Part shown: positions 1-64,000 of the stretch, in pieces
Numbering within the stretch: position 1 is the first letter of the stretch
How the letters are laid out: the number at the start of each line of letters is the position of its first letter
DNA from: an uncultured Clostridia bacterium
GTDB taxonomy: Bacteria > Bacillota > Clostridia > Oscillospirales > Acutalibacteraceae
DNA length: 64,000 nt
Direction of reading: 5' to 3'
NCBI GenBank assembly: GCA_947623505.1
Contig: CANQGT010000006.1
Span: 27,994-91,993 of the forward strand
Notes under the pieces: generated by a model
Told to the model about the DNA's origin: nothing
Seen by the model: the letters and a program-made list of their open reading frames with translations, nothing else
Databases searched by the model: none
Program-made: the position numbers and the translations under genes

Positions 1-1713
1 GTTCTCGATAAAAACAGGCTCGGCGTTGTAAAGGCAAAGGGCGAAATAAAATGCCTTGAGGAAAAGCTGAAAGACGAAAGCCCGCGCGGAAATATCGGCA
101 TAGGCCACACAAGATGGGCAACCCACGGAGCGGCGAACGAAACGAACGCCCATCCGCATTGCGCGGGGCATTTTTCCGTGGTTCACAACGGAATAATCGA
201 AAACTGGCGCGAAATAAGGGACGGGCTTGAAATGAGCGGCGTTTCCTTTGAAAGCGAAACGGATACCGAGGTTATTCCAAAACTGCTGGAACTGAATTAC
301 AGCGGCGATATTCTTGAGGCGATACGAAAAACTCTCAAACTTTTGGAGGGCTCTTACGCTCTCGGAATAATATGCTCAAACGACGCGAGGACGCTCTACT
401 GCGCCAAAAAAAGCTCACCGCTCATCATCGGGCTCGGCAAGGGAGAAAATTTCATCTCGTCGGATATAAATCCTTTGCTTGGCCGCGCGAACGAGGCGGT
501 ATATCTTGAGGACGGCGAAACGGCGGCGATAACGGAAGATTCCGTTTCCGTTTACGATCCCGATTTTAATTTGACGGAGAAAGAGAAGAAGAGCATAAGC
601 CTCGGCGCGGGAACCGCCGAAAAGGGCGGATTCGAGCATTTTATGCTGAAAGAGATCTGCGAGCAGCCGCAGGTCATTAAAAACACGCTTGATTCCGTTA
701 CCGCAAACGGAGGTGTGTGTTTTGAAGATTTTCCTTACACGGAAGAGGAAATAAAGGCTCTTGAGCGGATATATATCGTGGGCTGCGGTTCCGCGTATCA
801 CGTCGGCCTTATATCCAAATATAATTTTGAAAAAACGGCGAAAATACCGACCTTTGCCGAATACGCGGGCGAATTCAGATATGCCGATACGGTTTTGAAC
901 GAAAACTGCCTTGTGATAATAATCAGCCAGAGCGGTGAAACGGCGGACAGCCTTGCCGCGCTTAAAACGGCATCGGAATCCGGCGCGAAAACGGTTAGCG
1001 TAGTAAACGTACCCGAAAGCTCGATCGCCAAAATGAGCCGTTACAGCGTTTTAACGATGGCGGGGACGGAAATAGCGGTTGCCACAACAAAGGCGTTTAC
1101 CTGCCAGCTCGCGGTTATGAATATGCTGTGTCTTTATATCGCCCGAGCGCGCGGCGCGTGCACAGAGGTTTTCTCGGAGATAGCCGCGAATATGAGCGCG
1201 ACGCTTCCGAAAAAGGCGGAGAAAATAATCGAAAACACCGAAAAAATCAAAACGCTCGCAAAGGAGATAAGCGAAGTTGACAAATGCTTTTTCCTTGGCA
1301 GAAACGTTGATTACGGAGCCGCTCTTGAGGGCGCGCTGAAGCTGAAAGAGATAAGTTATATAGATTGTGTCGGCTATCCCGCGAGCGAACTGAAGCACGG
1401 CACGATAAGCCTTATTGAAAAGGATACAGTCTGCTTCGGTCTTATAAGCAACAGGGAGCTGCTCGCAAAAACCGCCTCCAACCTTGCGGAGGTAACGGCA
1501 AGGGGCGCGCGCGTTACTGTCTTTGCGCCGGAAAGCCTTGGGGGAGAGCTCACAAAAATCGGCGAGGTGATAACCTATCCCGATTCTATCCCCCTTTTGT
1601 CGCCCTGTCTTGAGGTGATCCCGCTCCAGCTTCTCGCGTATTACACGGCGAAAGAAAAGAATCTGCCCATCGATAAGCCGCGAAATCTTGCCAAATCCGT
1701 TACCGTTGAGTGA
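1..1713 (+). CDS. glmS: Glutamine-fructose-6-phosphate aminotransferase, 5' end outside the window
   Basis: Frame 1 is open from base 1 and reads GIGHTRWATHG...NAHPH...VVHNGIIEN; SIS-domain motifs SQSGETAD, VATTKAF and C-terminal PRNLAKSVTVE. Confidence 0.97.
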   Translation, partial: VLDKNRLGVVKAKGEIKCLEEKLKDESPRGNIGIGHTRWATHGAANETNAHPHCAGHFSVVHNGIIENWREIRDGLEMSGVSFESETDTEVIPKLLELNYSGDILEAIRKTLKLLEGSYALGIICSNDARTLYCAKKSSPLIIGLGKGENFISSDINPLLGRANEAVYLEDGETAAITEDSVSVYDPDFNLTEKEKKSISLGAGTAEKGGFEHFMLKEICEQPQVIKNTLDSVTANGGVCFEDFPYTEEEIKALERIYIVGCGSAYHVGLISKYNFEKTAKIPTFAEYAGEFRYADTVLNENCLVIIISQSGETADSLAALKTASESGAKTVSVVNVPESSIAKMSRYSVLTMAGTEIAVATTKAFTCQLAVMNMLCLYIARARGACTEVFSEIAANMSATLPKKAEKIIENTEKIKTLAKEISEVDKCFFLGRNVDYGAALEGALKLKEISYIDCVGYPASELKHGTISLIEKDTVCFGLISNRELLAKTASNLAEVTARGARVTVFAPESLGGELTKIGEVITYPDSIPLLSPCLEVIPLQLLAYYTAKEKNLPIDKPRNLAKSVTVE

Positions 1714-1735
1714 AAACAGAACTATAGAAAATCAA

Positions 1736-1765
1736 AACGCCGTTCCCGATTTAGGGAACGGCGTT
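1736..1765. terminator. Bidirectional intrinsic terminator between convergent glmS and the ABC-F gene
   Basis: 12-bp stem aacgccgttccc / gggaacggcgtt with A-rich and T-rich flanks. Confidence 0.85.
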
Positions 1766-1777
1766 CGTTTATTTTAT

Positions 1778-3385
1778 TCAGTATTTTTTTAATTGATCCT
1801 CGTCGAAATTCTCAAGAAATTCGTCGTAAGTGCCTTTGTAGTCAACGAGCTTATCGCCGGAGATCTCGATTATCCTGTCGGCTACCGTCTGTATAAACTG
1901 ATGGTCGTGCGAGGTGAAAAGCACGGTTTCGGGATAGCGGATAAGGCCGTTGTTAAGCGCCGTTATCGATTCAAGGTCAAGGTGGTTCGTCGGTTCGTCA
2001 AGCACAAGCACGTTTGCTCCGCTCAGCATCATTTTGCAGAGCATACATCTTACCCTCTCTCCGCCGGAGAGCACGCTTGCGTTTTTGAGCGCGTCGTCGC
2101 CGCTGAAAAGCATTCTGCCGAGCCAGCTTCTTATATCCGTTTCAAGAGTCTGCGTCGTGTACTGCCGCAGCCAGTCTATAAGATTCAGATCCACTCCGTC
2201 AAAATACGCGCCGTTGTCGCTCGGAAAATAGCTCTGAGAAGTCGTTACTCCCCATTTAAAGCTGCCGCTGTCGGGCTCCGTTTCGCCCATAATTATTTTA
2301 AAAAGAGTTGTTTTGGCAACCGCGTCTGAGCCCACGAAAGCGACTTTTTCCCTCGGGTGAATGATAAATGAAATATCGTCAAGAACCTTTCTGCCGCCTA
2401 TCGTCTTTGTTATGTGCTCCACTTTGAGCAGATCGTTGCCGCAAACTCTGTCCGGCTTAAAATCAACGTAAGGAAAGCGCCTTGAGGAAACGGGCATCTC
2501 TATCATCTCAAGCGCGTCAAGCTGCTTTTTTCTGCTTGTCGCCTGCTTCGATTTTGAGGCGTTCGCGCTGAAACGCTGAATAAATTCCTGAAGCTCCTTT
2601 ATTTTCTGCTCGTTTTTCTTGTTCTGATCCTTCATCTGGCGCTGGCGCATCTGCGTGTATTCATACCAGAAATCATAGTTGCCGACATAGAGCTGTATTT
2701 TTCCGAAATCAACGTCGCAGATATGTGTGCAGACCTTGTTTAAGAAATGGCGGTCGTGCGAAACCACGATAACGGTGTTTTCAAAATCCATAAGAAAATT
2801 TTCAAGCCAGCGTATGGCCGAAAGATCAAGGTGGTTCGTCGGCTCGTCGAGCAAAAGTATATCGGGATTGCCGAAAAGCGCTTTCGCGAGCAAAACCTTT
2901 ACTTTCATATCGGAGGGCAGCTCCGCCATTTTAAGATAGTGGTATTTGTCCGTAACGCCGAGCTTGTTGAGCATAAATTCGGCGTCGGATTCGGCGTTCC
3001 AGCCGTCAAGATCCGCGAACTCAGCCTCAAGCTCTCCCGCCTTTATTCCGTCCTCGTCGCTGAAATCCGGCTTTGCGTAAAGGGCGTCCTTTTCCTCCAT
3101 TATTTCAATAAGGCGCGGGTTACCCATAAGCACCGTGCGCACCACTTCAAAATCATCGTATTTGAAATGATCCTGCTCAAGCACAGAAAGCCTTTCGCCC
3201 GGAGTCATAAAAATATCGCCCTTTTGCGGCTCAAGCTCGCCGCTCAGCACTTTTAAGAATGTTGATTTACCAGCGCCGTTCGCGCCGATTATACCGTAGC
3301 AGTTGCCGGGCGCGAAAGTCACGTTCACCCTCTCGAACAGTGCCTTACCGCCGAACTGCACCGTAACGTAGTTTGCCTGAATCAT
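1778..3385 (-). CDS. ABC-F family ribosome-associated ATPase (YbiT/YkpA-like)
   Basis: Two ABC domains (GANGAGKST, LDEPTNHLD twice, LSGGE), charged inter-domain linker, no transmembrane segments; ATG 3385 preceded by GGAGGA. Confidence 0.9.
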   Translation of the reverse strand: MIQANYVTVQFGGKALFERVNVTFAPGNCYGIIGANGAGKSTFLKVLSGELEPQKGDIFMTPGERLSVLEQDHFKYDDFEVVRTVLMGNPRLIEIMEEKDALYAKPDFSDEDGIKAGELEAEFADLDGWNAESDAEFMLNKLGVTDKYHYLKMAELPSDMKVKVLLAKALFGNPDILLLDEPTNHLDLSAIRWLENFLMDFENTVIVVSHDRHFLNKVCTHICDVDFGKIQLYVGNYDFWYEYTQMRQRQMKDQNKKNEQKIKELQEFIQRFSANASKSKQATSRKKQLDALEMIEMPVSSRRFPYVDFKPDRVCGNDLLKVEHITKTIGGRKVLDDISFIIHPREKVAFVGSDAVAKTTLFKIIMGETEPDSGSFKWGVTTSQSYFPSDNGAYFDGVDLNLIDWLRQYTTQTLETDIRSWLGRMLFSGDDALKNASVLSGGERVRCMLCKMMLSGANVLVLDEPTNHLDLESITALNNGLIRYPETVLFTSHDHQFIQTVADRIIEISGDKLVDYKGTYDEFLENFDEDQLKKY

Positions 3386-3581
3386 ATGCCGCTCCTCCAA
3401 AGCCCTGATTTGTAAACGTCAGGCCGAAGCCTGAAAATACTCATATATTCTACTACAGGCTTATATCAAAAACAAGGGTAAAAATTATGATTTTTTCGGC
3501 GAATACCCGCGTAAATTCGCCCGCATCCGCCTGAGCCGCGGCAATAAAGCGCGGTTTTTGCCCATCTTTTATTTTATGAGG

Positions 3582-3610
3582 TTGATTTCGCGGAAATTTG
3601 TATGTATAAT
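3582..3610 (+). promoter_or_regulatory. Sigma-A type promoter for the rpe operon
   Basis: TTGATT-N17-TATAAT. Confidence 0.65.
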
Positions 3611-3689
3611 ATGTTTGTCTTAAATAATTATTAAGGCGGCGCGATCGGTGTGCGTCCGAGATCCGCCGCATTAAAGCAGCGAGGGAATT

Positions 3690-4340
3690 ATGGATATAAA
3701 AATTTCGCCGTCAATGCTCGCTTCCGATTTTGCCAATCTTGAGGCGGAGCTTAAAAAATGCGAGATAGCCGGGGCCGATATGATACATCTTGACGTTATG
3801 GACGGCCGTTTTGTGCCCAACATCACGATAGGCGCTCCGGTGATAAAAGCGATGAGAGCCGTCTGCTCTCTGCCGTTTGACGTGCATCTTATGATTTCGG
3901 AGCCGCTCAGATATATAGAGGATTTTGCCGACGCCGGAGCCGATATCATCACATTTCACGCGGAAAGCGACAGCGACATAAGCGAAACGATAGACAAAAT
4001 AATCTCCTGCGGCTGCAAGGCGGGGCTTTCGGTAAAGCCGAAAACCGATATAAGCGCCGTTTATCCGTATATCGGCAGGCTGTCTATGGTGCTGATAATG
4101 ACGGTTGAGCCCGGATTCGGCGGTCAGAGCTTTATGGCGGATATGCTGCCGAAAGCGGAAAAGCTGCGCGGTGATTTTCCGAATATCGACATACAGGTGG
4201 ACGGGGGAGTTGATCCCGAAACAGTTAAGCTGTGCGCAAAGGCGGGCGCGAATGTTTTCGTGGCGGGTTCGGCCGTTTTCAAAAGCCCCGATCCCGCAAA
4301 GGCAATAGCGCGGCTTAAAGAAAACGCGGGGAAAATATGA
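3690..4340 (+). CDS. rpe: Ribulose-phosphate 3-epimerase
   Basis: ISPSMLASDF, HLDVMDGRFVPN, DVHLM, MTVEPGFGGQ, QVDGG motifs. Confidence 0.97.
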   Translation: MDIKISPSMLASDFANLEAELKKCEIAGADMIHLDVMDGRFVPNITIGAPVIKAMRAVCSLPFDVHLMISEPLRYIEDFADAGADIITFHAESDSDISETIDKIISCGCKAGLSVKPKTDISAVYPYIGRLSMVLIMTVEPGFGGQSFMADMLPKAEKLRGDFPNIDIQVDGGVDPETVKLCAKAGANVFVAGSAVFKSPDPAKAIARLKENAGKI

Positions 4341-5389
4341 AAAGAAAACGCTTTTACAAAAACGTAAAGCGAAATCGGAAATGGACTGAAAGCGCCAAGG
4401 GCAGGCATATCGATTTTGCCGATAAATATGCCGACGGCGGCCTCTATACCGATAAATTCGATTATATGAGGCCGAAAAAATCTTCGCGCTCACGTCAAAT
4501 CTACGGCTCTCAAAGGCTCAGAAAAGCGCTTAGAATAATTCCGATATTGTTGCTTTGCCTTGCCGTGCTGAATGCGGGCTACGCGATTATGGGCGTTTAT
4601 ATAAACCGCCACGCGATGCCGAAGCTTTCCCAGAGCGGTTCTCAGCAGGGCGCTTTCAATACGATTTCGCTTCAAATAAAAAGCCGCCGCGCGGAAAGTC
4701 TGTCGCTCGACGGCTCCGTAATGCTTGAAAACGTAATAAACGACGCGCGCGGGAACGGGCGCAACAGCGTTTCTTTCGATATAAAAAGAAGCGACGGAAC
4801 ATTGGGATATACGAGCTCTCTCGCAAACGCCGACGCTTATGGCGCGGTCGCATCACCCGCCGCGAATTTGGGGGATTCGATATCCGAGCTTACTCGGCAG
4901 GAGATACTTCCCGTCGGTATAGTATGGTGCTATGCCGATAATATAGCGCCGCGGCAGAACACGGACTTGGCGCTCAAAAACGCAGACGGCTCCGTTTATG
5001 AGGATAAGGACGGAGGAACTTATCTCAATCCCGATACGCCGGAATCATACGGTTATATAAAGGATATTATAGCCGAGGCAAGCGCCGCGGGAGTAAAGGT
5101 ATTCGCTCTTTGCGCAACCGAGCTTCCCGATGATATAAGCGATGCGTATAACGACGGTTTCGACACCCTCGCGGAGCGTCTTTACAAGGATATAGGAACG
5201 GATATAAAGCTTTTGGAGGCGGTAGAAATCTCTCTTGACGGAGAAGATGCCGAAAGTCTCTCCGAAATAATTCCGGAATATGAAGAAGAAAACACGGTAT
5301 ATTACATTGTCTCGTCCGCGGACGAATCCGATATAAAAGAGAAATTGGAGGATGGCGGAATATCAAGCTATATTCTTGCCGAAAAGTGA
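4337..5389 (+). CDS. Membrane-anchored hypothetical protein with a DUF4015-like (putative glycoside hydrolase) domain, apparently degenerate
   Basis: Basic N-terminus, one hydrophobic helix (IIPILLLCLAVLNAGYAIMGVYI), then NSVSFDIKRSDGTLGY...YLNPDTPESYGYIKDIIAEA resembling DUF4015; ATGA overlap with the rpe stop. Confidence 0.5.
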   Translation: MKRKRFYKNVKRNRKWTESAKGRHIDFADKYADGGLYTDKFDYMRPKKSSRSRQIYGSQRLRKALRIIPILLLCLAVLNAGYAIMGVYINRHAMPKLSQSGSQQGAFNTISLQIKSRRAESLSLDGSVMLENVINDARGNGRNSVSFDIKRSDGTLGYTSSLANADAYGAVASPAANLGDSISELTRQEILPVGIVWCYADNIAPRQNTDLALKNADGSVYEDKDGGTYLNPDTPESYGYIKDIIAEASAAGVKVFALCATELPDDISDAYNDGFDTLAERLYKDIGTDIKLLEAVEISLDGEDAESLSEIIPEYEEENTVYYIVSSADESDIKEKLEDGGISSYILAEK

Positions 5390-6252
5390 AGATGAAAAGA
5401 GGAATATCTTTATTTGCCGCAGCGGCGCTGTCTTTCGGCATTCTGATTTCGGGGTTCTCCGTTTTCGCGGCCGAAAGCTCTACCGGCGGCCCTGTGCTGA
5501 ACGCGCCCTATTTGGAAAGCATATCGTTCACCAACGCCGATATAGACGGCGGCTTTTCCGAGGGAAAAACGAAATTCACCGTTACGCTGAAGGATCCATC
5601 GGTCAGCCCGATGCTCGATTCCTATAAGGTAAACGGCACGGCAAGGCTGTTTGTGAATTATATTTTCGATGAATCAAAGCGGCAGACGGGCGTTGAGGTC
5701 ACTCTTGAGTTTGAGAGCGGCAGCGTAAGATATACGTTTGATTATTCAAACGCCAAGGAATACGAGGTCACGGGCAACGCGAATCTTTCCGATCTTATCT
5801 GCGATTACGGCGAGGTCGTTCCCGCGGTCAACGCGGAGGATACGGACTATAAGCTGTATATCCCGTCGGATCTGAGCCGTCTCAAGCTCACTCCCGTTAC
5901 GCAGAATGTGAACGCAAGCTGCTCTCCGCTCGATATTTCGTTAAACGAAACGCAGGAGCCTAAGCTCAACTTTACGGTTTTGGCTTCCAACGGAAGCACT
6001 AAGCATTATACTTTTCAAATTCTGAGAGTGGATAAAACGCTTGATGAGGTTAGGGAGGAAATGAATTCTTCGGATTACGTTTCCTTTGTAACGGATGAAA
6101 AATTTTATGAAAAGCCCGAATTTTTAATTGCTGTCGGTTCCGCGGCGGCCGCGGCGATCGTTTTGTATTTGCTCGCCGTTATAATAAGGCGCGCGGCGCT
6201 CAGCCCTTATGACAGGGAGGAAAAAAATTTCTACGCGCGGGAAGAAAAATAA
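5386..6252 (+). CDS. Secreted, C-terminally anchored protein with cadherin-like beta-sandwich domain(s)
   Basis: Signal peptide (MKRGISLFAAAALSFG...VFA), LSDL...Y...TVLASNGSTKHYTFQILR pattern, C-terminal TM helix plus charged tail. Confidence 0.6.
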   Translation: MKMKRGISLFAAAALSFGILISGFSVFAAESSTGGPVLNAPYLESISFTNADIDGGFSEGKTKFTVTLKDPSVSPMLDSYKVNGTARLFVNYIFDESKRQTGVEVTLEFESGSVRYTFDYSNAKEYEVTGNANLSDLICDYGEVVPAVNAEDTDYKLYIPSDLSRLKLTPVTQNVNASCSPLDISLNETQEPKLNFTVLASNGSTKHYTFQILRVDKTLDEVREEMNSSDYVSFVTDEKFYEKPEFLIAVGSAAAAAIVLYLLAVIIRRAALSPYDREEKNFYAREEK

Positions 6253-6302
6253 CCGCGCGTTAACGCTCTGCCTTTTAAATAAACTCGAAAGGTCGTGAGA
6301 AT

Positions 6303-7676
6303 ATGGAAATCGAAGAGGTAAAGAATGTTATTGAGGAGCTTTACGGCAGCCGTGAGATAGGAAAGCTGAAAAAGTACCTCAACGATATGAACCCCGCCGA
6401 TATAGCGCAGATACTTGAAGAGGTAGACGATGAAAAACAGCGCGTGTTTTTTTTCAGACTTCTCACCAAGGAAAACGCTGCCGATACTTTTGTTGAGTTT
6501 GATGCGGACACTCAGGAAAATCTGATAATCGCTTTTTCCGATACCGAGCTGAAAGAGGTGCTCGATGAGATATATATCGACGACGCCGCCGATATTATCG
6601 AGGAAATGCCCGCCACCATCGTTAAGAGAATACTGAAAAACACGGATCCGAAAACACGCGAGGCGATAAACACCATACTGAAATATCCCGAGGATTCGGC
6701 GGGCTCAATTATGACTCCCGAATTTGTCGATTTGAAAAAGGATATGACCGTTGAGGACGCGTTCAAGCGGATAAGGAGAACGGGGGTAAATAAGGAGACT
6801 ATCTACACCTGCTATGTTACGGATTCGTCGCGCCATCTTATCGGCGTGCTCACGGTTAAGGATCTTTTGATCCACGATTACGACGATATTATAGAGGATT
6901 TTATGGAAACTAACGTTATTTCCATAAATACTCTTGACGACAGGGAGACGGCGTCAAAGCAGCTTTCAAAATACGATTTCCTCGCCATGCCCGTTGTTGA
7001 TATGGAAAACAGGCTCGTAGGCATAATCACGATAGACGACGCTATCGACGTTCTTCAGGAAGAGGATACAGAGGATATTCAAAAGATGGCCGCCATTCTC
7101 CCTACGGATACGCCCTATTTCAAAACGGGCATATTTGAAACGTGGAAAAAGCGCATACCGTGGCTTATGCTTCTTATGATCTCCGCCACGATAACAAGCC
7201 AGATACTCACCACCTTTGAGCAGAAGCTTTCCTCAATGGCCGTGCTGATAGCATTTATTCCGATGATTATGGACACGGGCGGAAATTCTGGCGGTCAGGT
7301 AAGCGTAACGATAATACGTTCCCTTTCTCTCGGCGAGGTGGGGCTCAAGGATATTTTCAGGGTAATTTGGAAAGAAATACGCGTCGGAGCCGTCTGCGGT
7401 ATTTCACTCGGCGCGGTGTGCTTCGCTAAGCTGATGCTTTTTGACAGGCTCGTTCTCGGCAACAGCGATCTTTCGGTTACCGTGTCTCTCGTTATAAGCC
7501 TCACCATTTTCGTGGAAATAATAATGGCGAAGATAATCGGCTGCACTCTGCCGATACTCGCGAAAAGGCTCGGCTTTGATCCCGCCGTTATGGCAAGCCC
7601 TTTCATAACGACCGTGGTAGACGCTGTCTCGCTGCTTGTCTATATCGGTTTTGCCGCTTTGATATTGAGGATTTAG
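6303..7676 (+). CDS. mgtE: Magnesium transporter MgtE
   Basis: N-domain, CBS pair (SAGSIMT, GIITIDD), membrane part with DTGGNSGGQ and DPAVMASPFITTVVD. Confidence 0.96.
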   Translation: MEIEEVKNVIEELYGSREIGKLKKYLNDMNPADIAQILEEVDDEKQRVFFFRLLTKENAADTFVEFDADTQENLIIAFSDTELKEVLDEIYIDDAADIIEEMPATIVKRILKNTDPKTREAINTILKYPEDSAGSIMTPEFVDLKKDMTVEDAFKRIRRTGVNKETIYTCYVTDSSRHLIGVLTVKDLLIHDYDDIIEDFMETNVISINTLDDRETASKQLSKYDFLAMPVVDMENRLVGIITIDDAIDVLQEEDTEDIQKMAAILPTDTPYFKTGIFETWKKRIPWLMLLMISATITSQILTTFEQKLSSMAVLIAFIPMIMDTGGNSGGQVSVTIIRSLSLGEVGLKDIFRVIWKEIRVGAVCGISLGAVCFAKLMLFDRLVLGNSDLSVTVSLVISLTIFVEIIMAKIIGCTLPILAKRLGFDPAVMASPFITTVVDAVSLLVYIGFAALILRI

Positions 7677-7761
7677 ACGCGCGAAACGCCGAAAATCAAT
7701 GCTTTTTTCGGTGAGGCGCTTGCCGCGCCTCCGCCGTTTATCCGCCTTTAGTTTTTAATAT

Positions 7762-7790
7762 TTGACAAGATTTTATTAAATTGCTATACT
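7762..7790 (+). promoter_or_regulatory. Sigma-A promoter for zapA-U32-maf
   Basis: TTGACA-N17-TATACT with an extended TG. Confidence 0.75.
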
Positions 7791-7826
7791 AAAAATATAA
7801 GTTTAATCTAAATCGGGGGCATTTAT

Positions 7827-8177
7827 ATGACTCATAAAAACAAGGTTCAGCTTAAAATATGCGGAGCAACTTATTCCATTATCACGGAGGACGATCCCGA
7901 ATATGTTGAAAGCCTCGGCGAAATGATTGATTCCGAGATGAAAAAAATTTCGGAAAACAGCCCGAGTCTTTCTCTTATACAGTGCGCCGTTCTTGTGGCG
8001 CTCGAGCAGTCCGACAACAGCAGAAAGGCCGCTGCCGCGGCAGATAATCTTCGCGCTCAGATCAAGGATTATATTGAGGACGCCGCCAGATCAAAGATAG
8101 AGGTGGACGTTGAAAGGCGCGAGATAGAAAGGCTCAACAGAGAAATAGAAAAGCTCAGGGGCAGACTCAACGGATGA
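7827..8177 (+). CDS. zapA: Cell division protein ZapA
   Basis: KVQLKICGATYSI...YVESLGEMIDSEM...AVLVAL followed by a coiled coil; typical length. Confidence 0.85.
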   Translation: MTHKNKVQLKICGATYSIITEDDPEYVESLGEMIDSEMKKISENSPSLSLIQCAVLVALEQSDNSRKAAAAADNLRAQIKDYIEDAARSKIEVDVERREIERLNREIEKLRGRLNG

Positions 8178-8186
8178 TGTAATTAT

Positions 8187-10190
8187 ATGAAGTTTGAAAT
8201 TTTAGCTCCTGCGGGAACGTGGGAGTCGCTTGTTGCCGGTGTAAGGTGCGGCGCTGATGCGGTTTACCTTGGTTGTAAAGCGCTTAACGCCCGCCGAAGC
8301 GCCGGCAATTTTAATGATGATGAACTGAAAAACGCCGCCGCTTACTGCCGTGCCCGCGGCGTAAAGCTGTATCTTACTTTAAACACCCTTTGCGGCGACG
8401 GCGAGCTGACCGAGGCCTACGGCATTGTTGAAAACGCCCTTTCATACGGCGTTGACGCTTTTATAGTTCAGGATTTCGGCCTTGCCGAAATGATAAGAAA
8501 CTGCTTCCCGCAGGCAAGGCTTCACGCCTCAACGCAGATGAGCGTGATGAGCCCGCAGGGGGTAAAGGCGCTTGAGGATATGGGCTTTTCGCGCGCCGTT
8601 CTCGCGAGGGAACTTTCCGCCGCGGAGATTGCCGAAATAAGAGAGAATTGCGGTATCGAGCTTGAAATGTTCGTCCACGGAGCGCACTGTATGAGCGTTT
8701 CGGGGCAATGCTATATGTCTTCCGTAATCGGGGCGAGAAGCGGCAACAGAGGGCTTTGCGCTCAGCCCTGCCGCCTGCCGTTTTCGGCGGGAGACGGCCA
8801 CGGCTACGCTTTAAGCCTTAAAGATCTCAGCCTTATAGGTAAGCTTGCCGAAATAGAAAAAACGGGAGTGGTAAGTCTTAAAATAGAGGGCAGAATGAAG
8901 CGCCCCGAATACGTCGCGGCGGCGGTGACCGCTTTAAAAAAGGCGGTAAAGGGCGAATATCGCGCCGACGACGAGGAAACTCTGAAAAGCGTTTTCAGCC
9001 GAAGCGGATTTACAAGCGGTTATTTTGACGGCAGATTGGGGAAAAATATGTTCGGCGTGCGCAGAAAGGAAGACGTTACCGCGGCGGCGCCCGTTCTGAA
9101 AAACCTTTCGCGCCTTTACGAAAAAGAAAATCCTCTTGTGCCGATAGATATGGAATTTGAATGCGGGCGCGGAAAGCCGATGCTGTTGAAAGCGCGGGCG
9201 CTCGGAAAAAGCGTTGAGGTCACGGGGAGCGTTCCCGAACCCGCGCGAACAAAGGCGCTTACACAGACGGAGGCGGAGGAAAGGCTCTCAAAGCTGGGGG
9301 CAACGCAGTTTTACCCCGGCAAAATTAAAGTTGAAATCGACGGCGGTCTTAATGTTTCCGCCTCCGCGTTAAACGCGCTTCGCAGAGAGGCTGTCGAAAA
9401 GCTGACCGCCGCGGAAAAATTCAGCGTAAACGCGCTGCCTATGCCGTGTATTCTGCCGAGAGCGGTCGGAGCGGAGCCGTATTTTACGGCAAGATTTTCC
9501 GATGCGCGGCGGATACCGGCACACCACCCGTTTGCGCGTGTTTTTATACCCATATGGTCGGACGATGGGGCGTTCGGCGATCTTCACGCCGGTGTTGAGA
9601 TCCCGCGCGGCCTGTTTGGAAAAGAAAAAGAGATAACGGAAAGGCTGATTGAACTAAAAAAATCGGGAGTGAATAAAGCCCTTTGCGGAAATATCGGCTC
9701 TTACAGGCTGGCAAAGGCTCTCGGTTTTGAGGCGTTTGGCGATTTCGGGCTCAATGTTTTCAACAGTATTGCGGCGCGGAAATTCAATTCTCCGATACTG
9801 TCTTTTGAACTGAGCCTCGGGCAGGCGAACGCCGTAAATGCCGAGGATACCGGAATAATCGGCTACGGCAGGCTCCCGCTTATGCTGGCGAGAAACTGCC
9901 CCGTCAAAAACGATATAGGCTGCGTAAAATGCGGCCGAAAAGGCGCGCTGACCGACAGAACAGGCGCGCGGTTCCCCGTTGTCTGCTCGCCTTATCCGTG
10001 CGCGGAGGTGCTGAACAGCGTTCCGCTTTATATGGGCGACAGACTGCGCGATATTAAAACCGATTTCATCCATTTTTATTTTACCGACGAAAGCGCCGAA
10101 GACGTTTTGAGGATAATTTCCCTTTACAAAGCGGGTGCGAAGGCGGATTTTCCGTTTACGCGGGGACTGTATTACAGAGGAGTGAAATAA
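8187..10190 (+). CDS. U32 family Fe-S protein with DUF3656-type C-terminus (RlhA-like 23S rRNA hydroxylase)
   Basis: GADAVYLG, EMFVHGAHCMSVSGQCY...NRGLCAQPCR, SLKIEGRMK; 667 aa. Confidence 0.85.
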   Translation: MKFEILAPAGTWESLVAGVRCGADAVYLGCKALNARRSAGNFNDDELKNAAAYCRARGVKLYLTLNTLCGDGELTEAYGIVENALSYGVDAFIVQDFGLAEMIRNCFPQARLHASTQMSVMSPQGVKALEDMGFSRAVLARELSAAEIAEIRENCGIELEMFVHGAHCMSVSGQCYMSSVIGARSGNRGLCAQPCRLPFSAGDGHGYALSLKDLSLIGKLAEIEKTGVVSLKIEGRMKRPEYVAAAVTALKKAVKGEYRADDEETLKSVFSRSGFTSGYFDGRLGKNMFGVRRKEDVTAAAPVLKNLSRLYEKENPLVPIDMEFECGRGKPMLLKARALGKSVEVTGSVPEPARTKALTQTEAEERLSKLGATQFYPGKIKVEIDGGLNVSASALNALRREAVEKLTAAEKFSVNALPMPCILPRAVGAEPYFTARFSDARRIPAHHPFARVFIPIWSDDGAFGDLHAGVEIPRGLFGKEKEITERLIELKKSGVNKALCGNIGSYRLAKALGFEAFGDFGLNVFNSIAARKFNSPILSFELSLGQANAVNAEDTGIIGYGRLPLMLARNCPVKNDIGCVKCGRKGALTDRTGARFPVVCSPYPCAEVLNSVPLYMGDRLRDIKTDFIHFYFTDESAEDVLRIISLYKAGAKADFPFTRGLYYRGVK

Positions 10191-10744
10191 TGCTTGTTTT
10201 GGCGTCAAAATCTCCGAGAAGGAAGGAGCTTCTCGGCCTTATCACAAAAAATTTTTCGGTTAAAAGCGCCGAGGCGGACGAGACTCTGCCGTCGGGGATA
10301 GAACCCGAAAACGCCGTTCTTTATCTTTCAAAACTCAAGGCGCTTCCGCTTAAAAACGACCGCGACGTTATAATCGGCGCCGACACGGTGGTGGCCGTTG
10401 ACGGCTCAATACTCGGAAAACCCGCCGACGACGGCGAGGCGTTTGAAATGCTGAGGAGATTAAGCGGCAGGGTGCATTCCGTTTTCACGGGAGTAACCCT
10501 TGTTTGGCCGGGCGGGGAAAAATCGTTTTATAAAGAGACAAAGGTGAGATTTTACGACCTTTCGGAAAGTGAAATCAAAAACTACATAAAAACCGGCGAA
10601 TGCCGCGATAAAGCGGGGGCGTACGGAATACAGGGCTTCGGCTCTCTGCTCGTGAAGGGAATAGAGGGCGATTATTTCAACGTCGTGGGGCTTCCCGTTG
10701 CCGAATTGTACCGTGAGCTTTGCAAATTGCGGGATTTTTGGTAA
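10190..10744 (+). CDS. maf: Maf-family nucleoside triphosphate pyrophosphatase
   Basis: LASKSPRRKELL, IGADTVV, GKP, DKAGAYGIQG, NVVGLP. Confidence 0.95.
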   Translation: MLVLASKSPRRKELLGLITKNFSVKSAEADETLPSGIEPENAVLYLSKLKALPLKNDRDVIIGADTVVAVDGSILGKPADDGEAFEMLRRLSGRVHSVFTGVTLVWPGGEKSFYKETKVRFYDLSESEIKNYIKTGECRDKAGAYGIQGFGSLLVKGIEGDYFNVVGLPVAELYRELCKLRDFW

Positions 10745-10884
10745 AATTAACAGAATTTTTCAATGTTTTCTTGTATATTGCGACGAATTTTGTGAAACTT
10801 ATGACTTGAAACATTATTTTAAAAATGCTAATATATAAGTATAAAGGGCCAAATGCCTTTCACAATATTTAAAGGAGGATAGTT

Positions 10885-11778
10885 ATGGCAGCAGATCTGC
10901 ATTGTCATACTAAGCTTAGCGATGGTTCCGTAGGAATTGAGGATTTGATAGTAATAGCGCAGAAAAGCGGCATAGATACTATAGCTATTACGGATCACGA
11001 TTGCCTTGCCGGCACGGTAAGGGGGCAGGTAATAGGCAAACGGTACGGCGTTACGGTCATATCGGGTGTTGAAATATCCGCTTTTGATTTTGAGGCGGGC
11101 AAAAAAGTGCATATTCTCAGCTATCTCGCCGACGCTCCCGATCGGCTTGAGGCCGTGTGCAGGCACACTTCCGTGGCAAGAAAAAGAGCCGGCCAGATAA
11201 TGATGCTGAAGGTGGCGAGCCGCTTCCCGATAACGGGCGATTTTATAATCAATCACGCTTCGGGCTCAACAAATCTTTTTAAGCAGCATATTATGCACGC
11301 GCTTATGGACGCGGGATATACGGACAGAATATTCGGGGATCTCTATCACGCTCTGTTTGATCCCACAAGCGAGACTAACGTCCTCGCCCCGACGAAGTAT
11401 CAAAGCGTTGAAAAGGTTATAGAGGAGATACATGGAGCGGGCGGAATAGCCGTTCTTGCCCACCCGATAGCGTTCGATAATGTTGACGAGATAAAAAAAT
11501 ACGTTGATATGGGGCTCGACGGAGTTGAGGTTTGGCACCCGTCCGCGAGCGAGGAAGATATAAATATGCTCTCCGATATTTGCAAAAAGAATAAGCTGCT
11601 TATGACGGGCGGCTCGGATTTCCACGGTATTTACGGCGCGAAAACGGTCACTCTCGGCGCGTGCTCCACTCCTAAGGAGCATCTCGAAAAGCTGCTGAAT
11701 TACAAAGCCAGAAAAAAGCGCGCCGAAAGAAAAGCCGAAAAAGAGGCCGCCGCGAGGGCAACGGAAATGACCGCGTAA
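10885..11778 (+). CDS. PHP-domain phosphoesterase (TrpH/YciV-like)
   Basis: DLHCHTKLSDG, AITDHD, GVEIS, LAHP, GGSDFHG. Confidence 0.9.
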   Translation: MAADLHCHTKLSDGSVGIEDLIVIAQKSGIDTIAITDHDCLAGTVRGQVIGKRYGVTVISGVEISAFDFEAGKKVHILSYLADAPDRLEAVCRHTSVARKRAGQIMMLKVASRFPITGDFIINHASGSTNLFKQHIMHALMDAGYTDRIFGDLYHALFDPTSETNVLAPTKYQSVEKVIEEIHGAGGIAVLAHPIAFDNVDEIKKYVDMGLDGVEVWHPSASEEDINMLSDICKKNKLLMTGGSDFHGIYGAKTVTLGACSTPKEHLEKLLNYKARKKRAERKAEKEAAARATEMTA

Positions 11779-11791
11779 TTTAAACAAATCA

Positions 11792-11835
11792 AAAAAATTC
11801 CGACTTATGCCTTTTCGGCGGGGCCGGAATTTTTT
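11792..11835 (+). terminator. Intrinsic terminator after the PHP gene
   Basis: aaaaaattccg ... cggaatttttt inverted repeat. Confidence 0.7.
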
Positions 11836-11926
11836 GTTGACTTTGGCGCGGCGCAGTATATAATTATCTTGTTAAGGCGGCGCGGTCACAACCGCCGTTT
11901 TAAAAAATAACGAGAGGTAATTTTTT

Positions 11927-13234
11927 ATGAAAAAAACGCTTGCAAAGACTCCTCCCTTGGGATGGAACAGCTGGGATTGCTTCGGTGCGGCGGTGAATGA
12001 ACGGCAGCTGCGAGAAAACGCCGACTATATGGCGAAATATCTAAAGCCATACGGTTGGGAATATATAGTATGCGATATACAGTGGTATGAGCCGAACGCT
12101 AAAAGCAACGATTACAACAATTTTACCGAGCTGAATATGGACGGTTACGGCAGGCTTATGCCCGCCGAAAACAGATTTCCGAGCGCCGCGGGCGGCAAAG
12201 GATTTGAGGAAATAGCCGATTACTGCCATTCCCTCGGTTTGAAATTCGGAATACATATAATGCGGGGAGTTCCGCGCGGCGCCGTTCACGCGAATCTGCC
12301 GATAAAGGGAAGTAAGAGCACTTGCCGCGATATCGCCCATCATTTTTCGGTGTGCTCTTGGAACACGGATATGTACGGCTGCAAAAACTGCGCCGCCGCG
12401 CAGGAGTATTACGATTCGATATTTGAGCTCTACGCCTCGTGGGGAGTGGATTTCATAAAATGCGATGATATTTGCGTAACGGAATTCAGGCGGTGGGATA
12501 ACCCGTATTCCGCCGATTACGAGATAGAAATGATACGAAAAGCGATAGACGGCTGCGGGCGCGATATGGTGCTTTCGCTTTCGCCCGGCCCCGCGAGCGT
12601 AAAAAACGCCGCTCATCTCTCAAAAAACGCGAATATGTGGAGAATGACGGGCGATTTTTGGGACGATTGGGGCAAGCTGCACGATATGTTTGACCGCTGC
12701 AAAGAATGGCAGGGATATGTAAAAAGCGGAAATTGGCCCGATTGCGATATGCTGCCGCTCGGCAGACTCGCCAAAAACGCCCCCTGCCACGGAGCGGCGA
12801 ACAGATTCACAAAGTTTACAAAGCCCGAGCAGATAACGATGATGACGCTCTGGGGAATTTTCAGAAGTCCTCTTATGTTCGGAGGCAATATGCCGGAAAA
12901 CGACGATTGGACTCTTTCGCTGCTCACAAACGAAGAGTTTCTCAAAATGCACCGCGCCTCGCACGGAGCGTATGAATATTTAAGAAACGAGAAAAAAGGC
13001 AGGGGAACGGTCGTCTGGGTAAGCAACGGCAAAAATTGCAAATATGCAGCGCTTTTCAACACCGATGACAAAGAAAGAAGCGTATCCGCCGATTTGAGCG
13101 AAATTCTTATGCCCGGCACGGCCTATAAGGCATACGATATTTGGGAAAAATCAGACGCGGGCGAATTTGCGGGAAAGCTTAAAGCAAGGGTAAGCCCTCA
13201 CGGAGTGCGCCTGTTCAAAATAACGGAAAAATAA
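11927..13234 (+). CDS. Glycoside hydrolase family 27 (alpha-galactosidase / beta-L-arabinopyranosidase-like), no signal peptide
   Basis: TPPLGWNSWD, YIVCDIQWY, VDFIKCDD (nucleophile Asp), WRMTGDFWD (acid/base Asp), WPDCDMLPLG, C-terminal beta-sandwich. Confidence 0.92.
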   Translation: MKKTLAKTPPLGWNSWDCFGAAVNERQLRENADYMAKYLKPYGWEYIVCDIQWYEPNAKSNDYNNFTELNMDGYGRLMPAENRFPSAAGGKGFEEIADYCHSLGLKFGIHIMRGVPRGAVHANLPIKGSKSTCRDIAHHFSVCSWNTDMYGCKNCAAAQEYYDSIFELYASWGVDFIKCDDICVTEFRRWDNPYSADYEIEMIRKAIDGCGRDMVLSLSPGPASVKNAAHLSKNANMWRMTGDFWDDWGKLHDMFDRCKEWQGYVKSGNWPDCDMLPLGRLAKNAPCHGAANRFTKFTKPEQITMMTLWGIFRSPLMFGGNMPENDDWTLSLLTNEEFLKMHRASHGAYEYLRNEKKGRGTVVWVSNGKNCKYAALFNTDDKERSVSADLSEILMPGTAYKAYDIWEKSDAGEFAGKLKARVSPHGVRLFKITEK

Positions 13235-13276
13235 AAACAATGCGGCGCTCGGCTTTCCGAGCGCCGCATTGTTTTT
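13233..13276 (+). terminator. Strong intrinsic terminator after GH27
   Basis: Perfect 20-bp stem aaaaacaatgcggcgctcgg / ccgagcgccgcattgttttt with a 4-nt loop. Confidence 0.9.
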
Positions 13277-13421
13277 GCCTGATATTATTTGATTTAAGCC
13301 GAAATTTATTACAGATTGAAAAAAATATATAAAAAAACTATAAAAAATCGAAAAAAATAGTGCAATTTTAATAACGCTGTGTTAAAATATTAAAAATACA
13401 CAAATTGAAAGGGGTTTGTTT

Positions 13422-15233
13422 ATGGCAAACAAGTTGGCTTCGTCAGCGGGCAAACTATTTACCGATATTAAAACGCACTGGAAAACTCCGGCGCCGGGAA
13501 AGTATGTTCCCTACAGGGAATATGCCGACATACTTATCGGAAACGGCAGCAACTATGTTGCAAGTAAAACTTTGGAATATCTCCAATTTGCCGCAAGCTG
13601 CTATCTGATGATGTATCATTACAAGCTGCCCTACCTCACGTTCTCTATAATCGCGCTTATCAATATGCCGCTCAATTATATCTGGACGATGATGGGCTGG
13701 GTAATCAACGACAATCTCGGCTTTCTGCCGAAAAAAACGGAGCGAAAATTCAATTTCGTTTATATCGCGCTCATTGTGATAGGTTTGTCGATGGTTATCG
13801 GCGATTATTCGCAGCTGTTTGATCAATCAAGTAAATTTATTACATATCTTAACGGTCTTGAAGGCATAAACGCCATCGCGGCGTTTAAGATACTCGGCAC
13901 GCACATTCTTTGGAACGGCTGGTCGGGCGCCAGAAATATTTTCTACCGCAAAAAACTCATTCCGAAATTCGGAAGATATAAATATTCGCTCTATTGCGAT
14001 TATCTCCCGAAAGTTATTATGGTATTCCTTCTCGGTTGGCTTCCGTTTTACACCACTATTACGGATGTTCCCACAAGAGTTTGGGTTGCGAACCTTCTGT
14101 TCTCGATTTACAATCTGTTCGGCGGATTCGCCGTCAATGTATGCAATCTTGAAACCTGCGCGCAAAACTGCAGTCCCAATGTTCGCGAAAGGATTTTCGT
14201 AAGAACATGGCCCATCAAGTTTTCGCATTTCGCGCAGTCCATACTCGGCATAGTTCTTCCCGTATTTATCGGTATGACAAAAGACGAGTGGGCAGATATA
14301 GCGGTGTTCAAGTGGATAATTCCGTTCACTTTCCTCGTATCATCTACTCTCACAATGATTTTCGCGGGCAGGATAAAAGAAAGAATACCTCAGCCGCCGT
14401 TGGAGAAAAAGGTCGGAATAAGTTTCTGGAACGGTATGTTCGGCGTTATGAGGAACAAATACAAATGGATTCAAACGATCGTCGGCCTTTTGGATTCCCT
14501 CGGAAACGGTATGCTTGCCTTTACAACCGTTTTGTATCTCTATACGTTCCGACTGAGCGGTCTGCCCTACAGCCTGATCGTTGCGCTTATATCGTTTGCC
14601 GGAACCCCCCCGGATTTGTTCACGCCTTATTTCATAAAGAAGTTTACATATAAGCAGATTATGATATTCTTCCAGCTGTCAAGGGCGATAAGCTACACGA
14701 TAGTTGTTTTGGCCTACATTTTCTGCGGAGATAATCTGAATCTCTGCGGCACGATATGCGTTATCGTCCTGTTTATAACGGAGATGTTCCAAACGGTGCC
14801 CAAGTCGGTAAGCCACGATATGGACGTCCGTGTAAACGACTATCAGATGTATCTTTCCGGCGAAAGGCTCGAAAGCTTCTCCGGCGTATTCGGATGGTTC
14901 ACCGGTCCCATCACCTCTTTTGTAGGTCTTATTATCCCTCTTCTTCTTCTGAGATTCGGCTTCAGCAGTAACTGGGACGTTTTGTTCATAGATTCAACAA
15001 GAATCAAGATAATAGTTGTGCCCATCATCTTTGATATAGTCGGTTATCTGCTTATGACTATACCTTATCTTATTTGGGATTACGACGATGATAAGCAAAA
15101 TAAGGTTATTCAGGTTTTGAGGCGCAGAGAAGAGGTTACTCGAAAACAGTTTGAGGCGTCCGATTCGGATAAGAGCGACAGCGAGGCGCTGCCCGCCGAA
15201 GCTCAAACAGAAACAGCGGAGGTGACGTCATGA
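13422..15233 (+). CDS. MFS transporter, glycoside-pentoside-hexuronide (GPH)-like, unusually long
   Basis: About 603 aa with many hydrophobic helices; NVRERIFV loop and C-terminal YLIWDYDDDK resemble GPH symporters; ATG after AAGGGG. Confidence 0.75.
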   Translation: MANKLASSAGKLFTDIKTHWKTPAPGKYVPYREYADILIGNGSNYVASKTLEYLQFAASCYLMMYHYKLPYLTFSIIALINMPLNYIWTMMGWVINDNLGFLPKKTERKFNFVYIALIVIGLSMVIGDYSQLFDQSSKFITYLNGLEGINAIAAFKILGTHILWNGWSGARNIFYRKKLIPKFGRYKYSLYCDYLPKVIMVFLLGWLPFYTTITDVPTRVWVANLLFSIYNLFGGFAVNVCNLETCAQNCSPNVRERIFVRTWPIKFSHFAQSILGIVLPVFIGMTKDEWADIAVFKWIIPFTFLVSSTLTMIFAGRIKERIPQPPLEKKVGISFWNGMFGVMRNKYKWIQTIVGLLDSLGNGMLAFTTVLYLYTFRLSGLPYSLIVALISFAGTPPDLFTPYFIKKFTYKQIMIFFQLSRAISYTIVVLAYIFCGDNLNLCGTICVIVLFITEMFQTVPKSVSHDMDVRVNDYQMYLSGERLESFSGVFGWFTGPITSFVGLIIPLLLLRFGFSSNWDVLFIDSTRIKIIVVPIIFDIVGYLLMTIPYLIWDYDDDKQNKVIQVLRRREEVTRKQFEASDSDKSDSEALPAEAQTETAEVTS

Positions 15234-16483
15234 GTTCCGAAAAGAAAAAAGCCAAGGCAAAAAAATCGAATGACGATTTCCTTGCCCAAGAGGCTAAGGA
15301 AAGCCAGCAGACGGCGGAGGCCTATACTATTGATATTCCCGAAGACGAAATTTGGACTTATCAGATAGACGGTCTTCAAAAGCCGCTGATAAATCAGCCG
15401 TATAAAAACGCGACGGTTAAAAAGATAGTAGTCGTTGTGGCGCTTGTTATCGCCATCGGCGTTGCGATATGGCTTTCGGTGCGCGCCGTGCATTCCGACC
15501 CGTATCAGTACAAGGCGCTGGACGACGGCACTTATGAACTTGTAAAATATTCAAATCCGGGCGGCGTAACCGAGCTCACGGTAGATTACGTTGTTGACAA
15601 CAAGACCGGCGAAAAAGATACGACGAAGCCGATTTCCCGGATTTCGGCGTTCGCGTTCAACTGCGATGAAGTCCTCAACGAGATAACGTTCGGAAAAGAC
15701 GTCAATTTTATAGACGGAAAATCGATTTACAGCTGCTGGTGGGTGCGCAACGTTTGGATAGATGACGCGAACCCGAATTACTGCGATATCGACGGCGTTA
15801 TTTACAATAAGGACCTGACAGAGGTGGTTTTCTATCCCAACGACCACGATAAATATATAAGGGCGCAGACGGGATACGACAATCTGCTTGATGATCAGGG
15901 CAATCCAATGGAGGAGCTTTGGGGCGTTACCGAAAGATACGACGAGGCGTTTTTCAACGAATACAATAAGGTTGTAAGAACTTATGTCGTTCCCTCCACC
16001 GTAACAAAAATCGGCGAGCTCGCGTTTGCGTATTCAAATATTACCGATCTTTATATTCCCGAGGGAGTTAAAGAAATGGGCAATATGGCAGTGTTCAAAA
16101 ACACCGAGCTCTGCAACGTTTACAGCTACACCACCGATAAGCCCATAACCGACGTCACCTATAAGTCGATAGACGGTATGAAAACGGTTTACAATTCTCT
16201 GCCCGAAGGGCTTGAGAGTATCGGCAGCGACTGCTTTTACTATTGCAGAAAGCTTTCGTATATGTATATTCCGTCTTCCGTTACCTATATAGGCCACCAT
16301 GCTTTTTGGGACGCCTGCTATAAGGAAGGCGACGAGATTAAGGGAATAAACGTTATGAACGTTGCCGCCGACGAGGATACTTTCAAAGATAAGACCGAAA
16401 CGGGCGACAGCTGGCGTCCGCAGTACGACTATATGCTGTTCAAGAAAACGATAGACACCAATTTCGGAGCCGCAAGGCAGTAA
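15230..16483 (+). CDS. Single-pass membrane protein with extracellular BspA-type leucine-rich repeats
   Basis: Charged N-terminus, TM IVVVVALVIAIGVAIWLSV, repeats such as VPSTVTKIGELAF, LPEGLESIGSDCF, IPSSVTYIGHHAF; ATGA overlap with the MFS stop. Confidence 0.8.
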   Translation: MSSEKKKAKAKKSNDDFLAQEAKESQQTAEAYTIDIPEDEIWTYQIDGLQKPLINQPYKNATVKKIVVVVALVIAIGVAIWLSVRAVHSDPYQYKALDDGTYELVKYSNPGGVTELTVDYVVDNKTGEKDTTKPISRISAFAFNCDEVLNEITFGKDVNFIDGKSIYSCWWVRNVWIDDANPNYCDIDGVIYNKDLTEVVFYPNDHDKYIRAQTGYDNLLDDQGNPMEELWGVTERYDEAFFNEYNKVVRTYVVPSTVTKIGELAFAYSNITDLYIPEGVKEMGNMAVFKNTELCNVYSYTTDKPITDVTYKSIDGMKTVYNSLPEGLESIGSDCFYYCRKLSYMYIPSSVTYIGHHAFWDACYKEGDEIKGINVMNVAADEDTFKDKTETGDSWRPQYDYMLFKKTIDTNFGAARQ

Positions 16484-16499
16484 AACCGCATAAAAACAA

Positions 16500-16534
16500 C
16501 AGGCAGATTTCCTTTCGGAGTCTGCCTGCTTTTT
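16500..16534. terminator. Terminator between convergent LRR and MATE genes
   Basis: caggcagatttcc / ggagtctgcctg followed by a T tract. Confidence 0.75.
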
Positions 16535-16555
16535 AGTATATTGCGGTAAATATAT

Positions 16556-17932
16556 TCAGCTTTGCGGATAATATTCCGGATCTTTCTTGATTTTCGCGTT
16601 TATGATGGCGAACATTGCCGCCGCGAGAATAACGCATGCGAGATCGGCAACCGGCTGAGCGAATACGATGCCGTCAAAGCCGATGTACTTACTCATTATC
16701 ACAAGCAGAGGAAGAAAAACGAGGCCCTGCCGCCCGAGGGAGATAACAAGGCTCGGCAGCGATCTGCCCATTCCCTGAAACGCGAAATTATAGGTGAACA
16801 TAATTCCGAGGAACGGTCCGGAAATCATAAGCGCTCTTAAAATCTTAACGCCGTAATCGGTTACTTCGGCGTTGTGCTCGCCGTTGAAAACGTTTATTAT
16901 CTGGGGCGCGAATACTATATACAGCGCCGAAAGCACCGTTCCTATTATCACGGTGCACATCATCGTAAAGCGCATCGCTTTTTTAAGGCGGCGCATATTT
17001 TTCGCACCGTAGGAATAGCCGATAAGCGGCTGAATGCCAACGCCGATTCCCATTTGAACAAAGGCGATAAGCATATTCACTTTCATCGCTATTCCGAGCG
17101 CCGCAACGGCGGATTCGCCGTAATCCTTTATAAAATTGTTTAAAATAATATTGGAAAAGCTCATCAGCAGGTTGTTTATTGCGGCGGGTATCCCGATGGG
17201 AATAACGTTTCTCGCTATTCCGTCGTTTACCGCGAAACGCCTGGGATTGCAGGATAATATCGAATTGCCCCTCATAAGATAAACGGCATAATATACCACC
17301 GATGCGAAATTGCCTATAACCGTGGCTATCGCCGCGCCCGCAACGCCCATATCCATGCTCAGAATCATTATCGGGTCAAGAATAATATTCGTTATGGTGC
17401 CTATCATCATTCCCGTCATCGATTCTTTTGCCGCGCCCTCGCCGCGCACAAGGTTTCCCGCGGTTATGGAGGTCACGATAACAGGGCCGCCGAGCGCTAT
17501 ATATTTAAGGTAGCCGTAGGCGAAATCATAAACCTCGTCGCTTGTTGAGCCGAGCATATTTATAAGCGGTTTTATAAATATCAGTATAAGCGCGAGTACA
17601 AGCGCGCCCGAAAAGATAGAGGAAAAAACGGCAAACGAGCTTATCTTTTTTACCTTGCTTTTATTTCCCTCGCCCATGGAGCGCGAAACGTAGGCAGAGC
17701 CGCCAACGCCGAAAATGTTGCCGAACGCCACGAAAAATAAAAACACCGGCATTGTAAGCGAAACGGCGGCGGTGGCGTTCGTATTTTTCATAAGGCTTAC
17801 AAAATAAGTGTCCGCCATATTATATATAACGTTTACAATGCTTGAAAGCACGGACGGAACCGAGAGCGCCGCCACGGCCTTGGGTATGGGATATGAGGAA
17901 AAAATCCTCTCCCTTTTTTCTTTAGATGCCAT
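16556..17932 (-). CDS. MATE family efflux transporter
   Basis: 458 aa, about 12 TMs, NMADTYFVS, GVGGSAYVSRSMGE, NIILDPI, GIQPLIGYSYGA. Confidence 0.93.
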   Translation of the reverse strand: MASKEKRERIFSSYPIPKAVAALSVPSVLSSIVNVIYNMADTYFVSLMKNTNATAAVSLTMPVFLFFVAFGNIFGVGGSAYVSRSMGEGNKSKVKKISSFAVFSSIFSGALVLALILIFIKPLINMLGSTSDEVYDFAYGYLKYIALGGPVIVTSITAGNLVRGEGAAKESMTGMMIGTITNIILDPIMILSMDMGVAGAAIATVIGNFASVVYYAVYLMRGNSILSCNPRRFAVNDGIARNVIPIGIPAAINNLLMSFSNIILNNFIKDYGESAVAALGIAMKVNMLIAFVQMGIGVGIQPLIGYSYGAKNMRRLKKAMRFTMMCTVIIGTVLSALYIVFAPQIINVFNGEHNAEVTDYGVKILRALMISGPFLGIMFTYNFAFQGMGRSLPSLVISLGRQGLVFLPLLVIMSKYIGFDGIVFAQPVADLACVILAAAMFAIINAKIKKDPEYYPQS

Positions 17933-17979
17933 TAAATCTTATCCTCCAAAAGCGGCTGAAAGGTTTGCCGCTTTAAATA

Positions 17980-18828
17980 TTACAGAATTTCGGAAAGCCT
18001 CGCAAATTCCTCAAGAGAGAAGCTTTCGGCACGCGCCTGCCCGCTTACGCCTATTTCCGAAAGCGCACTCGCAACGCTCTCCTTAGATATGCCGAGCCCG
18101 CCGGAAAGGCAGTTAAGCGCCGTCTTTCTCCGCTGTGAAAACGCCGCTTTTACAATGGCGAAAAACCGCTTTTCGTCGGCGATTTCAACGGGCGGCTTTT
18201 CTCGTGGCGAAAGCTTTATTACAGCGCTGTCTATTTTCGGCTGCGGATAAAACCGGCTTTTGTCCACTTCAAAAAGCATTTCTGCTTTCGCGTAGTAATT
18301 TACCGCAACCGTGACCGCTCCGCTTTCCCTTGTTCCCACCTCGGCGCAAAGGCGCTGCGCGGCTTCCTTTTGCACCATAACCACGATTTCCTCCGCCGGG
18401 AGCCTGCTTTCAAGCAGTTTCATAATAATCGGCGAGGTGATATAGTAGGGCAGATTCGCGCATATTTTTATGCGGGAAAATCCGCCGAAACTATCGCTTA
18501 TAAGAGAATTGAGGTCGAGCTTGAGAGCGTCTCCCTCCACGAGCTCAAAATTTGAAAATTCTTTCAGAGTTTCCTCAAGAACGGGAAAAAGCCTTTTGTC
18601 AAGCTCAACGGCCGCAACTTTTCCCGCTCTTTTGCAGAGCTCCGCGGTAAGCACGCCGATTCCGGGGCCGATCTCAAGAACGCCGACGGTTTTGTCGGCG
18701 TTAAGCGTATCGGCCATTTTCGGGCAAACGTCTTTATCAATGATAAAATTCTGCCCAAGGCTTTTTGAAAAGCCGAAGCCGTGTGATGAAAGTATTCTTT
18801 TTACCGTGTTGTAATCGTAAAGCTCCAT
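17980..18828 (-). CDS. rsmA: 16S rRNA adenine dimethyltransferase KsgA/RsmA
   Basis: KSLGQNF, EIGPGIG, ANLPYYIT, MVQKE, AFSQRRKT. Confidence 0.97.
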   Translation of the reverse strand: MELYDYNTVKRILSSHGFGFSKSLGQNFIIDKDVCPKMADTLNADKTVGVLEIGPGIGVLTAELCKRAGKVAAVELDKRLFPVLEETLKEFSNFELVEGDALKLDLNSLISDSFGGFSRIKICANLPYYITSPIIMKLLESRLPAEEIVVMVQKEAAQRLCAEVGTRESGAVTVAVNYYAKAEMLFEVDKSRFYPQPKIDSAVIKLSPREKPPVEIADEKRFFAIVKAAFSQRRKTALNCLSGGLGISKESVASALSEIGVSGQARAESFSLEEFARLSEIL

Positions 18829-18915
18829 AATTTTCCCGCAAAAGAAATAAAATCTTGCGCTTTTCGCACCGAGCGTTCATTTTAACACATTCATATTTAA
18901 TTTACAAGTTTCTTG

Positions 18916-18974
18916 TTGACTTTTTTTTAACATATGATAAAATAAGCAGTAGCCAAACAATGTTAGCCGACTAA
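18916..18974 (+). promoter_or_regulatory. Promoter and probable MarR operator
   Basis: TTGACT-N16-TAAAAT with an extended TG; near-palindrome TTAGCCGACTAA at 18963-18974 and a degenerate copy GTAGCCAAACAA at 18949-18960. Confidence 0.55.
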
Positions 18975-19033
18975 ATTAACGGCTTGACCGATCTTACACA
19001 TAAAATTTCAATCGGGAAACGGAAGCGAAAAGC

Positions 19034-19498
19034 TTGAAAAAAGACGGTTGCTACGACCCGCCCGCAAAGGGAATGATAGGCCCCAGGGTAGGTCATCTTT
19101 CAAAAATGACGAAAAACGCATTCAACAAAGCGCTTGCCGAGCAAGGGCTTTTTTCGGGGCAGCAATATATTCTTTTTATTGTAAATCATCACGAGGGCAT
19201 CTCGATGTGCGAGCTTTCAAAGGAACTCGGCGTTGCGCCGGCAACCGTTTCCGTTTCGGTTAAACGAATGGAAAAATCCGGATTTATTATAAGAAAAACG
19301 GACGAGGAAGACGCGCGGCTCACGCGGCTTTATCCAACCGAAAAAGCGCGGCAGGCTCCCGAAAACATCAGAAAAAAGATGGCTTTGATAGATGAAACGT
19401 TAAAAAAGGGAATGACTCAGGAGGAGATAGAACTGCTTTCCGATCTCCTTGACAGAGCGGCAGAAAATATGAAAGCGGAGGATAATACATATGATTAA
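19034..19498 (+). CDS. MarR family transcriptional regulator
   Basis: LSKELGVAPATVSVSVKRMEKSGFIIRKTDEEDARLTRLYPT winged helix; TTG start. Confidence 0.92.
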   Translation: MKKDGCYDPPAKGMIGPRVGHLSKMTKNAFNKALAEQGLFSGQQYILFIVNHHEGISMCELSKELGVAPATVSVSVKRMEKSGFIIRKTDEEDARLTRLYPTEKARQAPENIRKKMALIDETLKKGMTQEEIELLSDLLDRAAENMKAEDNTYD

Positions 19499-21224
19499 AA
19501 AGCTTTCAAAGCATATGAAGGGCCTTTGGCTCCTTGCTTTGGCAAGCGCTTCGGGTATGATAACAGAGGCAATTTGCGAGCTTGCCATGCCCTCAATAGC
19601 AAATATGGTATATAACAGGGTGTCCGAAACGGGCGGCGAAGATATTACCGGCTATGTCGTAAAGGTCGGCGTCGGAATGTTTTTGCTCGCCATTGTGGGG
19701 CTTTGCGGCGGTATAGTCACAATGAAAACCTCTTCTGTCGTGGCGCAGACGTTCAGCTATAGGCTGAGGAAGGAACTCTACGCGAAGATCAGCGCCTTTT
19801 CTTTCAATAATATAGACAGGTTTTCAACCGCTTCGCTTACAACAAGAATAACAAATGACGTTACGGCGATACTGAACACCGTTATGATGTGCCTTCGTAT
19901 GCTGATAAGGGCTCCCGCCCTGCTTATAGTTTCCGCCGTGTTCGCCTTTTCCATAAACGCGCGGCTCTCGCTTATGCTTTTGGTTTTGCTTCCGATAATC
20001 GTTGTAATAGTCGTTCTTGTTTTGAAATTCGGTTTTCCGATGTTTCAGAAAATGCAGAAGAAGATAGACACCGTAAACAGAGTCGTTCAGGAAAACCTTA
20101 TAGGCATAAGAGTTGTAAAAGCCTTTGTGCGCGAGGACGAGGAGAAAAAGAAATTTCATAACGCCTCCGACGATCTTGCGCGTCAGGGCTCAAAGGCCGC
20201 CGGACTTATCGTTACGGTAATGCCCATTCTGATGCTATTGATGAACGCCGTAATAATGTACGTGTATTACAAGGGCGCTAACGATGCGGCAAAGGGGCTT
20301 ATGGACGTCGGCCAGATTTCCGTGCTCGCCCAGTATATTATGCAGATGCTTATGAACATTATGATGGTTTCGATGTTCCTTTTGCAGATAACAAGGGCAA
20401 AGGCGTGCGGCGACCGTATAGTTGAGGTGCTCGATACAAAAATAGATATAGAAAACTGCGAAAAGCCGTTTATCCCCGAAGCTCCCAAGGGCGAAGTCGA
20501 ATTTAAAAACGTCAGCTTCGGATACAATGAAAACAGCACGGTTCTTGACGATATAAGCTTCAAGGCAAAGCCCGGCAGCGTTGTCGGCATAATCGGCTCC
20601 ACCGGCTGCGGAAAATCCTCCTTGGTAAATCTCATACCCCGCCTTTACGACGTTTCAAAGGGCGAGGTTCTTGTGGACGGCGTGGACGTGCGCAAGTACG
20701 ATCTCGCGGCGCTCAGGGATTTTATCGGAGTTGTTCTTCAGAAAAACGTTTTGTTCACCGGCACTATAAAAAGCAATATACGCTGGGGAAAACAGGACGC
20801 GACGGACGAAGAGATAATTGAGGCCTGCAAAGCCGCTCAGGCGCACGATTTCATAATGGCTCAGCCGGACGGTTACGATACCTTGCTCGTTCAGGGCGGG
20901 CTCAATCTTTCGGGCGGCCAAAAGCAGAGATTGTGCATTGCGCGCGCTATGATAAAAAAGCCCAAAATACTCATTCTTGACGATTCAACTTCCGCCGTTG
21001 ATACGGCGACGGAGGCAAAGATAAGGGAGAGCTTTTATTCGAGCCTTTCCGGCACCACGGTGTTTATTATAGCTCAAAGAATTTCCTCCGTTAAGGACGC
21101 GGACGAGATCATAGTGCTGGACGACGGCAGGATCGACGCTATAGGTACAAACGATGAGCTTCTTGAAAGCAACGAGATATATAAGGAAATTTATAATACT
21201 CAGCAGAAAGGGGTGTTTGAATAA
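19491..21224 (+). CDS. Heterodimeric ABC exporter subunit with a degenerate ATP site
   Basis: TMD plus NBD; GSTGCGKSS, LSGGQ, Walker B LILDDS (no catalytic Glu) and IIAQR (no switch His). Confidence 0.92.
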   Translation: MIKKLSKHMKGLWLLALASASGMITEAICELAMPSIANMVYNRVSETGGEDITGYVVKVGVGMFLLAIVGLCGGIVTMKTSSVVAQTFSYRLRKELYAKISAFSFNNIDRFSTASLTTRITNDVTAILNTVMMCLRMLIRAPALLIVSAVFAFSINARLSLMLLVLLPIIVVIVVLVLKFGFPMFQKMQKKIDTVNRVVQENLIGIRVVKAFVREDEEKKKFHNASDDLARQGSKAAGLIVTVMPILMLLMNAVIMYVYYKGANDAAKGLMDVGQISVLAQYIMQMLMNIMMVSMFLLQITRAKACGDRIVEVLDTKIDIENCEKPFIPEAPKGEVEFKNVSFGYNENSTVLDDISFKAKPGSVVGIIGSTGCGKSSLVNLIPRLYDVSKGEVLVDGVDVRKYDLAALRDFIGVVLQKNVLFTGTIKSNIRWGKQDATDEEIIEACKAAQAHDFIMAQPDGYDTLLVQGGLNLSGGQKQRLCIARAMIKKPKILILDDSTSAVDTATEAKIRESFYSSLSGTTVFIIAQRISSVKDADEIIVLDDGRIDAIGTNDELLESNEIYKEIYNTQQKGVFE

Positions 21225-23080
21225 TGCCTCCTATGGGACCTGCGGGAAGAAGGGGAGAATTTAAAAAGCCCCGAAACGCCAAAAAGACGGTATCAAAAAT
21301 ATTGCATTATATCGGCAAAAACAAGGCGCTGCTGTTAGTCGTTTTGTTTATGCTTGTTTTAACAACGCTCTGCTCCACCGGAGCGTCATACTGGCTCAAG
21401 CCTATCTTAAATGACGTTGAGGCGTCGATAATTGCGGGGAATTTTGCCACGGTCGGCGTGAAAGAGCTTGCCAAAAATCTCGCGATAGTCGCGTCGTTTT
21501 ACGTGGGCGCGTCGCTCTTTTCATTCTTTCAGTCGAAAATTATGGTTTCGGTTTCGTTTAAAACCACCAACCTTATAAGAAAAGACCTTTTCGATCATCT
21601 TCAGACTCTGCCGCTAAGATTTTTTGACGCCAAAACGCACGGCGAGCTTATGAGCCGCTTTACAAACGACGTGGATAACATTCAGATGATGCTGGAGCAG
21701 ACGATCGTTCAGCTGTTTTCATCGGTGTTCACGTTTGTAAGCATAGTAACGATGATGATAGTGCTTGAATGGAAGCTGTTTATCGTTGCCGCCGTTTTCC
21801 TCGTTATTATGATAGCGAACTCGCTTAATATCGCCAGGCACACGCGCAAGTATTTTGCCGCGCAGCAAAAGGCGCTCGGCGAGATGAACGGAAATATCGA
21901 GGAAACGATAGAAGGTATGAAGGTAATTAAAGTGTTTAATCACGAGCCGCAGGCGGTAGATGAATTTGACGGGCTCAATTCAAAGTACCGCGAAGTCGCC
22001 ACTAAGGCGAACTTCTATTCCGGCCTTATGGGGCCGTGCGGCACCGGAATAAACAACGCTCTTTACGCCACGATAACGCTTATGGGCGGCCTTCTCGTTT
22101 TGTCGAGCTCCCTTGATATAGGCACTTTCTTTACGTTTCTCTCTTATACAAAGCAGTTCCGCCAGCCGATAGATCAGATAATGAATCAGATGAACACGAT
22201 TTTTTCGGCTCTTGCGGGCGCGGAACGTGTGTTTGAGATTATGGAGGCCGCCCCCGACAGCGACGAGGGCACCGTAACGCTTTCCGAGGAACGCGAAAAC
22301 GGCGTGAGAAAGTGGTATTGGATAGACGGAGAAAAAAGAATACCCGTTGAGGGCGGCGTGGTTTTTGAAAACGTCAATTTCAGTTACGTTCCCGAAAAGC
22401 AGGTGCTTAAAAACATAAACGTTTACGCGAAGCCCGGCCAAAAAATCGCATTTGTCGGCTCCACCGGCGCGGGCAAAACCACGATAACAAATTTGATAAA
22501 CCGTTTCTATGATATTCAGGACGGTGTTATAACTTATGACGGAATAGACATCAAGCGCATCAAAAAGGCGGATCTCAGAAAGAGCCTCGCGATAGTTCTG
22601 CAGGATACGCATATGTTTACCGGCACGGTAATGGAAAACATACGCTACGGCAGGCTTGACGCGACCGATGAGGAATGTATAGCCGCGGCGAAGCTCGCTT
22701 CCGCGCATTCATTCATAATGCGTCTTAAAGACGGCTACAATACTGTTATCACGGGCGACGGCGGAAATCTTTCGCAAGGTCAGCGCCAGCTTCTCGCGAT
22801 AGCAAGGGCGGCCGTGGCGGATCCCCCCGTAATGATACTTGACGAGGCGACTTCCTCGGTAGATACGAGAACGGAGCTTCACATAGAGCACGGAATGGAC
22901 AGACTGATGGAGGGAAGAACGGTTTTCGTTATAGCTCACAGGCTTTCCACCGTAAGAAATTCAAACGCCATTATGGTGCTTGAGCATGGAGAAATACTTG
23001 AACGCGGCGATCACGACGCTCTGTTGGCGCTCAAGGGAAGATATTATGAGCTTTGCACGGGAAAAGCGAAGCTTGCGTAA
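21224..23080 (+). CDS. Heterodimeric ABC exporter subunit with a consensus ATP site
   Basis: TMD plus NBD; GSTGAGKTT, LSQGQ, ILDEATS, IAHRLS. Confidence 0.92.
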   Translation: MPPMGPAGRRGEFKKPRNAKKTVSKILHYIGKNKALLLVVLFMLVLTTLCSTGASYWLKPILNDVEASIIAGNFATVGVKELAKNLAIVASFYVGASLFSFFQSKIMVSVSFKTTNLIRKDLFDHLQTLPLRFFDAKTHGELMSRFTNDVDNIQMMLEQTIVQLFSSVFTFVSIVTMMIVLEWKLFIVAAVFLVIMIANSLNIARHTRKYFAAQQKALGEMNGNIEETIEGMKVIKVFNHEPQAVDEFDGLNSKYREVATKANFYSGLMGPCGTGINNALYATITLMGGLLVLSSSLDIGTFFTFLSYTKQFRQPIDQIMNQMNTIFSALAGAERVFEIMEAAPDSDEGTVTLSEERENGVRKWYWIDGEKRIPVEGGVVFENVNFSYVPEKQVLKNINVYAKPGQKIAFVGSTGAGKTTITNLINRFYDIQDGVITYDGIDIKRIKKADLRKSLAIVLQDTHMFTGTVMENIRYGRLDATDEECIAAAKLASAHSFIMRLKDGYNTVITGDGGNLSQGQRQLLAIARAAVADPPVMILDEATSSVDTRTELHIEHGMDRLMEGRTVFVIAHRLSTVRNSNAIMVLEHGEILERGDHDALLALKGRYYELCTGKAKLA

Positions 23081-23105
23081 ATTTTAAAAAAGAAAGGGCG
23101 ATATT

Positions 23106-23894
23106 ATGCCGGATAATGTTGAAAGAGACGATAGCAAGAAAAAGAAAATAAAGAAAATATTGTGGATCGGTTTGCTGGTGTTTGTCTGCTTATGCGTTGC
23201 TCTCGGAATTTATTTGGTGAAAGAATCCGCGCTGGAAAGCGAATACGGCAATATGAGAGAAACGCTTCAGGGCACCGATAACGGGGAAAACAAAATAGAA
23301 AGCCCTGTTGATTTTGAGGCTTTGCAGAAGGACAACGACGAGATATACGCGTGGATAACGATAGACGACACAAACGTTAATTATCCGGTTGTGCAGAGCT
23401 CCACCGACGACGCTTTCTATTTAAAGCACAGCGCCGTTGACAAATCGTGGAAAGACAGCGGCGCGATCTATACCGAAAGCTGCAACGGCAAGGATTTCAA
23501 CGATCCGATAACGGTTATTTACGGCCATAACGGCTACAGCGATATAATGTTTACCACGCTGCACAAGTTTGAGGATAAGAAATTTTTCGACAAGCACGAA
23601 TATTTCAGCGTTTATGTGCCGGGCAAAAAGCTCACTTATCAGATAATATCGGCTTTTAAATATGACGACAGGCATATAATGAACACCTTTGATTTCACAA
23701 ACGCCGATCAGCTTGCCGCGTTTCAGGCAATGCTCCAAAATCCGCAGTCAAGTCAAAAGAACGTCAGAAACAGACTTGACGTCGATGTGAACGAAAACAG
23801 CAAGATTCTTCTTCTTTCCACCTGCATAACGGGCCAAAAATCAAACAGATATATTATCAGCTCAATTCTAGTGAAAACGGAGGAAACATATTAA
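23106..23894 (+). CDS. srtB: Class B sortase
   Basis: N-terminal TM; AWITIDDTNVNYPVVQ, IYGHN, LLSTC and downstream Arg (NRYI) give an intact His-Cys-Arg triad. Confidence 0.9.
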   Translation: MPDNVERDDSKKKKIKKILWIGLLVFVCLCVALGIYLVKESALESEYGNMRETLQGTDNGENKIESPVDFEALQKDNDEIYAWITIDDTNVNYPVVQSSTDDAFYLKHSAVDKSWKDSGAIYTESCNGKDFNDPITVIYGHNGYSDIMFTTLHKFEDKKFFDKHEYFSVYVPGKKLTYQIISAFKYDDRHIMNTFDFTNADQLAAFQAMLQNPQSSQKNVRNRLDVDVNENSKILLLSTCITGQKSNRYIISSILVKTEETY

Positions 23895-23900
23895 GTAAGC

Positions 23901-23937
23901 AAAAAGCCGAAGGCGGACTGTCCGTTTTCGGTTTTTT
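23901..23937 (+). terminator. Intrinsic terminator after srtB
   Basis: aaaaagccgaaggcgga / tccgttttcggtttttt. Confidence 0.75.
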
Positions 23938-24007
23938 CTTTTTTACTATTGAAGAAAACCTTTTTTAATGGTAGAATGAAAAAGACAACGATAAAGGAGT
24001 GTTCATT

Positions 24008-24853
24008 ATGAACAAAGAGCTTAAAAAGGAGCTTGAGATACTCGCGGCGCAGATACGTATCGGGGTAATCGAAAGCACCTATAACGCAAAGGCGGGGCAC
24101 CCCGGCGGCAGCCTTTCAATCGCCGACGTGCTCGCGTATTTTTACGGCAAGGAAATGAAATACGATCCGAAAGATCCCAAAAATACGGATAGGGACAGAC
24201 TCGTCCTCTCAAAGGGGCACGCCGCTCCGGCGCTTTACAGCGCGCTGGCGTATTCCGGCTTTTTCCCGGTGGAGGATCTTAAAACGTTGCGCCATATCGG
24301 CTCGTATCTTCAGGGGCACCCGAATATGAACACGGTTCCCGGCGTTGATATGAGCACCGGTTCTCTCGGCCAAGGGATAAGCGCGGCCTGCGGAATGGCA
24401 AAGGGCGCTAAATATTTGGGCAGAAACGATATAAGAGTTTATGCCGTTCTCGGCGACGGAGAGATAGAGGAAGGCCAGGTATGGGAGGCGTTTATGTTTG
24501 CCGCTCAGTACAAGCTCGATAATCTCTGCGTTATCATAGATTCAAACGGTCTTCAGATAGACGGCGCGTGCGATGAGGTTATGAGCGCCGAACCCATAGA
24601 CGAAAAGATGAAGGCGTTCGGTTTTAACTGCGAGGTTATAGACGGAAACAATCTTGACGAGATAGAGGCAGCTTTTGAGGAATTTCACAGGAGCGACAAG
24701 CCTTTCGCCATAATAATGGAAACCGTTAAAGGCAAAGGCGTTTCGTATATGGAAAATCAGGTGGGCTGGCACGGTAAAGCGCCGAACGCCGAAGAATATG
24801 AAACGGCGATGGCGGAATTAAATGCCGCGCTCGCTGAGTTAAAGGAGGCATAA
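24008..24853 (+). CDS. Transketolase, N-terminal TPP-binding subunit
   Basis: GHPGGSLS, DRLVLSKGHAAPALY, STGSLGQG, GDGEIEEGQVWE, WHGKAP. Confidence 0.95.
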   Translation: MNKELKKELEILAAQIRIGVIESTYNAKAGHPGGSLSIADVLAYFYGKEMKYDPKDPKNTDRDRLVLSKGHAAPALYSALAYSGFFPVEDLKTLRHIGSYLQGHPNMNTVPGVDMSTGSLGQGISAACGMAKGAKYLGRNDIRVYAVLGDGEIEEGQVWEAFMFAAQYKLDNLCVIIDSNGLQIDGACDEVMSAEPIDEKMKAFGFNCEVIDGNNLDEIEAAFEEFHRSDKPFAIIMETVKGKGVSYMENQVGWHGKAPNAEEYETAMAELNAALAELKEA

Positions 24854-24855
24854 GG

Positions 24856-25797
24856 ATGGCGGAGATAAAATATGTTGCCACGCGCGACAGCTACGGCACG
24901 GCTTTAAAGGAGCTTGCGCAGCAGGGAGCGGACAATCTTGTTGTACTTGACGCCGATCTTTCGGCTGCCACCAAGACGGGAATATTCAAAAAGGAGTTTC
25001 CCAAAAGGCATATAAACTGCGGAATAGCGGAATCGAATATGATGAGCATTGCCGCCGGTCTCAGCACGATGGGGCTTGTTCCGTTTGCTTCAAGCTTCGC
25101 GATGTTTGCCGCGGGGCGTGCTTTTGAGCAGGTCAGAAATTCAATAGGCTATCCCCATCTCAATGTTAAGATAGGCGCTACTCACGCGGGCATTTCGGTT
25201 GGCGAGGACGGCGCTTCGCATCAGTGCTGCGAGGATTTCGCCCTTATGCGCTCCATTCCGGGTATGACGGTCATCTGCCCCGCCGACGACGTGGAGGCAA
25301 AGCAGGCGGTTAAGGCGGCTTACAATTATGAGGGCCCCGTTTATCTGCGTTTCGGCAGGCTCGCCGTTCCCGTATTCCACGATGAAAGCTATAAGTTTGA
25401 AATCGGTAAGGGCGAGGTGATACGCGAGGGCAGCGACGTAACCGTTATCGCAAACGGGCTTATGGTCGCGGAGGCGATCGAGGCCGGCAAGGCGCTTGAG
25501 GCAAAAGGAATAAGCGCCGAGATAATAAATATTGCAACGATAAAGCCCCTTGATGAGGAGCTCGTAATCGCGTCGGCGAAAAAGACGGGCAGAGTGGTTA
25601 CCGTTGAGGAGCACAATATTATAGGCGGGCTCGGCGAGGCCGTTTGTTCCTGCCTAAGCGAGAAATGCCCAGTTCCCGTAAAAAGGATAGGCGTAAACGA
25701 CGTGTTCGGTCACAGCGGTCCGGCAAAGGATTTGTTGAAGCAGTTCGGTCTGTCCGCGGAAAATATAGAAAAAACGGTCATTGATTTTATCAAATAA
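24856..25797 (+). CDS. Transketolase, C-terminal subunit
   Basis: DADLS, NCGIAESNM, THAGISVGEDGASHQ, YLRFGR, TVEEH. Confidence 0.95.
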   Translation: MAEIKYVATRDSYGTALKELAQQGADNLVVLDADLSAATKTGIFKKEFPKRHINCGIAESNMMSIAAGLSTMGLVPFASSFAMFAAGRAFEQVRNSIGYPHLNVKIGATHAGISVGEDGASHQCCEDFALMRSIPGMTVICPADDVEAKQAVKAAYNYEGPVYLRFGRLAVPVFHDESYKFEIGKGEVIREGSDVTVIANGLMVAEAIEAGKALEAKGISAEIINIATIKPLDEELVIASAKKTGRVVTVEEHNIIGGLGEAVCSCLSEKCPVPVKRIGVNDVFGHSGPAKDLLKQFGLSAENIEKTVIDFIK

Positions 25798-25854
25798 AAA
25801 TCGGAGGGTACCGGCGGAAGGTATCCTCCTTTATTTGATATCGGTTCGCGTAAA

Positions 25855-26679
25855 ATGGATTATTCTTTGATAGCCGTTGATATGGACGGCACATTGCTTA
25901 ACGACAGCGCCCGAATAAGCGCTGAAAACCTCGGCGCGATAGAGTGCATAAGCAAATCGGGCGTTCAAGTTGTTCCCGTAACCGGCAGAACGTATTATGA
26001 AATACCGCAGGCGGCGCGGGATTGCCCGTATATAAGATATTTTGTTTACTCAAACGGCGCGGGAATATATGATAAAGAGCGCGGCACGGTTTATTCATCT
26101 ACCGTGCCCGTCGAAACGGCGGCTGAAATATTTTCGGTTCTTGATTCCTATGAAACGTTTATTGAGATATACAGCGGACTGCATCCGTGGGCGGATATAA
26201 CAAAGCTCAACGAGAGCAGTTTTGAGAAATACAAGATAGATCCGAGATTCAGAAAGGTTATCCTGTCCTGCAGGAGAGGCGTGGAGAATATCGGCGAAAG
26301 GCTGAAAAGCGGCGAGTTCAAGGCGGAGCTTTTCGACGTATTTTTCAGCAGTATGGGCGAGCGCGGCGAATGTTACGAAAGACTTCGCGCTGAGTTCCCC
26401 GAAATCGAGATAACCTCGTCTATGGGCAATAATCTTGAAATAATGAACGGTGGCACCCACAAGGGTTCGGGGTTGCTGGCGTTGTGCCGTATTCTTTCGG
26501 CGGAGCCTGAAAAAGTTATCGCCGTAGGAGACAGCGGCAACGATTTAAGACTTTTTGAAACGGCGGGCAGACGATGCGCCGTTTCAAACGCCTGCGCCGA
26601 GCTTAAAGAAAAGGCAACCGATATAATATGCTCAAACAATGAGAATATTATGGTTTATCTGGAGAAAAACATATTATGA
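25855..26679 (+). CDS. Cof-type HAD-IIB phosphatase
   Basis: DMDGTLL, TGR, AVGDSGND. Confidence 0.9.
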   Translation: MDYSLIAVDMDGTLLNDSARISAENLGAIECISKSGVQVVPVTGRTYYEIPQAARDCPYIRYFVYSNGAGIYDKERGTVYSSTVPVETAAEIFSVLDSYETFIEIYSGLHPWADITKLNESSFEKYKIDPRFRKVILSCRRGVENIGERLKSGEFKAELFDVFFSSMGERGECYERLRAEFPEIEITSSMGNNLEIMNGGTHKGSGLLALCRILSAEPEKVIAVGDSGNDLRLFETAGRRCAVSNACAELKEKATDIICSNNENIMVYLEKNIL

Positions 26680-27350
26680 TAACTACGGTTTTGATAGACG
26701 TTGACAATACGCTGCTGGATTTTGACAAATGCGCCGAGGAGGCGATGGAGCGCACTTTTGAAATGTGGGGAATGGAGTTCGGCGGCGAAGTTTTTCCCGT
26801 ATTCAGGCGGGTAAACGATATGCTTTGGCAAAAGATAGAAAAGGGCGAGCTTGATAAGCCCGGGCTCTACAAGGTGCGCTGGAAAACGATATTTGAAATT
26901 CTCGGCATAAACAGAAACGGCCCTGAATTTGAAAACGATTTCAGGCTTGTTTTTTCCGAATGCAAGCAAACCGTTGAGGGCGCTTACGGGCTTTTGGAAT
27001 ATCTTTCAAAAAAATATACTGTCTGCGCCGCGAGCAACGCCTCTGCCTGGCAGCAGAACAAACGGCTTAAAAACGCCGATATGATGAAATACATATCCCG
27101 CCTTTTCATTTCGGAGGAACTTGGCGCGCCGAAGCCCGAAAAAAAGTTTTTCGACGCCTGCCTTGAACGCCTTGGCAATATACCTAAGGAGCAGGTAGTT
27201 CTTATCGGCGATTCTCTTTCGGCGGATATAAACGGCGGAGCCGATTACGGCCTTAAAACAATATGGTTTAATTATGATAAGCTGCCGGTCGAGGGCGTGC
27301 GGGCGGATTGGGTAGTGTATTCGCTGAACGAAATAAAAAGCATACTTTAA
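26676..27350 (+). CDS. YjjG-like HAD nucleotidase
   Basis: DVDNTLLDF, ASN, ISEELGAPKP, IGDSLSADINGG. Confidence 0.88.
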   Translation: MITTVLIDVDNTLLDFDKCAEEAMERTFEMWGMEFGGEVFPVFRRVNDMLWQKIEKGELDKPGLYKVRWKTIFEILGINRNGPEFENDFRLVFSECKQTVEGAYGLLEYLSKKYTVCAASNASAWQQNKRLKNADMMKYISRLFISEELGAPKPEKKFFDACLERLGNIPKEQVVLIGDSLSADINGGADYGLKTIWFNYDKLPVEGVRADWVVYSLNEIKSIL

Positions 27351-27372
27351 ATTTTATTTGCTATAAACGCTA

Positions 27373-27417
27373 AAACAGGCGCGTCATTAAGGCAAAAGCC
27401 CAAATGACGCGCCGTTT
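27373..27417. terminator. Bidirectional terminator between the HAD gene and the GGGtGRT gene
   Basis: aaacaggcgcgtcatt ... aatgacgcgccgttt. Confidence 0.75.
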
Positions 27418-27442
27418 GTTATTTTGATTTATATAAATTTGC

Positions 27443-28453
27443 TTATTCGGCAAGCGCCTGCGCTACGGCAACGGCCGTCGCCACGGTTGCGCCTACCATC
27501 GGGTTGTTGCCCATTCCTATAAGTCCCATCATCTCAACGTGAGCGGGAACGGAGGAAGAGCCTGCGAACTGAGCGTCGCCGTGCATACGTCCCATAGAGT
27601 CCGTAAGACCGTAGGAAGCGGGGCCCGCGGCCATATTGTCGGGGTGAAGCGTGCGCCCCGTGCCGCCGCCGGAGGCAACGGAAAAGTATGATTTGCCGTT
27701 TTCAAGCGCCCATTTTTTGTAAGTGCCCGCAACAAGGTGCTGGAAACGCGTGGGGTTGGTTGAGTTGCCGGTAATGGAAACGTCAACTCCCTCCGCCTTC
27801 ATTATGGCAACGCCCTCAAGAACGTCGTTTGCGCCGTAGCATTTTACAGCGGCTCTCTCGCCGTCCGAAAACGCCTTTGTCTCAAGCACTTTAAGCTCGC
27901 CCGTGTAGAAATCGTAATCGGTTTTAACATAGGTAAAGCCGTTTATTCTTGAAATGATATATGCCGCGTCCTTGCCGAGACCGTTGAGAATGACTCTGAG
28001 CGGCTCTTTGCGGACCTTGTTCGCCGTGCGCGCAATACCGATAGCGCCCTCGGCGGCGGCAAAGCTCTCGTGGCCGGCAAGGAAAGCGAAACATTTCGTT
28101 TCCTCGCTCAAAAGCCTTGCGCCGAGATTTCCGTGGCCGAGGCCGACGTTTCTCTGCTCGGCAACCGAGCCGGGAATGCAGAAAGCCTGAAGCCCGACGC
28201 CTATTTTTTCGGACGCTTCCGACGCGGTCTTAACGCCGCTCTTTATCGCTACCGCCGCGCCGAGAGTGTAAGCCCAGCTGGCGTTTTCAAAAGCTATCGG
28301 CTGAACGCCCTTAACGATAGCGTCAACGTCGATGCCCTTTGATAAACATAAATCCCTTGCTTCCTCAAGACTCGAAAGACCGTACTGAGCAAGACATTTT
28401 TCGATTTTGGCAATTCTTCTTTCCTTGCCCTCAAATTTTACATCGTTTGCCAT
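27443..28453 (-). CDS. GGGtGRT family protein, function unknown
   Basis: 336 aa containing SVASGGGTGRTLHPDN, FLAGHESF and GNSTNPTRFQH. Confidence 0.92.
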   Translation of the reverse strand: MANDVKFEGKERRIAKIEKCLAQYGLSSLEEARDLCLSKGIDVDAIVKGVQPIAFENASWAYTLGAAVAIKSGVKTASEASEKIGVGLQAFCIPGSVAEQRNVGLGHGNLGARLLSEETKCFAFLAGHESFAAAEGAIGIARTANKVRKEPLRVILNGLGKDAAYIISRINGFTYVKTDYDFYTGELKVLETKAFSDGERAAVKCYGANDVLEGVAIMKAEGVDVSITGNSTNPTRFQHLVAGTYKKWALENGKSYFSVASGGGTGRTLHPDNMAAGPASYGLTDSMGRMHGDAQFAGSSSVPAHVEMMGLIGMGNNPMVGATVATAVAVAQALAE

Positions 28454-28471
28454 TTTACGTTCCTCCTTATC

Positions 28472-29164
28472 TTACTCTTCGCGCGGGTCGATATATTTCG
28501 CGGCGTTTGCGAAACGACCGTAGTTGCCTATATTAGCCTTGTATGCCTCGTCGGGGGATTTGCCGTGGCGTATATCCTCAAGCATCTTGCCCACCTTAAC
28601 GAATTCATAACCGATTACTTCGCCCTCTTCGTCAAGAGCCATACGGGTAACGTAGCCCTCCGCCATTTCCATATAGCGAACGCCCTTGTACTTTGTTGAG
28701 AACATTGTGCCCACCTGGCTGCGAAGTCCTTTTCCGAGATCCTCAAGAGCGGCGCCGACAACAAGTCCGTCCTCGGAGAACGCGCTCTGCGAGCGGCCGT
28801 AGGCGAGCTGCTTGAATATTTCCCTCATCGCAACGTTTATCGCGTCGCATACAAGGTCGGTGTTAAGGCATTCAAGCAGAGTTTTGCCCGGCAGTATTTC
28901 CGCCGCCATAGCCGCGGAATGAGTCATTCCGGAGCAGCCGATAGTCTCAACAAGAGCCTCTTCCACAATGCCGTTTTTAACGTTGAGGCTTATTTTGCAA
29001 GCGCCCTGCTGAGGAGCGCACCAGCCTATGCCGTGCGAAAAGCCGCTTATGTCGCCTATCTGGTAGGCCTTTACCCATTTGCCCTCCTCCGGGATAGGAG
29101 CAGGGCCGTGATGCGGACCTTTTTTAACGGTACACATCTGTTCAACTTCATTTGAATAAGTCAT
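28472..29164 (-). CDS. IscU/NifU-N-like Fe-S scaffold domain protein
   Basis: GWCAPQQGACK, ETIGCSGMTHS, GKTLLEC, DLVCDAI resemble the IscU Cys arrangement; about 120-aa extra C-terminal region. Confidence 0.75.
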   Translation of the reverse strand: MTYSNEVEQMCTVKKGPHHGPAPIPEEGKWVKAYQIGDISGFSHGIGWCAPQQGACKISLNVKNGIVEEALVETIGCSGMTHSAAMAAEILPGKTLLECLNTDLVCDAINVAMREIFKQLAYGRSQSAFSEDGLVVGAALEDLGKGLRSQVGTMFSTKYKGVRYMEMAEGYVTRMALDEEGEVIGYEFVKVGKMLEDIRHGKSPDEAYKANIGNYGRFANAAKYIDPREE

Positions 29165-29211
29165 ACTTTATACTCCTTTGATTTATTTATAATTAAAAAT
29201 TATAAGCATAT

Positions 29212-29240
29212 TATAACCAATGCGCCGCGCCTCTGCAAGT
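29212..29240 (-). promoter_or_regulatory. Sigma-A promoter of the IscU-like/GGGtGRT operon
   Basis: Minus strand reads TTGCAG-N17-TATAAT, followed by AAGGAG before the ATG; coordinates approximate. Confidence 0.65.
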
Positions 29241-29366
29241 AAAATGTGATAAAATTTGCCATAAATGCCGAATTTCAACACATTGCCCGAAAGCGGATAT
29301 TCGGGTAAATAATATTTTATTTATTTTTAAACGCCCGCGCGTATTTTATATAATATCGGCAGGATT

Positions 29367-30254
29367 TCAGCCGAAATTCGTTTCTATTATTTTTTTTGTA
29401 AGCTTTTCCGTCGGGAAATCGCAGTAAACGGTGCCGTAATAAAACTCACTGTTGAGCGGATAGGCGATAAAATGCGGATTTATGTATTTTGAGTTCGCGC
29501 GGGGACCCTTGAGCCCTCCCGCCGTGGAGAGATAGTTTATTATGTAAGTGCCGTCAAACGGCGCGGCAGAGTCGAGAAATGGTTTTATACATTCGTTCCA
29601 GCGCGGTTCGGGCTTATATTTATATCTGTCCTGAACCGTGAAAACGGCGTTGTGCTCTCCGCCCGTTCGCAGGGTGAGCGGTTCGGGAACCGCCTCGGTC
29701 TGCTCCACCCAGCCGGAAAAATCTATGCCGGTGTTATATTCGGTGAATTCCTCTCTCTTTTGCATTTTGCAGCGGCGGATAAGCACTATCTTTCCCCTCG
29801 ATTCGCCGAGCGTGGGAACGCGGTTCTCAAGAAACCATCCGCTCTCGTTCCCCTTAATATAGGTATAAAAGAGATTGTCGAAGCATTTTTCGTTTTCGCC
29901 GCCGTCGTTTTTAAACTGGAAGATTATCGCTTCGCTCGGATTTTCGTCAAGAAAGCGAAAGCAGTGCCTCAGCACGTCGGCCATATCCATCTGAGCGCCG
30001 AATTTATTCGGCGTGTTGAACGCTTTAGCGATGCCGTGCACCATTTTGAGCCTGTCCCCGTCGCTCTGCACCCTTATGTCAAGGGCGCGCACCCCAAGGC
30101 AAAGCTGGCCGTAAATATCAAGATTTTGGCATCGTGATATGTGGGAAAACTGAACGTATTTCGTAACGCAGTCGTGGGTGCCCGGAATATTGTATCGCAA
30201 TATCGGCGTTTCGGGATTAAGTTCTTTCATCCATTTTTTTAAGTTTATCTCCAT
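29367..30254 (-). CDS. Phosphatidylinositol-specific phospholipase C X-domain protein, no signal peptide
   Basis: IPGTHDC, QLCLGVRALDIR, MVHG, RGKIVLIRR, VQDRY. Confidence 0.85.
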   Translation of the reverse strand: MEINLKKWMKELNPETPILRYNIPGTHDCVTKYVQFSHISRCQNLDIYGQLCLGVRALDIRVQSDGDRLKMVHGIAKAFNTPNKFGAQMDMADVLRHCFRFLDENPSEAIIFQFKNDGGENEKCFDNLFYTYIKGNESGWFLENRVPTLGESRGKIVLIRRCKMQKREEFTEYNTGIDFSGWVEQTEAVPEPLTLRTGGEHNAVFTVQDRYKYKPEPRWNECIKPFLDSAAPFDGTYIINYLSTAGGLKGPRANSKYINPHFIAYPLNSEFYYGTVYCDFPTEKLTKKIIETNFG

Positions 30255-30350
30255 ATCAATCACCTAATTAAGTATATCACCTTTTAAATCACAATTCAAT
30301 GATTGAAAAGAGATTGCCGCGGGATTATAATAAATTAGGGAGGCGCGGCT

Positions 30351-30794
30351 ATGTTATTACTTGAAAAAATCGGCAGGATAACGCCAAAGCAGGACAAGAC
30401 GAATATTCCCATTGAATTTTCCGTTGAAAAAGGAACGGAAAAGCTTGTTATAGAATACTTGTATTTTCCGAAAAAATGCAGTGACGGCGACGCGCGCGAG
30501 ATGCTCGTAAATAGTATTGAAAAATATCTCGGCAAAGACTGCGGCGCGGTGCCGGAGGATTTTATGCCGGTAAATAATCTGATAACCCTTTCGCTTGACG
30601 GAAACGGCGTTTACAGAGGCGCCGCCCATCGGCAGGCTAATGAACAGCGCCACGAAATAGGCGAGGATTATGCCTCGCCCGGCTTTTTAAAAGGCAAAAT
30701 AGACGCGGGAAGCTGGCAGGTCGTTTTGAACGTTCACTGCTGCGCCTGCCCGGTTTCATATAAGATAAAAATAACGGGGGAGGCGGCAAAATGA
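30351..30794 (+). CDS. Hypothetical beta-rich protein, probable partner of the downstream metallohydrolase
   Basis: GGAGG RBS; ITLSLDGNGVYRGAAHR and GSWQVVLNVHCCAC; ATGA overlap with the next gene. Confidence 0.65.
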   Translation: MLLLEKIGRITPKQDKTNIPIEFSVEKGTEKLVIEYLYFPKKCSDGDAREMLVNSIEKYLGKDCGAVPEDFMPVNNLITLSLDGNGVYRGAAHRQANEQRHEIGEDYASPGFLKGKIDAGSWQVVLNVHCCACPVSYKIKITGEAAK

Positions 30795-31741
30795 AATATA
30801 TCGCTTCGGAGCTCCATTGCCACACTTTGCATTCAGACGGCGGTTTTACGCCGAAAGGCCTGCAACAAGCCGCCGTTGAGGACGGTATTGAAATCATAGC
30901 TTTGACCGACCATAACACATTCAGCGGCATATCGGAGCTTGATGAAAAAATATGCCCGTTTATAAGAGGCATTGAATGGACCACTTATTTCGGCCATATG
31001 CTTGTGCTTGGGGCCGAAGATTTTGTTGATTGGCGCGACGCCGTACCGGACAATATTGACGAAAAAATTTCCGCCGTAAAAAAATCGGGCGGAATTGTCG
31101 GCATAGCCCACCCGTTTCAGTGCGGTTCGCCTATTTGCACCGGCGGCAGATGGGAATTTAACGTGAAAAAATGGGAAAATGTTGATTATATGGAAATATG
31201 GCACGAGGAACTTTTTCACGGCAGCGCCGAAAATATAAATTCCGTTTTAATGTGGAACGATCTTCTTGATAAGGGATACAGGATTGCCGCCGTTTACGGC
31301 AGGGATTGGCACAGACCGTCAACCGAAAACCGATTTTACGGGCGCACATATCTCGGCGTGGAGGGCTGTTTGTGCGGGGAAAGCGCGCTTGAGGCGATAA
31401 AAAACTGCCGCACCGTTGTTTCCGCGGGAGCGCTGTTTTACTTCAACGTTTACGCCGGCGGGAAAAAATACGGTATAGGCTCTCGGGTGCCGGCGGGCAA
31501 ATTAAAATTTGAGTTTACCGTTGATACGAAGACGCAGGGAAACACGGCTTGTGCGCAAAATATAAAATATGAAGAAATATTTATAACAGGGAACGGCGGC
31601 AATACGATTGCGAAGCTGCCCATTGAAGAAAAAACCGCCGAAATAACCGTTAAACAGGGCGCTTGGTACAGAGCCGAGCTTTGGGGAACGGTAAACGGTG
31701 AATTTCAAATGCTTGCCGTTACAAGCCCGATTTATACTTGA
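30791..31741 (+). CDS. CehA/McbA family PHP metallohydrolase
   Basis: ELHCHTLHSDG, ALTDHN, GIEWTTYFGH, IAHPF, GRDWH. Confidence 0.85.
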   Translation: MKYIASELHCHTLHSDGGFTPKGLQQAAVEDGIEIIALTDHNTFSGISELDEKICPFIRGIEWTTYFGHMLVLGAEDFVDWRDAVPDNIDEKISAVKKSGGIVGIAHPFQCGSPICTGGRWEFNVKKWENVDYMEIWHEELFHGSAENINSVLMWNDLLDKGYRIAAVYGRDWHRPSTENRFYGRTYLGVEGCLCGESALEAIKNCRTVVSAGALFYFNVYAGGKKYGIGSRVPAGKLKFEFTVDTKTQGNTACAQNIKYEEIFITGNGGNTIAKLPIEEKTAEITVKQGAWYRAELWGTVNGEFQMLAVTSPIYT

Positions 31742-31758
31742 TTTTCGGAGGCGGGATT

Positions 31759-32112
31759 TTGAACAGAGAAGAACTTATCGAATATGCTGTTTCGGAGCAC
31801 GGCGCTCAGCCGGAATATCTTTGGAAAAAATATCCGAATTATTTTGTGCTGCGCCATTCGGCGGGCGGAAAGTGGTTTGCCGTTGTGATGGATGTGCCAA
31901 AGCGCCGCCTCGGGCTTGACAGAGACGGCAGCGTGTATATCGCCGATTTAAAATGCGGCCCGATTTTAGGCGGTTCGTACCTCGGCAAAAAAGGATTTTT
32001 ACCGGCATACCATATGAATAAGGAAAACTGGATATCCGTTTTGCTCGACGGCAGCGTTCCGCGTGAAGAATTTATAACACTGCTTGAAACGAGTTATTAT
32101 CTTACAAAATAA
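31759..32112 (+). CDS. MmcQ/YjbR family protein
   Basis: YLWKKYPNYFVLRH...KWFAVVM...LKC...PAYHMNKENWISV; TTG start after GGAGG. Confidence 0.9.
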   Translation: MNREELIEYAVSEHGAQPEYLWKKYPNYFVLRHSAGGKWFAVVMDVPKRRLGLDRDGSVYIADLKCGPILGGSYLGKKGFLPAYHMNKENWISVLLDGSVPREEFITLLETSYYLTK

Positions 32113-32129
32113 TTATATTTATAAAATAT

Positions 32130-32168
32130 GCGCCCCGTAAGCCGCTGAAGCTTCGGGGCGCTTTTGCC
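32130..32168. terminator. Hairpin terminator between convergent genes
   Basis: gcgccccg / cggggcgc followed by T-rich sequence. Confidence 0.6.
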
Positions 32169-32241
32169 TTTTCCTGTATCAAAAATATTTGTTTTAAAGA
32201 AATACTGCCTTATCGGCGCTCCCCTCAGCTATATTATTAAA

Positions 32242-33663
32242 TCAATAATCTTTGGGATCGTATTCGGCGGCGCCCTCGGGTGTGTCTCTGAAATACTGGG
32301 TAAACGGCTTGAAGCGCTCCGTTTCCTCCCAAATTTCCTTCGCCCTCGGAGCCCAGTTTTTGGCGTAAGTCTCGCATTTGGCGCACAGAGCCTCCGCGCT
32401 TTCGGCGCAGATGAGGTTTGTTGATTTAGCGCCGCTTCGTTCAACCATTTTGCGCAATGCCTGCGGGTTTTCAAGCATTGGGCAGGGGCGCAGCATATTT
32501 TTGTTAAACGGCTGGCCTTTGTAATATTCCCTAAAAAGGGGCGATCTCAGGCATTCTATTATTGATTTTTCCCTTATGTTTGAATCGGAATAGTGTATGA
32601 AAACGCAGGGCTCCACGTCGCCCTCGGAATTAACGTGAAAATAGTTCCGTCCGCCCGCGATACAGCCGCCCACAAACTCGGCGTCGTTCTGAAAATCCAC
32701 GGTGAATATGGGCTTCCCTGTTTTGCCGTTTCGCTTTTCCCTTATGGCGCGGTAAACGTGCTCGCGCTGATCGGGAGTGAGCAAAAGAGAAGTGTCCGCG
32801 TCGCCTCCCACGGGCATATAGTGGAAAAACCACATATATTTCGCGCCGAGGGAGATCATATCATCGTAAAAACCGTCGCTTGTAACGGCTTCGTAGTTTT
32901 TGCTCGTGTAGCATACCGACGTTCCGAAAAGGCAGCCGTGCTTTTTAAGCTTTTTCATTGCATCAACCGTTTTGTCGTAGGTGCCTTCGCCGCGCCGCTC
33001 GTCGTTCGTTTCACGCGTTCCCTCTATTGAAAGCGCAAGCCCGAAATTCCCGCATTTATTCAATCCTTCGCAAAATTCATCGTCAACGAGAGTGCCGTTT
33101 GTAAACGCGAGAAAAATGCAGTCGCGGTTTTCAAGGGCAAGCGTTATAAGATCCTTTTTTCTTATAAGCGGCTCGCCGCCCGTGAACATAAAGAAATGGG
33201 TGCCGAGTTCCTTGCTCTGCGAAATTATTTTCCGCATCTCGTCAAGCGTAAGATTTGATTTATATCCGTATTCCGCCGCCCAGCAGCCCTTGCATTTGAG
33301 ATTGCAGGCGGAGGTGGGATCAAGAAGCACCACCCACGGAATGTTGATATGCAGTTCGTCTCTTTTTTTGCGCAGGGCGGAGGTGCCTATAAGCCCCAGG
33401 TCTATGGCAAAGGTAAGCGCCGCCGTTTGAAGTACGCCGCGGTCAATATCTCTTATGCCGTCAAAGAGATAGCGGTGCCAAACGTTGTTTTCGTCGGAAA
33501 TTATTTCTATCGGCTTTGTAAAGGTGCTTTCGGGATACATCTTTCCCGTAACTCTTTTGCCGATTTTTACAAGGCGAAGCATATTCTTTTTTGGATCTTT
33601 ATAAATGTATCTGAAAACTCGGTTTCCGATACCGTGCAGAAGTCTGCTTCTTGATGATGACAT
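32242..33663 (-). CDS. Radical SAM protein with a SPASM/twitch-like C-terminus, function unknown
   Basis: CNLKCKGC, TGGEP, FTNG, GCIAGG...GDVEPC, later RPCP and CAKC. Confidence 0.9.
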   Translation of the reverse strand: MSSSRSRLLHGIGNRVFRYIYKDPKKNMLRLVKIGKRVTGKMYPESTFTKPIEIISDENNVWHRYLFDGIRDIDRGVLQTAALTFAIDLGLIGTSALRKKRDELHINIPWVVLLDPTSACNLKCKGCWAAEYGYKSNLTLDEMRKIISQSKELGTHFFMFTGGEPLIRKKDLITLALENRDCIFLAFTNGTLVDDEFCEGLNKCGNFGLALSIEGTRETNDERRGEGTYDKTVDAMKKLKKHGCLFGTSVCYTSKNYEAVTSDGFYDDMISLGAKYMWFFHYMPVGGDADTSLLLTPDQREHVYRAIREKRNGKTGKPIFTVDFQNDAEFVGGCIAGGRNYFHVNSEGDVEPCVFIHYSDSNIREKSIIECLRSPLFREYYKGQPFNKNMLRPCPMLENPQALRKMVERSGAKSTNLICAESAEALCAKCETYAKNWAPRAKEIWEETERFKPFTQYFRDTPEGAAEYDPKDY

Positions 33664-33711
33664 AATTTACCTCTCTTAAGATTTCCCGATTGTGATTGAA
33701 AAATATATTTC

Positions 33712-35400
33712 TTACATCGAATCGGGCGCGTTTATTTTAAGCATTGTAAGAACGTTTTTAATTGTGTCTCTTGCGGCAATGCAAAGGCGCAGTCTTGCCT
33801 GTGTGAGGCTTTCGTCTTTGCATATAACGCGGTGCGCGTTGTAGAATTTGTGAAAAAGAGTGGCGAGTTCTATAACGTACCTCGTGATATTCGCCGGATT
33901 GTATTCGCTTGCGGAGGATATGATTTCGTCGGTAAGCGCCGCCAAATGGGAAATCAGTTCCTTTTCCTCTTTTTCGCAAAGGAGATCGAGCTCGCCGTCT
34001 GAAACTTCTCTCGGCTCTATTCCCTCGCTTTGCGCCTTTTTAAGTATGGAGCATATTCGCGCGTGGGCGTATTGCACATAATATACGGGATTTTGGCTCG
34101 TCTCCTTAACGGCGAGGTCAAGGTCAAAATCGAAATGCGAGTTCGGCTCTCGCAGATTGAAGAAAAATCTCGCGGCGTCTATCGGTATCTCCTCAAGCAG
34201 AGTGGTCAGAGTGATTGCCTTACCCGAACGCTTTGAGAGCTTTATCGTCTCCCCGTCGCGCACAAGGTTTACCATCTGCATAATAACGCAGTCAAGCCTT
34301 GACGCATCTATGCCGAGAGCGGAAAGCGCCGCTTTCATACGGGGCACATATCCGTGATGATCCGCGCCGAGCACGTTTACCGCCTTGTCAAAGCCCCTTG
34401 TTACAAGCTTGTTGTAATGATACGCGATATCGGGCACGATATATGTCGGCAATCCGTTGGAGCGGACAAGAACTATATCTTTATCATTGCCGAATTGCGA
34501 CGCCTTAAACCAAACGGCGCCGTCCTGCTCGTAAGTTACGCCGAGACTTTTCAGCTTTTCGATAACGGCGGCAACCGAACCGTCGTTGTGAAGCGAGCTC
34601 TCTTTGAACCAGCGGTCGTATTTTATGCGGTAGCGAAGAAGATCGTTTTCAAGCCCCGCAATGTTTTTCGGCAGAGCGTAATCAACAAGCGCTTTTCGCC
34701 TTTCGGCGCTGTTTGCGTCAACGAATTTATCGCCGTATTCCGCCGCGAAGTTTTTGGCGTGTTCCGTTATGTCCGCGCCGTGGTAGGCGTCCTCCGGCAT
34801 CTCCACGCCGTCCTTATAAATCTGCAAATAGCGAACCTCAAGCGATGTGGCGAATTTCTCTATTTGATTTCCCGCGTCGTTCACATAAAACTCACGGCTT
34901 ACGGAGTATCCCGCGTATTCAAGAACGGACGCGAGGCAGTCGCCGATGGCGCCTCCGCGCGCGTTTCCGATGTGCATGGGGCCCGTTGGATTTGCCGAAA
35001 CAAATTCAACGATAACTTTTTTGCCCTTGCCGAAATCCGATTTTCCGTAGTCGCTCCCTTTTGAAGCTATATCCTTAAGTATCTCGGTGTAATATCTTTG
35101 AGAAAGATAAAAATTCAGAAATCCCGGCCCCGCTATCTCTACTCTGTCAAAAAGAGTTCCCGAAAGGTCAATGTTGTTTTTTATAGCGTTCGCAATCGTT
35201 CTCGGAGCCGTTTTGTAAGCCCTCGCGCCCGCCATCGCTATATTTGCCGAAAAATCGCCGTTGGCGCTGTTGGCGGGCTTTTCGATAATGAAGTCCGGGA
35301 TTTCCGCCTTTGGCAGTTCGCCGTTTTTTACCGCCGCGTCAAGCGCTTTGATAAGCTCTTTTCTCAGAGCGGCCTGAGTTTCTTTTACCAGTAACGACAT
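33712..35400 (-). CDS. argS: Arginine-tRNA ligase
   Basis: EFVSANPTGPMHIGNARG, GADHHGY, KLSKRSG, YYVQYAHARI. Confidence 0.98.
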   Translation of the reverse strand: MSLLVKETQAALRKELIKALDAAVKNGELPKAEIPDFIIEKPANSANGDFSANIAMAGARAYKTAPRTIANAIKNNIDLSGTLFDRVEIAGPGFLNFYLSQRYYTEILKDIASKGSDYGKSDFGKGKKVIVEFVSANPTGPMHIGNARGGAIGDCLASVLEYAGYSVSREFYVNDAGNQIEKFATSLEVRYLQIYKDGVEMPEDAYHGADITEHAKNFAAEYGDKFVDANSAERRKALVDYALPKNIAGLENDLLRYRIKYDRWFKESSLHNDGSVAAVIEKLKSLGVTYEQDGAVWFKASQFGNDKDIVLVRSNGLPTYIVPDIAYHYNKLVTRGFDKAVNVLGADHHGYVPRMKAALSALGIDASRLDCVIMQMVNLVRDGETIKLSKRSGKAITLTTLLEEIPIDAARFFFNLREPNSHFDFDLDLAVKETSQNPVYYVQYAHARICSILKKAQSEGIEPREVSDGELDLLCEKEEKELISHLAALTDEIISSASEYNPANITRYVIELATLFHKFYNAHRVICKDESLTQARLRLCIAARDTIKNVLTMLKINAPDSM

Positions 35401-35859
35401 TTATATTTCTCCTTTGTTTTCTTTACTCTCGGATTTTCTTTTAACACGGAATTTCATATCCACCGTGTTTTTTGAGGCAAGCGAGCCGTTTACGTCTATA
35501 TCGTATCGAAAGGTGAATCTGCCGCTTGCCTCGGAACGCACGATTTCGGATTCCCTGCCGTAAACGCCCATAAGTATACTGCCGAACGGCGTGTTGTAGT
35601 GGCATAGATTGCGCTTTGATTTTTCTATCATAAGGCAGCTGTCAAACGCTCCGCTTCGTGTCATTTCAACGGCGCTGCCGTCTTTCTGTATTCTCACCGT
35701 TACGTTTACGGGCTCTGTCGGCGGATCCTGCTCCTCCGTGTATTTTATAATGTAAGCCGTGCCGTCGTCTCGAAGCGTTCCCATAGTGGTAAGCTGCACC
35801 CTGCCGCTCCTGCCGTTCGCGAACTGAGTGCCCGTGATATCCAAAAGAATCCTGTCCAT
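35401..35859 (-). CDS. DUF1934 (YwiB-like) protein
   Basis: Beta-rich; HYNTPFGSILMG motif; sits directly upstream of argS as ywiB does in Bacillus. Confidence 0.8.
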   Translation of the reverse strand: MDRILLDITGTQFANGRSGRVQLTTMGTLRDDGTAYIIKYTEEQDPPTEPVNVTVRIQKDGSAVEMTRSGAFDSCLMIEKSKRNLCHYNTPFGSILMGVYGRESEIVRSEASGRFTFRYDIDVNGSLASKNTVDMKFRVKRKSESKENKGEI

Positions 35860-35865
35860 AAACAA

Positions 35866-36675
35866 TTACCGCGCCGTTTCGCTGAAGGTCACGCTGTCGG
35901 ATATATCCGTGCCAAGCAGCGTTTTGGCTATCATTGAAAAATTCTGAGTTTTATCCGAAACAAAATATCTTGCCGTGCCGATATGGCTCTTTTCGTTTTC
36001 AAGATTATTTTCCTCAAGCATTTTTTTCGCCTGCATAACGGCCTCAAAGCCGCTGTCGATAAGCGTGACTCCCGCACCCGCAACGCTTTGGATTATAGGC
36101 GCCAGATGGGGAAAGTGCGTGCAGCCCAAAATAATCGTGTCCGTATCTTCGTCAAGAAGCGGCTTGATATAGCGCGCTATTATCTCTTTTGAGATAAAAT
36201 TGTCCTCATCTATCCAGTTGTTTTCAACAAGCGTAACAAGAACGGGGCAGGAAACGCCGAAGACTTCCGCCCGCGGCGAAAGGCGGCGTATCTCCCTTTC
36301 GTAAGCCCCGCTGTTTATCGAAGCGGAGGTGGCCATAACGCCTATTCTGCCGTTTTTCGTAGCCCTGACCGCCGCGAGGCAGGAGGGCTTTACCACTCCG
36401 ACGAACGGCTCTTTTATTTTTGCCGCGGCATTCACGGCAACGGATGAAACCGTGCCGCAGGCCGCCATTATCAGCTTGCAGTCGAACTGTTCAAGAAATT
36501 TGATATCGTCGCTCGCGAACGCCTCTATCGTCTTTTCGCTTCTTGAACCGTAGGGCACTCTCTGAGTGTCTCCGAAATATATTATATCCTCATTAGGCAG
36601 GTTCTTAAACACCGCCTTAACGGCGCACAATCCGCCGAGTCCGGAATCGAATATACCTATTGGGCGCGTGTCCAT
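35866..36675 (-). CDS. murI: Glutamate racemase
   Basis: IGIFDSGLGG, GDTQRVPYG, ACGTVS, ILGCTHFP. Confidence 0.96.
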   Translation of the reverse strand: MDTRPIGIFDSGLGGLCAVKAVFKNLPNEDIIYFGDTQRVPYGSRSEKTIEAFASDDIKFLEQFDCKLIMAACGTVSSVAVNAAAKIKEPFVGVVKPSCLAAVRATKNGRIGVMATSASINSGAYEREIRRLSPRAEVFGVSCPVLVTLVENNWIDEDNFISKEIIARYIKPLLDEDTDTIILGCTHFPHLAPIIQSVAGAGVTLIDSGFEAVMQAKKMLEENNLENEKSHIGTARYFVSDKTQNFSMIAKTLLGTDISDSVTFSETAR

Positions 36676-37742
36676 CAGATTTTTCCCCCTCTTTCAAACG
36701 CAAGCGAAATAAGTCTGTCGATAAGCTCGCGGTAAGATATTCCCACCGCCTCAAATAGCTTCGGATACATACTTATAGGGGTTTGGCCGGGTATCGTGTT
36801 TATCTCGTTCAAAAGTACCTCGCCGTCGGAACGCCTTACAAAAAAGTCCACTCTTGAAAGCCCCTCGCAGCCGATAGTTCTGTATGCTTTCAGCGCCGTT
36901 TTTCTTACATCGTTTCGCTTTTCCTCCGGTATTCCGGCGGGGATAACGGTTTTTGATTCGGGATTGTTGTATTTCGCGTCAAAATCATAAAATTCCGCCG
37001 CGGCGATTATCTCGCCCACTTCGCCGGCGATTGGCTCGTCGTTTCCGAGAACGGCGCACTCCACCTCAAAGCCGTCTATAAACTCTTCCAAAACAACCTT
37101 TTTATCTTCCTTAAACGCCGATTCTATTCCCTTTTTCAACTCTTCCGGCGTTGTAGCCTTTGAAACACCGACGGAGGAGCCTGCGTTCGCGGGTTTTACG
37201 AAAACGGTGGGGCCGAGGTACTCAAACGCCCTGCCGATATATTCGTCGGGCTTTTTTGAGTATTCGTAAGCGCTGAAAGCAAGCCATTTCGCCTGCTTTA
37301 TCCCGACCGCGTCCAAAACGGCGTTCGTTATCGCCTTATCCATACATACTCCCGATGAAGTGGAATCACAGCCGACAAACGGTATCTGCGCGAGCTGAAG
37401 CAGGCCCTGCACCGTGCCGTCCTCTCCGTTTTTGCCGTGCAAAACGGGGAATACAGCGTCGATATGTATCTGTTCGCCGTCCTCCGTCACTATTCCGTGA
37501 ATCGCGGAGTCGGGGGAAATAAACGCTTTTTTCAATTTTTCGGATTCAAGCCATCGGTCGTTCGGCAGCATATCGGCGTCTCCGTCGAAAAGATACCATT
37601 CTCCCTGTTTTGTGATGCCGAGAAGCACCAAATCATATTTGCTTTTATCTATATTTGAAAGTATTCCTTTGGCGGAAACCGTGCTCACGTCGTGCTCGGA
37701 CGACGCTCCTCCGAACAGTACAGCCAATCTTTTTTTCTGCAT
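36675..37742 (-). CDS. ddl: D-alanine-D-alanine ligase
   Basis: GGASSEHDVS, FPVLHGKNGEDG, KPANAGSSVG, FYDFDAKY, NEINTIPG. Confidence 0.96.
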   Translation of the reverse strand: MQKKRLAVLFGGASSEHDVSTVSAKGILSNIDKSKYDLVLLGITKQGEWYLFDGDADMLPNDRWLESEKLKKAFISPDSAIHGIVTEDGEQIHIDAVFPVLHGKNGEDGTVQGLLQLAQIPFVGCDSTSSGVCMDKAITNAVLDAVGIKQAKWLAFSAYEYSKKPDEYIGRAFEYLGPTVFVKPANAGSSVGVSKATTPEELKKGIESAFKEDKKVVLEEFIDGFEVECAVLGNDEPIAGEVGEIIAAAEFYDFDAKYNNPESKTVIPAGIPEEKRNDVRKTALKAYRTIGCEGLSRVDFFVRRSDGEVLLNEINTIPGQTPISMYPKLFEAVGISYRELIDRLISLAFERGGKI

Positions 37743-37926
37743 AATTTGGGTTCACCTCATAAATATTCATAATATTGTATCATATAAAATCGTGTAATTC
37801 AATATAAATAAATCCGTATTTATAAAAATAAATCGTGACAAATCGCCGCATTGCTGTTATAATAGTAAAAGCGTTATTTACGGACGGGCATTTTTTCGTC
37901 CTTACAAAGAATACAGGAGACGTCTT

Positions 37927-38772
37927 ATGGAAATAAACGAGGCATATAAGCTTATAGAAAAATATCTTGAGCCGATAAACGGCGAGCTCGGGTTTTCGAG
38001 GATAAAAGGCGAAGCTAATCCGGTTTTTAAGGGCGAAAAGGGGATCTACCGCCTCACTTACGAGGCAAAGACGCGTATCCTTTCGTTTGAATGCTCCTAT
38101 GAGCCGGACGGGGAGGAGTCGCAGTTCAAAACAATATCCAAATCGCTGTTTGAGGCAGACGACGCCGACGAAAGAGACTGCCGCTATACCGCGAACGAAA
38201 TAGGCGACGAGGTGAAATCTCTTTTCGCTTCAAGAAAAAAGGTGGATCTTGAGAAAGTCAAAATGCCCAAAGCCGTTTCGAGAGGGCAGGCGAAAAGCGG
38301 CGTTATAAGCTATGACGCCGATTCACTCGCGAACCGTTTCGGCGTTCTCTATCCCGATCTGAAGGACGAAATAAAGCGCAATATCGTTGAATACGGCGAA
38401 TTTCTGCCCGAAACTTTTTTTAAGGAAATCGGCACTCCGCGCGTGCTTGAGGTAATCAAAAACGGTTCGCAGGCGGATCAGAAAAAGCTTTTCAAAATGC
38501 TCTGCGATATTTATGAGGACGGCACCAACGAGGTTCAGGATATAATCGGCGTGTCAATTTTAGGCGAAATGAAAAACGATCCGAAACTGATGGAGGTTGC
38601 GGATAAATATATGTCCGAATATATGGCGGGGCCCGTTCACGAAATAAATAAGATAACGGCCAAAAGCAACAAATATACTAAAAAGCTGAAAAATCCGCCG
38701 CCCTATAAGCCGAAAAAGAAAAAAACGGGTATGCTTCAAAACGCCCTGAATCAGGCGGGCGGGCAATACTGA
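37927..38772 (+). CDS. Hypothetical soluble protein
   Basis: 281-aa ORF with a GTGACA-N17-TATAAT promoter (37835-37863), AGGAG RBS and its own terminator; no motif recognised. Confidence 0.75.
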   Translation: MEINEAYKLIEKYLEPINGELGFSRIKGEANPVFKGEKGIYRLTYEAKTRILSFECSYEPDGEESQFKTISKSLFEADDADERDCRYTANEIGDEVKSLFASRKKVDLEKVKMPKAVSRGQAKSGVISYDADSLANRFGVLYPDLKDEIKRNIVEYGEFLPETFFKEIGTPRVLEVIKNGSQADQKKLFKMLCDIYEDGTNEVQDIIGVSILGEMKNDPKLMEVADKYMSEYMAGPVHEINKITAKSNKYTKKLKNPPPYKPKKKKTGMLQNALNQAGGQY

Positions 38773-38784
38773 TAAAATTTACCG

Positions 38785-38817
38785 GCAGACAGTTTCACAA
38801 AACTGTCTGCTTTTTTT
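38785..38817 (+). terminator. Intrinsic terminator
   Basis: gcagacagtt / aactgtctgc followed by T7. Confidence 0.88.
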
Positions 38818-38899
38818 AGCTCTTAAATCCGATTTTTGAATGATATTGTGAAATTATTGTCAAACATTCGTTGATTTTAACAAAGTTTTCGCAGGAGTA

Positions 38900-38927
38900 T
38901 TGACAATAAAATCAACATCTTTATAAT
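38900..38927 (+). promoter_or_regulatory. Sigma-A promoter of serC-serA
   Basis: TTGACA-N16-TATAAT. Confidence 0.75.
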
Positions 38928-38975
38928 AAGACGCATACGCTTTTTAATTAAACATATGAAAGAGAGGACATTTTT

Positions 38976-40061
38976 ATGGCACGTGTTTACAATTTCAGCG
39001 CGGGACCGTCTACGCTTCCCGTATCGGTTCTTGAAAAGGCGGGAAAGGAAATACTCGATTACAACGGCTCGGGTCAGTCCGTAATGGAGATGAGCCACCG
39101 ATCCAAGGTCTTTGATGATATTATCAAAGAGGCGGAGGCTCTTATGAGGGAGCTTTACAAAATTCCCGATAACTATAAGGTGCTGTTTTTACAGGGCGGC
39201 GCGTCGGCGCAGTTTTCGGCTATCCCGCTTAACTTTATGAACGGTTCGGGCAAAGCGGATTATATAATTACCGGCCAGTGGGCGAAAAAGGCGTTTCAGG
39301 AGGCGCAGAAATACGGCGATGTGAAAGCCGCCGCTTCCTCCGCCGACAAAACGTTCAGCTATATTCCGAAAACAAAGCCGGAGGATTTCAGGGAGGACGT
39401 CGATTATGTTTATATATGCCTGAACAACACAATCTACGGCACCGTTTACAAAGAGCTTCCCCCGGTGGGCGACAGGGTGCTGATTGCGGACGTATCCTCC
39501 TGCGCCCTTTCGGAGCCGCTTGATATTTCCAAATTCGGCGTCGTTTATTTCGGCGCTCAGAAAAACGTTGCCCCCGCCGGTCTTGTTGTTGTAATAGTGC
39601 GCGAGGATCTTCTCGGCAACGCGAGGGACATTTGCCCCGTTATGATGAATTACAAGGTGCAGGCGGACGCCGATTCGCTTTATAACACTCCGCCCTGCTG
39701 GACTATATATATCTGCAAGCTGGTGCTTGAATGGATAAAGGAGACGTTCGGCGGCCTTGACGGGCTCAAGGAGCACAACGAAAAGAAAGCGAAGATACTC
39801 TATGATTTTCTTGACGAAAGCGAAATGTTCAGGGGCACCGTCGTTCCCGAGGACCGTTCGCTTATGAACGTTCCGTTCGTTACGGACAGCGAGGAACTCA
39901 ACGCGAAATTCATAAAAGAGGCAACAGCCGCGGGCTTCGTAAATCTTAAAGGCCACAGAACCGTTGGCGGAATGAGGGCCTCGATCTACAACGCTATGCC
40001 GATAGAGGGCGTTGAAAAGCTCGTTGAGTTTATGAAAAAATTTGAGGAGGAAAACAAATAA
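38976..40061 (+). CDS. serC: Phosphoserine aminotransferase
   Basis: YNFSAGPS, SVMEMSHRS, FLQGGAS, GAQKN, NTPP, GHRTVGGMRASIYNA. Confidence 0.98.
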   Translation: MARVYNFSAGPSTLPVSVLEKAGKEILDYNGSGQSVMEMSHRSKVFDDIIKEAEALMRELYKIPDNYKVLFLQGGASAQFSAIPLNFMNGSGKADYIITGQWAKKAFQEAQKYGDVKAAASSADKTFSYIPKTKPEDFREDVDYVYICLNNTIYGTVYKELPPVGDRVLIADVSSCALSEPLDISKFGVVYFGAQKNVAPAGLVVVIVREDLLGNARDICPVMMNYKVQADADSLYNTPPCWTIYICKLVLEWIKETFGGLDGLKEHNEKKAKILYDFLDESEMFRGTVVPEDRSLMNVPFVTDSEELNAKFIKEATAAGFVNLKGHRTVGGMRASIYNAMPIEGVEKLVEFMKKFEEENK

Positions 40062-41224
40062 TGTTTAATATAAAAACTCTTAATAAAATATCTCAAGCGG
40101 GGCTTTCAAAATTTGACGGGGCAAAATACGCTTACGGCGACGATGTTGAAAATCCGGACGCGATAATGGTGCGCTCCGCTTCAATGCACGATATGGAAAT
40201 GCCGGAGTCGCTGCTTGCCATAGCGCGCGCGGGAGCGGGCGTAAACAATATTCCCGTAGCCGAATGCACGGAAAAAGGCATCGTTGTTTTCAACACGCCC
40301 GGCGCAAACGCCAATGCCGTTAAAGAGCTTGTGATATGCGGACTTCTTCTCGCAAGCCGCAAGATAACAAAGGCGATAGAATGGTGCAAAACGCTGAAAA
40401 ACGACGAAAACGTTTCAAAGAGCGTTGAAAAGGGCAAATCGGCGTTCGCCGGCCCCGAAATCAAGGGCAAAACGCTTGCCGTTATCGGTTTGGGCGCTAT
40501 CGGCAGACTTGTTGCGAACGCCGCGGCGGATCTCGGTATGGAGGTTGTCGGCTATGATCCGTTTCTTTCCGAGGCGGCGGCGCAGACGCTGAAAAAAGAG
40601 GTAAAGGTGAATAACGACCTCGATTCGCTTTTCCCCATAGCCGACTATGTAACAATTCACGTTCCGCTCACTCCCGAAACCAAGGAGCTCATCTGCCGCG
40701 AAAATATAGACAAGATGAAAAATACCGTAAGGATACTCAATTTCGCGAGAGGCGATCTCGCTAACAGCGGAGATATAGTCAACGCGCTTGAGAACGGCAG
40801 AATGGCGGCGTATGTAACCGATTTCCCGTCCGCCGAGCTTATCGGCGTTGACGGCGTGATAGCGCTTCCCCATTTAGGCGCTTCCACTCCCGAAAGCGAG
40901 GAAAACTGCGCGGCGATGGGCGCGGCGGAACTTATAGATTTCCTCGAAAACGGCAATATAAGAAATTCGGTGAATTTACCCGCTGTTTCGTCTGAACGCA
41001 CCGGCAAGGCAAGGCTCACCGTTATACATAAGAATCAGCCTAATATGATAGCCACGATAACCGATACTATCAGCAGAGACGGCATAAATATCGCCAATTT
41101 TGAGGATAAAAACAGCGGCGAAACGGCTTACAGCATTATAGACGCAGATTCCGATTTCTCCGATAAGGCAATAGAGGATATAAAGAAAATAGACGGCGTT
41201 ATAAGGGTAAGGCTCATAAAGTAA
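40061..41224 (+). CDS. serA: D-3-phosphoglycerate dehydrogenase with an ACT domain
   Basis: RAGAGVNNI, NTPGANANAV, GLGAIG, NFARG, PHLGAST, C-terminal HKNQPNMI ACT domain. Confidence 0.93.
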   Translation: MFNIKTLNKISQAGLSKFDGAKYAYGDDVENPDAIMVRSASMHDMEMPESLLAIARAGAGVNNIPVAECTEKGIVVFNTPGANANAVKELVICGLLLASRKITKAIEWCKTLKNDENVSKSVEKGKSAFAGPEIKGKTLAVIGLGAIGRLVANAAADLGMEVVGYDPFLSEAAAQTLKKEVKVNNDLDSLFPIADYVTIHVPLTPETKELICRENIDKMKNTVRILNFARGDLANSGDIVNALENGRMAAYVTDFPSAELIGVDGVIALPHLGASTPESEENCAAMGAAELIDFLENGNIRNSVNLPAVSSERTGKARLTVIHKNQPNMIATITDTISRDGINIANFEDKNSGETAYSIIDADSDFSDKAIEDIKKIDGVIRVRLIK

Positions 41225-41234
41225 AAAATTTTTA

Positions 41235-41270
41235 CGGAGGGCGGGGAGTTTTCCGCCCTCCGATTTTTTT
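41235..41270 (+). terminator. Intrinsic terminator after serA
   Basis: cggagggcgg / ccgccctccg followed by a T tract. Confidence 0.88.
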
Positions 41271-41283
41271 GTATAATTTTCTA

Positions 41284-41312
41284 TTGACAAATAAAATCAA
41301 CTTTGCTATAAT
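41284..41312 (+). promoter_or_regulatory. Perfect-consensus sigma-A promoter of the aldolase gene
   Basis: TTGACA-N17-TATAAT with an extended TG. Confidence 0.85.
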
Positions 41313-41374
41313 TTACGCTAATCTGCTTTAAAGCGGTGCGGCTTTAAAGCGCTAAAGCAAAGGAGATGTTTGAA

Positions 41375-42352
41375 ATGGCTCCCAGAAAGGGCAATCTGAT
41401 GTCCGTTCGTTCGGATATCAAGGTTTTGGACGCAACCGTCAGAGACGGCGGACTCTGCAACAATTTTGAATTTACCGATGAATTTGTTACCGAGCTTTAT
41501 AAAGCGAATATAAAAAGCGGCGTTGATTATATGGAATTCGGCTACCGCGCGTCGAAAAAGATGTTTGATCCGAAAAAATTCGGCAAATGGAAATTCTGCG
41601 CGGAAGAGGATATAAGAAATATTGTGGGCGATAATGTTTCCGATATGAAGATTTCCGTTATGGCCGATGTCGGCAGGTGCGATTTCAGAGAGGATTTCAT
41701 TCCGAAGTCCGAATCTGTAATAGATATGGTGAGGGTGGCGTGCTACATTCATCAGATACCCGCCGCCATTGAAATGATAGAGTATTTTCACACCTTGGGC
41801 TATGAAACAACATGCAACATAATGGCTATAAGCCAGGCAAACAGCGAGCAGGTAGACGCGGCTCTTGAAATGCTGGGGCAAAGCAGCGTTGATGTTATAT
41901 ATCTTGTTGATTCTTATGGCTCTCTTTACCCCGAAAGCGCGGGAAATCTCGCGAAAAAATATCTTGAAACGGCGGAAAAATACGGCAAGCTTATAGGATT
42001 TCACGCCCACAACAACCAAAATCTCGCCTTCGCCAACACGATAGAGACGATGTCCTACGGCGTGTCGTATCTCGACGCCACGGCGTCGGCGATGGGCAGG
42101 GGCGCGGGAAACTGCGCTATGGAATTGCTTTTGGGCTTTCTCAAAAATCCGAAATACAATCTCTATTCCATTCTGTCGTTCATTGAAAATTATATTCTGC
42201 CGCTTAAAGCGAGCGGGGTCGTTTGGGGCTACGATATTCAGTATATGCTTACGGGGCAGCTAAACAGGCACCCGCGCGAGGCGATGGCCTTCACCGCCGA
42301 AAACCGCAGCGATTACTGCGAATTTTACACATCGCTGCTTGAAAATTTCTGA
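41375..42352 (+). CDS. DRE-TIM / HMGL-like aldolase (4-hydroxy-2-oxovalerate aldolase-like catalytic domain)
   Basis: LDATVRDGG, DSYGS, GFHAHNN, GRGAGNC; ATG 41375 after AAGGAG. Confidence 0.8.
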   Translation: MAPRKGNLMSVRSDIKVLDATVRDGGLCNNFEFTDEFVTELYKANIKSGVDYMEFGYRASKKMFDPKKFGKWKFCAEEDIRNIVGDNVSDMKISVMADVGRCDFREDFIPKSESVIDMVRVACYIHQIPAAIEMIEYFHTLGYETTCNIMAISQANSEQVDAALEMLGQSSVDVIYLVDSYGSLYPESAGNLAKKYLETAEKYGKLIGFHAHNNQNLAFANTIETMSYGVSYLDATASAMGRGAGNCAMELLLGFLKNPKYNLYSILSFIENYILPLKASGVVWGYDIQYMLTGQLNRHPREAMAFTAENRSDYCEFYTSLLENF

Positions 42353-42459
42353 TTTTATTCTCAGCGGCTCGGTTTCCGAGCCGTATTTTATTTTAAACAC
42401 GCCGCGCGCTTTTATTGACATTCAAAGCGCTGTACATTAAAATAATTGAGGTGATTTAT

Positions 42460-43518
42460 ATGAAGATTACAGAAGACGCTTCAATGAAAAATATGAAATT
42501 CATACGAAAACTTCCCGTTCCGCAGGAGGTCAAAGAGCTTTTTCCGCTCAAGGAGAAAGCAAAGGAGATCAAGACGCTTAGGGATAGGGAGATAGCCGAC
42601 GTTTTCAAAGGCAAAAGCGATAAATTCCTTTTGATAATCGGCCCCTGCTCGGCGGACAGGGAGGAGAGCGTGCTCGACTATGTGAACCGCCTTGCCGAGG
42701 TTCAGAAAGAAGTTGCCGATAAAATCATAATAATCCCACGCATTTATACGGGTAAGCCGCGCACTACGGGCGCGGGTTACAAGGGAATGATGCACCAGCC
42801 GGATCCCGACGGTGTGCCCGATATGTACGACGGTATAATCGCCGTGCGTTCGCTTCATTCAAAGGCCGTTGAGCAGACGGGGCTGACCTGCGCCGACGAG
42901 ATGCTTTATCCGTATAATTACCGCTATCTGAGCGATCTGCTCGCATATGTGGCGGTGGGCGCGAGAAGCGTTGAAAATCAGGATCACCGCCTTACCGCAA
43001 GCGGAATGGACGTGCCGTGCGGTATGAAAAACGGCACGAGCGGCGATTACGGCGTTATGCTCAACGCGATAACCGCGGCGCAGAGCGGGCACACCTTTAT
43101 ATACCGCGGTTGGGAAGTGGAATCAAAGGGAAATGAGCTTGCCCACGCGATTTTGCGCGGTGGAGTGGACAAGCACGGCATATGCCACCCGAATTACCAT
43201 TACGAGGATCTTATAACCCTTTACAATATGTATGCGGCCGACGGAAAATTCAAAAATCCCGCCGTTATCATAGACACGAATCATTCAAACAGCGGCAAGA
43301 AATTCTATGAGCAGAAAAGAATCGCGAATGAGGTGCTCCACTCAATGAGGCACAGCGGCGACATTAAGAGTTTTGTAAAAGGCTTTATGATAGAATCTTA
43401 TATTGAAGAGGGCTGCCAGAAGATAGAGGAAGGCGTTTACGGAAAATCGATAACCGATCCGTGTCTCGGCTGGGAGGATTCAAAGGAGCTTATCTACACG
43501 ATAGCCTCCCAACTTTAA
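42460..43518 (+). CDS. 3-deoxy-7-phosphoheptulonate (DAHP) synthase, class I-alpha
   Basis: IGPCSAD, KPRT, AVGARS, GMKNG, ILRGG, HSNSGK, ESY, SITDPCLGW; promoter TTGACA-N17-TAAAAT at 42415-42443. Confidence 0.95.
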   Translation: MKITEDASMKNMKFIRKLPVPQEVKELFPLKEKAKEIKTLRDREIADVFKGKSDKFLLIIGPCSADREESVLDYVNRLAEVQKEVADKIIIIPRIYTGKPRTTGAGYKGMMHQPDPDGVPDMYDGIIAVRSLHSKAVEQTGLTCADEMLYPYNYRYLSDLLAYVAVGARSVENQDHRLTASGMDVPCGMKNGTSGDYGVMLNAITAAQSGHTFIYRGWEVESKGNELAHAILRGGVDKHGICHPNYHYEDLITLYNMYAADGKFKNPAVIIDTNHSNSGKKFYEQKRIANEVLHSMRHSGDIKSFVKGFMIESYIEEGCQKIEEGVYGKSITDPCLGWEDSKELIYTIASQL

Positions 43519-43734
43519 GGCGGCGATAAAACCCGCAATATATTAAGAAATTAAAAGCCGGAGTTATAAATTATGCACAAACAGGCTCGCTTTAACTTGT
43601 GAAATATTACAAAAAGATTTTTGGGCGACTTATTTTGTTTGACAGGCATTTTTATATATGGTAAGATATTTTTAATAAATCGCTTTATCACTTTAAAGTG
43701 GCAAGCGAAATATATTCTTACAGAAGGGATAATT

Positions 43735-44715
43735 ATGAAAAAATCAGTAAAAAGAATAGTGGCTCTTTGCCTTGCCGTTCTTATGGTAGGCGCCGTTTTC
43801 GCCGCCTGCTCAAATCAGAATGGAAACAAGGTTTACAAAATCGGCATTATTCAGCAAATGAAGCATGAAGCGCTCGATCAGGCCACTCAGGGCTTTATCG
43901 ATGCAGTCTATGAAAAGATCGGTAAGGAAAATGTTGACATAGATCCGCAAGTCGGCACGGAGGAAACCGACAGTTGCGCCAAGATTGCGGGACAGCTGGT
44001 TTCCAAGAATGTTGATCTTATTATGGCGAACGCGACGAACGCCATGAAAGCGGCCGTTCAAGCCACAACGGAGATCCCGATTGTTTCCACATCTATCACG
44101 ACATATGCCGGCCCTCTCGGACTTGAAAGCCTCAACAACGGCAAAACCGGCCTCAATGTTACGGGAACTTCCGATCTTGCTCCGCTCGATCAGCAGGCGG
44201 CTATGATCAAGGAAATTTGCCCCGACACTAAGACCGTAGGTATAATCTATTGCTCATCCGAGGAAAATTCACAGTATCAGGTAGACGAAGTCACGAAATA
44301 TCTGAAAGATCTCGGAATTACTGCAACCTCGTATTCTTTTAGCGAAACGAACGATCTTCAGGCGATAGTTCAGAAGGCTGTTGCGGATAACGACGCGCTC
44401 TATATCCCCACGGACAATACCGCCGCGAACAATACGGGAATAATCGACGCCGTTGCGAGACCTGCCAAGAAGCCTGTATTTGCCGGTGAGGAGGGAATAT
44501 GCAAGGGCTGCGGACTTGTAACTCTTTCAATATCCTATTATGATATAGGCTACAAGACCGGCGAAATGGCCGCCGAGATACTTCTTGACGGCAAAAATCC
44601 CGCCGATATGGAGATCCAATATGCTCCCAAGTTCACCAAGGAGTATAACAAGGAAATAGCCGACGAGCTCGGAATCACGATCCCCGCTGATTATGAGGCT
44701 ATTGCCGCCGAATAA
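43735..44715 (+). CDS. ABC transporter substrate-binding lipoprotein (TrpX-like, aromatic amino acid type)
   Basis: Lipobox-like AVFAAC; IGIIQQMKHEALD, TGTSD, IIYCSSEENS, YIPTDN. Confidence 0.85.
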   Translation: MKKSVKRIVALCLAVLMVGAVFAACSNQNGNKVYKIGIIQQMKHEALDQATQGFIDAVYEKIGKENVDIDPQVGTEETDSCAKIAGQLVSKNVDLIMANATNAMKAAVQATTEIPIVSTSITTYAGPLGLESLNNGKTGLNVTGTSDLAPLDQQAAMIKEICPDTKTVGIIYCSSEENSQYQVDEVTKYLKDLGITATSYSFSETNDLQAIVQKAVADNDALYIPTDNTAANNTGIIDAVARPAKKPVFAGEEGICKGCGLVTLSISYYDIGYKTGEMAAEILLDGKNPADMEIQYAPKFTKEYNKEIADELGITIPADYEAIAAE

Positions 44716-44733
44716 TAAATTATAAATGGGAAG

Positions 44734-44765
44734 AGGCGATAAGTCAGGCGCTTATCGCCTTTTTT
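44734..44765 (+). terminator. Internal terminator or stabilising hairpin between binding-protein and permease genes
   Basis: aggcgataag / cttatcgcct followed by a T run. Confidence 0.8.
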
Positions 44766-44780
44766 GTCGGAGGAGAAAAT

Positions 44781-45686
44781 ATGCTTGCATTTCTTAATTC
44801 TGTTCCCGGCGCGGTGGCGCAGGGCCTTATATGGGGCGTTATGGCGATAGGAGTTTACATAACCTATCGCATACTTGATTTCGCGGACCTTACTGTTGAC
44901 GGCACATTGAGCACCGGCGGTGCTGTTTTCGCTTTCTGCCTACTGAATGGAGTAAATATATATATAGCCATGCTTTTGGCGTTCCTTTCCGGGTGTATAA
45001 CAGGTTTTGTTACTGCTGTATTTTATACGAGCTTTGGCATACCGCCCATTCTTTCGGGTATTCTCACGCAAATAGGGCTGTATTCCGTAAACCTCAGTAT
45101 TTTAGGCGGCTCCAACAAAACGGTAAACTCGAACAATTACGATTTGGTCATAAGCCTCAGGTTCCCGAACAAATCGATAATCGTGGGGCTTATCATAACC
45201 GCCGTTTTGATAGCTGTCCTTTACTGGTTCTTCGGCACGGAGCTGGGGCATTCTATAAGGGCAACGGGCAACAATCAAAATATGTCCAGGGCAAATGGCA
45301 TAAACACAAAACTTAATGCTCTTATTGCTCTTGTTATATCAAACGGTATCGTGGCGTTCTCCGGCGCTTTGCTTTCACAGTTCCAGGGCTTTGCCGATGT
45401 AAACTCCGGCAGGGGCGCGATAGTTATAGGTCTTGCCGCCGTAATAATCGGCGAGGTGATTTTCGGCAAGATATTCAAAAATTTCGCGCTGAAGCTTTTT
45501 GCCTGCGGAATTGGCGGAGTTATCTACTATATTGTAATGACGCTTGTAATTTCCCTCGGCCTTAATCCCAATTACCTCAAATTCTTCACCGCCGTTATAG
45601 TTGCGCTCTTCCTCGGCCTTCCCTATTGGAAGGACAATATCGCGGCAAAGAGGGTAAAGAATGTGGGAGGTGAGCAGAATGCTTGA
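44781..45686 (+). CDS. ABC transporter permease
   Basis: DFADLTVDG, IRATGNN, GFADVNSGRGAIVIGLAAVIIGE. Confidence 0.9.
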   Translation: MLAFLNSVPGAVAQGLIWGVMAIGVYITYRILDFADLTVDGTLSTGGAVFAFCLLNGVNIYIAMLLAFLSGCITGFVTAVFYTSFGIPPILSGILTQIGLYSVNLSILGGSNKTVNSNNYDLVISLRFPNKSIIVGLIITAVLIAVLYWFFGTELGHSIRATGNNQNMSRANGINTKLNALIALVISNGIVAFSGALLSQFQGFADVNSGRGAIVIGLAAVIIGEVIFGKIFKNFALKLFACGIGGVIYYIVMTLVISLGLNPNYLKFFTAVIVALFLGLPYWKDNIAAKRVKNVGGEQNA

Positions 45687-46482
45687 AATCAAAGGCATAT
45701 ATAAAACCTTCAATCCCGGCACCGTTAATGAAAAGCGCGCTTTAAACGGCATAGACCTCACTTTAAACGAGGGCGATTTCGTAACCGTTATTGGCGGAAA
45801 CGGCGCGGGAAAATCCACTATGCTCAATATGATTGCCGGCGTTTATCCCGTGGATTGCGGCTCTATCGTAATTGACGGCGAGGACGTTACAAAGCTTCCC
45901 GAATACAAGCGGGCGAAGTATCTCGGCAGGGTTTTTCAGGATCCCATGACCGGCACCGCCGCGAATATGCAGATAATTGAAAATCTTGCCCTTGCCGCGC
46001 GTCGCGGAAAAAGAAGAACTCTCAGGGCGGGCGTTACCAAAAAGGAAAAGGCGGAATATACCGAGCTTCTGAAGTCTCTCGATCTCGGCCTTGAGGATAG
46101 GCTCACCTCAAAGGTCGGCCTGCTTTCGGGCGGCCAGAGGCAGGCGATAACTCTGCTTATGGCAACGCTTAAAAAGCCGAAGCTGCTGCTGCTCGACGAG
46201 CATACCGCCGCGCTCGATCCCAAAACCGCGGCAAAGGTGCTTGAGCTTACCCGCGAGATAGTCGCCAAGGATAATCTTACCACGATTATGATAACCCACA
46301 ATATGAAGGACGCCATCGCGATAGGCAACAGGCTCATTATGATGAACGACGGCAGGATAATTTACGACGTGAGCGGCGAAGAAAAGAAAAAGCTCACCAC
46401 CAACGACCTGCTTGAAAAATTCAAAATCACCAGCGGAAGCGAGCTTGATAACGACAGAATCCTGCTTTCGTCAGAAGAATAA
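45679..46482 (+). CDS. ABC transporter ATP-binding protein
   Basis: GGNGAGKST, VFQDP, LSGGQRQ, LLLDEHTAALDP. Confidence 0.93.
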   Translation: MLEIKGIYKTFNPGTVNEKRALNGIDLTLNEGDFVTVIGGNGAGKSTMLNMIAGVYPVDCGSIVIDGEDVTKLPEYKRAKYLGRVFQDPMTGTAANMQIIENLALAARRGKRRTLRAGVTKKEKAEYTELLKSLDLGLEDRLTSKVGLLSGGQRQAITLLMATLKKPKLLLLDEHTAALDPKTAAKVLELTREIVAKDNLTTIMITHNMKDAIAIGNRLIMMNDGRIIYDVSGEEKKKLTTNDLLEKFKITSGSELDNDRILLSSEE

Positions 46483-46507
46483 CAAAATCTAAATATTTAA
46501 AATGTTT

Positions 46508-46588
46508 AAAAGCGGGGAGAATTTCTTTCCGCTTTTATAATAGAAAATAAAAAAGAGAAACGCATCGGCAAATCAGTCGATGCGTTTA
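46508..46588. terminator. Two hairpins terminating the convergent ABC and XRE transcripts
   Basis: aaaagcgg / ccgctttt and aaacgcatcg / cgatgcgttt, the latter with a T tract on the minus strand. Confidence 0.7.
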
Positions 46589-46664
46589 CTGCTTGGAATA
46601 TTCCGCTTTCTCTAAGCGTTAAGCAAAGCACTTTTTTAAAACGGCGTTTTCGGATTTTTGCCGG

Positions 46665-47390
46665 TCAGTCGTCGCCTCTCTCAGATAAGCGCCGCGTTCG
46701 CCTTACGGAGATGCAAAGCAGGTAGTACAGCGGGATCGTAAGAAATATTATCCAAGTGGGGTGCCATATGTAAAACAACATACCGAAGGTAAGGAAAATT
46801 GCCGTTACCAAAACAGGATACGCGAAAAGCAGCGAGTTTTTCGCTTTGAACGCGATTATGGCCGTTTCAATTATAGGAATAAGTAAAAACAGTATCCAGC
46901 CTATGCTCCAACCCCTCGGGAAAGCAAATCCGAAAAACAGATAAACTATAACCAAAACGATCGGAAACGCGGCGTGAAACATAGGATTTATGCTTACGAC
47001 GGCGTTTTTTATGTTTTTTATATCGTCCGACAGAAGGCTTTTCAAACTGCCGTTTTCGGTGTTCGGCATTTTTCCGACGCCGTATATGGTAGCGGCGTAA
47101 TCGGCCGCCGTGTCGGTTTTCTCTGCACTTTCGTCCAAATCCTCTTTCGGATTTGCGTTGCCGTTTTCATTTGGGCTCAAAGGAATATTTTCGCCGTTCA
47201 GCAGTTCATCTATCGTAACCCCATAAAGCTTTGCGAGAGCGATAAGATTATCCGTGTCGGGGCTGCTTTCCGAGCGTTCCCATTTTGATATAGCCTGTCG
47301 GGATACTCCTATCTTCTCAGCCAGCTCCTCCTGCGAATATCCGTTTGCCTTTCGGAATTCAAGAAGCCTGTTTGCCGTTTCAATATTCAT
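46665..47390 (-). CDS. XRE-family HTH regulator with C-terminal transmembrane helices
   Basis: YSQEELAEKIGVSRQAISKWERSESSPD; hydrophobic C-terminal third. Confidence 0.9.
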   Translation of the reverse strand: MNIETANRLLEFRKANGYSQEELAEKIGVSRQAISKWERSESSPDTDNLIALAKLYGVTIDELLNGENIPLSPNENGNANPKEDLDESAEKTDTAADYAATIYGVGKMPNTENGSLKSLLSDDIKNIKNAVVSINPMFHAAFPIVLVIVYLFFGFAFPRGWSIGWILFLLIPIIETAIIAFKAKNSLLFAYPVLVTAIFLTFGMLFYIWHPTWIIFLTIPLYYLLCISVRRTRRLSERGDD

Positions 47391-47478
47391 TTAATCACCT
47401 CGGAAATATTTTATCAGTTGCGCCGGAAAAAAGCCATAAACTCTGCTTTGCATAGCAAAAAATCTTTTTTGTGTCACG

Positions 47479-47493
47479 GCAACCGACGGTTGC
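47479..47493. promoter_or_regulatory. Probable XRE operator palindrome
   Basis: GCAACC-GAC-GGTTGC directly upstream of the XRE gene promoter region; no T tract follows. Confidence 0.5.
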
Positions 47494-47500
47494 GGCAATT

Positions 47501-48559
47501 TTATTCGGCTGAGAATCTGAATTCGGTAACGGTTTTAAATTCCTCGTTTGGCATAACATACTCAAACGGGAAACTGTCGGGGAAATTTACGCTGTCGGGG
47601 TAAAACTGCGTTTCAAGCGCGATCCCGCGTCTGAAAATGACCTTGCCGTTTTCCCTCTTGCCGGGGTTGCCCTCCTTTTCAAGCCAGCCGCCGCAGTAAA
47701 CCTGAATGCCGGGCAGGTCGGTATATACCTCCAGCTTTCTGCCGCTTTCTTCGTCAAAAAGCACCGCCGCTTTTGCGAATTCGCGTCCGCTTTTGTTGAG
47801 GCAATAGTTGTTGTCGTAGCCCACTCCGTCTATTACGGCGCGGAAAGGTTCGTCAATCCTGTCACCGATTTTATGCGCCTTTCTGAAATCCATCATTGTG
47901 CCCGCAACATCGCCGAGCTCTCCGGTGGGGAGCTGATCCGCGTCCGTTTCGGTAAAGCGGTCAGCGTCTATCATAAGATAATGGTTTTCGATCGTGGCGT
48001 CCGCCTTGCCGGTAAGATTGAAATATGCGTGGTTCGTGGGATTGGCAACGGTCTTTTTGTCGCTCAAAACCGAATATTCAAGCCTCAGAACGTTATCGTC
48101 GGTAAAGGTGTATTTAACGGTGAGCGTGAAATTGCCGGGGAAACCGTCCTCCCCGTCGGGCGAAAACTTTTTGAATGTAACGGAATTTTCGCCTGTTTCG
48201 GCAACATCCCATAGAGAAAAGCTGAAGCGTCCGCCGCCGTGCAGAGTCCACGAGCCCTGATTTTGCGGGGTATGGTATTCGGCGCCGTCTATCGAAAATT
48301 TCGCGTCTCTTATTCTGTTGGCGAATCTGCCCACCAAAAGCCCCTGATAGCCGAGGTCGGTGTTAAGATAATGCTTCGGCTCGTCAAAGCCGAGCACCAC
48401 ATCGGCAAGAACGCCGTTTTTATCGGGAACCTTGAGCGACTGCACTCCTCCGCCCAAAGTCATAAGAGAAACGCTCGCCCCGCGGGAGTTCGTTATTGTG
48501 TAAAGATCAACTTCCGCCCCGTCGGGCAATTTCCCGAAGGAAGTTTTTACAATGCTCAT
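47501..48559 (-). CDS. galM: Aldose 1-epimerase (mutarotase)
   Basis: GRFANRI, LHGG, GFPGN, NPTNHAYFNL, PGIQVY, ALETQ. Confidence 0.95.
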   Translation of the reverse strand: MSIVKTSFGKLPDGAEVDLYTITNSRGASVSLMTLGGGVQSLKVPDKNGVLADVVLGFDEPKHYLNTDLGYQGLLVGRFANRIRDAKFSIDGAEYHTPQNQGSWTLHGGGRFSFSLWDVAETGENSVTFKKFSPDGEDGFPGNFTLTVKYTFTDDNVLRLEYSVLSDKKTVANPTNHAYFNLTGKADATIENHYLMIDADRFTETDADQLPTGELGDVAGTMMDFRKAHKIGDRIDEPFRAVIDGVGYDNNYCLNKSGREFAKAAVLFDEESGRKLEVYTDLPGIQVYCGGWLEKEGNPGKRENGKVIFRRGIALETQFYPDSVNFPDSFPFEYVMPNEEFKTVTEFRFSAE

Positions 48560-48753
48560 AATGCCTGCTTACCTTTCATAAATTAAATAATGCTAAAGCG
48601 CGCGGAAGAATATCGGAGCTCCCGGCCGCCTTAATTCGAGTATAAACCGAAATGTAAACAAATTCAATAGATTATTGACATTTAAGCGTTTAGAATATAT
48701 TCTAAGAAAAGATAAAAATCAATTTATGCGAAGAAAGGAAATGAACGCCCGTT

Positions 48754-49503
48754 TTGGAAAATATAATTGCGATTTTAACCTCCGTTTTGCGGTACGTTTT
48801 CCCGATAGCGGCGATAATCGTCGCCTTTACCTGCGCTGTTTCACTTATCAGAAACAGGCCGAGAATCCACAAAATGGCTCAGTTGACCGATAAGAATAAC
48901 GGCTCGGTGATCGATATAAATCACTGGGAAACTTCCATAGGAAAATCAAAGGCAAACGACGTTGTGCTGCCGTTTCCCACCGTTTCGCGTTTTCATGCCG
49001 TTTTGGCGAAAAAGAGAAACGAGTGGATAATAACGGACACCTTTTCAAAAAACGGCGTTGTTATAAACGGGGAAAAAATAGACGGCAAGGCGGCTCTCAA
49101 CGACGGCGACGTTATTGAAATCGGCAGTATTCCGCTTGTTTTTCAGTGCGCCGAGGCGCTCACGAGCGAAACTAAAAAGCGGATAAGAAATCAGGCGGGA
49201 AGCTCAGCCAGGGTGGTTGCCTACGCCGTGCTTGTGGATATAAAAACGCACCGCCCCGTTTATCTTAAAAAGAGAGATGTGCTGATAGGCAGAGACGACG
49301 AATGCGATATTCAGATACTTTCAAACACCGTTTCGGGAAGGCACGCGAGGATTCACGAAACTTCAAGGGGCTGGGCGCTTTCCGATCTTGACAGTCACAA
49401 CGGCACAAAGCTAAACGGAAGATATATAAATCAGCCGCAGCTTATTTTTGACGAGGATATGCTCACCTTCGGCGACAGGGTGTTCGTATTCTATGAAAAG
49501 TGA
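48754..49503 (+). CDS. Membrane-anchored tandem FHA-domain protein
   Basis: N-terminal TM; FHA1 IGK...VSRFHA...SKNG; FHA2 IGR...VSGRHA...SHNGT; TTG start. Confidence 0.88.
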   Translation: MENIIAILTSVLRYVFPIAAIIVAFTCAVSLIRNRPRIHKMAQLTDKNNGSVIDINHWETSIGKSKANDVVLPFPTVSRFHAVLAKKRNEWIITDTFSKNGVVINGEKIDGKAALNDGDVIEIGSIPLVFQCAEALTSETKKRIRNQAGSSARVVAYAVLVDIKTHRPVYLKKRDVLIGRDDECDIQILSNTVSGRHARIHETSRGWALSDLDSHNGTKLNGRYINQPQLIFDEDMLTFGDRVFVFYEK

Positions 49504-49513
49504 GGCGAAAGCG

Positions 49514-50788
49514 ATGGATAAAACCGAAAAGAAAAGACTGCCTAAAATAAGGCCCATAAACAATTTCGCGATGCTGGCGTTTATATCCGTTTTTCAGGCG
49601 GTGACGGCGTTTGTCTCCGCAGGCTCATACGATTCCTTTGAATACGGCGTAATCACGGCCATGGGGCTTTTTATAGCAACGGAATGGGCGTATCTGATAA
49701 TATTTTACACGGCTCTCAACAGAAGAAATTTTGAGCTTGAGCTTATCGCGTTTTTCCTATGCGGAACGGGAATAGCGGTAGTCGGCTCCGTTTTGCCGGG
49801 CGCCGCTTTCAAGCAGTATATTATGATACTCGCGGGTATGATAGCATATATAGTCTTGGTTTTTATGCTCGGCAACGTCGATTTGTGTATGAAGCTCAGA
49901 CTGCCTACGGCCGTCTGCGCGATACTGCTTTTGATTGTAAATCTTATCATCGCGAAAACAAACAACGGCGCGCGCAACTGGATAACGATAGGGGGAGAAA
50001 ACGGAATAACCTTTCAACCCTCCGAATTTGTGAAAATCGCCTTTATTTTCGTAGGCGCGGCAACGCTTGAGAAAATACAGACGAGTAAAAACATCTTCGC
50101 TTTTATCGGCTTTTCCGTGGCCTGCGTCGGCACGCTTATACTGATAAAGGATTTCGGAACGGCGCTTGTGTTTTTCGTAACGTTTCTGATAATCGCTTTT
50201 ATGACTTCGGGCGATATAAAAACAATAATTCTCGCCGTGGCCTCGGCGGTTCTCGGCGCGGGCATAGTTTTGAAGTACAGGTCTTACGTTATGGCGCGTT
50301 TTTCCGTGTATAGGCATATATGGGAGACGGAATACTACAATTCGAGCGGCTATCAGCAAACGAGAACGCTTATCGGACTTGCCTCGGGCGGTCTGCTCGG
50401 TCTCGGGATAGGAAACGGAAACACAAGATATATCTTTGCCTCTACCACCGATTTGATTTTCGGCGTTATCTGCGAGGAATGGGGATTTATTTTCGGCGTG
50501 ATAATCGTGCTTATGTTTGTCGCAATCGCCGTTTCCGCTCTGATAAATTCAATAGCCTCGCGCTCAACCTTTTATTCGATAATCGCCGTGGCGGGAGCGG
50601 GAATGCTGTTGTTTCAGACGGCGCTCAATATTTTCGGAATAACCGATGTGCTGCCGCTTACGGGCGTTACGCTGCCGTTTGTGAGCCGGGGTGGCTCGTC
50701 GATGATATGCTGCTGGGCGGTTTTGGCCTTTATAAAAGCGTCGGACGTGCGCACCTATAATTATTTGGGAGGCGCGAAGAAGAAATGA
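49514..50788 (+). CDS. SEDS-family peptidoglycan glycosyltransferase (FtsW/RodA)
   Basis: GARNWI, FQPSEFVKI, KDFGTA, GYQ, TDLIFGVICEEWG, TGVTLPFVSRGGSS. Confidence 0.93.
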   Translation: MDKTEKKRLPKIRPINNFAMLAFISVFQAVTAFVSAGSYDSFEYGVITAMGLFIATEWAYLIIFYTALNRRNFELELIAFFLCGTGIAVVGSVLPGAAFKQYIMILAGMIAYIVLVFMLGNVDLCMKLRLPTAVCAILLLIVNLIIAKTNNGARNWITIGGENGITFQPSEFVKIAFIFVGAATLEKIQTSKNIFAFIGFSVACVGTLILIKDFGTALVFFVTFLIIAFMTSGDIKTIILAVASAVLGAGIVLKYRSYVMARFSVYRHIWETEYYNSSGYQQTRTLIGLASGGLLGLGIGNGNTRYIFASTTDLIFGVICEEWGFIFGVIIVLMFVAIAVSALINSIASRSTFYSIIAVAGAGMLLFQTALNIFGITDVLPLTGVTLPFVSRGGSSMICCWAVLAFIKASDVRTYNYLGGAKKK

Positions 50789-52188
50789 AAATGATAACAA
50801 AAAGAGGTATTTTCCTCTGGATATTATGCGCCTTGTTCCTTGCGGGAATTATATTTTTGACGGCGAGCCTCATAAAGGACGGCGACGTTTGGGTGATGAA
50901 ATCATATAATCACCACGTTTTTGAGGACGGCAAGCTGATAGCGGCAGGCAAAATAATCGACCGCGACGGCGTTGTGCTTGTTGAAACGAAGGACGGCGAG
51001 CGTGTTTACAATGAAAGCAGAAAAACGCGTATGGCCAATCTTCACCTTACGGGCGATATGCGCGGCTTTATTTCAACGGGCGTGCAGTCGGCGTTTGAAT
51101 CCGAACTCGTCGGCTACAATCTGCTTTCCGGCGTTTACGGAGTCGAGCGGAACGGTCAGGGCAACGACGTTAAGCTGACGGTCGATTCCGAAATAAATAA
51201 GGTCGCTTACGACGCGCTCAACGGTCATAAGGGCACGATAGCCGTTGTAAACTACAAAACGGGCGATATAGTATGTATGGTCTCCGCGCCCACTTACGAT
51301 GTGAACAACGTTCCGTCCGACATTCTTACCTCCGAGAAATACACCGGCGTGTATATGAACAGATTCCTTTCGGGGCTTTACACACCGGGCTCCACTTTTA
51401 AGCTTGTTACCGCGGTGAGCGCCATAGAAAATCTCGGAGCGGGCGTGGCGGACAGAAGTTGGCAGTGCGACAGGATATACGACGTTGACGGTGTTAAAGA
51501 GGACAATATAATATGCAATGCGCGCCACGGAAAAATATCTTTCAGAAAGGCGCTCGCAAAAAGCTGCAATTCGGCGTTCGGGCAGCTTGCGATAGAGCTT
51601 GGCGCCGATAAACTCATCTCAACCGTTGAAAAATTGGGCCTTACCTCATCGGTTTCCGTAAGCGGAAAGATAAATTCGCTTGCCGGCAGGTTTTATCTTG
51701 AGGAAAACGATGCGGACACAACCGTTGGCTGGACCGGGGTAGGTCAGGGCAAAACGCTTGTGAATCCGGCTTCTATGCTCAGATTCGTATGCGCCATAGC
51801 AAACGGAGGTTCCGCCGTTTCGTTCAATATTGTAAACGATTTTTCAAGCCGCGCCGGAAAAGATCTCGGCATATCGTTCAAGTCAAACGAAACTCAGCTT
51901 TTAAGCAGCGAAACGGCGGCGCTTATGAAAGAGCTTATGAGAAACAACGTCAAAACGCAGTACGGCGATTCAAATTACAGTGGGCTTAACCTTTGCGCCA
52001 AGTCCGGCACGGCGGAGATAGACAATGTGGAATCGCACAACACGGCATGGTTTATAGGATTTATGGACGATGAGGAGCATCCCTACGCCTTTGTTGTGAT
52101 AGCCGAGCACGGTAATTCGGGCTCCGGCACGGCGGGGCCGATGGCAAACAAGGTGCTTCAGGAGATAGTTAAGCAGGATAATCGGTAA
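50785..52188 (+). CDS. Class B penicillin-binding transpeptidase (PbpA-like)
   Basis: N-terminal TM; PGSTFK (SxxK), SCN (SxN), KSGT (KTG-like). Confidence 0.9.
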   Translation: MKMITKRGIFLWILCALFLAGIIFLTASLIKDGDVWVMKSYNHHVFEDGKLIAAGKIIDRDGVVLVETKDGERVYNESRKTRMANLHLTGDMRGFISTGVQSAFESELVGYNLLSGVYGVERNGQGNDVKLTVDSEINKVAYDALNGHKGTIAVVNYKTGDIVCMVSAPTYDVNNVPSDILTSEKYTGVYMNRFLSGLYTPGSTFKLVTAVSAIENLGAGVADRSWQCDRIYDVDGVKEDNIICNARHGKISFRKALAKSCNSAFGQLAIELGADKLISTVEKLGLTSSVSVSGKINSLAGRFYLEENDADTTVGWTGVGQGKTLVNPASMLRFVCAIANGGSAVSFNIVNDFSSRAGKDLGISFKSNETQLLSSETAALMKELMRNNVKTQYGDSNYSGLNLCAKSGTAEIDNVESHNTAWFIGFMDDEEHPYAFVVIAEHGNSGSGTAGPMANKVLQEIVKQDNR

Positions 52189-53456
52189 TGGAAGAAACGG
52201 ATTTAAAAGAAAACACGGAAAAAGCTCTGCTGATATCCGTAGATACCGGCGATTTTGACGCGGAAGCGTCCGTGCTTGAGCTTGAACAGCTTGCCGAAAG
52301 CGCCGGAGCGCAGGTAGTTTCGACTATGGTGCAAAAGCGCCCCTCTCCGTCCGTCTCATCTTTTGTGGGAGAGGGCAGGCTTAAAGAAATATGCGAATTT
52401 TGCGATAATAACGACGTCGATCTTATCATAGCCGATTCGGAACTTACGCCCGTTCAGGTTAAAAACATTGAGGATTCTTCGGGAGTAAGAACGATAGACA
52501 GAACGACTTTGATACTTGATATTTTCGCGAAAAGAGCGCGTTCCGCCGAAGGCAAAATACAGGTTGAGCTGGCGCAGCTGAAATATTCGCTGCCCCGTCT
52601 TGCCGGTATGGGAAAAAGCCTTTCAAGGCTCGGCGGAGGTATAGGAACGAGAGGCCCCGGCGAATCGAAGTTGGAAACGGACAGGCGGCACGTCCGCAGG
52701 CGGATAGAATATCTGAAAGAGAGCCTTGATAAGATAGAAAAGCGCAGGCGCGCAATGCATAAGCGCAGGGAAAAGAACCGCGTTTCGGCCGTGGCGATAG
52801 TGGGCTACACGAACGCGGGCAAATCCACCCTTATGAACAGGCTCACAAACGCGGGCGTGCTTGAGGAGGACAAGCTGTTCGCAACGCTTGATCCCACGGC
52901 GAGGCGGCTTGCTCTGCCGGACGGCAGGCGGGTTATGCTCGTGGATACTGTAGGTCTTGTCCGCCGTCTGCCGCATAAGCTCGTGGAGGCGTTTCGCTCA
53001 ACTTTGGACGAGGCGCTCTGGGCCGACGTGATACTGAACGTCTGTGACGCGTCAAGCGATGAATGCGCCGAGCACGTAAAGGTTACCAACGAGCTTCTTT
53101 CTTCCTTGGGCTGCGACGGAAAGCCCGTTATAAACGTGCTAAACAAATGCGATCTTGTGCCGGAGCTGCTTGATTTTCCGGTGATAGGAAAAACCGTGAG
53201 AATAAGCGCGGCGACCGGCTTCGGAATAGATGAACTGCTTAACGCGATAGCCGATTCTCTTCCGAAAACGCGAAGACGGGCGAAAATACTGATTCCGTAT
53301 ACCGACGGCAATATTTTAAACGGACTGAGAGAAAACGGAATAGTGGAAAAAGAGGAATACACCGACGAGGGCATATTCGTTGTTGCCGAAGCCGACGCGT
53401 CGTATCTTGATAAAATAGAAAAATTCATCTGCGAAAGTCCGACGGGCGATTATTGA
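52188..53456 (+). CDS. hflX: GTPase HflX
   Basis: LILDIFAKRA, GTRGPGESKLETDRR, GYTNAGKST, LFATLD, DTVG, NKCD. Confidence 0.97.
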   Translation: MEETDLKENTEKALLISVDTGDFDAEASVLELEQLAESAGAQVVSTMVQKRPSPSVSSFVGEGRLKEICEFCDNNDVDLIIADSELTPVQVKNIEDSSGVRTIDRTTLILDIFAKRARSAEGKIQVELAQLKYSLPRLAGMGKSLSRLGGGIGTRGPGESKLETDRRHVRRRIEYLKESLDKIEKRRRAMHKRREKNRVSAVAIVGYTNAGKSTLMNRLTNAGVLEEDKLFATLDPTARRLALPDGRRVMLVDTVGLVRRLPHKLVEAFRSTLDEALWADVILNVCDASSDECAEHVKVTNELLSSLGCDGKPVINVLNKCDLVPELLDFPVIGKTVRISAATGFGIDELLNAIADSLPKTRRRAKILIPYTDGNILNGLRENGIVEKEEYTDEGIFVVAEADASYLDKIEKFICESPTGDY

Positions 53457-53504
53457 GTTATATTTCAAACGGCGTTTTCATAATTATCATTATGAGGTGG
53501 TTTT

Positions 53505-53990
53505 ATGAAAATGCTTACTTTCAGGCTGAAGCCGAAAACAGTCTTCGGCCTGATACTTATTGTTACGGGGATTATTGTAATAGTCATTACTTTTGCCTCC
53601 AATCACGTGAAAAGCAGCGAAAACGTGATGAGCACGGTAACGCTTGAGACAAATGCGCAAAGGGAGGAATATCTCACGTCCCTCGGATGGGAATTTAACA
53701 CGGAATGCACCGAAAAGCAGGTGACGATACCATCGGAGTTCAACGACGTTTACACGAGATACAATGAGATACAAAAGTCTCAGGGCTTTGATTTGGAACC
53801 GTATAAGGGGCAGCAGGTGACCGTTTATACATACAACATAACGAATTACGAGGGATACGAAAACAGAGACTGCATATTCGCGAATCTTCTTGTGTTCAAC
53901 AATGTGCTCATAGGAGGCGACGTGTGCTCCACGTCTGTTTCAGACGGATTTATGCAGACGCTTAAAAACAGTAACGCCGCGGAAGCTTAA
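53505..53990 (+). CDS. DUF4830-like membrane-anchored protein
   Basis: N-terminal TM; YLTSLGW, VTIPSEFNDVYTRYNEIQKSQGFDL..YKG, IGGDV. Confidence 0.75.
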   Translation: MKMLTFRLKPKTVFGLILIVTGIIVIVITFASNHVKSSENVMSTVTLETNAQREEYLTSLGWEFNTECTEKQVTIPSEFNDVYTRYNEIQKSQGFDLEPYKGQQVTVYTYNITNYEGYENRDCIFANLLVFNNVLIGGDVCSTSVSDGFMQTLKNSNAAEA

Positions 53991-53991
53991 A

Positions 53992-54702
53992 ATGGAAAGA
54001 CTTGACAAAATTTTGGCAAAAGAACTGAATATATCAAGGAATGAGGCAAAAGCCGTTATCAGGCAGGGCAGAGTCCGTCTCAACGGTTCCGCCGACGTTT
54101 CGGCGGAAAGCAAAGCGGACTTCGGCGATGTCTTGACTTTTGACGGAAAGGAGCTTGCGCGCCGCGATTTTGTCTATATTATGATGAATAAGCCGAAGGG
54201 CGTTATCTCATCAACGGACGGGAAACGAAGCGGTGAGAAAACGGTTATCGATATTCTTCCGGAAGAAATGAAAAGAAAAAATCTTTTCCCCGCCGGCCGA
54301 CTGGACAGGGATACAACGGGCTTTATGCTGATAACCGACGACGGAGCGTTCGCCCACGATATACTCAGCCCCAAAAAGCATATTCCGAAAACGTATTCGG
54401 TAACGCTCGACAGACCGTTTACCGATGAAACCGTCCGCGATTTTGAAAACGGCGCGGAGCTCGGAAAGGAAAAATGCCTGCCCGCATCGCTTGAACCGCT
54501 TAACGGCGAAAAAACGAAGGCGCTCGTAACGATAAGGCAGGGAAAGTATCATCAGATAAAAAGAATGTTCAAAAAGCATTCGCTGGAGGTTCTTGAGCTT
54601 AAACGAATAAAAATGGGCGGTCTTGAGCTTGACGAAAGCCTTGCTCCCGGCGAGGCGAGATATTTAAAAGAGGACGAGCTTTCGCTGATAAAGCCGGATT
54701 GA
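53992..54702 (+). CDS. RsuA-family rRNA pseudouridine synthase
   Basis: S4 domain (RLDKIL), MNKPKG, GRLDRDTTG, GKYHQIKRMF. Confidence 0.93.
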   Translation: MERLDKILAKELNISRNEAKAVIRQGRVRLNGSADVSAESKADFGDVLTFDGKELARRDFVYIMMNKPKGVISSTDGKRSGEKTVIDILPEEMKRKNLFPAGRLDRDTTGFMLITDDGAFAHDILSPKKHIPKTYSVTLDRPFTDETVRDFENGAELGKEKCLPASLEPLNGEKTKALVTIRQGKYHQIKRMFKKHSLEVLELKRIKMGGLELDESLAPGEARYLKEDELSLIKPD

Positions 54703-54929
54703 CAATATTTTCTGCTCGGTTTGATTGTGTGACGGAGCAGGCGGCTACACAATATATTGTAGTTTTTTGCCTGTTTTTTACTCCTTTATGCAAGTTAAAC
54801 AAAAAAATAATAATAAAATTGTCAAAATGGTTGCAAATTGTTTATTTGTCTTGTATAATATCAACAAGAGAATTACGGGCGCTTTGTGCAGTTTTGAAGC
54901 CCCGATAATTTTGCTAAGGAGGAATTCTC

Positions 54930-56015
54930 TTGCCAAACAGATTATTTCAAGGCATTGTAAACCAAATGAGGGATTCGCTTGACAGGAACATCGGCGTTGT
55001 TGACGAAAGCGGTTCCGTTATCGCCTGCTCGGAACTCGGGCAGATAGGAGAAATAAGAAAGGGCGTTGTTTCCGCCGGAGTCTTTTCAGGCGTGCAGACC
55101 TGCGTTGACGGGTGCACCTATAAGGCGTTCGGCAATTCGGTTCACCCCGAGTATGCCGTTTTCCTTGACGGAACGGACGATATGAGCAAGCGTTACGCCG
55201 ATATAATCGCCGTTGCCATGGATCAGATAAAGCAGAACAACGATGAAAAATTCGACCGTTCAAATTTCGTAAAAAACGTTATTCTCGACAATATACTGCC
55301 CGGCGATATTTACATAAAAGGGCGCGAGCTCCATTTCAATAACGACGCCACGAGAGTGGTGTTCATCATCAGAATAGTAAAGCAGACCGACGTTTCGGTT
55401 TACGACGTTATTCAAAATTTCTTCCCCGATAAATCAAAGGATTTCGTTATCAATATAAACGAAACGGATATTGCCCTTATTAAAGAGGTGCGCCAAAACG
55501 TTGAGATGAAGGATCTTGAAAAACTCGCCCGCTCGATATGCGACACTCTGGCAACGGAGTTTTACTGCATGGCGGTAGTCGGCATCGGCACCTGCGTAAC
55601 GGGCATAAAGAGCCTTGCCCATTCGTTTAAGGAGGCGCAGGTGGCGCTTGAGGTAGGCAAGGTTTTTGATACCGAGCAATCGATAGTAAGCTATGAAAAT
55701 CTCGGCATAGCCCGCCTTATATATCAGCTGCCCACAACTCTTTGCGATATGTTCCTCAAAGAGGTCTTCAAGTCGGGCTCGATCGAGTCGCTCGATCAGG
55801 AAACGCTTTTCACAATTCAAAAATTTTTTGAAAACAATCTGAATGTTTCCGAAACGAGCAGAAAGCTGTTCGTCCACAGAAACACTCTTGTTTACAGGCT
55901 TGAGAAAATCAAAAAAATAACGGGGCTCGATCTTCGGGAATTTGACGACGCCATCGTCTTTAAAGTAGCTCTTATGGTAAATAAGTATCTCAACTCAAGT
56001 CCCGTAAAATATTAA
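54930..56015 (+). CDS. PucR/CdaR family transcriptional regulator
   Basis: N-terminal sensor region, GIG...SFKEAQVALEVG, C-terminal NLNVSETSRKLFVHRNTLVYRLEKI HTH; promoter TTGCAA-N17-TATAAT at 54831-54859. Confidence 0.92.
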   Translation: MPNRLFQGIVNQMRDSLDRNIGVVDESGSVIACSELGQIGEIRKGVVSAGVFSGVQTCVDGCTYKAFGNSVHPEYAVFLDGTDDMSKRYADIIAVAMDQIKQNNDEKFDRSNFVKNVILDNILPGDIYIKGRELHFNNDATRVVFIIRIVKQTDVSVYDVIQNFFPDKSKDFVININETDIALIKEVRQNVEMKDLEKLARSICDTLATEFYCMAVVGIGTCVTGIKSLAHSFKEAQVALEVGKVFDTEQSIVSYENLGIARLIYQLPTTLCDMFLKEVFKSGSIESLDQETLFTIQKFFENNLNVSETSRKLFVHRNTLVYRLEKIKKITGLDLREFDDAIVFKVALMVNKYLNSSPVKY

Positions 56016-56132
56016 GCGTTTTTTTCGCCGTCCGGATCGGGCGGCGATTTTCCTTGTTTTCGCGCCGGTTTTTTTAATTGATTTGCTCAAAATTATTAAA
56101 AAAATGTTATTTTTGTAAATTTTTGAATATTG

Positions 56133-56149
56133 TTTACAAAATAGTTACA
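56133..56149 (-). promoter_or_regulatory. WalR/YycF-type direct-repeat box upstream of ftsEX
   Basis: Minus strand reads TGTAAC-TATTT-TGTAAA, matching TGTWAH-N5-TGTWAH; it lies 28 nt upstream of TTGATT-N17-TATTAT (56178-56206). Confidence 0.6.
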
Positions 56150-56292
56150 TAATTTACAGAAAAATTATACCAAGCACTTGATTTATTGTTCGCTTTGCTT
56201 TATTATATATTAGTAAAAAAGCGTAAAGCGTTAAAAAGGCGGCGTTCAAAATCGCCGTCGGGAATTTCAAACAGATAAAGAGGTCTAAAACA

Positions 56293-57126
56293 GTGATTGA
56301 GTTTCGCGACGTATCAAAAGTGTATGACAGTAACGGCACGAAAGCGCTTAACAATGTCAACATAAAAATTGAGGACGGGGAATTTGTTTTCATCGTCGGT
56401 TCGTCCGGCGCCGGAAAAAGCACTTTTTTGAAGCTTATAATGCAGGAGGAAAAGCCTACGAGCGGCGCGGTTATCGTGGGCGATTATTCTTCGGAGACGA
56501 TAAAGAAAAGGCAGATACCGTATTACAGAAGAACTATGGGCATAGTTTTTCAGGATTTCCGCCTTATTCCGAAAATGAGCGTGTATAACAACGTGGCTTT
56601 CGCTATGCGCGTTATAGGCGCTAAGGAAAAGGAAATAAGAAAGAGGGTGCCCTATATTCTTCAGCTTGTGGGGCTTTCCCATAAGGCGCGCTCGATGCCG
56701 TATGAGCTTTCGGGCGGCGAGCAGCAGCGCGTTTCGCTCGCGAGGGCTCTTGTAAACAATCCCAAACTTATCGTGGCCGACGAGCCGACAGGAAACGTCG
56801 ATCCCGAAATGAGCCACGAAATAGTGGATATGCTTACAAAAATCAACAACAACGGAACAACGGTCATTATGGTAACTCACGAGCACGAGCTTGTGCGCGC
56901 TTTCCAGCGCAGGGTTATCGTTATCAAAAACGGGGAGGTCGTTTCGGATACTCCCGATCCCACCCACGCTCAGTTTGATTTCGATGAGGAAGAAAAGGGA
57001 ACGGATATGTTCTTTTACAACGAGGACGTAAAGTTGGGCAACGATGTGGAGGATATATTCGATTCTATCGACGATTCGCCCTACGACGGGCAGGGCGACC
57101 GATTCGGCAACGGAGGTGAGGAATAA
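56293..57126 (+). CDS. ftsE: Cell division ATP-binding protein FtsE
   Basis: GSSGAGKST, RRTMGIVFQDFRLI, LSGGEQQRV, ADEPTGNVDP; GTG start; acidic C-terminal tail. Confidence 0.95.
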   Translation: MIEFRDVSKVYDSNGTKALNNVNIKIEDGEFVFIVGSSGAGKSTFLKLIMQEEKPTSGAVIVGDYSSETIKKRQIPYYRRTMGIVFQDFRLIPKMSVYNNVAFAMRVIGAKEKEIRKRVPYILQLVGLSHKARSMPYELSGGEQQRVSLARALVNNPKLIVADEPTGNVDPEMSHEIVDMLTKINNNGTTVIMVTHEHELVRAFQRRVIVIKNGEVVSDTPDPTHAQFDFDEEEKGTDMFFYNEDVKLGNDVEDIFDSIDDSPYDGQGDRFGNGGEE

Positions 57127-58046
57127 TGACCGCGTCAAGCTTCAGATACCTTTTTAAAGAGGGTTTCAGAAATATTTGGACAAACAGTATGATGAGCATT
57201 GCTTCCGTGTGTGTGCTTATGAGCTGCCTTGTGCTTATAGGCGGCGCTTCGATGATATTCCTCAATATAGATTCGCTGCTTGGCAGAATAGAGCAGGAAA
57301 ACGTTATAATGCTTTATATTGAGGACGATACGACCGATGAGGAAATAAGCGACATGGAGCATTCGCTCAGAAAAATAGACAATATTGCCGATGTTGAATT
57401 TATAGATAAGGAATCGGCATGGCAGGAGCAGCTTGAAACTATGGAGGACGCTCAGGCGGAGTATTTTACGGAGATAAGCTCTGAAATACCGTTGCCGGAC
57501 GCGTACAAAATAACGGTGGACGATTTGACTCAGTTTGACCAGACCGTTAAGGAAATAAAAAATCTTGACCATATCGACACACTGAGGGAAAACAGGGATC
57601 TCGCGAAAAGGCTCGTTTCCATTCGCCACGGAGTGGAGATAATCGCCGTGGTAATAATAATCGTTCTTCTCGCGATAAGCCTTTTCATAATTTCAAACAC
57701 GATACGGCTTACGGTATATTCAAGAAGGCTTGAGATAGGAATAATGAAATCCGTGGGAGCCACCAACAGCTTTGTGCGATTGCCGTTTATAGTGGAAGGT
57801 ATGATACTCGGCATAATCGCGGGCATTATTTCGCTCGGGCTCGTTTGGCTGTTCTACGGCTTCGCGATAAATCAGTTCGGCGAGATACTCGGTTATCTTA
57901 ATCTTAACGCTCTTGATTTCAAGAATTACGCCCTTCCGATGCTCGGGGCTTTCGTCTGCATCGGCACTCTCACCGGCGTATGCGGCTCGGCGATTACGAT
58001 GGGCAGGTATCTTAACAGGGAAGGCAGTGAAATAAGCGGTGTCTAA
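57126..58046 (+). CDS. ftsX: Cell division permease FtsX
   Basis: KEGFRNIW..MSIAS, large extracellular loop, ISNTIRLTVYSRRLEIGIMKSVGAT, PFIVEG. Confidence 0.94.
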   Translation: MTASSFRYLFKEGFRNIWTNSMMSIASVCVLMSCLVLIGGASMIFLNIDSLLGRIEQENVIMLYIEDDTTDEEISDMEHSLRKIDNIADVEFIDKESAWQEQLETMEDAQAEYFTEISSEIPLPDAYKITVDDLTQFDQTVKEIKNLDHIDTLRENRDLAKRLVSIRHGVEIIAVVIIIVLLAISLFIISNTIRLTVYSRRLEIGIMKSVGATNSFVRLPFIVEGMILGIIAGIISLGLVWLFYGFAINQFGEILGYLNLNALDFKNYALPMLGAFVCIGTLTGVCGSAITMGRYLNREGSEISGV

Positions 58047-59259
58047 GTTTACAAAAGTCTTGTGCCTTTTGTTCTGCGTTCTTATGATTTTTTCGGCCTC
58101 AATGTCGGCAAGCGCTAAATCAACGTCGGAGTTGAAGGATGAGAGAGAAAAAATACGCAGCGAAATAGAGGCGGCGCAGAGCAAGATAAATTCTCTTAAA
58201 CAGAAAAAAGAAAAACAGCAGGAATATGTGAACGCCCTTATGGAAAAGATAGATTTGATTCAGGATAAACTGGATAATCTTGAAAATCAGAGGGACGCTT
58301 TGCAGAGCGAAATAGACGCTTTGCAGAAAAAAATAGACGATACCGAAAAGCAGATAGAGGAAACTCAAAAACAGATTGAGAAAAAGCAGGCGGAATTCAG
58401 GGATATTTATGATCTTTACTGCCAGAGACTGCGAGCCATGTATATTTCGGGCAACGTTTCCACTCTTGAGATTTTTCTCGACAGCGGCTGGGATATGAGT
58501 TCTCTGCTCACCCGCGCGCAGATGGTTAAATCCATTGCGGAAAAGGACAATGAAACGCTTGACAAGCTTATGGAAATGATGCAGGTGATAACGCAGCAGC
58601 GCCAGCTTCTCGCGGAAAAAAGTGTTGAGCTAAAAGAGGATAAGGAAAAGCTGGACGCTCAGAAGGCAGATCTTCAAAGCTCGATAAAAGATATAAGCGC
58701 CTCCAAAAGCGAGCTTGACGCGGAGGTTGCCGAATGCAACGCCGCGATAAGAAAGCTCAACAGCCAGACGGCGGAATTTCAGGAAACGATAGAAACGGAT
58801 CAAAACAGACTTAACGAGATAGAGGACGAGATACGCAACGCCGCGAATGCCGGCGCGCCGACAGGCTCATATACGCCCGGCACCGGCTCGCTCGGTTATC
58901 CGACAAGCTACAGAAGAATATCGGCGGGTTATCCGAATTATTCAAGCGGCAGGTATCACGGCGGTCTTGATTTCCCCTGCCCCACGGGAACAACGGTTTA
59001 CGCGGCGGATTCGGGATATGTATCGCTTGTAAAATATCTTACATACAGCTATGGCAGATATGTTATGATAAATCACGGAAACGGGCTTTCAACGCTTTAC
59101 GCCCACAACAGCTCGATACTTGTAAGCGAAGGCCAGGCAGTTACGAAAGGTCAGGCTATCGCGAAGTCGGGCGCTACGGGTAACGCCACCGGTCCGCATT
59201 GCCATTTTGAGGTCAGGAAAAACGGAACGAGAGTAAATCCGTGGAATTATCTCGGCTGA
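58039..59259 (+). CDS. Secreted coiled-coil plus M23 endopeptidase, copy 1
   Basis: Signal peptide, PcsB/CwlO-type coiled coil (RLRAMYISG), HGGLD and HCH zinc motifs. Confidence 0.9.
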   Translation: MSKFTKVLCLLFCVLMIFSASMSASAKSTSELKDEREKIRSEIEAAQSKINSLKQKKEKQQEYVNALMEKIDLIQDKLDNLENQRDALQSEIDALQKKIDDTEKQIEETQKQIEKKQAEFRDIYDLYCQRLRAMYISGNVSTLEIFLDSGWDMSSLLTRAQMVKSIAEKDNETLDKLMEMMQVITQQRQLLAEKSVELKEDKEKLDAQKADLQSSIKDISASKSELDAEVAECNAAIRKLNSQTAEFQETIETDQNRLNEIEDEIRNAANAGAPTGSYTPGTGSLGYPTSYRRISAGYPNYSSGRYHGGLDFPCPTGTTVYAADSGYVSLVKYLTYSYGRYVMINHGNGLSTLYAHNSSILVSEGQAVTKGQAIAKSGATGNATGPHCHFEVRKNGTRVNPWNYLG

Positions 59260-59297
59260 GGCTTTCGAGAAAATTTTAAAAGCAGGGAAGTGAATCA

Positions 59298-60734
59298 ATG
59301 AAGCGGTTCGGCATATTAAAAAAATTTTTATCGGTTTTGTCGGTTTTCTGCGTCATTGCGTTTTCCTGCGCTTTTTCCGGCGAAAATGTGTTTGCCGATG
59401 AAAAGCTTTCGCCTGAGGAGGAAAAGGCCGCCCTTGAGCAGAGAATCAAGGAAACGAACAGCAAGCTTGCTGAGCTTAAGGCCGAGTCCGCCAACACTTC
59501 GGAATATATGAATACGCTGAGCAGCAAGATAAGTTATCTTGAGCAGGAGGCGGAGCTTGTTTCGGATGATGTGAAATCGTACGAAAGCAAGGTTTCCTCA
59601 CTGCAAAGGCAGTGCGAGGAAAACGAAAAGGCGATACTTTCCACGCAGGAGGAAATAGACGAGTTGAACGTAAAACTCGGCGAATACAACGAGGCGTTCA
59701 GCGATAATTTCGACGCTTACTGCAAGCGTCTGCGCGCGATGTATGTGAGCGGCGAGACCGATATTTTCACTTTTTTGCTTACAAGCAGCGATATTTCGCA
59801 GTTTCTTACAAGATATGAGATGCTCCGCCGAGTCGCCAAGAAAGACAGCGACCTTCTTAAAAGCATCGAAAATGAACTCAACGAGATGGAAAAGATGTCG
59901 GACGAGCTTGCCCAAAAGGACGAAACGCTCACGCAGCGCCGTACGGAGCTGCTTATGGGCAAAGAAGAGCTTGAGGAAAATATTTTAAAACTGAACGAAA
60001 AGAAAAGCGATCTTGACGCGAAAAAAACAAATCTTTCCGCCGAAAGGGCAAGCGCTAATATTCTTTTAAAGAAGCTCAGCGACGAGACGGGCTATTATAC
60101 GGAATTTCTTCAGGACGACAGGGAAACGCTCGAAGAGCTTGACAGGGAGATAGAAGAAGCGGCCAAAAAGTATGCCGAAAGCCTTTCCACCACCACAACG
60201 ACCACGAAAAAACCGCAGACCACGCAGGGTGGGGAACACGGCGATGAAAATAATGATGTCAGCGGTGAACAGTCCTCTGAAAGCAACTCCTCTCAGTCGG
60301 GCAGTTCCTCAAGATATATCGAGCTGACGTATCCCGTGCCGTCTCAAAAAAGAGTTACATGCGGCATTCACGGTTACGCAGGGCACAGCGGCGCGGATTT
60401 TGCCTGCCCCACGGGCTCAAGGGTAGTCGCCGCGGAATCGGGAACGGTAATCATTTCAAAGGATCTTACAAATCCCGACGGTTCCTACAGAAGCTACGGA
60501 AGATATATAATAATAATGCACGATAAGACAACTTCCTCGGGAGATATGGTATATACTCTTTATGCGCACAACAGTTCAAGGGTGGCATATGAGGGGCAGC
60601 ACGTTGAAAAGGGGCAGCTCATAGCCTATTCGGGAAGCACAGGAAATTCTACGGGGCCGCATTGCCATTTTGAGGTCAGAACCCCCTCGTCAAATTATTC
60701 CGACTGCAAGGATCCCGAAAAATATCTCCCCTAA
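59298..60734 (+). CDS. Secreted coiled-coil plus M23 endopeptidase, copy 2, with a Thr/Ser-rich linker
   Basis: Signal peptide, RLRAMYVSG, HSGAD and HCH motifs. Confidence 0.9.
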   Translation: MKRFGILKKFLSVLSVFCVIAFSCAFSGENVFADEKLSPEEEKAALEQRIKETNSKLAELKAESANTSEYMNTLSSKISYLEQEAELVSDDVKSYESKVSSLQRQCEENEKAILSTQEEIDELNVKLGEYNEAFSDNFDAYCKRLRAMYVSGETDIFTFLLTSSDISQFLTRYEMLRRVAKKDSDLLKSIENELNEMEKMSDELAQKDETLTQRRTELLMGKEELEENILKLNEKKSDLDAKKTNLSAERASANILLKKLSDETGYYTEFLQDDRETLEELDREIEEAAKKYAESLSTTTTTTKKPQTTQGGEHGDENNDVSGEQSSESNSSQSGSSSRYIELTYPVPSQKRVTCGIHGYAGHSGADFACPTGSRVVAAESGTVIISKDLTNPDGSYRSYGRYIIIMHDKTTSSGDMVYTLYAHNSSRVAYEGQHVEKGQLIAYSGSTGNSTGPHCHFEVRTPSSNYSDCKDPEKYLP

Positions 60735-60767
60735 TGAAAAATTCGCATAAACTTCGGATGTGAGATA

Positions 60768-62216
60768 ATGAAACACAGAATTTTAATAAAGCTCGCGGCC
60801 GCGCTTACAGCGCTCTCAATGGCCTTTACCGCTTTTACCTCGGGCAGTATGTATTCTTTGGCGGACGATTCGCCGTCTCCCGATTCGGCGGTAACGGAGC
60901 AGGGCGGCGCGGAAAGCGAAAAAACCGAAAAGGAAAAGGAGGACGCCCGCAAGAAGCTCGAAACGCAGCGGGCGGAATTTGAAAGAAGCATAAAGGAGCT
61001 TGAAAAAAGGCTTGCCGATCTTTCGGCCGAGTCAAAGGAAACGGAAGAATACATAGACACGCTCGACGAAAAAATAGGTTATCTTAACGAAGAGCTGACA
61101 TTGCTTGACATTCAGATAAACTCATATATTGAAGATATTGACGCGCTTGAAGCGCAGATAAGCGAAAATCAGGCGCAGATAGACGCGCTTCAGGCGGAGG
61201 TCGACGCGGTCCAGTCAAAGCTTGACGAGCTAAACCGTCTGTTTGAGGCGAAATACGAAGCGTACTGCCTCAGGATGAGAGCCGTGTATGTCTCAGGTAC
61301 TTTAAGTCTGTTCACGGCATTGCTGACTTGTGATGATATTTCAAGCTTTTTCACAAGGTATCAGATGATAAAATCAGTTTCAAAAAGCGATTCCGCGCTT
61401 CTCGTTGATATTGAGGAGGAAACGCAGAGCATTTTGGCGCAGGAAACCGACCTGAATGAAAAAAAGGCTTCGCTCGACAAGATGAAATCCGATCTTTTTG
61501 AAAAGAAAAACGGCCTTCAGGCAAAGAAAAACACTCTGAGCGCCGCGCAGGAGGAAATGGCAAGAAAGAAGGTGGCCCTCTCAAGCGATAAGGCGGAAAG
61601 CGATAAGCTTTTCGCGGAGCTCACCGCCAAAAACGGAATGTATACGGAATTCAGAAACGAGGACGCCGAGGTAAAAAAAGCGGTCGAAAAGGAAATATCG
61701 GATCTTATAAACGGAATAATAAAGCCCGAGGACGTCACCCTCGGCACAACTGGCGACAGAGACGAAACCGTTTCAACGACTTATCTTTATACGGACGTTC
61801 ATTATAATTCGGACGCCGTGTTGAATATGACTTATCCCGTCCCCGGCCATTACGGCATTTCAGCGGGCTTCCCGAATTATTCAAACGGCAGTTATCACGG
61901 CGGTATAGATTTCCCCTGCCCGCAGGGAACAAACGTTGTCGCCGCGCAGTCGGGCGTGGTTATTTTAGTTAGGCTTCTGAATAAGAGCTACGGCCACTAT
62001 GTTATGATTTATCACGGCACCGATTCAAAGGGCAGAACGATAGTCACCCTTTACGGCCACAATTCAAAAATCCTTGTTTCAACGGGCGATACAGTCGCGA
62101 AGGGTCAGGTAATAGCGAAATCCGGCAGCACCGGCAATTCCACCGGTCCACACTGCCATTTTGAGATAAGAATAAGCAACAAAAGAACAAATCCGTCAAA
62201 TTATCTGAGCAAGTGA
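60768..62216 (+). CDS. Secreted coiled-coil plus M23 endopeptidase, copy 3
   Basis: Signal peptide, RMRAVYVSG, HGGID and HCH motifs. Confidence 0.9.
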   Translation: MKHRILIKLAAALTALSMAFTAFTSGSMYSLADDSPSPDSAVTEQGGAESEKTEKEKEDARKKLETQRAEFERSIKELEKRLADLSAESKETEEYIDTLDEKIGYLNEELTLLDIQINSYIEDIDALEAQISENQAQIDALQAEVDAVQSKLDELNRLFEAKYEAYCLRMRAVYVSGTLSLFTALLTCDDISSFFTRYQMIKSVSKSDSALLVDIEEETQSILAQETDLNEKKASLDKMKSDLFEKKNGLQAKKNTLSAAQEEMARKKVALSSDKAESDKLFAELTAKNGMYTEFRNEDAEVKKAVEKEISDLINGIIKPEDVTLGTTGDRDETVSTTYLYTDVHYNSDAVLNMTYPVPGHYGISAGFPNYSNGSYHGGIDFPCPQGTNVVAAQSGVVILVRLLNKSYGHYVMIYHGTDSKGRTIVTLYGHNSKILVSTGDTVAKGQVIAKSGSTGNSTGPHCHFEIRISNKRTNPSNYLSK

Positions 62217-62842
62217 TGAACAGAATAAATTACAGCGTAAAAACCGAAGAAATCATTAAAATCAATAAGAGAGAGCAAATTATGCCCTCTCTTTTGCTTC
62301 ATGCCTGCTGCGCCCCCTGCTCAAGCGCCTGCCTTGAATATCTGAATGAAAATTTTAAAGTAACGGTGTTTTATTACAATCCGAATATTTCTCCGATGGA
62401 GGAGTTTGAAAAGCGCCTCGCGGAGGAAAAAAGACTTGTTCTCGAAATGCCGCTTGCCGAAGAGGTGCGTATTATCGAAGGCGAATACGACCACGGCGAA
62501 TTTTTAAATGCCGTGCGCGGGCTTGAGGGCGAGCCCGAGGGAGGCAAGAGGTGCTTTGAGTGTTACCGCCTGAGACTTGAAAAAACGGCGGCGCTCGCCA
62601 AGGAGAAGGGCTTTGATTATTTTTGCACCACGCTTTCGATAAGCCCGTTAAAAAACGCCCAAAAGATAAATGAGATAGGCTATGAAATCGGCGAAAAGTA
62701 CGGCGTAAAATGGCTGCCGTCCGATTTCAAGAAAAAAGAGGGCTATAAACGCTCGATAGAGCTTTCAAAGCGGTACGGACTTTACAGGCAGAATTACTGC
62801 GGCTGTGTTTTTTCAAAAAAGGGGGAAGAAAAAGATGAATAA
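62216..62842 (+). CDS. queH: Epoxyqueuosine reductase QueH (DUF208)
   Basis: LLHACCAPCS, YYNPNI, RCFECYRLRL, FCTTLSISP, YRQNYCGC. Confidence 0.92.
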   Translation: MNRINYSVKTEEIIKINKREQIMPSLLLHACCAPCSSACLEYLNENFKVTVFYYNPNISPMEEFEKRLAEEKRLVLEMPLAEEVRIIEGEYDHGEFLNAVRGLEGEPEGGKRCFECYRLRLEKTAALAKEKGFDYFCTTLSISPLKNAQKINEIGYEIGEKYGVKWLPSDFKKKEGYKRSIELSKRYGLYRQNYCGCVFSKKGEEKDE

Positions 62843-64000
62843 CGATCCTCTCGCGTCAAGAATGCGGCCGACCGAGCTTTCGGATATAGTGGGTCAGCGG
62901 CATTTGCTCGAAAAGGGAAAACCGCTTTACAATATGATAGAAAGCGGAAATATTCCAAACCTTATATTTTACGGCCCGTCTGGCGTGGGCAAAACAACGC
63001 TCGCGTCGATAATCGCTCAAAAAACGAAACGCGCGCTTCGCCGGCTGAACGGCACGAACGCCTCAACTCAGGATATAAAGGATATTGTGGCGCAGCTTAA
63101 CACCTTTGAGGCGCCTAACGGAATTTTGCTCTATCTTGACGAGATACAGTATTTTAACAAGCGCCAGCAGCAAAGCCTGCTTGAATACATAGAAAACGGC
63201 AAAATAACCCTTATCGCCTCAACAACCGAAAATCCGTATTTTTATATATATCCCGCCATACTTTCCCGTTCAACGGTGTTTGAGTTTAAAACGGTTGATT
63301 GGCAGGATGTGATGATCGCCGTAAACAGGGGCTTTGATTTTCTTTCGGATGAAAACGGCGTGAAAATAACCGTTGAGGACGGCGTTGCCGAAAAAATAGC
63401 GAGGGGCTGCGGCGGCGACGTGCGCAAGGCTCTGAACGGAGTTGAAAACTGCTTTTTCTCAACAGATACCGTTGACGGCGAAAAGCGTATAACGCTTGAT
63501 TTCGCCGAGCAGCTAACGCAGAAAAGCGCCGTAAAATACGATCGAGAGGGCGACGAGCATTACGATATAATTTCAGCGTATCAGAAAAGCCTTCGCGGTT
63601 CCGATCCCGACGCGGCGTTGCATTATCTTGCGAGGCTTTTGGAGGCCGGGGATCTGCCCTCCGCCTGCCGCAGGCTGATGGTTTGCGCCTGCGAGGACGT
63701 GGGGCTCGCGTATCCGCAGATAATACCTATCGTTAAGGCCGCTGTTGACGCGGCGCTTATGGTAGGTTTGCCCGAGGCGAGAATACCGCTTGCGGACGCG
63801 GTTATACTTGTTGCGATGAGCCCAAAGAGCAACGCGGGCGCAGGAGCGATAGACGAGGCTATCGAGGACGTTAAAAGCGGCAATTACGGGCCGATACCGC
63901 GCAGTCTGCAAAATAAGCATTACGACGGGGCGGACGCTGAGGTAAAAGGGCAGTTTTATCTTTATCCGCACAGTTTTGAAAATCATTGGGTGGAGCAGCA
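62835..64000 (+). CDS. rarA: Replication-associated recombination protein A (AAA+), 3' end outside the window
   Basis: Not in the ORF track. ATG 62835 reads MNNDPLASRMRP...IVGQRHLL; also YGPSGVGKTT, LDEIQYFNKRQQ, TTENP, GDVRKALN, KSLRGSDPDAA, CEDVGLAYP. Confidence 0.95.
   Translation, partial: MNNDPLASRMRPTELSDIVGQRHLLEKGKPLYNMIESGNIPNLIFYGPSGVGKTTLASIIAQKTKRALRRLNGTNASTQDIKDIVAQLNTFEAPNGILLYLDEIQYFNKRQQQSLLEYIENGKITLIASTTENPYFYIYPAILSRSTVFEFKTVDWQDVMIAVNRGFDFLSDENGVKITVEDGVAEKIARGCGGDVRKALNGVENCFFSTDTVDGEKRITLDFAEQLTQKSAVKYDREGDEHYDIISAYQKSLRGSDPDAALHYLARLLEAGDLPSACRRLMVCACEDVGLAYPQIIPIVKAAVDAALMVGLPEARIPLADAVILVAMSPKSNAGAGAIDEAIEDVKSGNYGPIPRSLQNKHYDGADAEVKGQFYLYPHSFENHWVEQ

Follow-up and report, generated by a model that had tools for sequence, protein, structure and literature searches.

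Results

An overlapping gene pair between two terminators

The window, a stretch of 64,000 nucleotides from the genome of an uncultured Clostridia bacterium of the family Acutalibacteraceae, carries on its forward strand a gene for an MFS protein of the GPH family (Pfam PF13347, MFS_2; TC 2.A.2), directly followed by a gene for a leucine-rich repeat (LRR) protein (Table 1). A previous sequence-only reading had described the two as an overlapping bicistron with an AT-rich leader and its own terminator, and the existence of this gene pair was confirmed: the overlap is real and can be read directly from the sequence, and terminators are present on both sides. The strong upstream hairpin ends the transcription unit of an α-galactosidase gene and insulates the bicistron, and the 3' neighbor is a convergent MATE gene. 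The candidate sigma-70-type promoter in the leader escaped our promoter scan because its -10 hexamer ends in A. The search for a riboswitch or leader element with Rfam gave no match at the gathering threshold across the whole window and only chance-level matches in 13150–13500.

A TTG start two codons upstream of the ATG of the MFS gene is less likely, since the orthologs begin with MA(N/E)K. The Shine-Dalgarno (SD) sequence of the LRR gene, GGAGGTGA, is located within the final MFS codons, which specify a conserved E-V-(M/T)-S at the C-terminus of the MFS protein, and the -4 overlap of the genes was found in 53 of 76 orthologous loci. An SD inside the MFS stop region combined with the ATGA overlap represents translational coupling, by which the subunits would be co-produced.

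Table 1. Features of the MFS/LRR locus (positions refer to the window; aa, residues of the respective protein).
Feature	Position	Strand	Details
α-Galactosidase gene	11927–13234	+	GH27-like; without signal peptide; separate transcription unit
Terminator hairpin of the α-galactosidase gene	13233–13276		20-bp stem, T/A runs on both sides
Candidate promoter	13316–13344	+	sigma-70-type, TTGAAA-17 nt-TATAAA; AT-rich leader; read by eye, putative
SD-like sequence of the MFS gene	13408–13414	+	AAAGGGG, 7 nt before ATG
MFS gene (ORF1)	13422–15233	+	603 aa from ATG; GPH/MelB-type
Family-specific hairpin insert	13722–13970	+	aa ~101–183; AF2 helices 104–126 and 151–183; outward loop
Translational-coupling junction	15218–15233	+	SD at 15218–15225, then ATGA stop/start overlap at 15230–15233
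LRR partner gene (ORF2)	15230–16483	+	417 aa; type II single-pass, BspA-type LRR_5 ectodomain
Cytoplasmic N-terminal tail of the partner	15230–15409	+	aa 1–60; basic; low pLDDT
TM anchor of the partner	15410–15490	+	aa 61–87; conserved K65 at inner end
Extracytoplasmic LRR_5 domain	15491–16480	+	aa 88–417
Intrinsic terminator of the bicistron	16500–16535	+	12-bp stem (16500–16528) and T-run

A GPH-type transporter with an inserted two-helix hairpin

Pfam MFS_2 matched the MFS protein with 36 bits (cut-off 27), the match being limited to aa 184–546. In a Foldseek search with the AF2 model, which contains 14 long helices (pTM 0.67), MelB entries ranked at the top (E 2e-6, TM-score on target 0.65), directly followed by the lipid transporters MFSD2A and Spns2. 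The confidence of this model is moderate (pLDDT 67.9). The identity to MelB is 12–15%, and a profile of the wider family recognized MelB with an E-value of 1.2e-10. In this profile alignment, the central motif of the family, DY..(W/Y)..G.R.E, coincides with the 'DYGEFKLNIRCES' region of MelB; it is kept in the window's MFS as D473-Y474-Q475-M-Y-L-S479-G480-E481-R482-L-E. The motif residues K182, G184, K187, D473-Y474-Q475 and S479-G480-E481-R482 show family-wide conservation of at least 95%. The profile alignment begins only after TM2; of the MelB-type cation and sugar ligands in TM1, TM2 and TM4, the Asp/Asn/Asp triad of TM2 may not be kept. With a dN of 0.09–0.16, saturated dS and an omega of about 0.05, the MFS is under very strong purifying selection, and the transporter appears intact.

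The oversize of the protein and the extra hydrophobic sequence in its N-terminal half, both pointed out in the earlier reading, are mostly accounted for by a two-helix insert of about 80 aa, and an N-terminal amphipathic helix and a C-terminal tail of about 50 aa add to the size. The insert is 65–82 residues long across the family and splits the GPH loop 2-3 signature exactly, with the 'DN' half and the 'GK(F/Y)(R/K)' half on either side. The contiguous form of the signature, D-x..-R-x-G-[KR]-[FY]-[RK]-P, is absent from the family, its halves being separated as DNLG ... KFGRYKY, and it is because of this insertion of a TM hairpin that the protein has 14 TM helices instead of 12. Conservation of N98-L99-G100, K104 and G121 reaches at least 95%. 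The hairpin was present in each of the 173 family members examined. The same genome has four ordinary GPH paralogs; the three that were aligned have no residues (0) in place of the hairpin and a contiguous loop 2-3 signature, and none of the four has an LRR neighbor. At the level of these sequence comparisons, hairpin and LRR partner are shown to occur together, and we count this link as established.

The LRR partner protein

The description of the partner as a single-pass protein with BspA-type LRRs held up: Pfam LRR_5 (PF13306) matched with 75.5 bits (cut-off 27.7), there is one TM helix, and the AF2 model (pLDDT 88.8, above 90 in the ectodomain) is an LRR_5 solenoid. The best PDB matches of the model were the LRR_5 structures 4h09, 4cp6 (PcpA), 4gt6, 4fs7 and 6mlx, and a search of NCBIfam yielded only trivial sub-threshold matches (HupY/LrrG, 30 bits against a cut-off of 1250). 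The cytoplasmic tail contains the motif IDIPxDEIWTYQIDGLxxPL (aa ~33–53), which is conserved in the window's clade, and the smallest partners of the family have nearly no cytoplasmic part. In the TM helix, K65 (88%), S79 (76%) and S83 (88%) are conserved among 150 partners, and the two serines form a small-xxx-small motif close to the outer end. The ectodomain varies widely in length across the family (277–669 aa), and its rate of evolution is roughly double that of the MFS (dN of the partner 0.17–0.25). Its family-wide conserved residues include D334, H356-H357, G392 and W395, and the string IGHHAF is almost invariant.

The strings YSCWWVRNVW and HHAFWDACY had been regarded as insertions rich in Trp and Tyr that might serve for sugar stacking. 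This was rejected, as both occupy regular LRR_5 repeat consensus positions in the alignment of the partner family; the genuine inserts of the ectodomain are helical segments at aa ~203–250 and ~296–320. Characterized BspA-type LRR domains are known chiefly as protein-binding adhesins and not as sugar binders.

Co-occurrence, gene order and fusions

Gene neighborhoods were surveyed at about 175 loci with MFS identities down to 25%, and in every informative locus, i.e. every locus with enough flank, the LRR gene is adjacent or fused to the MFS gene. In 78 of 80 orthologous loci it is the next gene downstream, and contig ends cut the remaining two. In the next 79 loci (MFS ~33–40% identical to the A2 search query), the partner is adjacent wherever flank is present and lies upstream of the MFS gene in about 60. 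Eighteen regions came from sampled genomes, 14 of them with an MFS 25–30% identical to that of the window; here the partner is adjacent in all but one, where it is fused in frame. The loci first scored as 'none' for the partner were all ORF-calling artefacts or contig truncations. The LRR gene is downstream in the window's clade and upstream in another superclade. The idea that MFS orthologs usually occur without the LRR gene thus fails decisively.

In-frame MFS-LRR fusions are found in two independent clades. One fusion (L066) falls within the window's own clade, and four others (L099, L101, L188 and P0125) make up a second, separate clade. The P0125 cluster comprises 14 members from NCBI, JGI, ENA and Logan, at least eight of them full-length (1015–1029 aa), and one fusion cluster is drawn from at least eight independent assemblies. 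The order within the fusions (MFS C-terminus, linker, TM, LRR) fixes the MFS C-terminus inside and the LRR domain outside, giving the partner an N-in/C-out orientation. Gene neighborhoods and fusions strongly support the notion of a dedicated two-component unit of an MFS and a membrane-anchored LRR protein.

The hosts are uncultured Clostridia of gut and rumen, and the distribution of the pair is patchy and accessory, with 19 carriers among 201 genomes of the family. It is missing in G026, which belongs to the same genus and where the comparison of the empty site showed rearranged synteny and no clean indel. MI/APC covariation between the two proteins (150 pairs, Neff 62) gave no localized signal and no enrichment between partner TM and hairpin; the top pairs were scattered and driven by clade structure.

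Neighboring genes

Besides the LRR gene, the MFS gene has no conserved neighbors: the next commonest cluster reaches no more than 15 of 159 loci, and about 60% of the loci are stand-alone MFS/LRR bicistrons. Where operon mates are present, they are mostly intracellular glycoside hydrolases (GH31, GH4, GH3, GH36, GH35, GH43, GH2, GH30 and GH101-like across the family), esterases (carboxylesterases and GDSL esterases) and phosphoesterases (GDPD, metallophosphoesterases and type I phosphodiesterases), and those read in the analysis lack signal peptides. Only the closest relative (L001) retains synteny with the α-galactosidase gene; in L066 the arrangement is inverted, and in G094 and G026 the α-galactosidase is encoded on other contigs. 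A functional link of this enzyme to the pair is possible but weakly supported. Reading the substrate from synteny was rejected, because the adjacency is not conserved and neighbors differ even within the window's clade.

Discussion

A putative two-subunit transporter

The obligate pairing of an MFS with an LRR protein speaks for a two-subunit transporter not yet described in bacteria. Complete co-occurrence, the fusions and the conserved residues in the partner TM lead us to infer a TM-TM contact, and a physical complex of both proteins is very likely. The reading that we favor, and consider reasonably probable, is that both genes encode subunits of one membrane complex that imports a glycoside or small glycoconjugate, with the LRR protein as extracytoplasmic auxiliary subunit. 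Subunit A would be a MelB-like GPH secondary transporter with a 12-helix core, the hairpin in the cytoplasmic loop 2-3 and both termini inside. Subunit B would be a single-pass N-in/C-out protein whose LRR solenoid is exposed on the external side of the membrane. We propose that the hairpin is the docking site for the partner TM helix: with its inner Lys and its SxxxS-like face near the outer end, this helix would pack on the hairpin bearing the conserved Gly121 and thereby position the LRR domain above the transporter's extracytoplasmic opening.

The complex would bring in its cargo as substrate for intracellular hydrolases. Uptake as the direction of transport is moderately supported by the GPH/MelB-like fold and by the intracellular glycoside hydrolases, esterases and phosphoesterases among the operon mates, and import of glycosides appears likely. 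The enrichment of glycoside hydrolases and esterases among these mates would fit a glycoside:cation symport. The LRR subunit may most plausibly capture or pre-concentrate the ligand; alternatively, it might gate or stabilize the transporter. It is a distinctly more tentative suggestion that this is the first bacterial MFS with an extracytoplasmic binding subunit, in which the membrane-tethered LRR protein docks via the hairpin and hands glycosides or glycoconjugates to the MelB-like carrier.

Alternative functions of the pair

The LRR protein might instead serve only the insertion, folding, stability or localization of the 14-TM MFS, with no contact to the substrate and with a perhaps unrelated role of the ectodomain. 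A known pair of an MFS and a single-pass protein, MCT1-basigin, acts in this way via TM-TM contact (PMC8154325); the TM helix is among the best-conserved parts of our partner, and its ectodomain is variable in length and fast-evolving. However, a pure chaperone would have no need for a large and always LRR-type ectodomain that is retained in all clades down to 25% MFS identity, and the family-wide conservation of D334, H356, H357 and W395 in this domain also speaks against such a role, which we regard as rather unlikely.

The reverse division of labor, in which the function lies with the LRR protein as adhesin, receptor or sensor and the MFS mainly provides a membrane scaffold or acts as a transceptor signaling inward and not as a carrier of nutrients, seems improbable. 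It could build on UNC93B1, a eukaryotic MFS-fold protein that binds single-pass LRR receptors through TM contacts (PMC8154325), on the surface proteins and adhesins (e.g. PcpA) that are the nearest solved LRR_5 proteins, and on the conserved tail motif in the window's clade. The conservation of the GPH transport signatures and the very strong purifying selection on the MFS argue for a working transporter, though, the operon mates are catabolic enzymes rather than regulators, and the smallest partners have almost no cytoplasmic portion.

Even less weight can be given to an exporter or flippase function, as in the MFSD2A or Spns branch, by which a lysolipid, a glycolipid, a teichoic-acid-type precursor or another amphipathic or lipid-linked molecule would move outward, to be received or positioned at the surface by the LRR protein. 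MFSD2A and Spns2 rank just below MelB in the fold search, and operons of the LRR-first clades repeatedly contain genes for GDPD and phosphoesterases. The enzymes that were read, however, are hydrolytic and have no signal peptides, which fits catabolism following import, recurrent glycosyltransferase or cell-wall synthesis genes were not found in the neighborhoods, and the distribution is that of a patchy, accessory trait. That the two genes are independent and merely share one transcript is effectively refuted by their complete co-occurrence over about 175 loci, the persistence of the pairing through gene-order inversions and the two independent in-frame fusions, and has a negligible chance of being correct.

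Comparison with known systems

Among transporters, MelB is closest to the window's MFS, as best match in fold and profile and with MFS_2 above the gathering cut-off, the basic loop 2-3 motif and the central motif retained. The arrangement of E. coli melA-melB, an α-galactosidase and a permease, recalls the intracellular α-galactosidase gene that adjoins the pair in the window. In contrast to the 12 helices of MelB, the window's MFS has 14, with the hairpin within the loop 2-3 signature, and it has an obligate LRR partner as predicted second subunit, whereas MelB works alone and, to our knowledge, GPH transporters otherwise function as single polypeptides. The partner shares repeat family and fold with BspA, PcpA, TpLRR and the structural-genomics entries 4h09, 4gt6 and 4fs7; these are stand-alone surface proteins or adhesins that do not pair with a transporter, whereas the partner is anchored by an N-terminal TM helix in which Lys and Ser positions are conserved.

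TRAP and TTT systems provide a precedent for bacterial secondary transporters that depend on an extracytoplasmic ligand-capture protein. The likeness is an analogy only: TRAP and TTT binding proteins adopt the periplasmic SBP fold and occur in soluble or lipid-anchored form, the membrane subunits are of the DctQM or TctAB type and not MFS, and no LRR is involved. In SLC3 heavy chains, the ectodomain has a fold borrowed from another function. Like the window's pair, SLC7 transporters with SLC3 (4F2hc/rBAT) combine a transporter with a type II single-pass protein with large ectodomain (PMC8154325), but they are eukaryotic, have the LeuT instead of the MFS fold, their ectodomain is glycosidase-like and the two subunits are joined by a disulfide.

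The earlier remark that a system of MFS and LRR protein has not been described stands for bacteria, for which our literature search for MFS/GPH with LRR/BspA systems found nothing relevant and returned eukaryotic analogues only, but not in general, because UNC93B1 forms a TM-mediated complex with TLR3 and TLR7 (PMC8154325). We found no other described assembly of an MFS-fold and an LRR protein. UNC93B1 differs in several respects: it is a chaperone for endosomal trafficking in eukaryotes and is not known to transport a substrate, the two partners have swapped roles, and the LRRs that it binds are of the typical/TLR type instead of BspA-type LRR_5 repeats. In MCT1-basigin, the TM helix of the partner contacts a peripheral MFS helix (PMC8154325). 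MCT1/MCT4 with basigin (or embigin) resemble our pair as an MFS with a one-helix partner with folded ectodomain, but this ectodomain is of the Ig type, the partner is type I and not type II, its known role is in trafficking, the MFS has no extra hairpin and there are no gene fusions. UNC93B1-TLR and MCT1-basigin are the closest analogues, yet they are eukaryotic, non-homologous and without substrate capture; neither MCT1 nor UNC93B1 is among the top 50 matches of the MFS fold search, which is headed by MelB, MFSD2A and Spns.

Implications

MFS/GPH carriers are textbook single-polypeptide transporters. If our reading is true, an MFS family with obligate LRR subunit and a matching hairpin insertion would extend the eukaryotic principle of a transporter with a single-pass ancillary protein to bacteria. 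Should the more tentative suggestion of a binding subunit hold as well, the family would add to TRAP and TTT a third type of secondary transporter that depends on a binding protein, and the LRR_5 domains of gut bacteria would gain a ligand-capture role in nutrient uptake. The natural single-chain MFS-LRR fusions would provide a tractable model for structural work. Gut Firmicutes encode BspA-type LRR proteins in very large numbers, mostly of obscure function; the pairing with an MFS offers a concrete, testable one. So far, the partnership has been masked by the annotations 'MFS transporter', 'leucine-rich repeat protein' and 'hypothetical protein'. For the small-genome, uncultured Acutalibacteraceae of gut and rumen, the pair would mark an accessory nutrient-acquisition module that may help to explain their substrate niches.

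Organisation and conservation of the gene pair

ORF1, encoding an MFS protein of the GPH/MelB type, and ORF2, encoding its LRR partner, form a translationally coupled bicistron, and the sequence-only reading had described this region accurately, as borne out by the ORFs, the ATGA overlap, the flanking terminators and the Pfam matches to MFS_2 and LRR_5. AAAGGGG lies 7 nt before the ATG of ORF1, and the N-termini of orthologues also read MA(N/E)K. The leader 5' of ORF1 comprises 145 AT-rich nucleotides, and the gene following ORF2 is a convergent MATE gene. Screening the 64-kb window against Rfam returned no family at gathering score, and no tRNA, rRNA, riboswitch or leader. In the window and at orthologous junctions, the C-terminal tail of the MFS is variable except for its end, a conserved E-V-(M/T)-S, whose codons GAG GTG ATG TCA TGA constitute the Shine-Dalgarno site and the start of the LRR gene. 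This is a clear case of translational coupling imposing conservation on a protein sequence. The upstream alpha-galactosidase begins straight at the catalytic-domain motif PPLGWNSW, indicating a cytoplasmic enzyme dependent on an importer. Next to an ordinary GPH paralogue on contig C4 of the same genome lies a further enzyme, GH36-like.

Coordinates of the gene pair, its surroundings and related genes (window positions unless a locus, contig or amino acid range is indicated)
Feature	Position	Strand	Size	Remarks
GH27-like alpha-galactosidase gene	11927-13234			Melibiase_2 + Melibiase_C; upstream neighbour
Hairpin	13233-13276		20-bp stem	ends alpha-galactosidase gene
Candidate promoter TTGAAA-17-TATAAA	13316-13344			read by eye; absent from promoter-scan listing
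ORF1 (MFS)	13422-15233	+	603 aa	counted from ATG
Conserved junction E-V-(M/T)-S	15218-15233			
GGAGGTGA	15218-15225			precedes ORF2 start, within final ORF1 codons
ATGA overlap	15230-15233			ORF1/ORF2
ORF2 (LRR partner)	15230-16483	+	417 aa	
Terminator, followed by T-run	16500-16528			3' of ORF2
Partner cytoplasmic tail	aa 1-60			basic, disordered; hydropathy and AF2
Partner TM helix	aa 61-87			single; hydropathy and AF2
Partner LRR solenoid	aa 88-417			hydropathy and AF2
Partners with second TM helix	L095:3298-4977; L097:3454-5001; L143:45-1691			
Second LRR_5 protein gene	L025:9142-12363; L158:8145-11366	-	1073 aa	convergent to pair
Extended GPH paralogues	C11:40360-42549; C16:42540-45032; C8:70020-72554	-; +; -	729-844 aa	

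Compared with the nearest orthologues, the MFS gene has a dN of 0.09-0.16 at saturated dS, with omega around 0.05 where computable, and the LRR gene a dN of 0.17-0.25. Purifying selection acts on both genes, with the surface subunit evolving about twice as fast. Residues invariant across the family include the GPH motifs K182, G184, K187, D473-Y474-Q475 and S479-G480-E481-R482. Covariation between MFS and LRR protein was uninformative (Neff 62).

Pairing, gene order and distribution

The association of the two genes extends far beyond the window. Among 80 close loci with an MFS identity of 62-87%, from MAGs of gut, rumen or caecum origin labelled Eubacterium, Acutalibacteraceae, Oscillospiraceae or Ruminococcaceae, the LRR gene lies directly downstream of the MFS gene in 78, and the contigs of the other two stop at the MFS. 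The -4 ATGA overlap is retained in 53 of 76 close loci; the flanking PHP, alpha-galactosidase and MATE genes of the window are retained in a single one (L001). A profile search added 79 further loci, including a large superclade in which the LRR gene is directly upstream, abutting or overlapping the MFS start, and two loci (L099, L101) in which both proteins are one ORF. The most distant set consists of 18 regions from sampled family genomes, 14 of them with an MFS 25-30% identical to that of the window; here, the MFS is adjoined, in either gene order, by a minimal partner (TM and LRR; 266-313 aa), and one genome (G134) encodes a fusion protein of 1011 aa. Loci initially scored as lacking an LRR gene proved to contain one when the ORF search admitted frames that overlap or run off the contig, save three (L039, L056, L150), whose contigs end at most ~130 nt from the MFS on the relevant side. 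Co-occurrence of MFS and LRR gene is obligate and holds across the entire family. Two MAGs (L025, L158) carry a second, large LRR_5 protein gene convergent to the pair.

In a tree of 173 MFS sequences, MFS>LRR prevails in the basal clades, apart from one LRR>MFS; next come a fused clade, the LRR>MFS superclade of about 60 loci and, last, the MFS>LRR clade of the window, within which a further fusion (L066) is nested. The partnership thus outlived several rearrangements and became covalent at least twice. In the fusion cluster P0125 (90% identity, 14 members), LRR_5 is found by Pfam at the C-terminus, and the NCBI member HZJ74958.1 is named 'leucine-rich repeat protein'. An assembly artefact was ruled out for this fusion by at least eight full-length members (1015-1029 aa) from NCBI, JGI, ENA and Logan. 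The order of MFS C-terminus, charged linker, TM and LRR in the fusions confirms the topology.

Among 1.84 billion representative proteins, 272 matched at E ≤1e-3, many of them fragments or hairpin-less paralogues. In the GTDB family, sampled evenly, 19 of 201 genomes (from 19 of the 185 genera) encode a member, some of them two or three; outside the family, the order sample gave one in 300 genomes, from a different family. These sparse counts mark the module as rare and accessory, a lineage-restricted invention of Clostridia with small genomes from gut and rumen, and no cultured isolates were seen among the surveyed loci. From the same genus, the sample contained a single further genome (G026), which lacks the pair, and the genes flanking it in the window (9000-20000) are spread there over two contigs (C8, C28); the region is poorly syntenic even inside the genus.

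Architecture of the two proteins

The MFS_2 match of ORF1 (36 bits, cut-off 27) covers only aa 184-546. An AlphaFold2 model based on 41 orthologues reached moderate confidence (pLDDT 67.9, pTM 0.67) with 14 long helices; its top PDB match is the melibiose permease MelB (E 2e-6, TM-score on target 0.65), which the profile of the wider family also matches (E 1.2e-10). ORF1 is accordingly predicted to encode a GPH-type protein with 14 TM helices. The genome of the window (1.82 Mb, 96.7% complete) encodes four ordinary GPH paralogues sharing the N-terminal helix YWK.PA.GKY..Y.E, and alignment of three of them located the source of the extra length. The loop 2-3 signature '...DN(T/H).-(R/K).GK(F/Y)RP', which as a contiguous motif serves as a criterion for GPH membership, is broken in ORF1 into 'INDNLGFLPKKTERKF' and 'KKLIPKFGRYKY' with about 80 residues between them. 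Sequence and fold place the MFS within the GPH superfamily, in which it is best regarded as a subfamily of its own.

The insert forms two hydrophobic helices (H104-126 and H151-183 in the AF2 model) joined by a polar loop. TM2-TM3 is an uncommon place for an MFS insertion; since the hairpin sits in a cytoplasmic loop, both termini of the MFS are inside the cell and the connecting loop of the hairpin outside. At least 95% conserved within it are N98-L99-G100, K104 and G121, the last of these midway along the first inserted helix. The insert region comprises 65-82 residues in all 173 family members and none in the three aligned outgroup paralogues, and none of the four hairpin-less paralogues has an LRR neighbour. 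Presence of the hairpin is therefore linked with presence of the partner, and we infer that it is a docking platform for the partner's helix. Three GPH paralogues of this genome, also devoid of hairpin and LRR partner, have Lys/Glu-rich, coiled-coil-like cytoplasmic C-terminal extensions of 250-350 residues, an unusual architecture for sugar permeases; many relatives of this type, 700-850 aa long, appeared in the search of representative proteins.

ORF2 encodes a single-pass type II protein and a bona fide LRR_5 member (75.5 bits; AF2 pLDDT 88.8, ectodomain >90). Among solved structures, the protein comes closest to LRR_5 proteins from gut bacteria (4h09, 4gt6, 4fs7), pneumococcal PcpA and TpLRR. 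The Trp/Tyr-rich insertions proposed earlier turned out to be regular LRR repeat positions, with 'IGHHAF' nearly invariant across the partner family. Of 150 partners, 88% retain K65 in the TM helix, 76% S79 (replaced by Ala in the window) and 88% S83, with S79 and S83 forming a small-xxx-small face of the type common in packed helices. In the clade of the window, the cytoplasmic tail carries the motif IDIPxDEIWTYQIDGLxxPL. In three LRR partners (L095, L097, L143), the C-terminus adds another TM helix and, behind it, a polybasic tail in the cytoplasm, so that their ectodomain is anchored at both ends.

Possible cargo and function

Besides the partner, neighbours are not conserved, none recurring in more than 15 of 159 loci, and about 60% of the loci are stand-alone bicistrons. 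Where same-strand operon mates exist (99 non-redundant proteins), GH31, GH4, GH3, GH36, GH35, beta-galactosidase, GH43 and GH101-like enzymes dominate, together with carboxyl and GDSL esterases, GDPD, metallophosphoesterases, type I phosphodiesterases and sugar oxidoreductases; the enzymes that were read are without signal peptides. Neighbours in the clade of the window include GH43 with carboxylesterase, GH2 beta-mannosidase with GH30, GH31, GH3 and GH27. This pattern fits the uptake of a glycoside or small glycoconjugate whose identity differs by clade and possibly by strain, and does not pin down the substrate of the window's own pair. In LRR>MFS clades, an operon of GH101-like protein, GDPD phosphodiesterase, LRR, hairpin-MFS and metallophosphoesterase recurs (L137, L145, L147, L149, L167, L111, L144, L126 and others), hinting at a phospho-glycoconjugate catabolic route; the GH101-like protein (~459 aa) is without signal peptide and barely exceeds the Pfam cut-off (25.5 against 25).

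Obligate co-occurrence, fusions and the hairpin-partner link lend strong genomic support to the two-component proposal. MFS and LRR protein would form a stable heteromer in which the helix of the partner contacts the hairpin, the solenoid would be positioned over the outward-facing mouth of the MFS, and the complex would import a glycoside, with the LRR protein raising capture efficiency or controlling access. The LRR protein might instead act as a chaperone or stabiliser like basigin, which we consider rather unlikely; MCT1-basigin is a near analogue as an assembly, albeit eukaryotic and non-homologous (PMC8154325). The same applies to UNC93B1-TLR3/7 (PMC8154325), the model for an LRR receptor with the MFS as scaffold or transceptor; next to the sugar-related operon mates, this role seems improbable. 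An outward lipid or glycolipid flippase is brought to mind by MFSD2A, a lysolipid carrier, and Spns2, the fold matches following MelB, and seems a shade more improbable beside cytoplasmic glycosidases. Mere co-transcription of two genes is very improbable, the comparative data speaking against it to the point of exclusion.

Among known systems, the SLC7-SLC3 heavy and light chains are another near analogue as an assembly, again eukaryotic and non-homologous, whereas TRAP and TTT provide bacterial precedent for binding-protein-dependent secondary transport with folds differing from those of the MFS-LRR pair. Our literature search found no bacterial system of an MFS or GPH protein with an LRR protein. 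Without bacterial precedent to our knowledge, the pair would represent a heteromeric MFS.

What the first reader, a model, noticed from the sequence alone, without database searches (positions are those of the whole stretch)
27443..29240. Dedicated IscU-like plus GGGtGRT operon: an uncharacterised anaerobe Fe-S or cofactor system
The two genes are 18 nt apart with their own near-consensus promoter, strong RBSs and a terminator. The first has an IscU/NifU-N-like Cys layout (C49, C56, C77, C99, C106) plus an unexplained C-terminal extension of about 120 aa. The second carries a glycine-rich GGGTGRT loop suited to phosphate or nucleotide binding, several His residues in motif-like contexts (AGHES, FQH, TLHPD, RMHGD, PAHVE) and few Cys. 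No cysteine desulfurase or suf/isc gene is adjacent, so this does not look like a standard Fe-S assembly locus. The GGGtGRT family has no assigned function as far as I know. Hypothesis: a heteromeric metalloenzyme or an alternative Fe-S assembly or repair module (inference).
Basis: partly seen in the sequence, partly recalled or inferred. Interest (0 to 1): 0.7.

Follow-up and report, generated by a model that had tools for sequence, protein, structure and literature searches.

The report
Candidate iron-sulfur replacement for enolase
This two-gene operon encodes an extremely conserved, uncharacterised iron-sulfur-type protein pair, and because this bacterium has every glycolysis gene except enolase, the pair is the best candidate for the long-sought enzyme that replaces enolase in many gut and rumen bacteria.

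Summary
On the minus strand, a 230-aa IscU-like protein (28472-29164) and a 336-aa PF14057 GGGtGRT protein (27443-28453) lie 18 nt apart, with their own promoter, strong ribosome-binding sites and a terminator.

The pairing looks obligate: the IscU-like gene sits directly upstream in 76 of 76 related loci, from several phyla, at 75% identity or more. GGGtGRT has no relative in the PDB by sequence, profile or fold. The partner is a remodelled IscU fold with four invariant Cys.

It is not the Fe-S assembly system. A canonical iscS-iscU pair lies on another contig.

I tested that here.
- **This genome:** it has pfkA, fba, tpiA, gapA, pgk, gpmI, pyk and PPDK, but no enolase.
- **399 Clostridia genomes:** enolase is absent from 73 of 217 that carry the pair and 8 of 182 that do not (p = 2e-14). 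Five of those 8 are explained.
- **Retention of gpmI:** 70 of 72 enolase-less carriers keep it.
- **Synteny:** two genomes have gapA-pgk-tpiA-gpmI-pair.
- **Regulation:** two genomes have a fluoride riboswitch directly upstream of the pair.

Best reading, about 50%: an Fe-S-dependent 2-phosphoglycerate dehydratase. No biochemistry exists.

The parts
29233..29238 (-). -35 element TTGCAG (3 of 6 match to TTGACA)
   Evidence: Read from the minus strand. It lies 17 nt upstream of the -10. The consensus scan did not report it because the -35 has fewer than 4 of 6 matches.
29210..29215 (-). -10 element TATAAT (perfect)
   Evidence: It leaves a leader of about 40 nt. No Rfam family matches anywhere in the window.
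29173..29178 (-). Ribosome-binding site AAGGAG of gene A
   Evidence: It lies 8 nt before the ATG at 29164.
28472..29164 (-). Gene A: 230-aa IscU-fold protein with four invariant Cys (C49, C56, C77, C106), a conserved but low-confidence linker (about 124-151) and a C-terminal domain (about 152-230) with no known relative
   Evidence: ORF; weak NifU_N/IscU matches; profile search against PDB IscU, E = 6e-5; AF2 pLDDT 66 and Foldseek IscU TM about 0.46; conservation.
28454..28471 (-). 18-nt intergenic spacer holding the AAGGAGG ribosome-binding site of gene B (28462-28468)
   Evidence: The A-B gap is 11-132 nt in all 76 related loci.
27443..28453 (-). Gene B: 336-aa GGGtGRT protein (PF14057) with an N-terminal helical domain and a Rossmann-like alpha/beta domain. 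The invariant motifs AGHES (126-130), LGKD (159-162), TGNSTNPTRFQH (228-239), GGGTGRT (262-268), RMHGD (289-293) and PAHVE (303-307) follow beta-strands.
   Evidence: Pfam 643 bits; AF2 pLDDT 83, pTM 0.84; no PDB match by sequence, profile or fold; conservation.
27363..27413 (-). Intrinsic terminator: stem GGCGCGUCAUU/AAUGACGCGCC (27413-27378) followed by a U-rich tract. It is shared with the convergent HAD-hydrolase gene.
   Evidence: RNA fold -31.7 kcal/mol, z = -5.6, 0 of 200 shuffles fold as well.

Best explanation
The operon encodes a two-subunit, iron-dependent enzyme of lower glycolysis. Subunit A is an IscU-fold protein converted into a permanent Fe-S subunit, with four invariant Cys. 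Subunit B (GGGtGRT) supplies a strand-Gly-rich loop-helix phosphate-binding site and invariant His, Asp and Glu residues.

In this organism, which has no enolase gene, the complex most likely performs the enolase step, 2-phosphoglycerate <-> phosphoenolpyruvate + H2O. It would be an oxygen-labile, fluoride-insensitive, non-homologous substitute for enolase.

Shown here: the operon, the obligate pairing, the extreme conservation, the absence of enolase from this genome, the genome-wide association, the synteny and the riboswitch linkage. Inferred: complex formation, the Fe-S cluster, the substrate and the chemistry.
For: (1) This genome is 96.7% complete. It has no Enolase_C at E <= 1 and no Enolase_N at E <= 0.1. 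tblastn with E. coli enolase and four same-family enolases also finds nothing. It does have pfkA, two fba, tpiA, gapA, pgk, gpmI (iPGM), pykF and a PPDK-like gene. Its pgk-tpiA-gpmI operon ends without eno.

(2) Among 399 Clostridia genomes that are at least 90% complete, the counts are pair+/eno+ 144, pair+/eno- 73, pair-/eno+ 174 and pair-/eno- 8 (Fisher p = 2e-14). The family-stratified CMH test gives p = 0.036 raw and 0.0035 after three documented corrections. Enolase-less carriers occur in 25 of 76 families.

(3) Within families the pattern is complementary. In f43, two genomes of one genus of about 1-Mb genomes are pair+/eno-, while seven genomes of the family (five in that same genus) are eno+/pair-. 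Families f6 and f75 show the same.

(4) Five of the 8 double negatives are explained. Two have gene A cut off at a contig end, one has an Enolase_N fragment, and two lack PGK.

(5) 70 of 72 eno-/pair+ genomes keep gpmI, so 2-phosphoglycerate is still being made.

(6) G150 (eno-, 100% complete) and G259 have the gene order gapA-pgk-tpiA-gpmI-A-B, which puts the pair in the canonical position of eno.

(7) A fluoride riboswitch above the Rfam gathering score lies 70-100 nt upstream of A in two different families, G277 and G419. By established knowledge, enolase is the classic fluoride-inhibited enzyme and a known member of fluoride-riboswitch regulons.

(8) Published data agree. BT0173-74 falls 11-13-fold under iron depletion. 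The C. pasteurianum GGGtGRT rises with iron. Transposon hits in BT0173-4 came out of the same screen as pfkA mutants, for loss of glucose repression. [quoted passage not shown]

(9) The missing enolase is an acknowledged open gap in the literature.
Against: - No biochemistry exists. The one published assay found 'only a very low level' of enolase activity in extracts of enolase-less B. proteoclasticus B316. That was a PK/LDH-coupled assay and no anoxic handling is described. I did not check whether B316 carries the pair.
- 144 of 217 carriers also keep enolase, so the pair is not simply an alternative to it.
- Inside this bacterium's own family the pair is near-universal and shows no association with enolase (46/46/4/5).
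- Five genomes of that family have PGK but no enolase, no pair and no gene A. One of them is 99% complete.
- Four invariant Cys would fully ligate a cluster. Lewis-acid Fe-S dehydratases use three.
- Neither model resembles any hydro-lyase or enolase.
- This genome has mgsA and a PPDK-like gene, so a methylglyoxal or other bypass is not excluded.
- The association could partly reflect shared ecology.
- The gpmI synteny was seen in only one family and the riboswitch link in only two genomes.
Confidence: 0.5

Rival explanations
1. The pair is a central-metabolism Fe-S or iron enzyme that catalyses a different reaction and only indirectly makes enolase dispensable. Examples are a route around enolase from 2-PG, 3-PG, glycerate or serine to pyruvate or PEP, or another step at the PEP-pyruvate node.
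For: All the comparative signals show linkage to the enolase step, not the chemistry. This genome lacks a detectable SdaA-type serine dehydratase and has mgsA and a PPDK-like gene. Extracts of enolase-less B316 showed little enolase activity.
Against: Retention of gpmI in 70 of 72 enolase-less carriers and the gene order gpmI-A-B point to 2-PG as the substrate. The strand-GGGTGRT-helix element suggests a phosphorylated ligand (inference). The fluoride link fits enolase specifically.
Confidence: 0.25
2. One reading: an alternative Fe-S cluster assembly, repair or iron-storage module, with A as the scaffold and B as a helper.
For: A is remotely homologous to IscU. Expression follows iron supply. 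In Collinsella loci sufB, sufD and sufS lie 2-4.6 kb upstream.
Against: A canonical iscS-iscU pair exists elsewhere in this genome. No cysteine desulfurase is adjacent in the window or in most loci. The canonical IscU Cys37 position is Gln, the LPPVKIHC motif is missing, and four Cys suggest a permanent cluster. Nothing in this reading explains the links to enolase, gpmI or fluoride.
Confidence: 0.07
3. A non-catalytic role, such as an abundant iron- or redox-sensing regulator or a stress or fluoride-response protein acting on glycolysis.
For: Transposon insertions in BT0173-4 change Cur-dependent regulation about 2-fold without a growth defect on glucose. Two genomes place the pair under a fluoride riboswitch.
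Against: Conservation of 75-98% identity across phyla, very high abundance and invariant motifs placed after the beta-strands of a Rossmann-like sheet are typical of a core enzyme. B. thetaiotaomicron keeps enolase, so a mild phenotype there is expected.
Confidence: 0.08

Closest known systems
Pfam PF14057 'GGGtGRT protein' with its adjacent 'NifU' gene, e.g. Bacteroides thetaiotaomicron BT0173-BT0174 and C. pasteurianum F502_05012
   Same: Gene B is a full-length member (643 bits). The gene pair and order are the same. Like BT0173-74 it forms a self-contained unit.
   Different: Nothing essential differs. This is an orthologue in an enolase-less Oscillospirales (Acutalibacteraceae-like) genome. 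The family itself has no assigned function or structure.
IscU / NifU N-terminal domain Fe-S scaffolds (PF01592; TIGR01999, TIGR03419; PDB 4eb5, 7c8n, 2z7e)
   Same: Residues about 41-121 of A have the IscU fold (Foldseek TM about 0.46; profile E = 6e-5). C77 aligns with the IscU 'GC' cysteine.
   Different: A scores below all curated cut-offs. IscU Cys37 aligns with Gln53, flanked instead by C49 and C56. The LPPVKIHC motif is deleted and C106 sits directly after 'NTD'. Four Cys are invariant. A has an added linker and C-terminal domain of about 110 aa. It is never beside a desulfurase but always beside GGGtGRT. A true iscS-iscU pair lies elsewhere in the genome.
Enolase (EC 4.2.1.11; PF03952 and PF00113)
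   Same: The cellular role would be the same under this hypothesis: complementary distribution, the position after gpmI, and fluoride-riboswitch control.
   Different: There is no sequence or fold similarity. The models show a helical domain plus a Rossmann-like domain and an IscU fold, not an enolase barrel. The pair is iron-regulated rather than Mg-dependent. The activity is untested.
Fe-S hydro-lyases paired with non-Fe-S isozymes (class I versus class II fumarase; Fe-S L-serine dehydratase, aconitase)
   Same: This is a conceptual precedent from established knowledge. An oxygen-labile Fe-S dehydratase removes a beta-hydroxyl next to a carboxylate and coexists with, or replaces, an unrelated iron-free isozyme according to iron and oxygen supply. 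Many genomes here keep both enolase and the pair.
   Different: No homology to any of these families was found. Four rather than three invariant Cys. The cluster type and its role are unknown.

Membership tests
PF14057 GGGtGRT | Full-length match above the Pfam gathering score | tested here: met
   643.2 bits against a cut-off of 27; residues 7-333 cover profile positions 1-327 of 327.
PF14057 GGGtGRT | The eponymous GGGtGRT motif | tested here: met
   SGGGTGRT at 261-268. G262-T268 are invariant in 31 sequences.
IscU/NifU_N Fe-S scaffold | Match above the curated family thresholds (PF01592, TIGR01999, TIGR03419) | tested here: not met
   18.3 bits against 22; 24.3 against 187.9; 16.7 against 192.4.
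IscU/NifU_N Fe-S scaffold | IscU fold | tested here: inconclusive
   The AF2 model has low confidence (pLDDT 66). Foldseek to IscU gives E = 0.03-0.05 and target TM 0.45-0.50. The profile search against PDB IscU gives E = 6e-5 over residues 49-113.
IscU/NifU_N Fe-S scaffold | The three canonical cluster-ligand Cys (E. coli C37, C63, C106) with D39 and H105 | tested here: not met
   Only the C63 equivalent (C77) aligns. The C37 position is Gln53. The LPPVKIHC segment is absent. C49, C56 and C106 occupy other positions.
IscU/NifU_N Fe-S scaffold | Genomic and functional partnership with a cysteine desulfurase | tested here: not met
   No desulfurase lies next to the pair in the window. The genome's iscS-iscU pair is at C19:15609-17133.
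Enolase superfamily | Enolase_N plus Enolase_C domains (capping domain and barrel) | tested here: not met
   A and B have no such Pfam hits. The models are an IscU-like fold and a helical plus Rossmann-like fold, with no enolase among the Foldseek hits.
Enolase (as an activity, EC 4.2.1.11) | Catalysis of 2-PG <-> PEP | not testable with these tools
   Only comparative genomics is available.
Fe-S hydro-lyases (aconitase, SdaA, fumarase A type) | [4Fe-4S] cluster on three Cys with a free iron that binds the substrate | not testable with these tools
   A has four invariant Cys and B has one. Metal content and cluster type are unknown. No sequence match to these families was found.

The most novel reading that the evidence does not exclude
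The IscU-like/GGGtGRT heteromer is a previously unrecognised, non-homologous, iron-sulfur-dependent and fluoride-insensitive enolase (2-phosphoglycerate dehydratase). It would explain how this bacterium, about a fifth of sampled Clostridia and the enolase-less Butyrivibrio and Segatella strains described in the literature run glycolysis without the enolase gene.
Probability: 0.45. Interest if true: 0.95.

Novelty: categorically new. Interest (0 to 1): 0.85.

Why it matters
Enolase is one of the most conserved enzymes known. Its absence from rumen and gut bacteria has been an acknowledged puzzle since 2010, and a 2026 preprint still invokes indirect routes to PEP.

If this pair does the step, several things follow:
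- It would be the first non-homologous enolase.
- It would be a new protein fold with a new use of the IscU fold.
- It would correct metabolic models of a large share of gut and rumen anaerobes.
- It would tie glycolytic flux in these organisms to iron, oxygen and fluoride.

Even if the chemistry turns out differently, this is one of the most conserved and abundant uncharacterised protein pairs in anaerobes. The data here define a direct and inexpensive experiment.

Tried and rejected
- **Structural relatives of B:** PDB sequence and profile searches gave nothing. Foldseek found no match at E <= 1e-3; only Rossmann-like fragments of PFK and dehydrogenases aligned, at TM below 0.3.
- **Natural A-B fusions as evidence of interaction:** the long 'GGGtGRT' proteins (P0001, P0241, P0250, P0258, P0320) are duplicated or chimeric metagenome assemblies, not fusions.
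- **Conserved neighbours in the 80 nearest loci:** none. secA, tyrS and pduL recur in a few, and suf genes only in Collinsella.
- **Riboswitch in this window:** none.
- **In-situ replacement of eno by the pair in the complementary genus of family f43:** not seen. Neither eno nor the pair is next to gpmI there.
- **Replication of the association in Bacteroidales:** not done.
- **Complex prediction:** only single-chain jobs were available and both were used.
- **Representative search:** the family is so conserved that nearly all full-length members fall into one 50%-identity cluster, so the alignments for structure prediction are shallow.
Full report
**1. What is in the window**

Two ORFs lie on the minus strand.
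- Gene A is 28472-29164 and encodes 230 aa.
- Gene B is 27443-28453 and encodes 336 aa.
- They are separated by 18 nt that carry AAGGAGG.

Upstream of A there is a perfect -10 (TATAAT, 29215-29210), a 17-nt spacer and a weak -35 (TTGCAG), followed by AAGGAG 8 nt before the ATG. Downstream of B there is a strong hairpin with a U tract at 27413-27363 (-31.7 kcal/mol, z = -5.6). The convergent HAD-hydrolase gene shares this terminator.

The neighbouring genes encode an ABC exporter, a sortase, a split transketolase, two HAD hydrolases, a PI-PLC-X-like protein, a PHP protein, YjbR, a radical SAM enzyme and ArgS. None is an Fe-S assembly gene or an obvious functional partner. No Rfam family matches anywhere in the window.

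**2. The two proteins**

*Gene B.* It is a full-length PF14057 GGGtGRT protein (643 bits). It has no NCBIfam name. It has no PDB relative by sequence or by profile.

The AlphaFold2 model is reasonably confident (pLDDT 83, pTM 0.84). It shows an N-terminal helical domain (about 10-115) followed by a Rossmann-like alpha/beta domain. The GGGTGRT segment (262-268) sits between a strand (257-260) and a helix. That is the usual geometry of an anion- or phosphate-binding loop; this reading is an inference. The other invariant motifs also follow beta-strands. Foldseek against the PDB finds nothing at E <= 1e-3 and no TM-score above 0.3. As a whole the fold has no solved relative.

*Gene A.* It is only remotely IscU-like.
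- It scores below the Pfam and NCBIfam cut-offs.
- A profile built from 31 orthologues hits IscU/NifU structures at E = 6e-5 over residues 49-113.
- The low-confidence model (pLDDT 66) matches IscU at target TM 0.45-0.50.

The ligand layout is remodelled. C77 aligns with the IscU 'GC' cysteine. The canonical Cys37 position is Gln53, flanked by C49 and C56. The LPPVKIHC motif is missing and C106 sits elsewhere. C49, C56, C77, C106, H44 and H82 are invariant.

Residues 124-151 are highly conserved yet predicted with very low confidence. This would fit a segment that orders on the partner (inference). The C-terminal domain (about 152-230) has no known relative.

**3. Conservation and pairing**

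The family is extraordinarily conserved. Thousands of homologues lie at 96-98% identity for B and 86-97% for A. In a library clustered at 50% identity, essentially all full-length GGGtGRT proteins collapse into one cluster. Only one clearly divergent full-length sequence was found, P0272 at 50% identity.

In one-genome-per-species contigs, 596 stretches encode relatives. The best 80 are all at least 75% identical. By record label they come from Bacillota, Melainabacteria/Gastranaerophilales, Elusimicrobiales, Collinsella (Actinomycetota), Planctomycetes and a 'Bacteroidaceae' MAG. In every one of the 76 loci that include upstream DNA, an A orthologue lies directly upstream in the same orientation, with a gap of 11-132 nt.

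Other neighbours are not conserved. The long 'fusion' proteins are assembly chimeras.

**4. Not the Fe-S assembly machinery**

This genome has a canonical cysteine desulfurase followed by a canonical IscU (56% identical to E. coli IscU) at C19:15609-17133. A does not cross-match it. Together with the remodelled ligands, this argues against the 'alternative assembly module' reading.

**5. Literature**

No paper in the library characterises the family. The useful facts are these.
- B. thetaiotaomicron BT0173-74 is the same pair and falls 11-13-fold under iron depletion.
- The C. pasteurianum GGGtGRT protein rises with iron.
- Transposon insertions in BT0173-4 were recovered, together with pfkA, in a screen for loss of glucose repression of Cur. 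They showed no growth defect.

**6. The enolase lead and my tests of it**

Earlier notes from this scan proposed that the pair is the 'missing enolase'. I treated this as a lead and tested it independently.

*(a) This genome.* G000 is 96.7% complete. It has one GGGtGRT gene. It has no Enolase_C at E <= 1 and no Enolase_N at E <= 0.1, while all 14 control genomes score for both families. tblastn with E. coli enolase and four enolases from the same bacterial family finds nothing. E. coli queries do find two fba, pfkA, tpiA, gapA, pgk, gpmI (52% identity, full length), pykF, a PPDK-like gene and mgsA. The pgk-tpiA-gpmI operon ends at a convergent gene, with no eno.

*(b) Own family, 101 genomes.* Enolase is absent from 51 and the pair is present in 92. 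The four cells are 46, 46, 4 and 5, so there is no association where the pair is almost universal.

*(c) Class Clostridia, 399 genomes at least 90% complete.*

| | eno+ | eno- |
|---|---|---|
| pair+ | 144 | 73 |
| pair- | 174 | 8 |

The odds ratio is 0.09 and Fisher p = 2e-14. I followed up the eight double negatives.
- G395 has a complete gene A 75 nt from a contig end, and G229 has an A fragment at a contig start. In both, the pair was broken by assembly.
- G485 has an Enolase_N fragment.
- G253 and G365 lack PGK, so they have no lower glycolysis.
- G179, G429 and G247 remain. All three are fragmented MAGs in families whose other sampled members are uniform: pair+/eno- in f17 and f52, eno+/pair- in f39.

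With family as stratum, the Cochran-Mantel-Haenszel test gives p = 0.036 on raw calls and p = 0.0035 after the three documented corrections. The pooled Fisher test then gives p = 6e-17.

Enolase-less carriers occur in 25 of 76 families. Three families are perfectly complementary.
- In f43, one genus of about 1-Mb genomes holds two pair+/eno- genomes and five eno+/pair- genomes.
- f6 shows 1 against 3.
- f75 shows 1 against 1.

*(d) Retention of gpmI.* 70 of 72 eno-/pair+ genomes keep iPGM. Keeping iPGM makes sense only if something consumes 2-phosphoglycerate.

*(e) Synteny.* In G150 (100% complete, no Enolase_C or Enolase_N) and in G259, the gene order is gapA-pgk-tpiA-gpmI-A-B on one strand. 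This is the canonical glycolytic operon with the pair in the position of eno. It was 1 of 30 gpmI loci examined, so it is not common.

*(f) Fluoride.* Among 400 scored genomes, 77 have fluoride riboswitches. In G277 and G419, which belong to different families, an aptamer above the gathering score lies about 70-100 nt upstream of A on the same strand. Both genomes also have enolase. By established knowledge, enolase is the classic target of fluoride and belongs to fluoride-riboswitch regulons. A fluoride-induced, fluoride-insensitive isozyme would make sense (inference).

**7. Interpretation**

The chemistry is plausible by analogy with Fe-S hydro-lyases that remove a beta-hydroxyl next to a carboxylate, such as serine dehydratase, class I fumarase and aconitase (established knowledge). 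The coexistence of the pair with enolase in many genomes recalls Fe-S/iron-free isozyme pairs such as fumarase A/C. The strong iron regulation of BT0173-74 fits that picture.

**8. Reasons for caution**

- No activity has been measured.
- Kelly et al. found only a very low enolase activity in extracts of B. proteoclasticus B316. The assay was PK/LDH-coupled and anoxic handling is not described.
- Four invariant Cys are not what a Lewis-acid cluster needs.
- Five PGK-positive genomes of this family lack both enolase and the pair.
- mgsA and PPDK leave a bypass formally open in this genome.
- The synteny and the riboswitch link are rare.
- Ecology may inflate the association.

MAG absences of the pair are less reliable than usual. 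Its near-identity across species demonstrably breaks and chimerises assemblies.

I put the enolase reading at about 0.5. A different reaction at the same node gets about 0.25. The assembly and regulatory readings each get below 0.1.

**9. Novelty**

The Pfam family and the gene pair are on record, but only as 'function unknown'. The missing enolase is an explicitly open question, and a 2026 preprint still proposes indirect PEP routes without mentioning this pair. B has no solved or characterised relative, and A is a repurposed IscU fold. As a system it belongs to no characterised kind.

- No complex prediction was possible.
- The family labels used for the stratified test were transcribed by hand.

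Noticed in passing
Own genome's GTDB family (search of 101 genomes): Half of the genomes in this bacterial family (51 of 101, one per genus) have no detectable enolase. That is far above the figure of under 0.5% quoted for isolate genomes in the Hungate1000 paper.
   Followed up: yes
P0250, P0258, P0320, P0001, P0241; G395:C76 (L170); G229:C162 (L171): The GGGtGRT gene is so conserved that metagenome assemblies chimerise on it, joining it for example to an ABC ATPase or a SusD-like protein, or duplicating it internally. Contigs also break inside the operon. MAG 'absences' of the pair are therefore unreliable.
   Followed up: partly
L129 4121-4186 (-) and 4310-4367 (+); L127 5622-5695 (-): In G419 two fluoride riboswitches sit back to back and point outward. 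One drives the A-B pair. G419 has two GGGtGRT matches. In G277 a second, sub-threshold aptamer lies just downstream of B.
   Followed up: partly
L068-L084 (Collinsella loci), 2-4.6 kb upstream of the pair: In Collinsella, sufB, sufD and sufS lie upstream of the pair, with an IS200/REP-type Y1 transposase-like gene directly between them. This is the only lineage seen with Fe-S assembly genes nearby.
   Followed up: no
L063 (record labelled 'uncultured Bacteroidaceae', genome G499, 1.6 Mb): Its flanking genes cluster with those of Christensenella-like and Clostridia loci (L033, L053), so the taxonomic label of this MAG is probably wrong.
   Followed up: no
P0272: A clearly divergent full-length GGGtGRT protein (50% identity). 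It keeps GGGTGRT, AGHESFAAAEG and PAHVEM, so it may be a paralogous subfamily with another substrate.
   Followed up: no
L010, L018, L020: A PduL-type phosphate acyltransferase gene recurs next to the pair in three Oscillospirales loci.
   Followed up: no
window 23999-25797 (+): Transketolase is encoded as two separate N- and C-terminal subunit genes, followed by two HAD-type phosphatases. This looks like ordinary carbohydrate metabolism with no visible link to the pair.
   Followed up: no
window 29283-29308: A 9-bp hairpin (TTGCCCGAA...TTCGGGTAA) lies between the PI-PLC-X-like gene and the promoter of the operon. It probably ends the upstream minus-strand gene.
   Followed up: no

Follow-up and report, generated by a model that had tools for sequence, protein, structure and literature searches.

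To our knowledge, every FtsEX system studied so far joins one transporter-like motor to one coiled-coil client (EnvC, PcsB, CwlO, RipC or LdpF). The structures contain a single client per FtsX dimer, and the FtsX-adjacent gene for an EnvC-shaped endopeptidase is a single copy in most Clostridia. What, then, are three genes of this kind doing behind one ftsX in the window analysed here (the whole stretch of 64,000 nucleotides), and can one FtsEX serve all of them? The initial annotation had placed three paralogues of 406, 478 and 482 aa directly after ftsX, and we recovered them at identical coordinates, in the following layout:

56293-57126, forward strand: ftsE, ABC ATPase of 277 aa with an acidic C-terminal tail of ~60 aa (tail read from the sequence)
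57126-58046, forward strand: ftsX, 306 aa, the sole FtsX of the genome
58039-59259, forward strand: M1, 406 aa, predicted secreted EnvC-fold M23 endopeptidase with intact catalytic residues
59298-60734, forward strand: M2, 478 aa, second paralogue
60768-62216, forward strand: M3, 482 aa, third paralogue
62213-62842, forward strand: queH, epoxyqueuosine reductase (Pfam QueH, E = 2e-74)

The ftsE product matched TIGR02673 (FtsE) over aa 1-214 (283.7 bits; cut-off 264.85), and the ftsX product matched NF038347 (FtsX_Gpos, 257.9 bits; cut-off 225), with the Pfam domains FtsX_ECD at aa 61-151 and FtsX at aa 176-282. M1 begins with a GTG codon that lies inside ftsX, the two genes sharing 8 nt, and is translationally coupled to it. 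At the far end of the array, the start of queH overlaps the stop of M3, so queH is probably co-transcribed with M3; the function of queH is unrelated to M1-M3. Across the genome (1.82 Mb, 96.7% complete), FtsX_ECD occurs once and M23 five times, with three of the M23 domains at this locus.

Each of the three products carries a Peptidase_M23 domain (Pfam PF01551; cut-off 28.7 bits), scoring 115.8 bits in M1 (E = 1e-34), 86.7 bits in M2 (E = 1e-25), and 102.4 bits in M3 (E = 1.5e-30). The domains and their active-site residues are:

58885-59256, forward strand: M23 domain of M1 (H307, D311, H356, H387, H389), net charge +6
60315-60731, forward strand: M23 domain of M2 (H363, D367, H424, H455, H457), near-neutral, charge -0.7
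61824-62213, forward strand: M23 domain of M3 (H377, D381, H431, H462, H464), basic, charge +7

By the criterion of the M23 family, the zinc ligands are HxxxD and the second histidine of HxH, accompanied by two catalytic histidines. HxxxD, the catalytic histidine, and HCH are complete in M1, M2, and M3; the five residues (H, D, H, H, H) do not vary in any of 90 aligned sequences of M1-M3 relatives, whereas EnvC has K, V, Y, S, and Y at these positions. The earlier statement that all three copies, unlike EnvC, keep a complete zinc site therefore holds, and we infer that their M23 domains are catalytically competent. In the M2 domain, the loop that precedes the first histidine is altered, and additional loops are inserted. 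In addition, the M23 domains are 37-42% identical over ~125 residues (rmsd 2.0-2.4 Å) to the DD-endopeptidases ShyA and MepM (PDB 6ue4, 6u2a), which also have an intact zinc site and are regulated by intramolecular occlusion, as M1-M3 may be; ShyA differs in that a LysM-like domain at its N-terminus, instead of a coiled-coil arm, provides the occlusion, and in having no coupling to FtsEX.

Profile and fold searches placed all three paralogues with EnvC over their full length: the profile matches to the EnvC chains of FtsEX-EnvC structures had E-values of 1.4e-45 (8i6o_E), 2.6e-44 (6tpi_A), and 3.5e-43 (8hd0_E). The AF2 models of M1 (pLDDT 88.3) and M2 (pLDDT 87.7, pTM 0.70) run from helix I through a short tip helix, helix II, an arm helix, and the linker to M23, and their best PDB fold matches in Foldseek are EnvC (8tzl_E and 6tpi_A). 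From the profiles and the M1 and M2 models, we predict an EnvC-like architecture, with a hairpin, a helix where EnvC has its restraining arm, and a LytM fold at the C-terminus. The parallels with the FtsEX-EnvC systems of E. coli, V. cholerae, and P. aeruginosa (PDB 6tpi, 8hd0, 8tzl, 8i6o) thus comprise the operon link to ftsEX, the predicted antiparallel coiled-coil hairpin with its arm helix and C-terminal LytM/M23 domain, profile matches along the entire length (E 1e-43 to 1e-45), the best fold matches, and the alignment of the hairpin tip with the FtsX-binding sites (see below). The differences are that EnvC is single-copy, whereas three paralogues accompany one FtsEX here; that the host of M1-M3 is of Gram-positive type (Clostridia); and that the LytM domain of EnvC, itself catalytically inactive, switches on the amidases AmiA and AmiB.

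The N-termini of the three products, as read from the sequence, resemble Sec signal peptides (ASA|K in M1, VFA|D in M2, and SLA|D in M3), which agrees with the signal peptides first proposed. The motif R(L/M)RA(M/V)Y.SG, said to be in every copy, is indeed present at aa 130-138 of M1, 144-152 of M2, and 169-177 of M3. A PcsB/CwlO-type coiled coil had also been assigned to each copy; this is only partly right, as the Pfam domain CC_PcsB (PF24568; cut-off 27 bits) is exceeded by M2 alone (29.9 bits), M3 is below the cut-off (20.5 bits), and M1 has no match. The reported variation in coiled-coil and linker length was confirmed for the linkers, which measure ~20 (M1), ~44 (M2), and ~34 (M3) aa, so that a different reach of the three enzymes is possible. 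The M2 linker is rich in Ser, Thr, and Gln and disordered (residues 294-338 have pLDDT below 50 in the AF2 model), and M3 carries an acidic N-terminal extension.

EnvC proper (degenerate LytM, activator of Amidase_3) was rejected on the five intact residues, the scores against NCBIfam EnvC (NF008644; 36-67 bits, cut-off 270), and the lack of a detected Amidase_3 in the genome; PcsB proper (NCBIfam NF046104) on scores of 30-35 bits (cut-off 450) and a C-terminal M23 instead of a CHAP domain; and a client of the CwlO/RipC type on its NlpC/P60 C-terminus, the catalytic domain here being M23 (the sole NlpC/P60 match of the genome is marginal and away from the locus). FtsEX-PcsB of Streptococcus pneumoniae (PDB 4cgk) is still a useful parallel, as a Gram-positive FtsEX that directly controls a secreted, active coiled-coil hydrolase, and the coiled-coil profile matches 4cgk (E = 1.9e-13); PcsB is, however, single-copy. 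Similarly, FtsEX-CwlO (Bacillus subtilis) and FtsEX-RipC (Mycobacterium, Corynebacterium) pair one FtsEX with a coiled-coil endopeptidase that is FtsEX-activated and itself cleaves peptide stems or cross-links (PMC6705773, PMC6705760, PMC11627006); each FtsEX has a single client, and CwlO requires the cofactors SweC and SweD.

If the three paralogues are clients of one FtsX, the docking segment should be sought at the tip of the hairpin:

58393-58554, forward strand: hairpin tip of M1 (aa 119-172, YCQRLRAMYISG...LTRAQM...D), predicted FtsX-docking segment
59673-59852, forward strand: hairpin tip of M2 (aa 126-185)
61218-61397, forward strand: hairpin tip of M3 (aa 151-210)

In the profile alignment, YCxRLRAMYxSG and the subsequent LTRxxM...D align with the FtsX-binding sites of EnvC, residues 114-128 and 141-160 (PMC7668044). 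In each orthologue group, no other part of the coiled coil is as well conserved as the tip (0.77 in M1, 0.64 in M2, and 0.73 in M3, vs 0.47-0.65), and one consensus is common to M1, M2, and M3 in 31 of 54 tip columns, compared with 10 of 59 and 12 of 73 columns in the flanking helices. This conservation could also reflect coiled-coil folding or a partner other than FtsX. The proposal that the three are interchangeable effectors fits these data, the EnvC-aligned tip being the part best kept in each paralogue; the proposal of heteromers found no support, since EnvC binds two FtsX as a single monomer (PMC7668044) and nothing points to mixed coiled coils.

The reading we favour, with moderate confidence, is that three self-inhibited endopeptidases compete for one FtsEX and have diverged in function, M1 being the core and M2 and M3 accessory. 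Each product would be secreted and would consist of a long antiparallel coiled-coil hairpin, an arm-equivalent helix, a flexible linker, and a competent M23 zinc domain. Judging by the homology with FtsEX-EnvC, the conserved tip of each paralogue would dock on the X-lobes of the single FtsX dimer, each FtsEX complex taking up one enzyme; as there is one FtsEX, with a single docking site on each complex, M1, M2, and M3 would be alternative, competing clients. ATP binding and hydrolysis by FtsE would send a signal via the coiled coil that frees M23 from self-inhibition, and M23 would then cleave peptidoglycan cross-links itself, without an amidase. The analysis itself establishes the gene order, the intact catalytic residues, the homology and fold common to these proteins and EnvC, the conserved tip, and how long the copies have been retained; that all three bind FtsX, inhibit themselves, act directly as endopeptidases, and divide the labour is what we infer.

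How old is the array, and are its members equivalent? M1, M2, and M3 are mutually 38-39% identical and form separate orthologue clades in the tree (support 99, 99, and 98), which draw on ~25 species from this genus and one sister genus; M2 and M3 branch together (99), and the three together form one clade against the single-copy outgroups (100). All 24 species of the genus that were examined carry the triplet or parts of it, as does the sister genus. A copy-number survey of ~96 genera of the family (one genome per genus) recovered the tandem triple in two only, the source genus and one sister genus, while ~94 others have one copy or none detectable; the triplet is thus unusual. M1, whose orthologue is the lone copy of other genera, adjoins ftsX in all species examined; M3 is always beside queH, and the M3-queH-rarA linkage is kept genus-wide. 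All three copies are under strong purifying selection (dN/dS 0.06-0.12 for each copy). The array is an old triplication of an FtsX-adjacent EnvC-shaped gene, restricted to a clade and stably kept.

The copies have not been kept equally. M2 is the least conserved and was lost in two species (G024 and G002), while M1 and M3 were never lost among the species examined. In six species M2-M3 lies on another contig than ftsEX-M1, and two further species have inserts of 1 kb and 5 kb between M1 and M2; in about half of the genus, M2-M3 forms a transcription unit of its own, with a terminator and an extended -10 promoter before M2. Since M2 was lost twice and M2-M3 is sometimes separate or unlinked, the three copies are not equivalent. 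Under the favoured reading, M1 would be the core partner, coupled to ftsX, short in its linker, and orthologous to the single copy elsewhere; M2 and M3 would be accessory sisters from a second duplication, with longer linkers and, in half of the genus, their own promoter, adding other reach, charge, substrate-loop geometry, and regulation, and M2 would be the most dispensable copy.

The unlinking of M2-M3 and its own promoter fit independence from FtsEX equally well as separate regulation. It is unlikely, though worth weighing seriously, that only M1 is an FtsEX client and that M2 and M3, although descended from M1, are free or otherwise regulated secreted endopeptidases. The overlap of M1 with ftsX and its constant place beside it, the association of M2-M3 with queH-rarA, and the separations described above all agree with this, and there is a precedent in the coiled-coil hydrolase RipA of Corynebacteriales, which is controlled independently of FtsEX according to PMC9897464. 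Against it, the tip homologous to the EnvC sites is conserved to the same degree in M3 as in M1, and almost so in M2; a search of the genome found no second FtsX-type partner; and in the source window the gaps are only 38 nt (M1-M2) and 33 nt (M2-M3), with no strong internal terminator found within the ftsEX-M1-M2-M3 operon.

Alternatively, the copies could be redundant spares that provide dosage or robustness without a division of labour. Identical architecture and catalytic residues in all three, the loss of M2, and the redundancy of hydrolases common in Firmicutes (for example, PMC10653849) would suit such spares. We nevertheless regard this as rather improbable, because copies only 38-39% identical are each kept across ~25 species at low dN/dS, differ consistently in linker length, M23 charge, and the altered and inserted loops of M2, and include two, M1 and M3, for which no loss was seen.

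It is very improbable that one or more copies are EnvC-like amidase activators and not enzymes. The homology and fold similarity to EnvC over the full length would allow it, and one small Amidase_3 is typical of the genus (26 of 31 species), but the residues that are invariant in M1-M3 relatives are all five lost in EnvC, the NF008644 scores are far below the cut-off, and neither Amidase_3 nor Amidase_2 was detected in the source genome; since the missing Amidase_3 may be an assembly gap, its absence alone does not dismiss an activating role.

It is hardly credible that the triplet arose by misassembly, or by a recent duplication with gene conversion homogenising the copies, since independent assemblies of ~25 species carry the same three orthologues, as the initial annotation had expected in doubting an artefact, and an M23-only tree keeps the three groups apart (joint M1+M3 clade, p-AU 0.04); together these refute an artefact and domain-wide conversion. 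The match that had raised the question of conversion, 46 of 50 nt between 58933-58982 (M1) and 61872-61921 (M3) at the active site, is exact as reported, and same-species M1-M3 pairs are slightly closer than cross-species ones (0.63 vs 0.59 in the stretch; 0.61 vs 0.58 over the domain). Cross-species, cross-paralogue pairs, however, reach up to 44 of 51 in the same stretch, and the match is mostly explained by the constraint on PNYSxGxYHGGxDFPC and shared codon usage; the data do not support conversion between copies 1 and 3.

We also checked the region upstream of ftsE for signals that might control the array:

56133-56149, reverse strand: WalR-type direct repeat, TGTAAC-N5-TGTAAA, possible regulator site of the operon
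56178-56206, forward strand: promoter-like site for the ftsE operon, TTGATT-17-TATTAT (consensus scan, pattern match only)

The promoter-like site lies downstream of the pucR terminator (56025-56047). A same-strand TGTWAH-N5-TGTWAH repeat, 108-164 nt upstream of ftsE, is present at 23 of 24 triplet-clade loci vs 1 of 18 outgroup loci, and may be a regulator site of the ftsE operon; pcsB, in parallel, is under WalR control (PMC6403190). The best match to a WalK-like kinase scored 236 bits against a cut-off of 725. We tentatively suggest, as a reading somewhat short of an even chance, that the three clients are exchanged at one docking site of a shared ATP-driven FtsEX switch, tuned by the separate M2-M3 promoters of part of the genus, linker lengths, and charge; one motor could then time and layer the wall cleavage that growth and separation need in an amidase-poor, non-sporulating Gram-positive host, and the WalR-type box would tie the array to wall-stress homeostasis.

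The array is of limited practical value, as its carriers are for the most part bacteria of the gut and rumen that have not been cultured. Three diverged putative clients with intact active sites, long kept beside one FtsEX, are nevertheless a natural experiment, which can address how a client is chosen at the X-lobe and whether FtsEX controls several enzymes of different reach or specificity. In addition, the conserved active-site residues suggest that Clostridia proteins annotated as "EnvC" are enzymes in their own right and not activators, a reading relevant to the annotation of thousands of gut genomes.

The ORF list reproduced exactly the gene coordinates of the initial annotation, with three coiled-coil M23 paralogues (M1, M2, and M3) encoded after ftsE and ftsX:

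54930-56015, PucR/CdaR-type regulator gene, upstream of ftsE
56293-57126, ftsE, 277 aa
57126-58046, ftsX, 306 aa
58039-59259, M1, 406 aa; starts at a GTG inside the 3′ end of ftsX
59298-60734, M2, 478 aa
60768-62216, M3, 482 aa
62213-62842, queH, 209 aa; overlaps the M3 stop, with rarA next downstream

FtsE and FtsX both scored above their model cut-offs (TIGR02673, 283.7 bits versus 264.85; NF038347 FtsX_Gpos, 257.9 bits versus 225), and M1, M2, and M3, which share 38-39% pairwise identity, each have one C-terminal Peptidase_M23 domain far above cut-off. The R(L/M)RA(M/V)Y.SG, HxxxD, and HCH motifs that had been read from the sequence are indeed common to all three, as is the His in YAHNS/YGHNS; the PcsB-type coiled coil that had been ascribed to each copy passes the domain cut-off in M2, but not in M1 or M3. 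NCBIfam equivalog scores for DipM, ShyA, MepM, EnvC, and PcsB were all far below their cut-offs, so no named orthologue applies. The FtsE protein has an acidic C-terminal tail of ~60 aa (DPTHAQFDFDEEEKGTDMFFYNEDV...GNGGEE; FtsE aa 215-277, window 56935-57126), which extends past the 214-position FtsE model and is unusual for FtsE. Downstream of the regulator gene is a hairpin terminator, and a promoter-like site lies ahead of ftsE; 38 and 33 nt separate the successive M23 genes, and no strong plus-strand terminator was found ahead of queH. To judge from this layout, ftsE-ftsX-M1-M2-M3, probably together with queH, look like one transcription unit in this genome.

The triplication is old and restricted in its spread. 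A profile of M1/M2/M3 finds paralogues in all 24 other species of the genus, three copies in 21 of them and tandem in most arrays; the closest relatives are MAGs from gut and rumen. In a survey of the family (one genome per genus, ~96 genera, counting matches below E 1e-40), a single genus apart from this one has the tandem triple, two more carry a pair of copies, and the remainder have one or none; in genomes related more distantly, pucR-ftsE-ftsX precedes one lone coiled-coil M23 gene. In a maximum-likelihood tree built from 87 sequences, M1 (support 99), M2 (99), and M3 (98) are separate orthologue clades, M2 and M3 are sisters (99), and all three fall in one clade (100) apart from the single-copy genes; thus, two successive duplications predate the split of the genus and its sister genus. 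The two-copy genera made duplications of their own, independently. In other Clostridia families, we also observed two M23 genes lying 1-3 kb apart (surveyed genomes G246:C1:1073124-1077461, G148:C18:16490-20681, and G027:C29:60233-61813), with full-length matches in G246 and G148, and a match to the M23 domain only in G027.

The five catalytic residues (H, D, H, H, H) are kept in 90 of 90 aligned sequences, comprising the three orthologue groups and single-copy relatives, and degenerate copies in other species are therefore rejected. A 60-member family profile matches, over the full length, the EnvC chains in structures of FtsEX-EnvC complexes (8i6o_E, 1.4e-45; 6tpi_A, 2.6e-44; 8hd0_E, 3.5e-43), and the PcsB coiled coil at 1.9e-13. 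AlphaFold2 models of M1 (pLDDT 88.3) and M2 (pLDDT 87.7, pTM 0.70; linker disordered) both consist of a signal helix, a long helix I, a short turn helix, and a long helix II, and, after a break, a further helix, a linker, and the M23 sandwich. Their best fold matches in the PDB are EnvC in 8tzl (the V. cholerae FtsEX-EnvC complex) and in 6tpi (E. coli, FtsX-bound), followed by active M23 enzymes including ShyA, Csd, and LytM; the low global TM-scores (0.3-0.4) are in line with the length and flexibility of the coiled coils. We infer that the arm helix (M1 aa ~250-269, M2 aa 275-293), equivalent to the EnvC restraining arm and situated between coiled coil and linker, is docked over the active site.

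The X-lobes of FtsX bind EnvC at two sites, residues 114-128 where helix I ends and ~141-160 where helix II begins, with one EnvC on two FtsX (PMC7668044). In the profile alignment, the YCxRLRAMYxSG motif of the paralogues falls on the first of these sites and a downstream LTRxxM...D on the second, a placement that assumes the usual chain-to-protein numbering offset in 6tpi. In each orthologue group, no other part of the coiled coil is as well conserved as this hairpin tip, which spans aa 119-172 in M1 (mean column conservation 0.77 in M1, 0.64 in M2, and 0.73 in M3; other coiled-coil parts, 0.47-0.65), and M1, M2, and M3 have a common consensus at 31 of its 54 columns, versus 10 of 59 in helix I and 12 of 73 in helix II. 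Tip conservation is the main argument, one from homology, that all three paralogues may still dock on FtsX.

We propose that the three paralogues are self-inhibited secreted endopeptidases switched by FtsEX, competing as clients of one FtsX, a reading to which we give about even chances. FtsEX would hold each paralogue by its hairpin tip and switch on its activity, and each would then cut peptidoglycan directly. Since the genome encodes one FtsX extracellular domain (about aa 55-160 of FtsX), and since one client is bound per FtsX dimer, M1, M2, and M3 would have to compete. M1 would be the ancestral client, coupled stoichiometrically; M2 and M3 would extend the set by enzymes that reach farther and differ in surface properties, and that in some species of the genus are under separate transcriptional control. 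The same logic is known from PcsB, CwlO, and RipC, active hydrolases that FtsEX controls directly; they differ in that the catalytic domain here is M23.

The main rival, which we consider unlikely, is that M2 and M3 are no longer under FtsEX control, and it draws on how far M2-M3 are uncoupled from ftsEX-M1 in many species, both genomically and transcriptionally. In every species ftsX lies directly 5′ of M1, and M2-M3 are always ahead of queH-rarA; in six species ftsEX-M1 and M2-M3-queH are on separate contigs with unrelated flanks present, and in two more M1 is parted from M2 by insertions 1 and 5 kb long. In species with M1 and M2 apart (half of the genus), M2 has ahead of it a terminator hairpin and an extended -10 promoter that is conserved. 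The promoter block reads TTTTACTTATAATAATAA-(A/T)TGTG(G/C/T)TA(A/T)(A/T)AT, with a conserved upstream element (loci L020-L025, L032, L034, L036, L038, and L042). Against this rival, the tip is conserved in M2 and M3 as well, and the genome has no second FtsX.

Plain redundancy of the copies is less likely, and M1, M2, and M3 are not equivalent. The linker before the M23 domain is ~20 aa in M1, ~44 aa and disordered in M2, and ~34 aa in M3, and the net charge of the M23 domain is +6, -0.7, and +7, respectively; M2 is without a short segment before the first His and has two inserted loops, and M3 has an acidic N-terminal extension. Two species of the genus have lost M2 (L077, in G024:C14, and L040/L041, in G002); one of them has an otherwise contiguous ftsE-ftsX-M1-M3-queH.

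Activation of amidases is also a less likely role: the paralogues are EnvC-like in fold, genomic setting, and probable mode of action, but do not share what defines EnvC, a dead LytM domain (K, V, Y, S, and Y at the five catalytic positions, by alignment with 6tpi_A in chain numbering) that activates amidases; the residues here are intact. No Amidase_3, Amidase_2, or SpoIID was found in the genome carrying the window (1.82 Mb assembly, 96.7% complete), which has only one marginal NlpC/P60 match; three of its five M23 domains are encoded at this locus. Amidase_3 is the family of SpoIIP and CwlD. From these absences, the organism is probably non-sporulating and probably relies mainly on M23 enzymes to hydrolyse peptide bonds; with SpoIID and Amidase_3 not found, sporulation-specific paralogues are unlikely. 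The absence of Amidase_3 may be an assembly gap, since one small Amidase_3 (~235 aa) is the norm of the genus (26 of 31 species). Expansion of M23 genes as compensation for lost amidases is weakly supported: no such domain was found in this genome, but one Amidase_3 is usual in the genus, versus about 2-4 in the family.

An assembly artefact, already judged unlikely in the initial annotation, is excluded by the recurrence of the same orthologue clades across species and by low dN/dS (M1 0.08, M2 0.12, and M3 0.06, for the closest species pair; between most species, synonymous sites are saturated). Conversion between M1 and M3 is also among the less likely readings. The match that had raised it (46 of 50 nt; 58933-58982 in M1, 61872-61921 in M3) is exactly as described; the peptide encoded by the 51-nt stretch, PNYSxGxYHGGxDFPC, is kept in M1 and M3 across the genus, and M1 and M3 of different species agree at up to 44 of 51 positions, versus 46 of 51 for the pair in the window. 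Mean identity is 0.63 within species versus 0.59 across species in this stretch, and 0.61 versus 0.58 over the M23 domain, a small excess that shared codon usage can explain. In a tree of the M23 domain only, the three groups stay apart (joint M1+M3 clade, p-AU 0.04); with the cross-species matches, this rejects domain-wide conversion and indicates an M23 domain evolving without concerted evolution, and a very short conversion tract is possible.

The region ahead of ftsE also differs between the triplet clade and its relatives. Across the family, the regulator gene (GGDEF_2 and HTH_30) is the immediate 5′ neighbour of ftsE, and it is much better conserved than FtsX (66-92% versus 35-74% identity to the window copy); it abuts ftsE within ~10-40 nt in single-copy genera, and the triplet clade has a terminator and ~280 nt of intergenic region between the two. 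This region contains a WalR-type direct repeat, TGTWAH-N5-TGTWAH (window 56133-56149, minus strand; ahead of ftsE also in L001, L012-L027, and L033-L043), kept on the same strand 108-164 nt upstream of ftsE in 23 of 24 triplet-clade loci; in the sole exception, the sequence ahead of ftsE is just 100 nt long. In several species, there are two such boxes, which overlap and lie 20 nt apart. The repeat occurs in only 1 of 18 single-copy outgroup loci, its appearance coinciding with the clade that carries the triplication. A WalRK system is not established, the best kinase in the genome scoring 236 bits versus the WalK cut-off of 725; this 614-aa histidine kinase (G000:C12:47442-48914, locus L052 of the genome carrying the window; WalK model positions 77-593) is a candidate sensor for the box.

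Overall, the triplet itself is confirmed, and its initial interpretation (interchangeable effectors that reach different depths of the wall, act at different sites, or form heteromers) is only partly supported. A literature search found no study of several M23 clients on one FtsEX, or of FtsEX-M23 in Clostridia, and in a 2024 review of FtsEX we found no mention of paralogues, Clostridia, or multiple hydrolases. According to one paper, C. difficile has no FtsEX (PMC12140426). The significance is limited by how common expansion of hydrolase paralogues is, by the recurrence of two-copy versions, and by hosts that are mostly uncultured; within these limits, a conserved three-client FtsEX locus, as predicted from sequence, would offer cell-wall specialists a useful natural experiment in the shared use of FtsEX.
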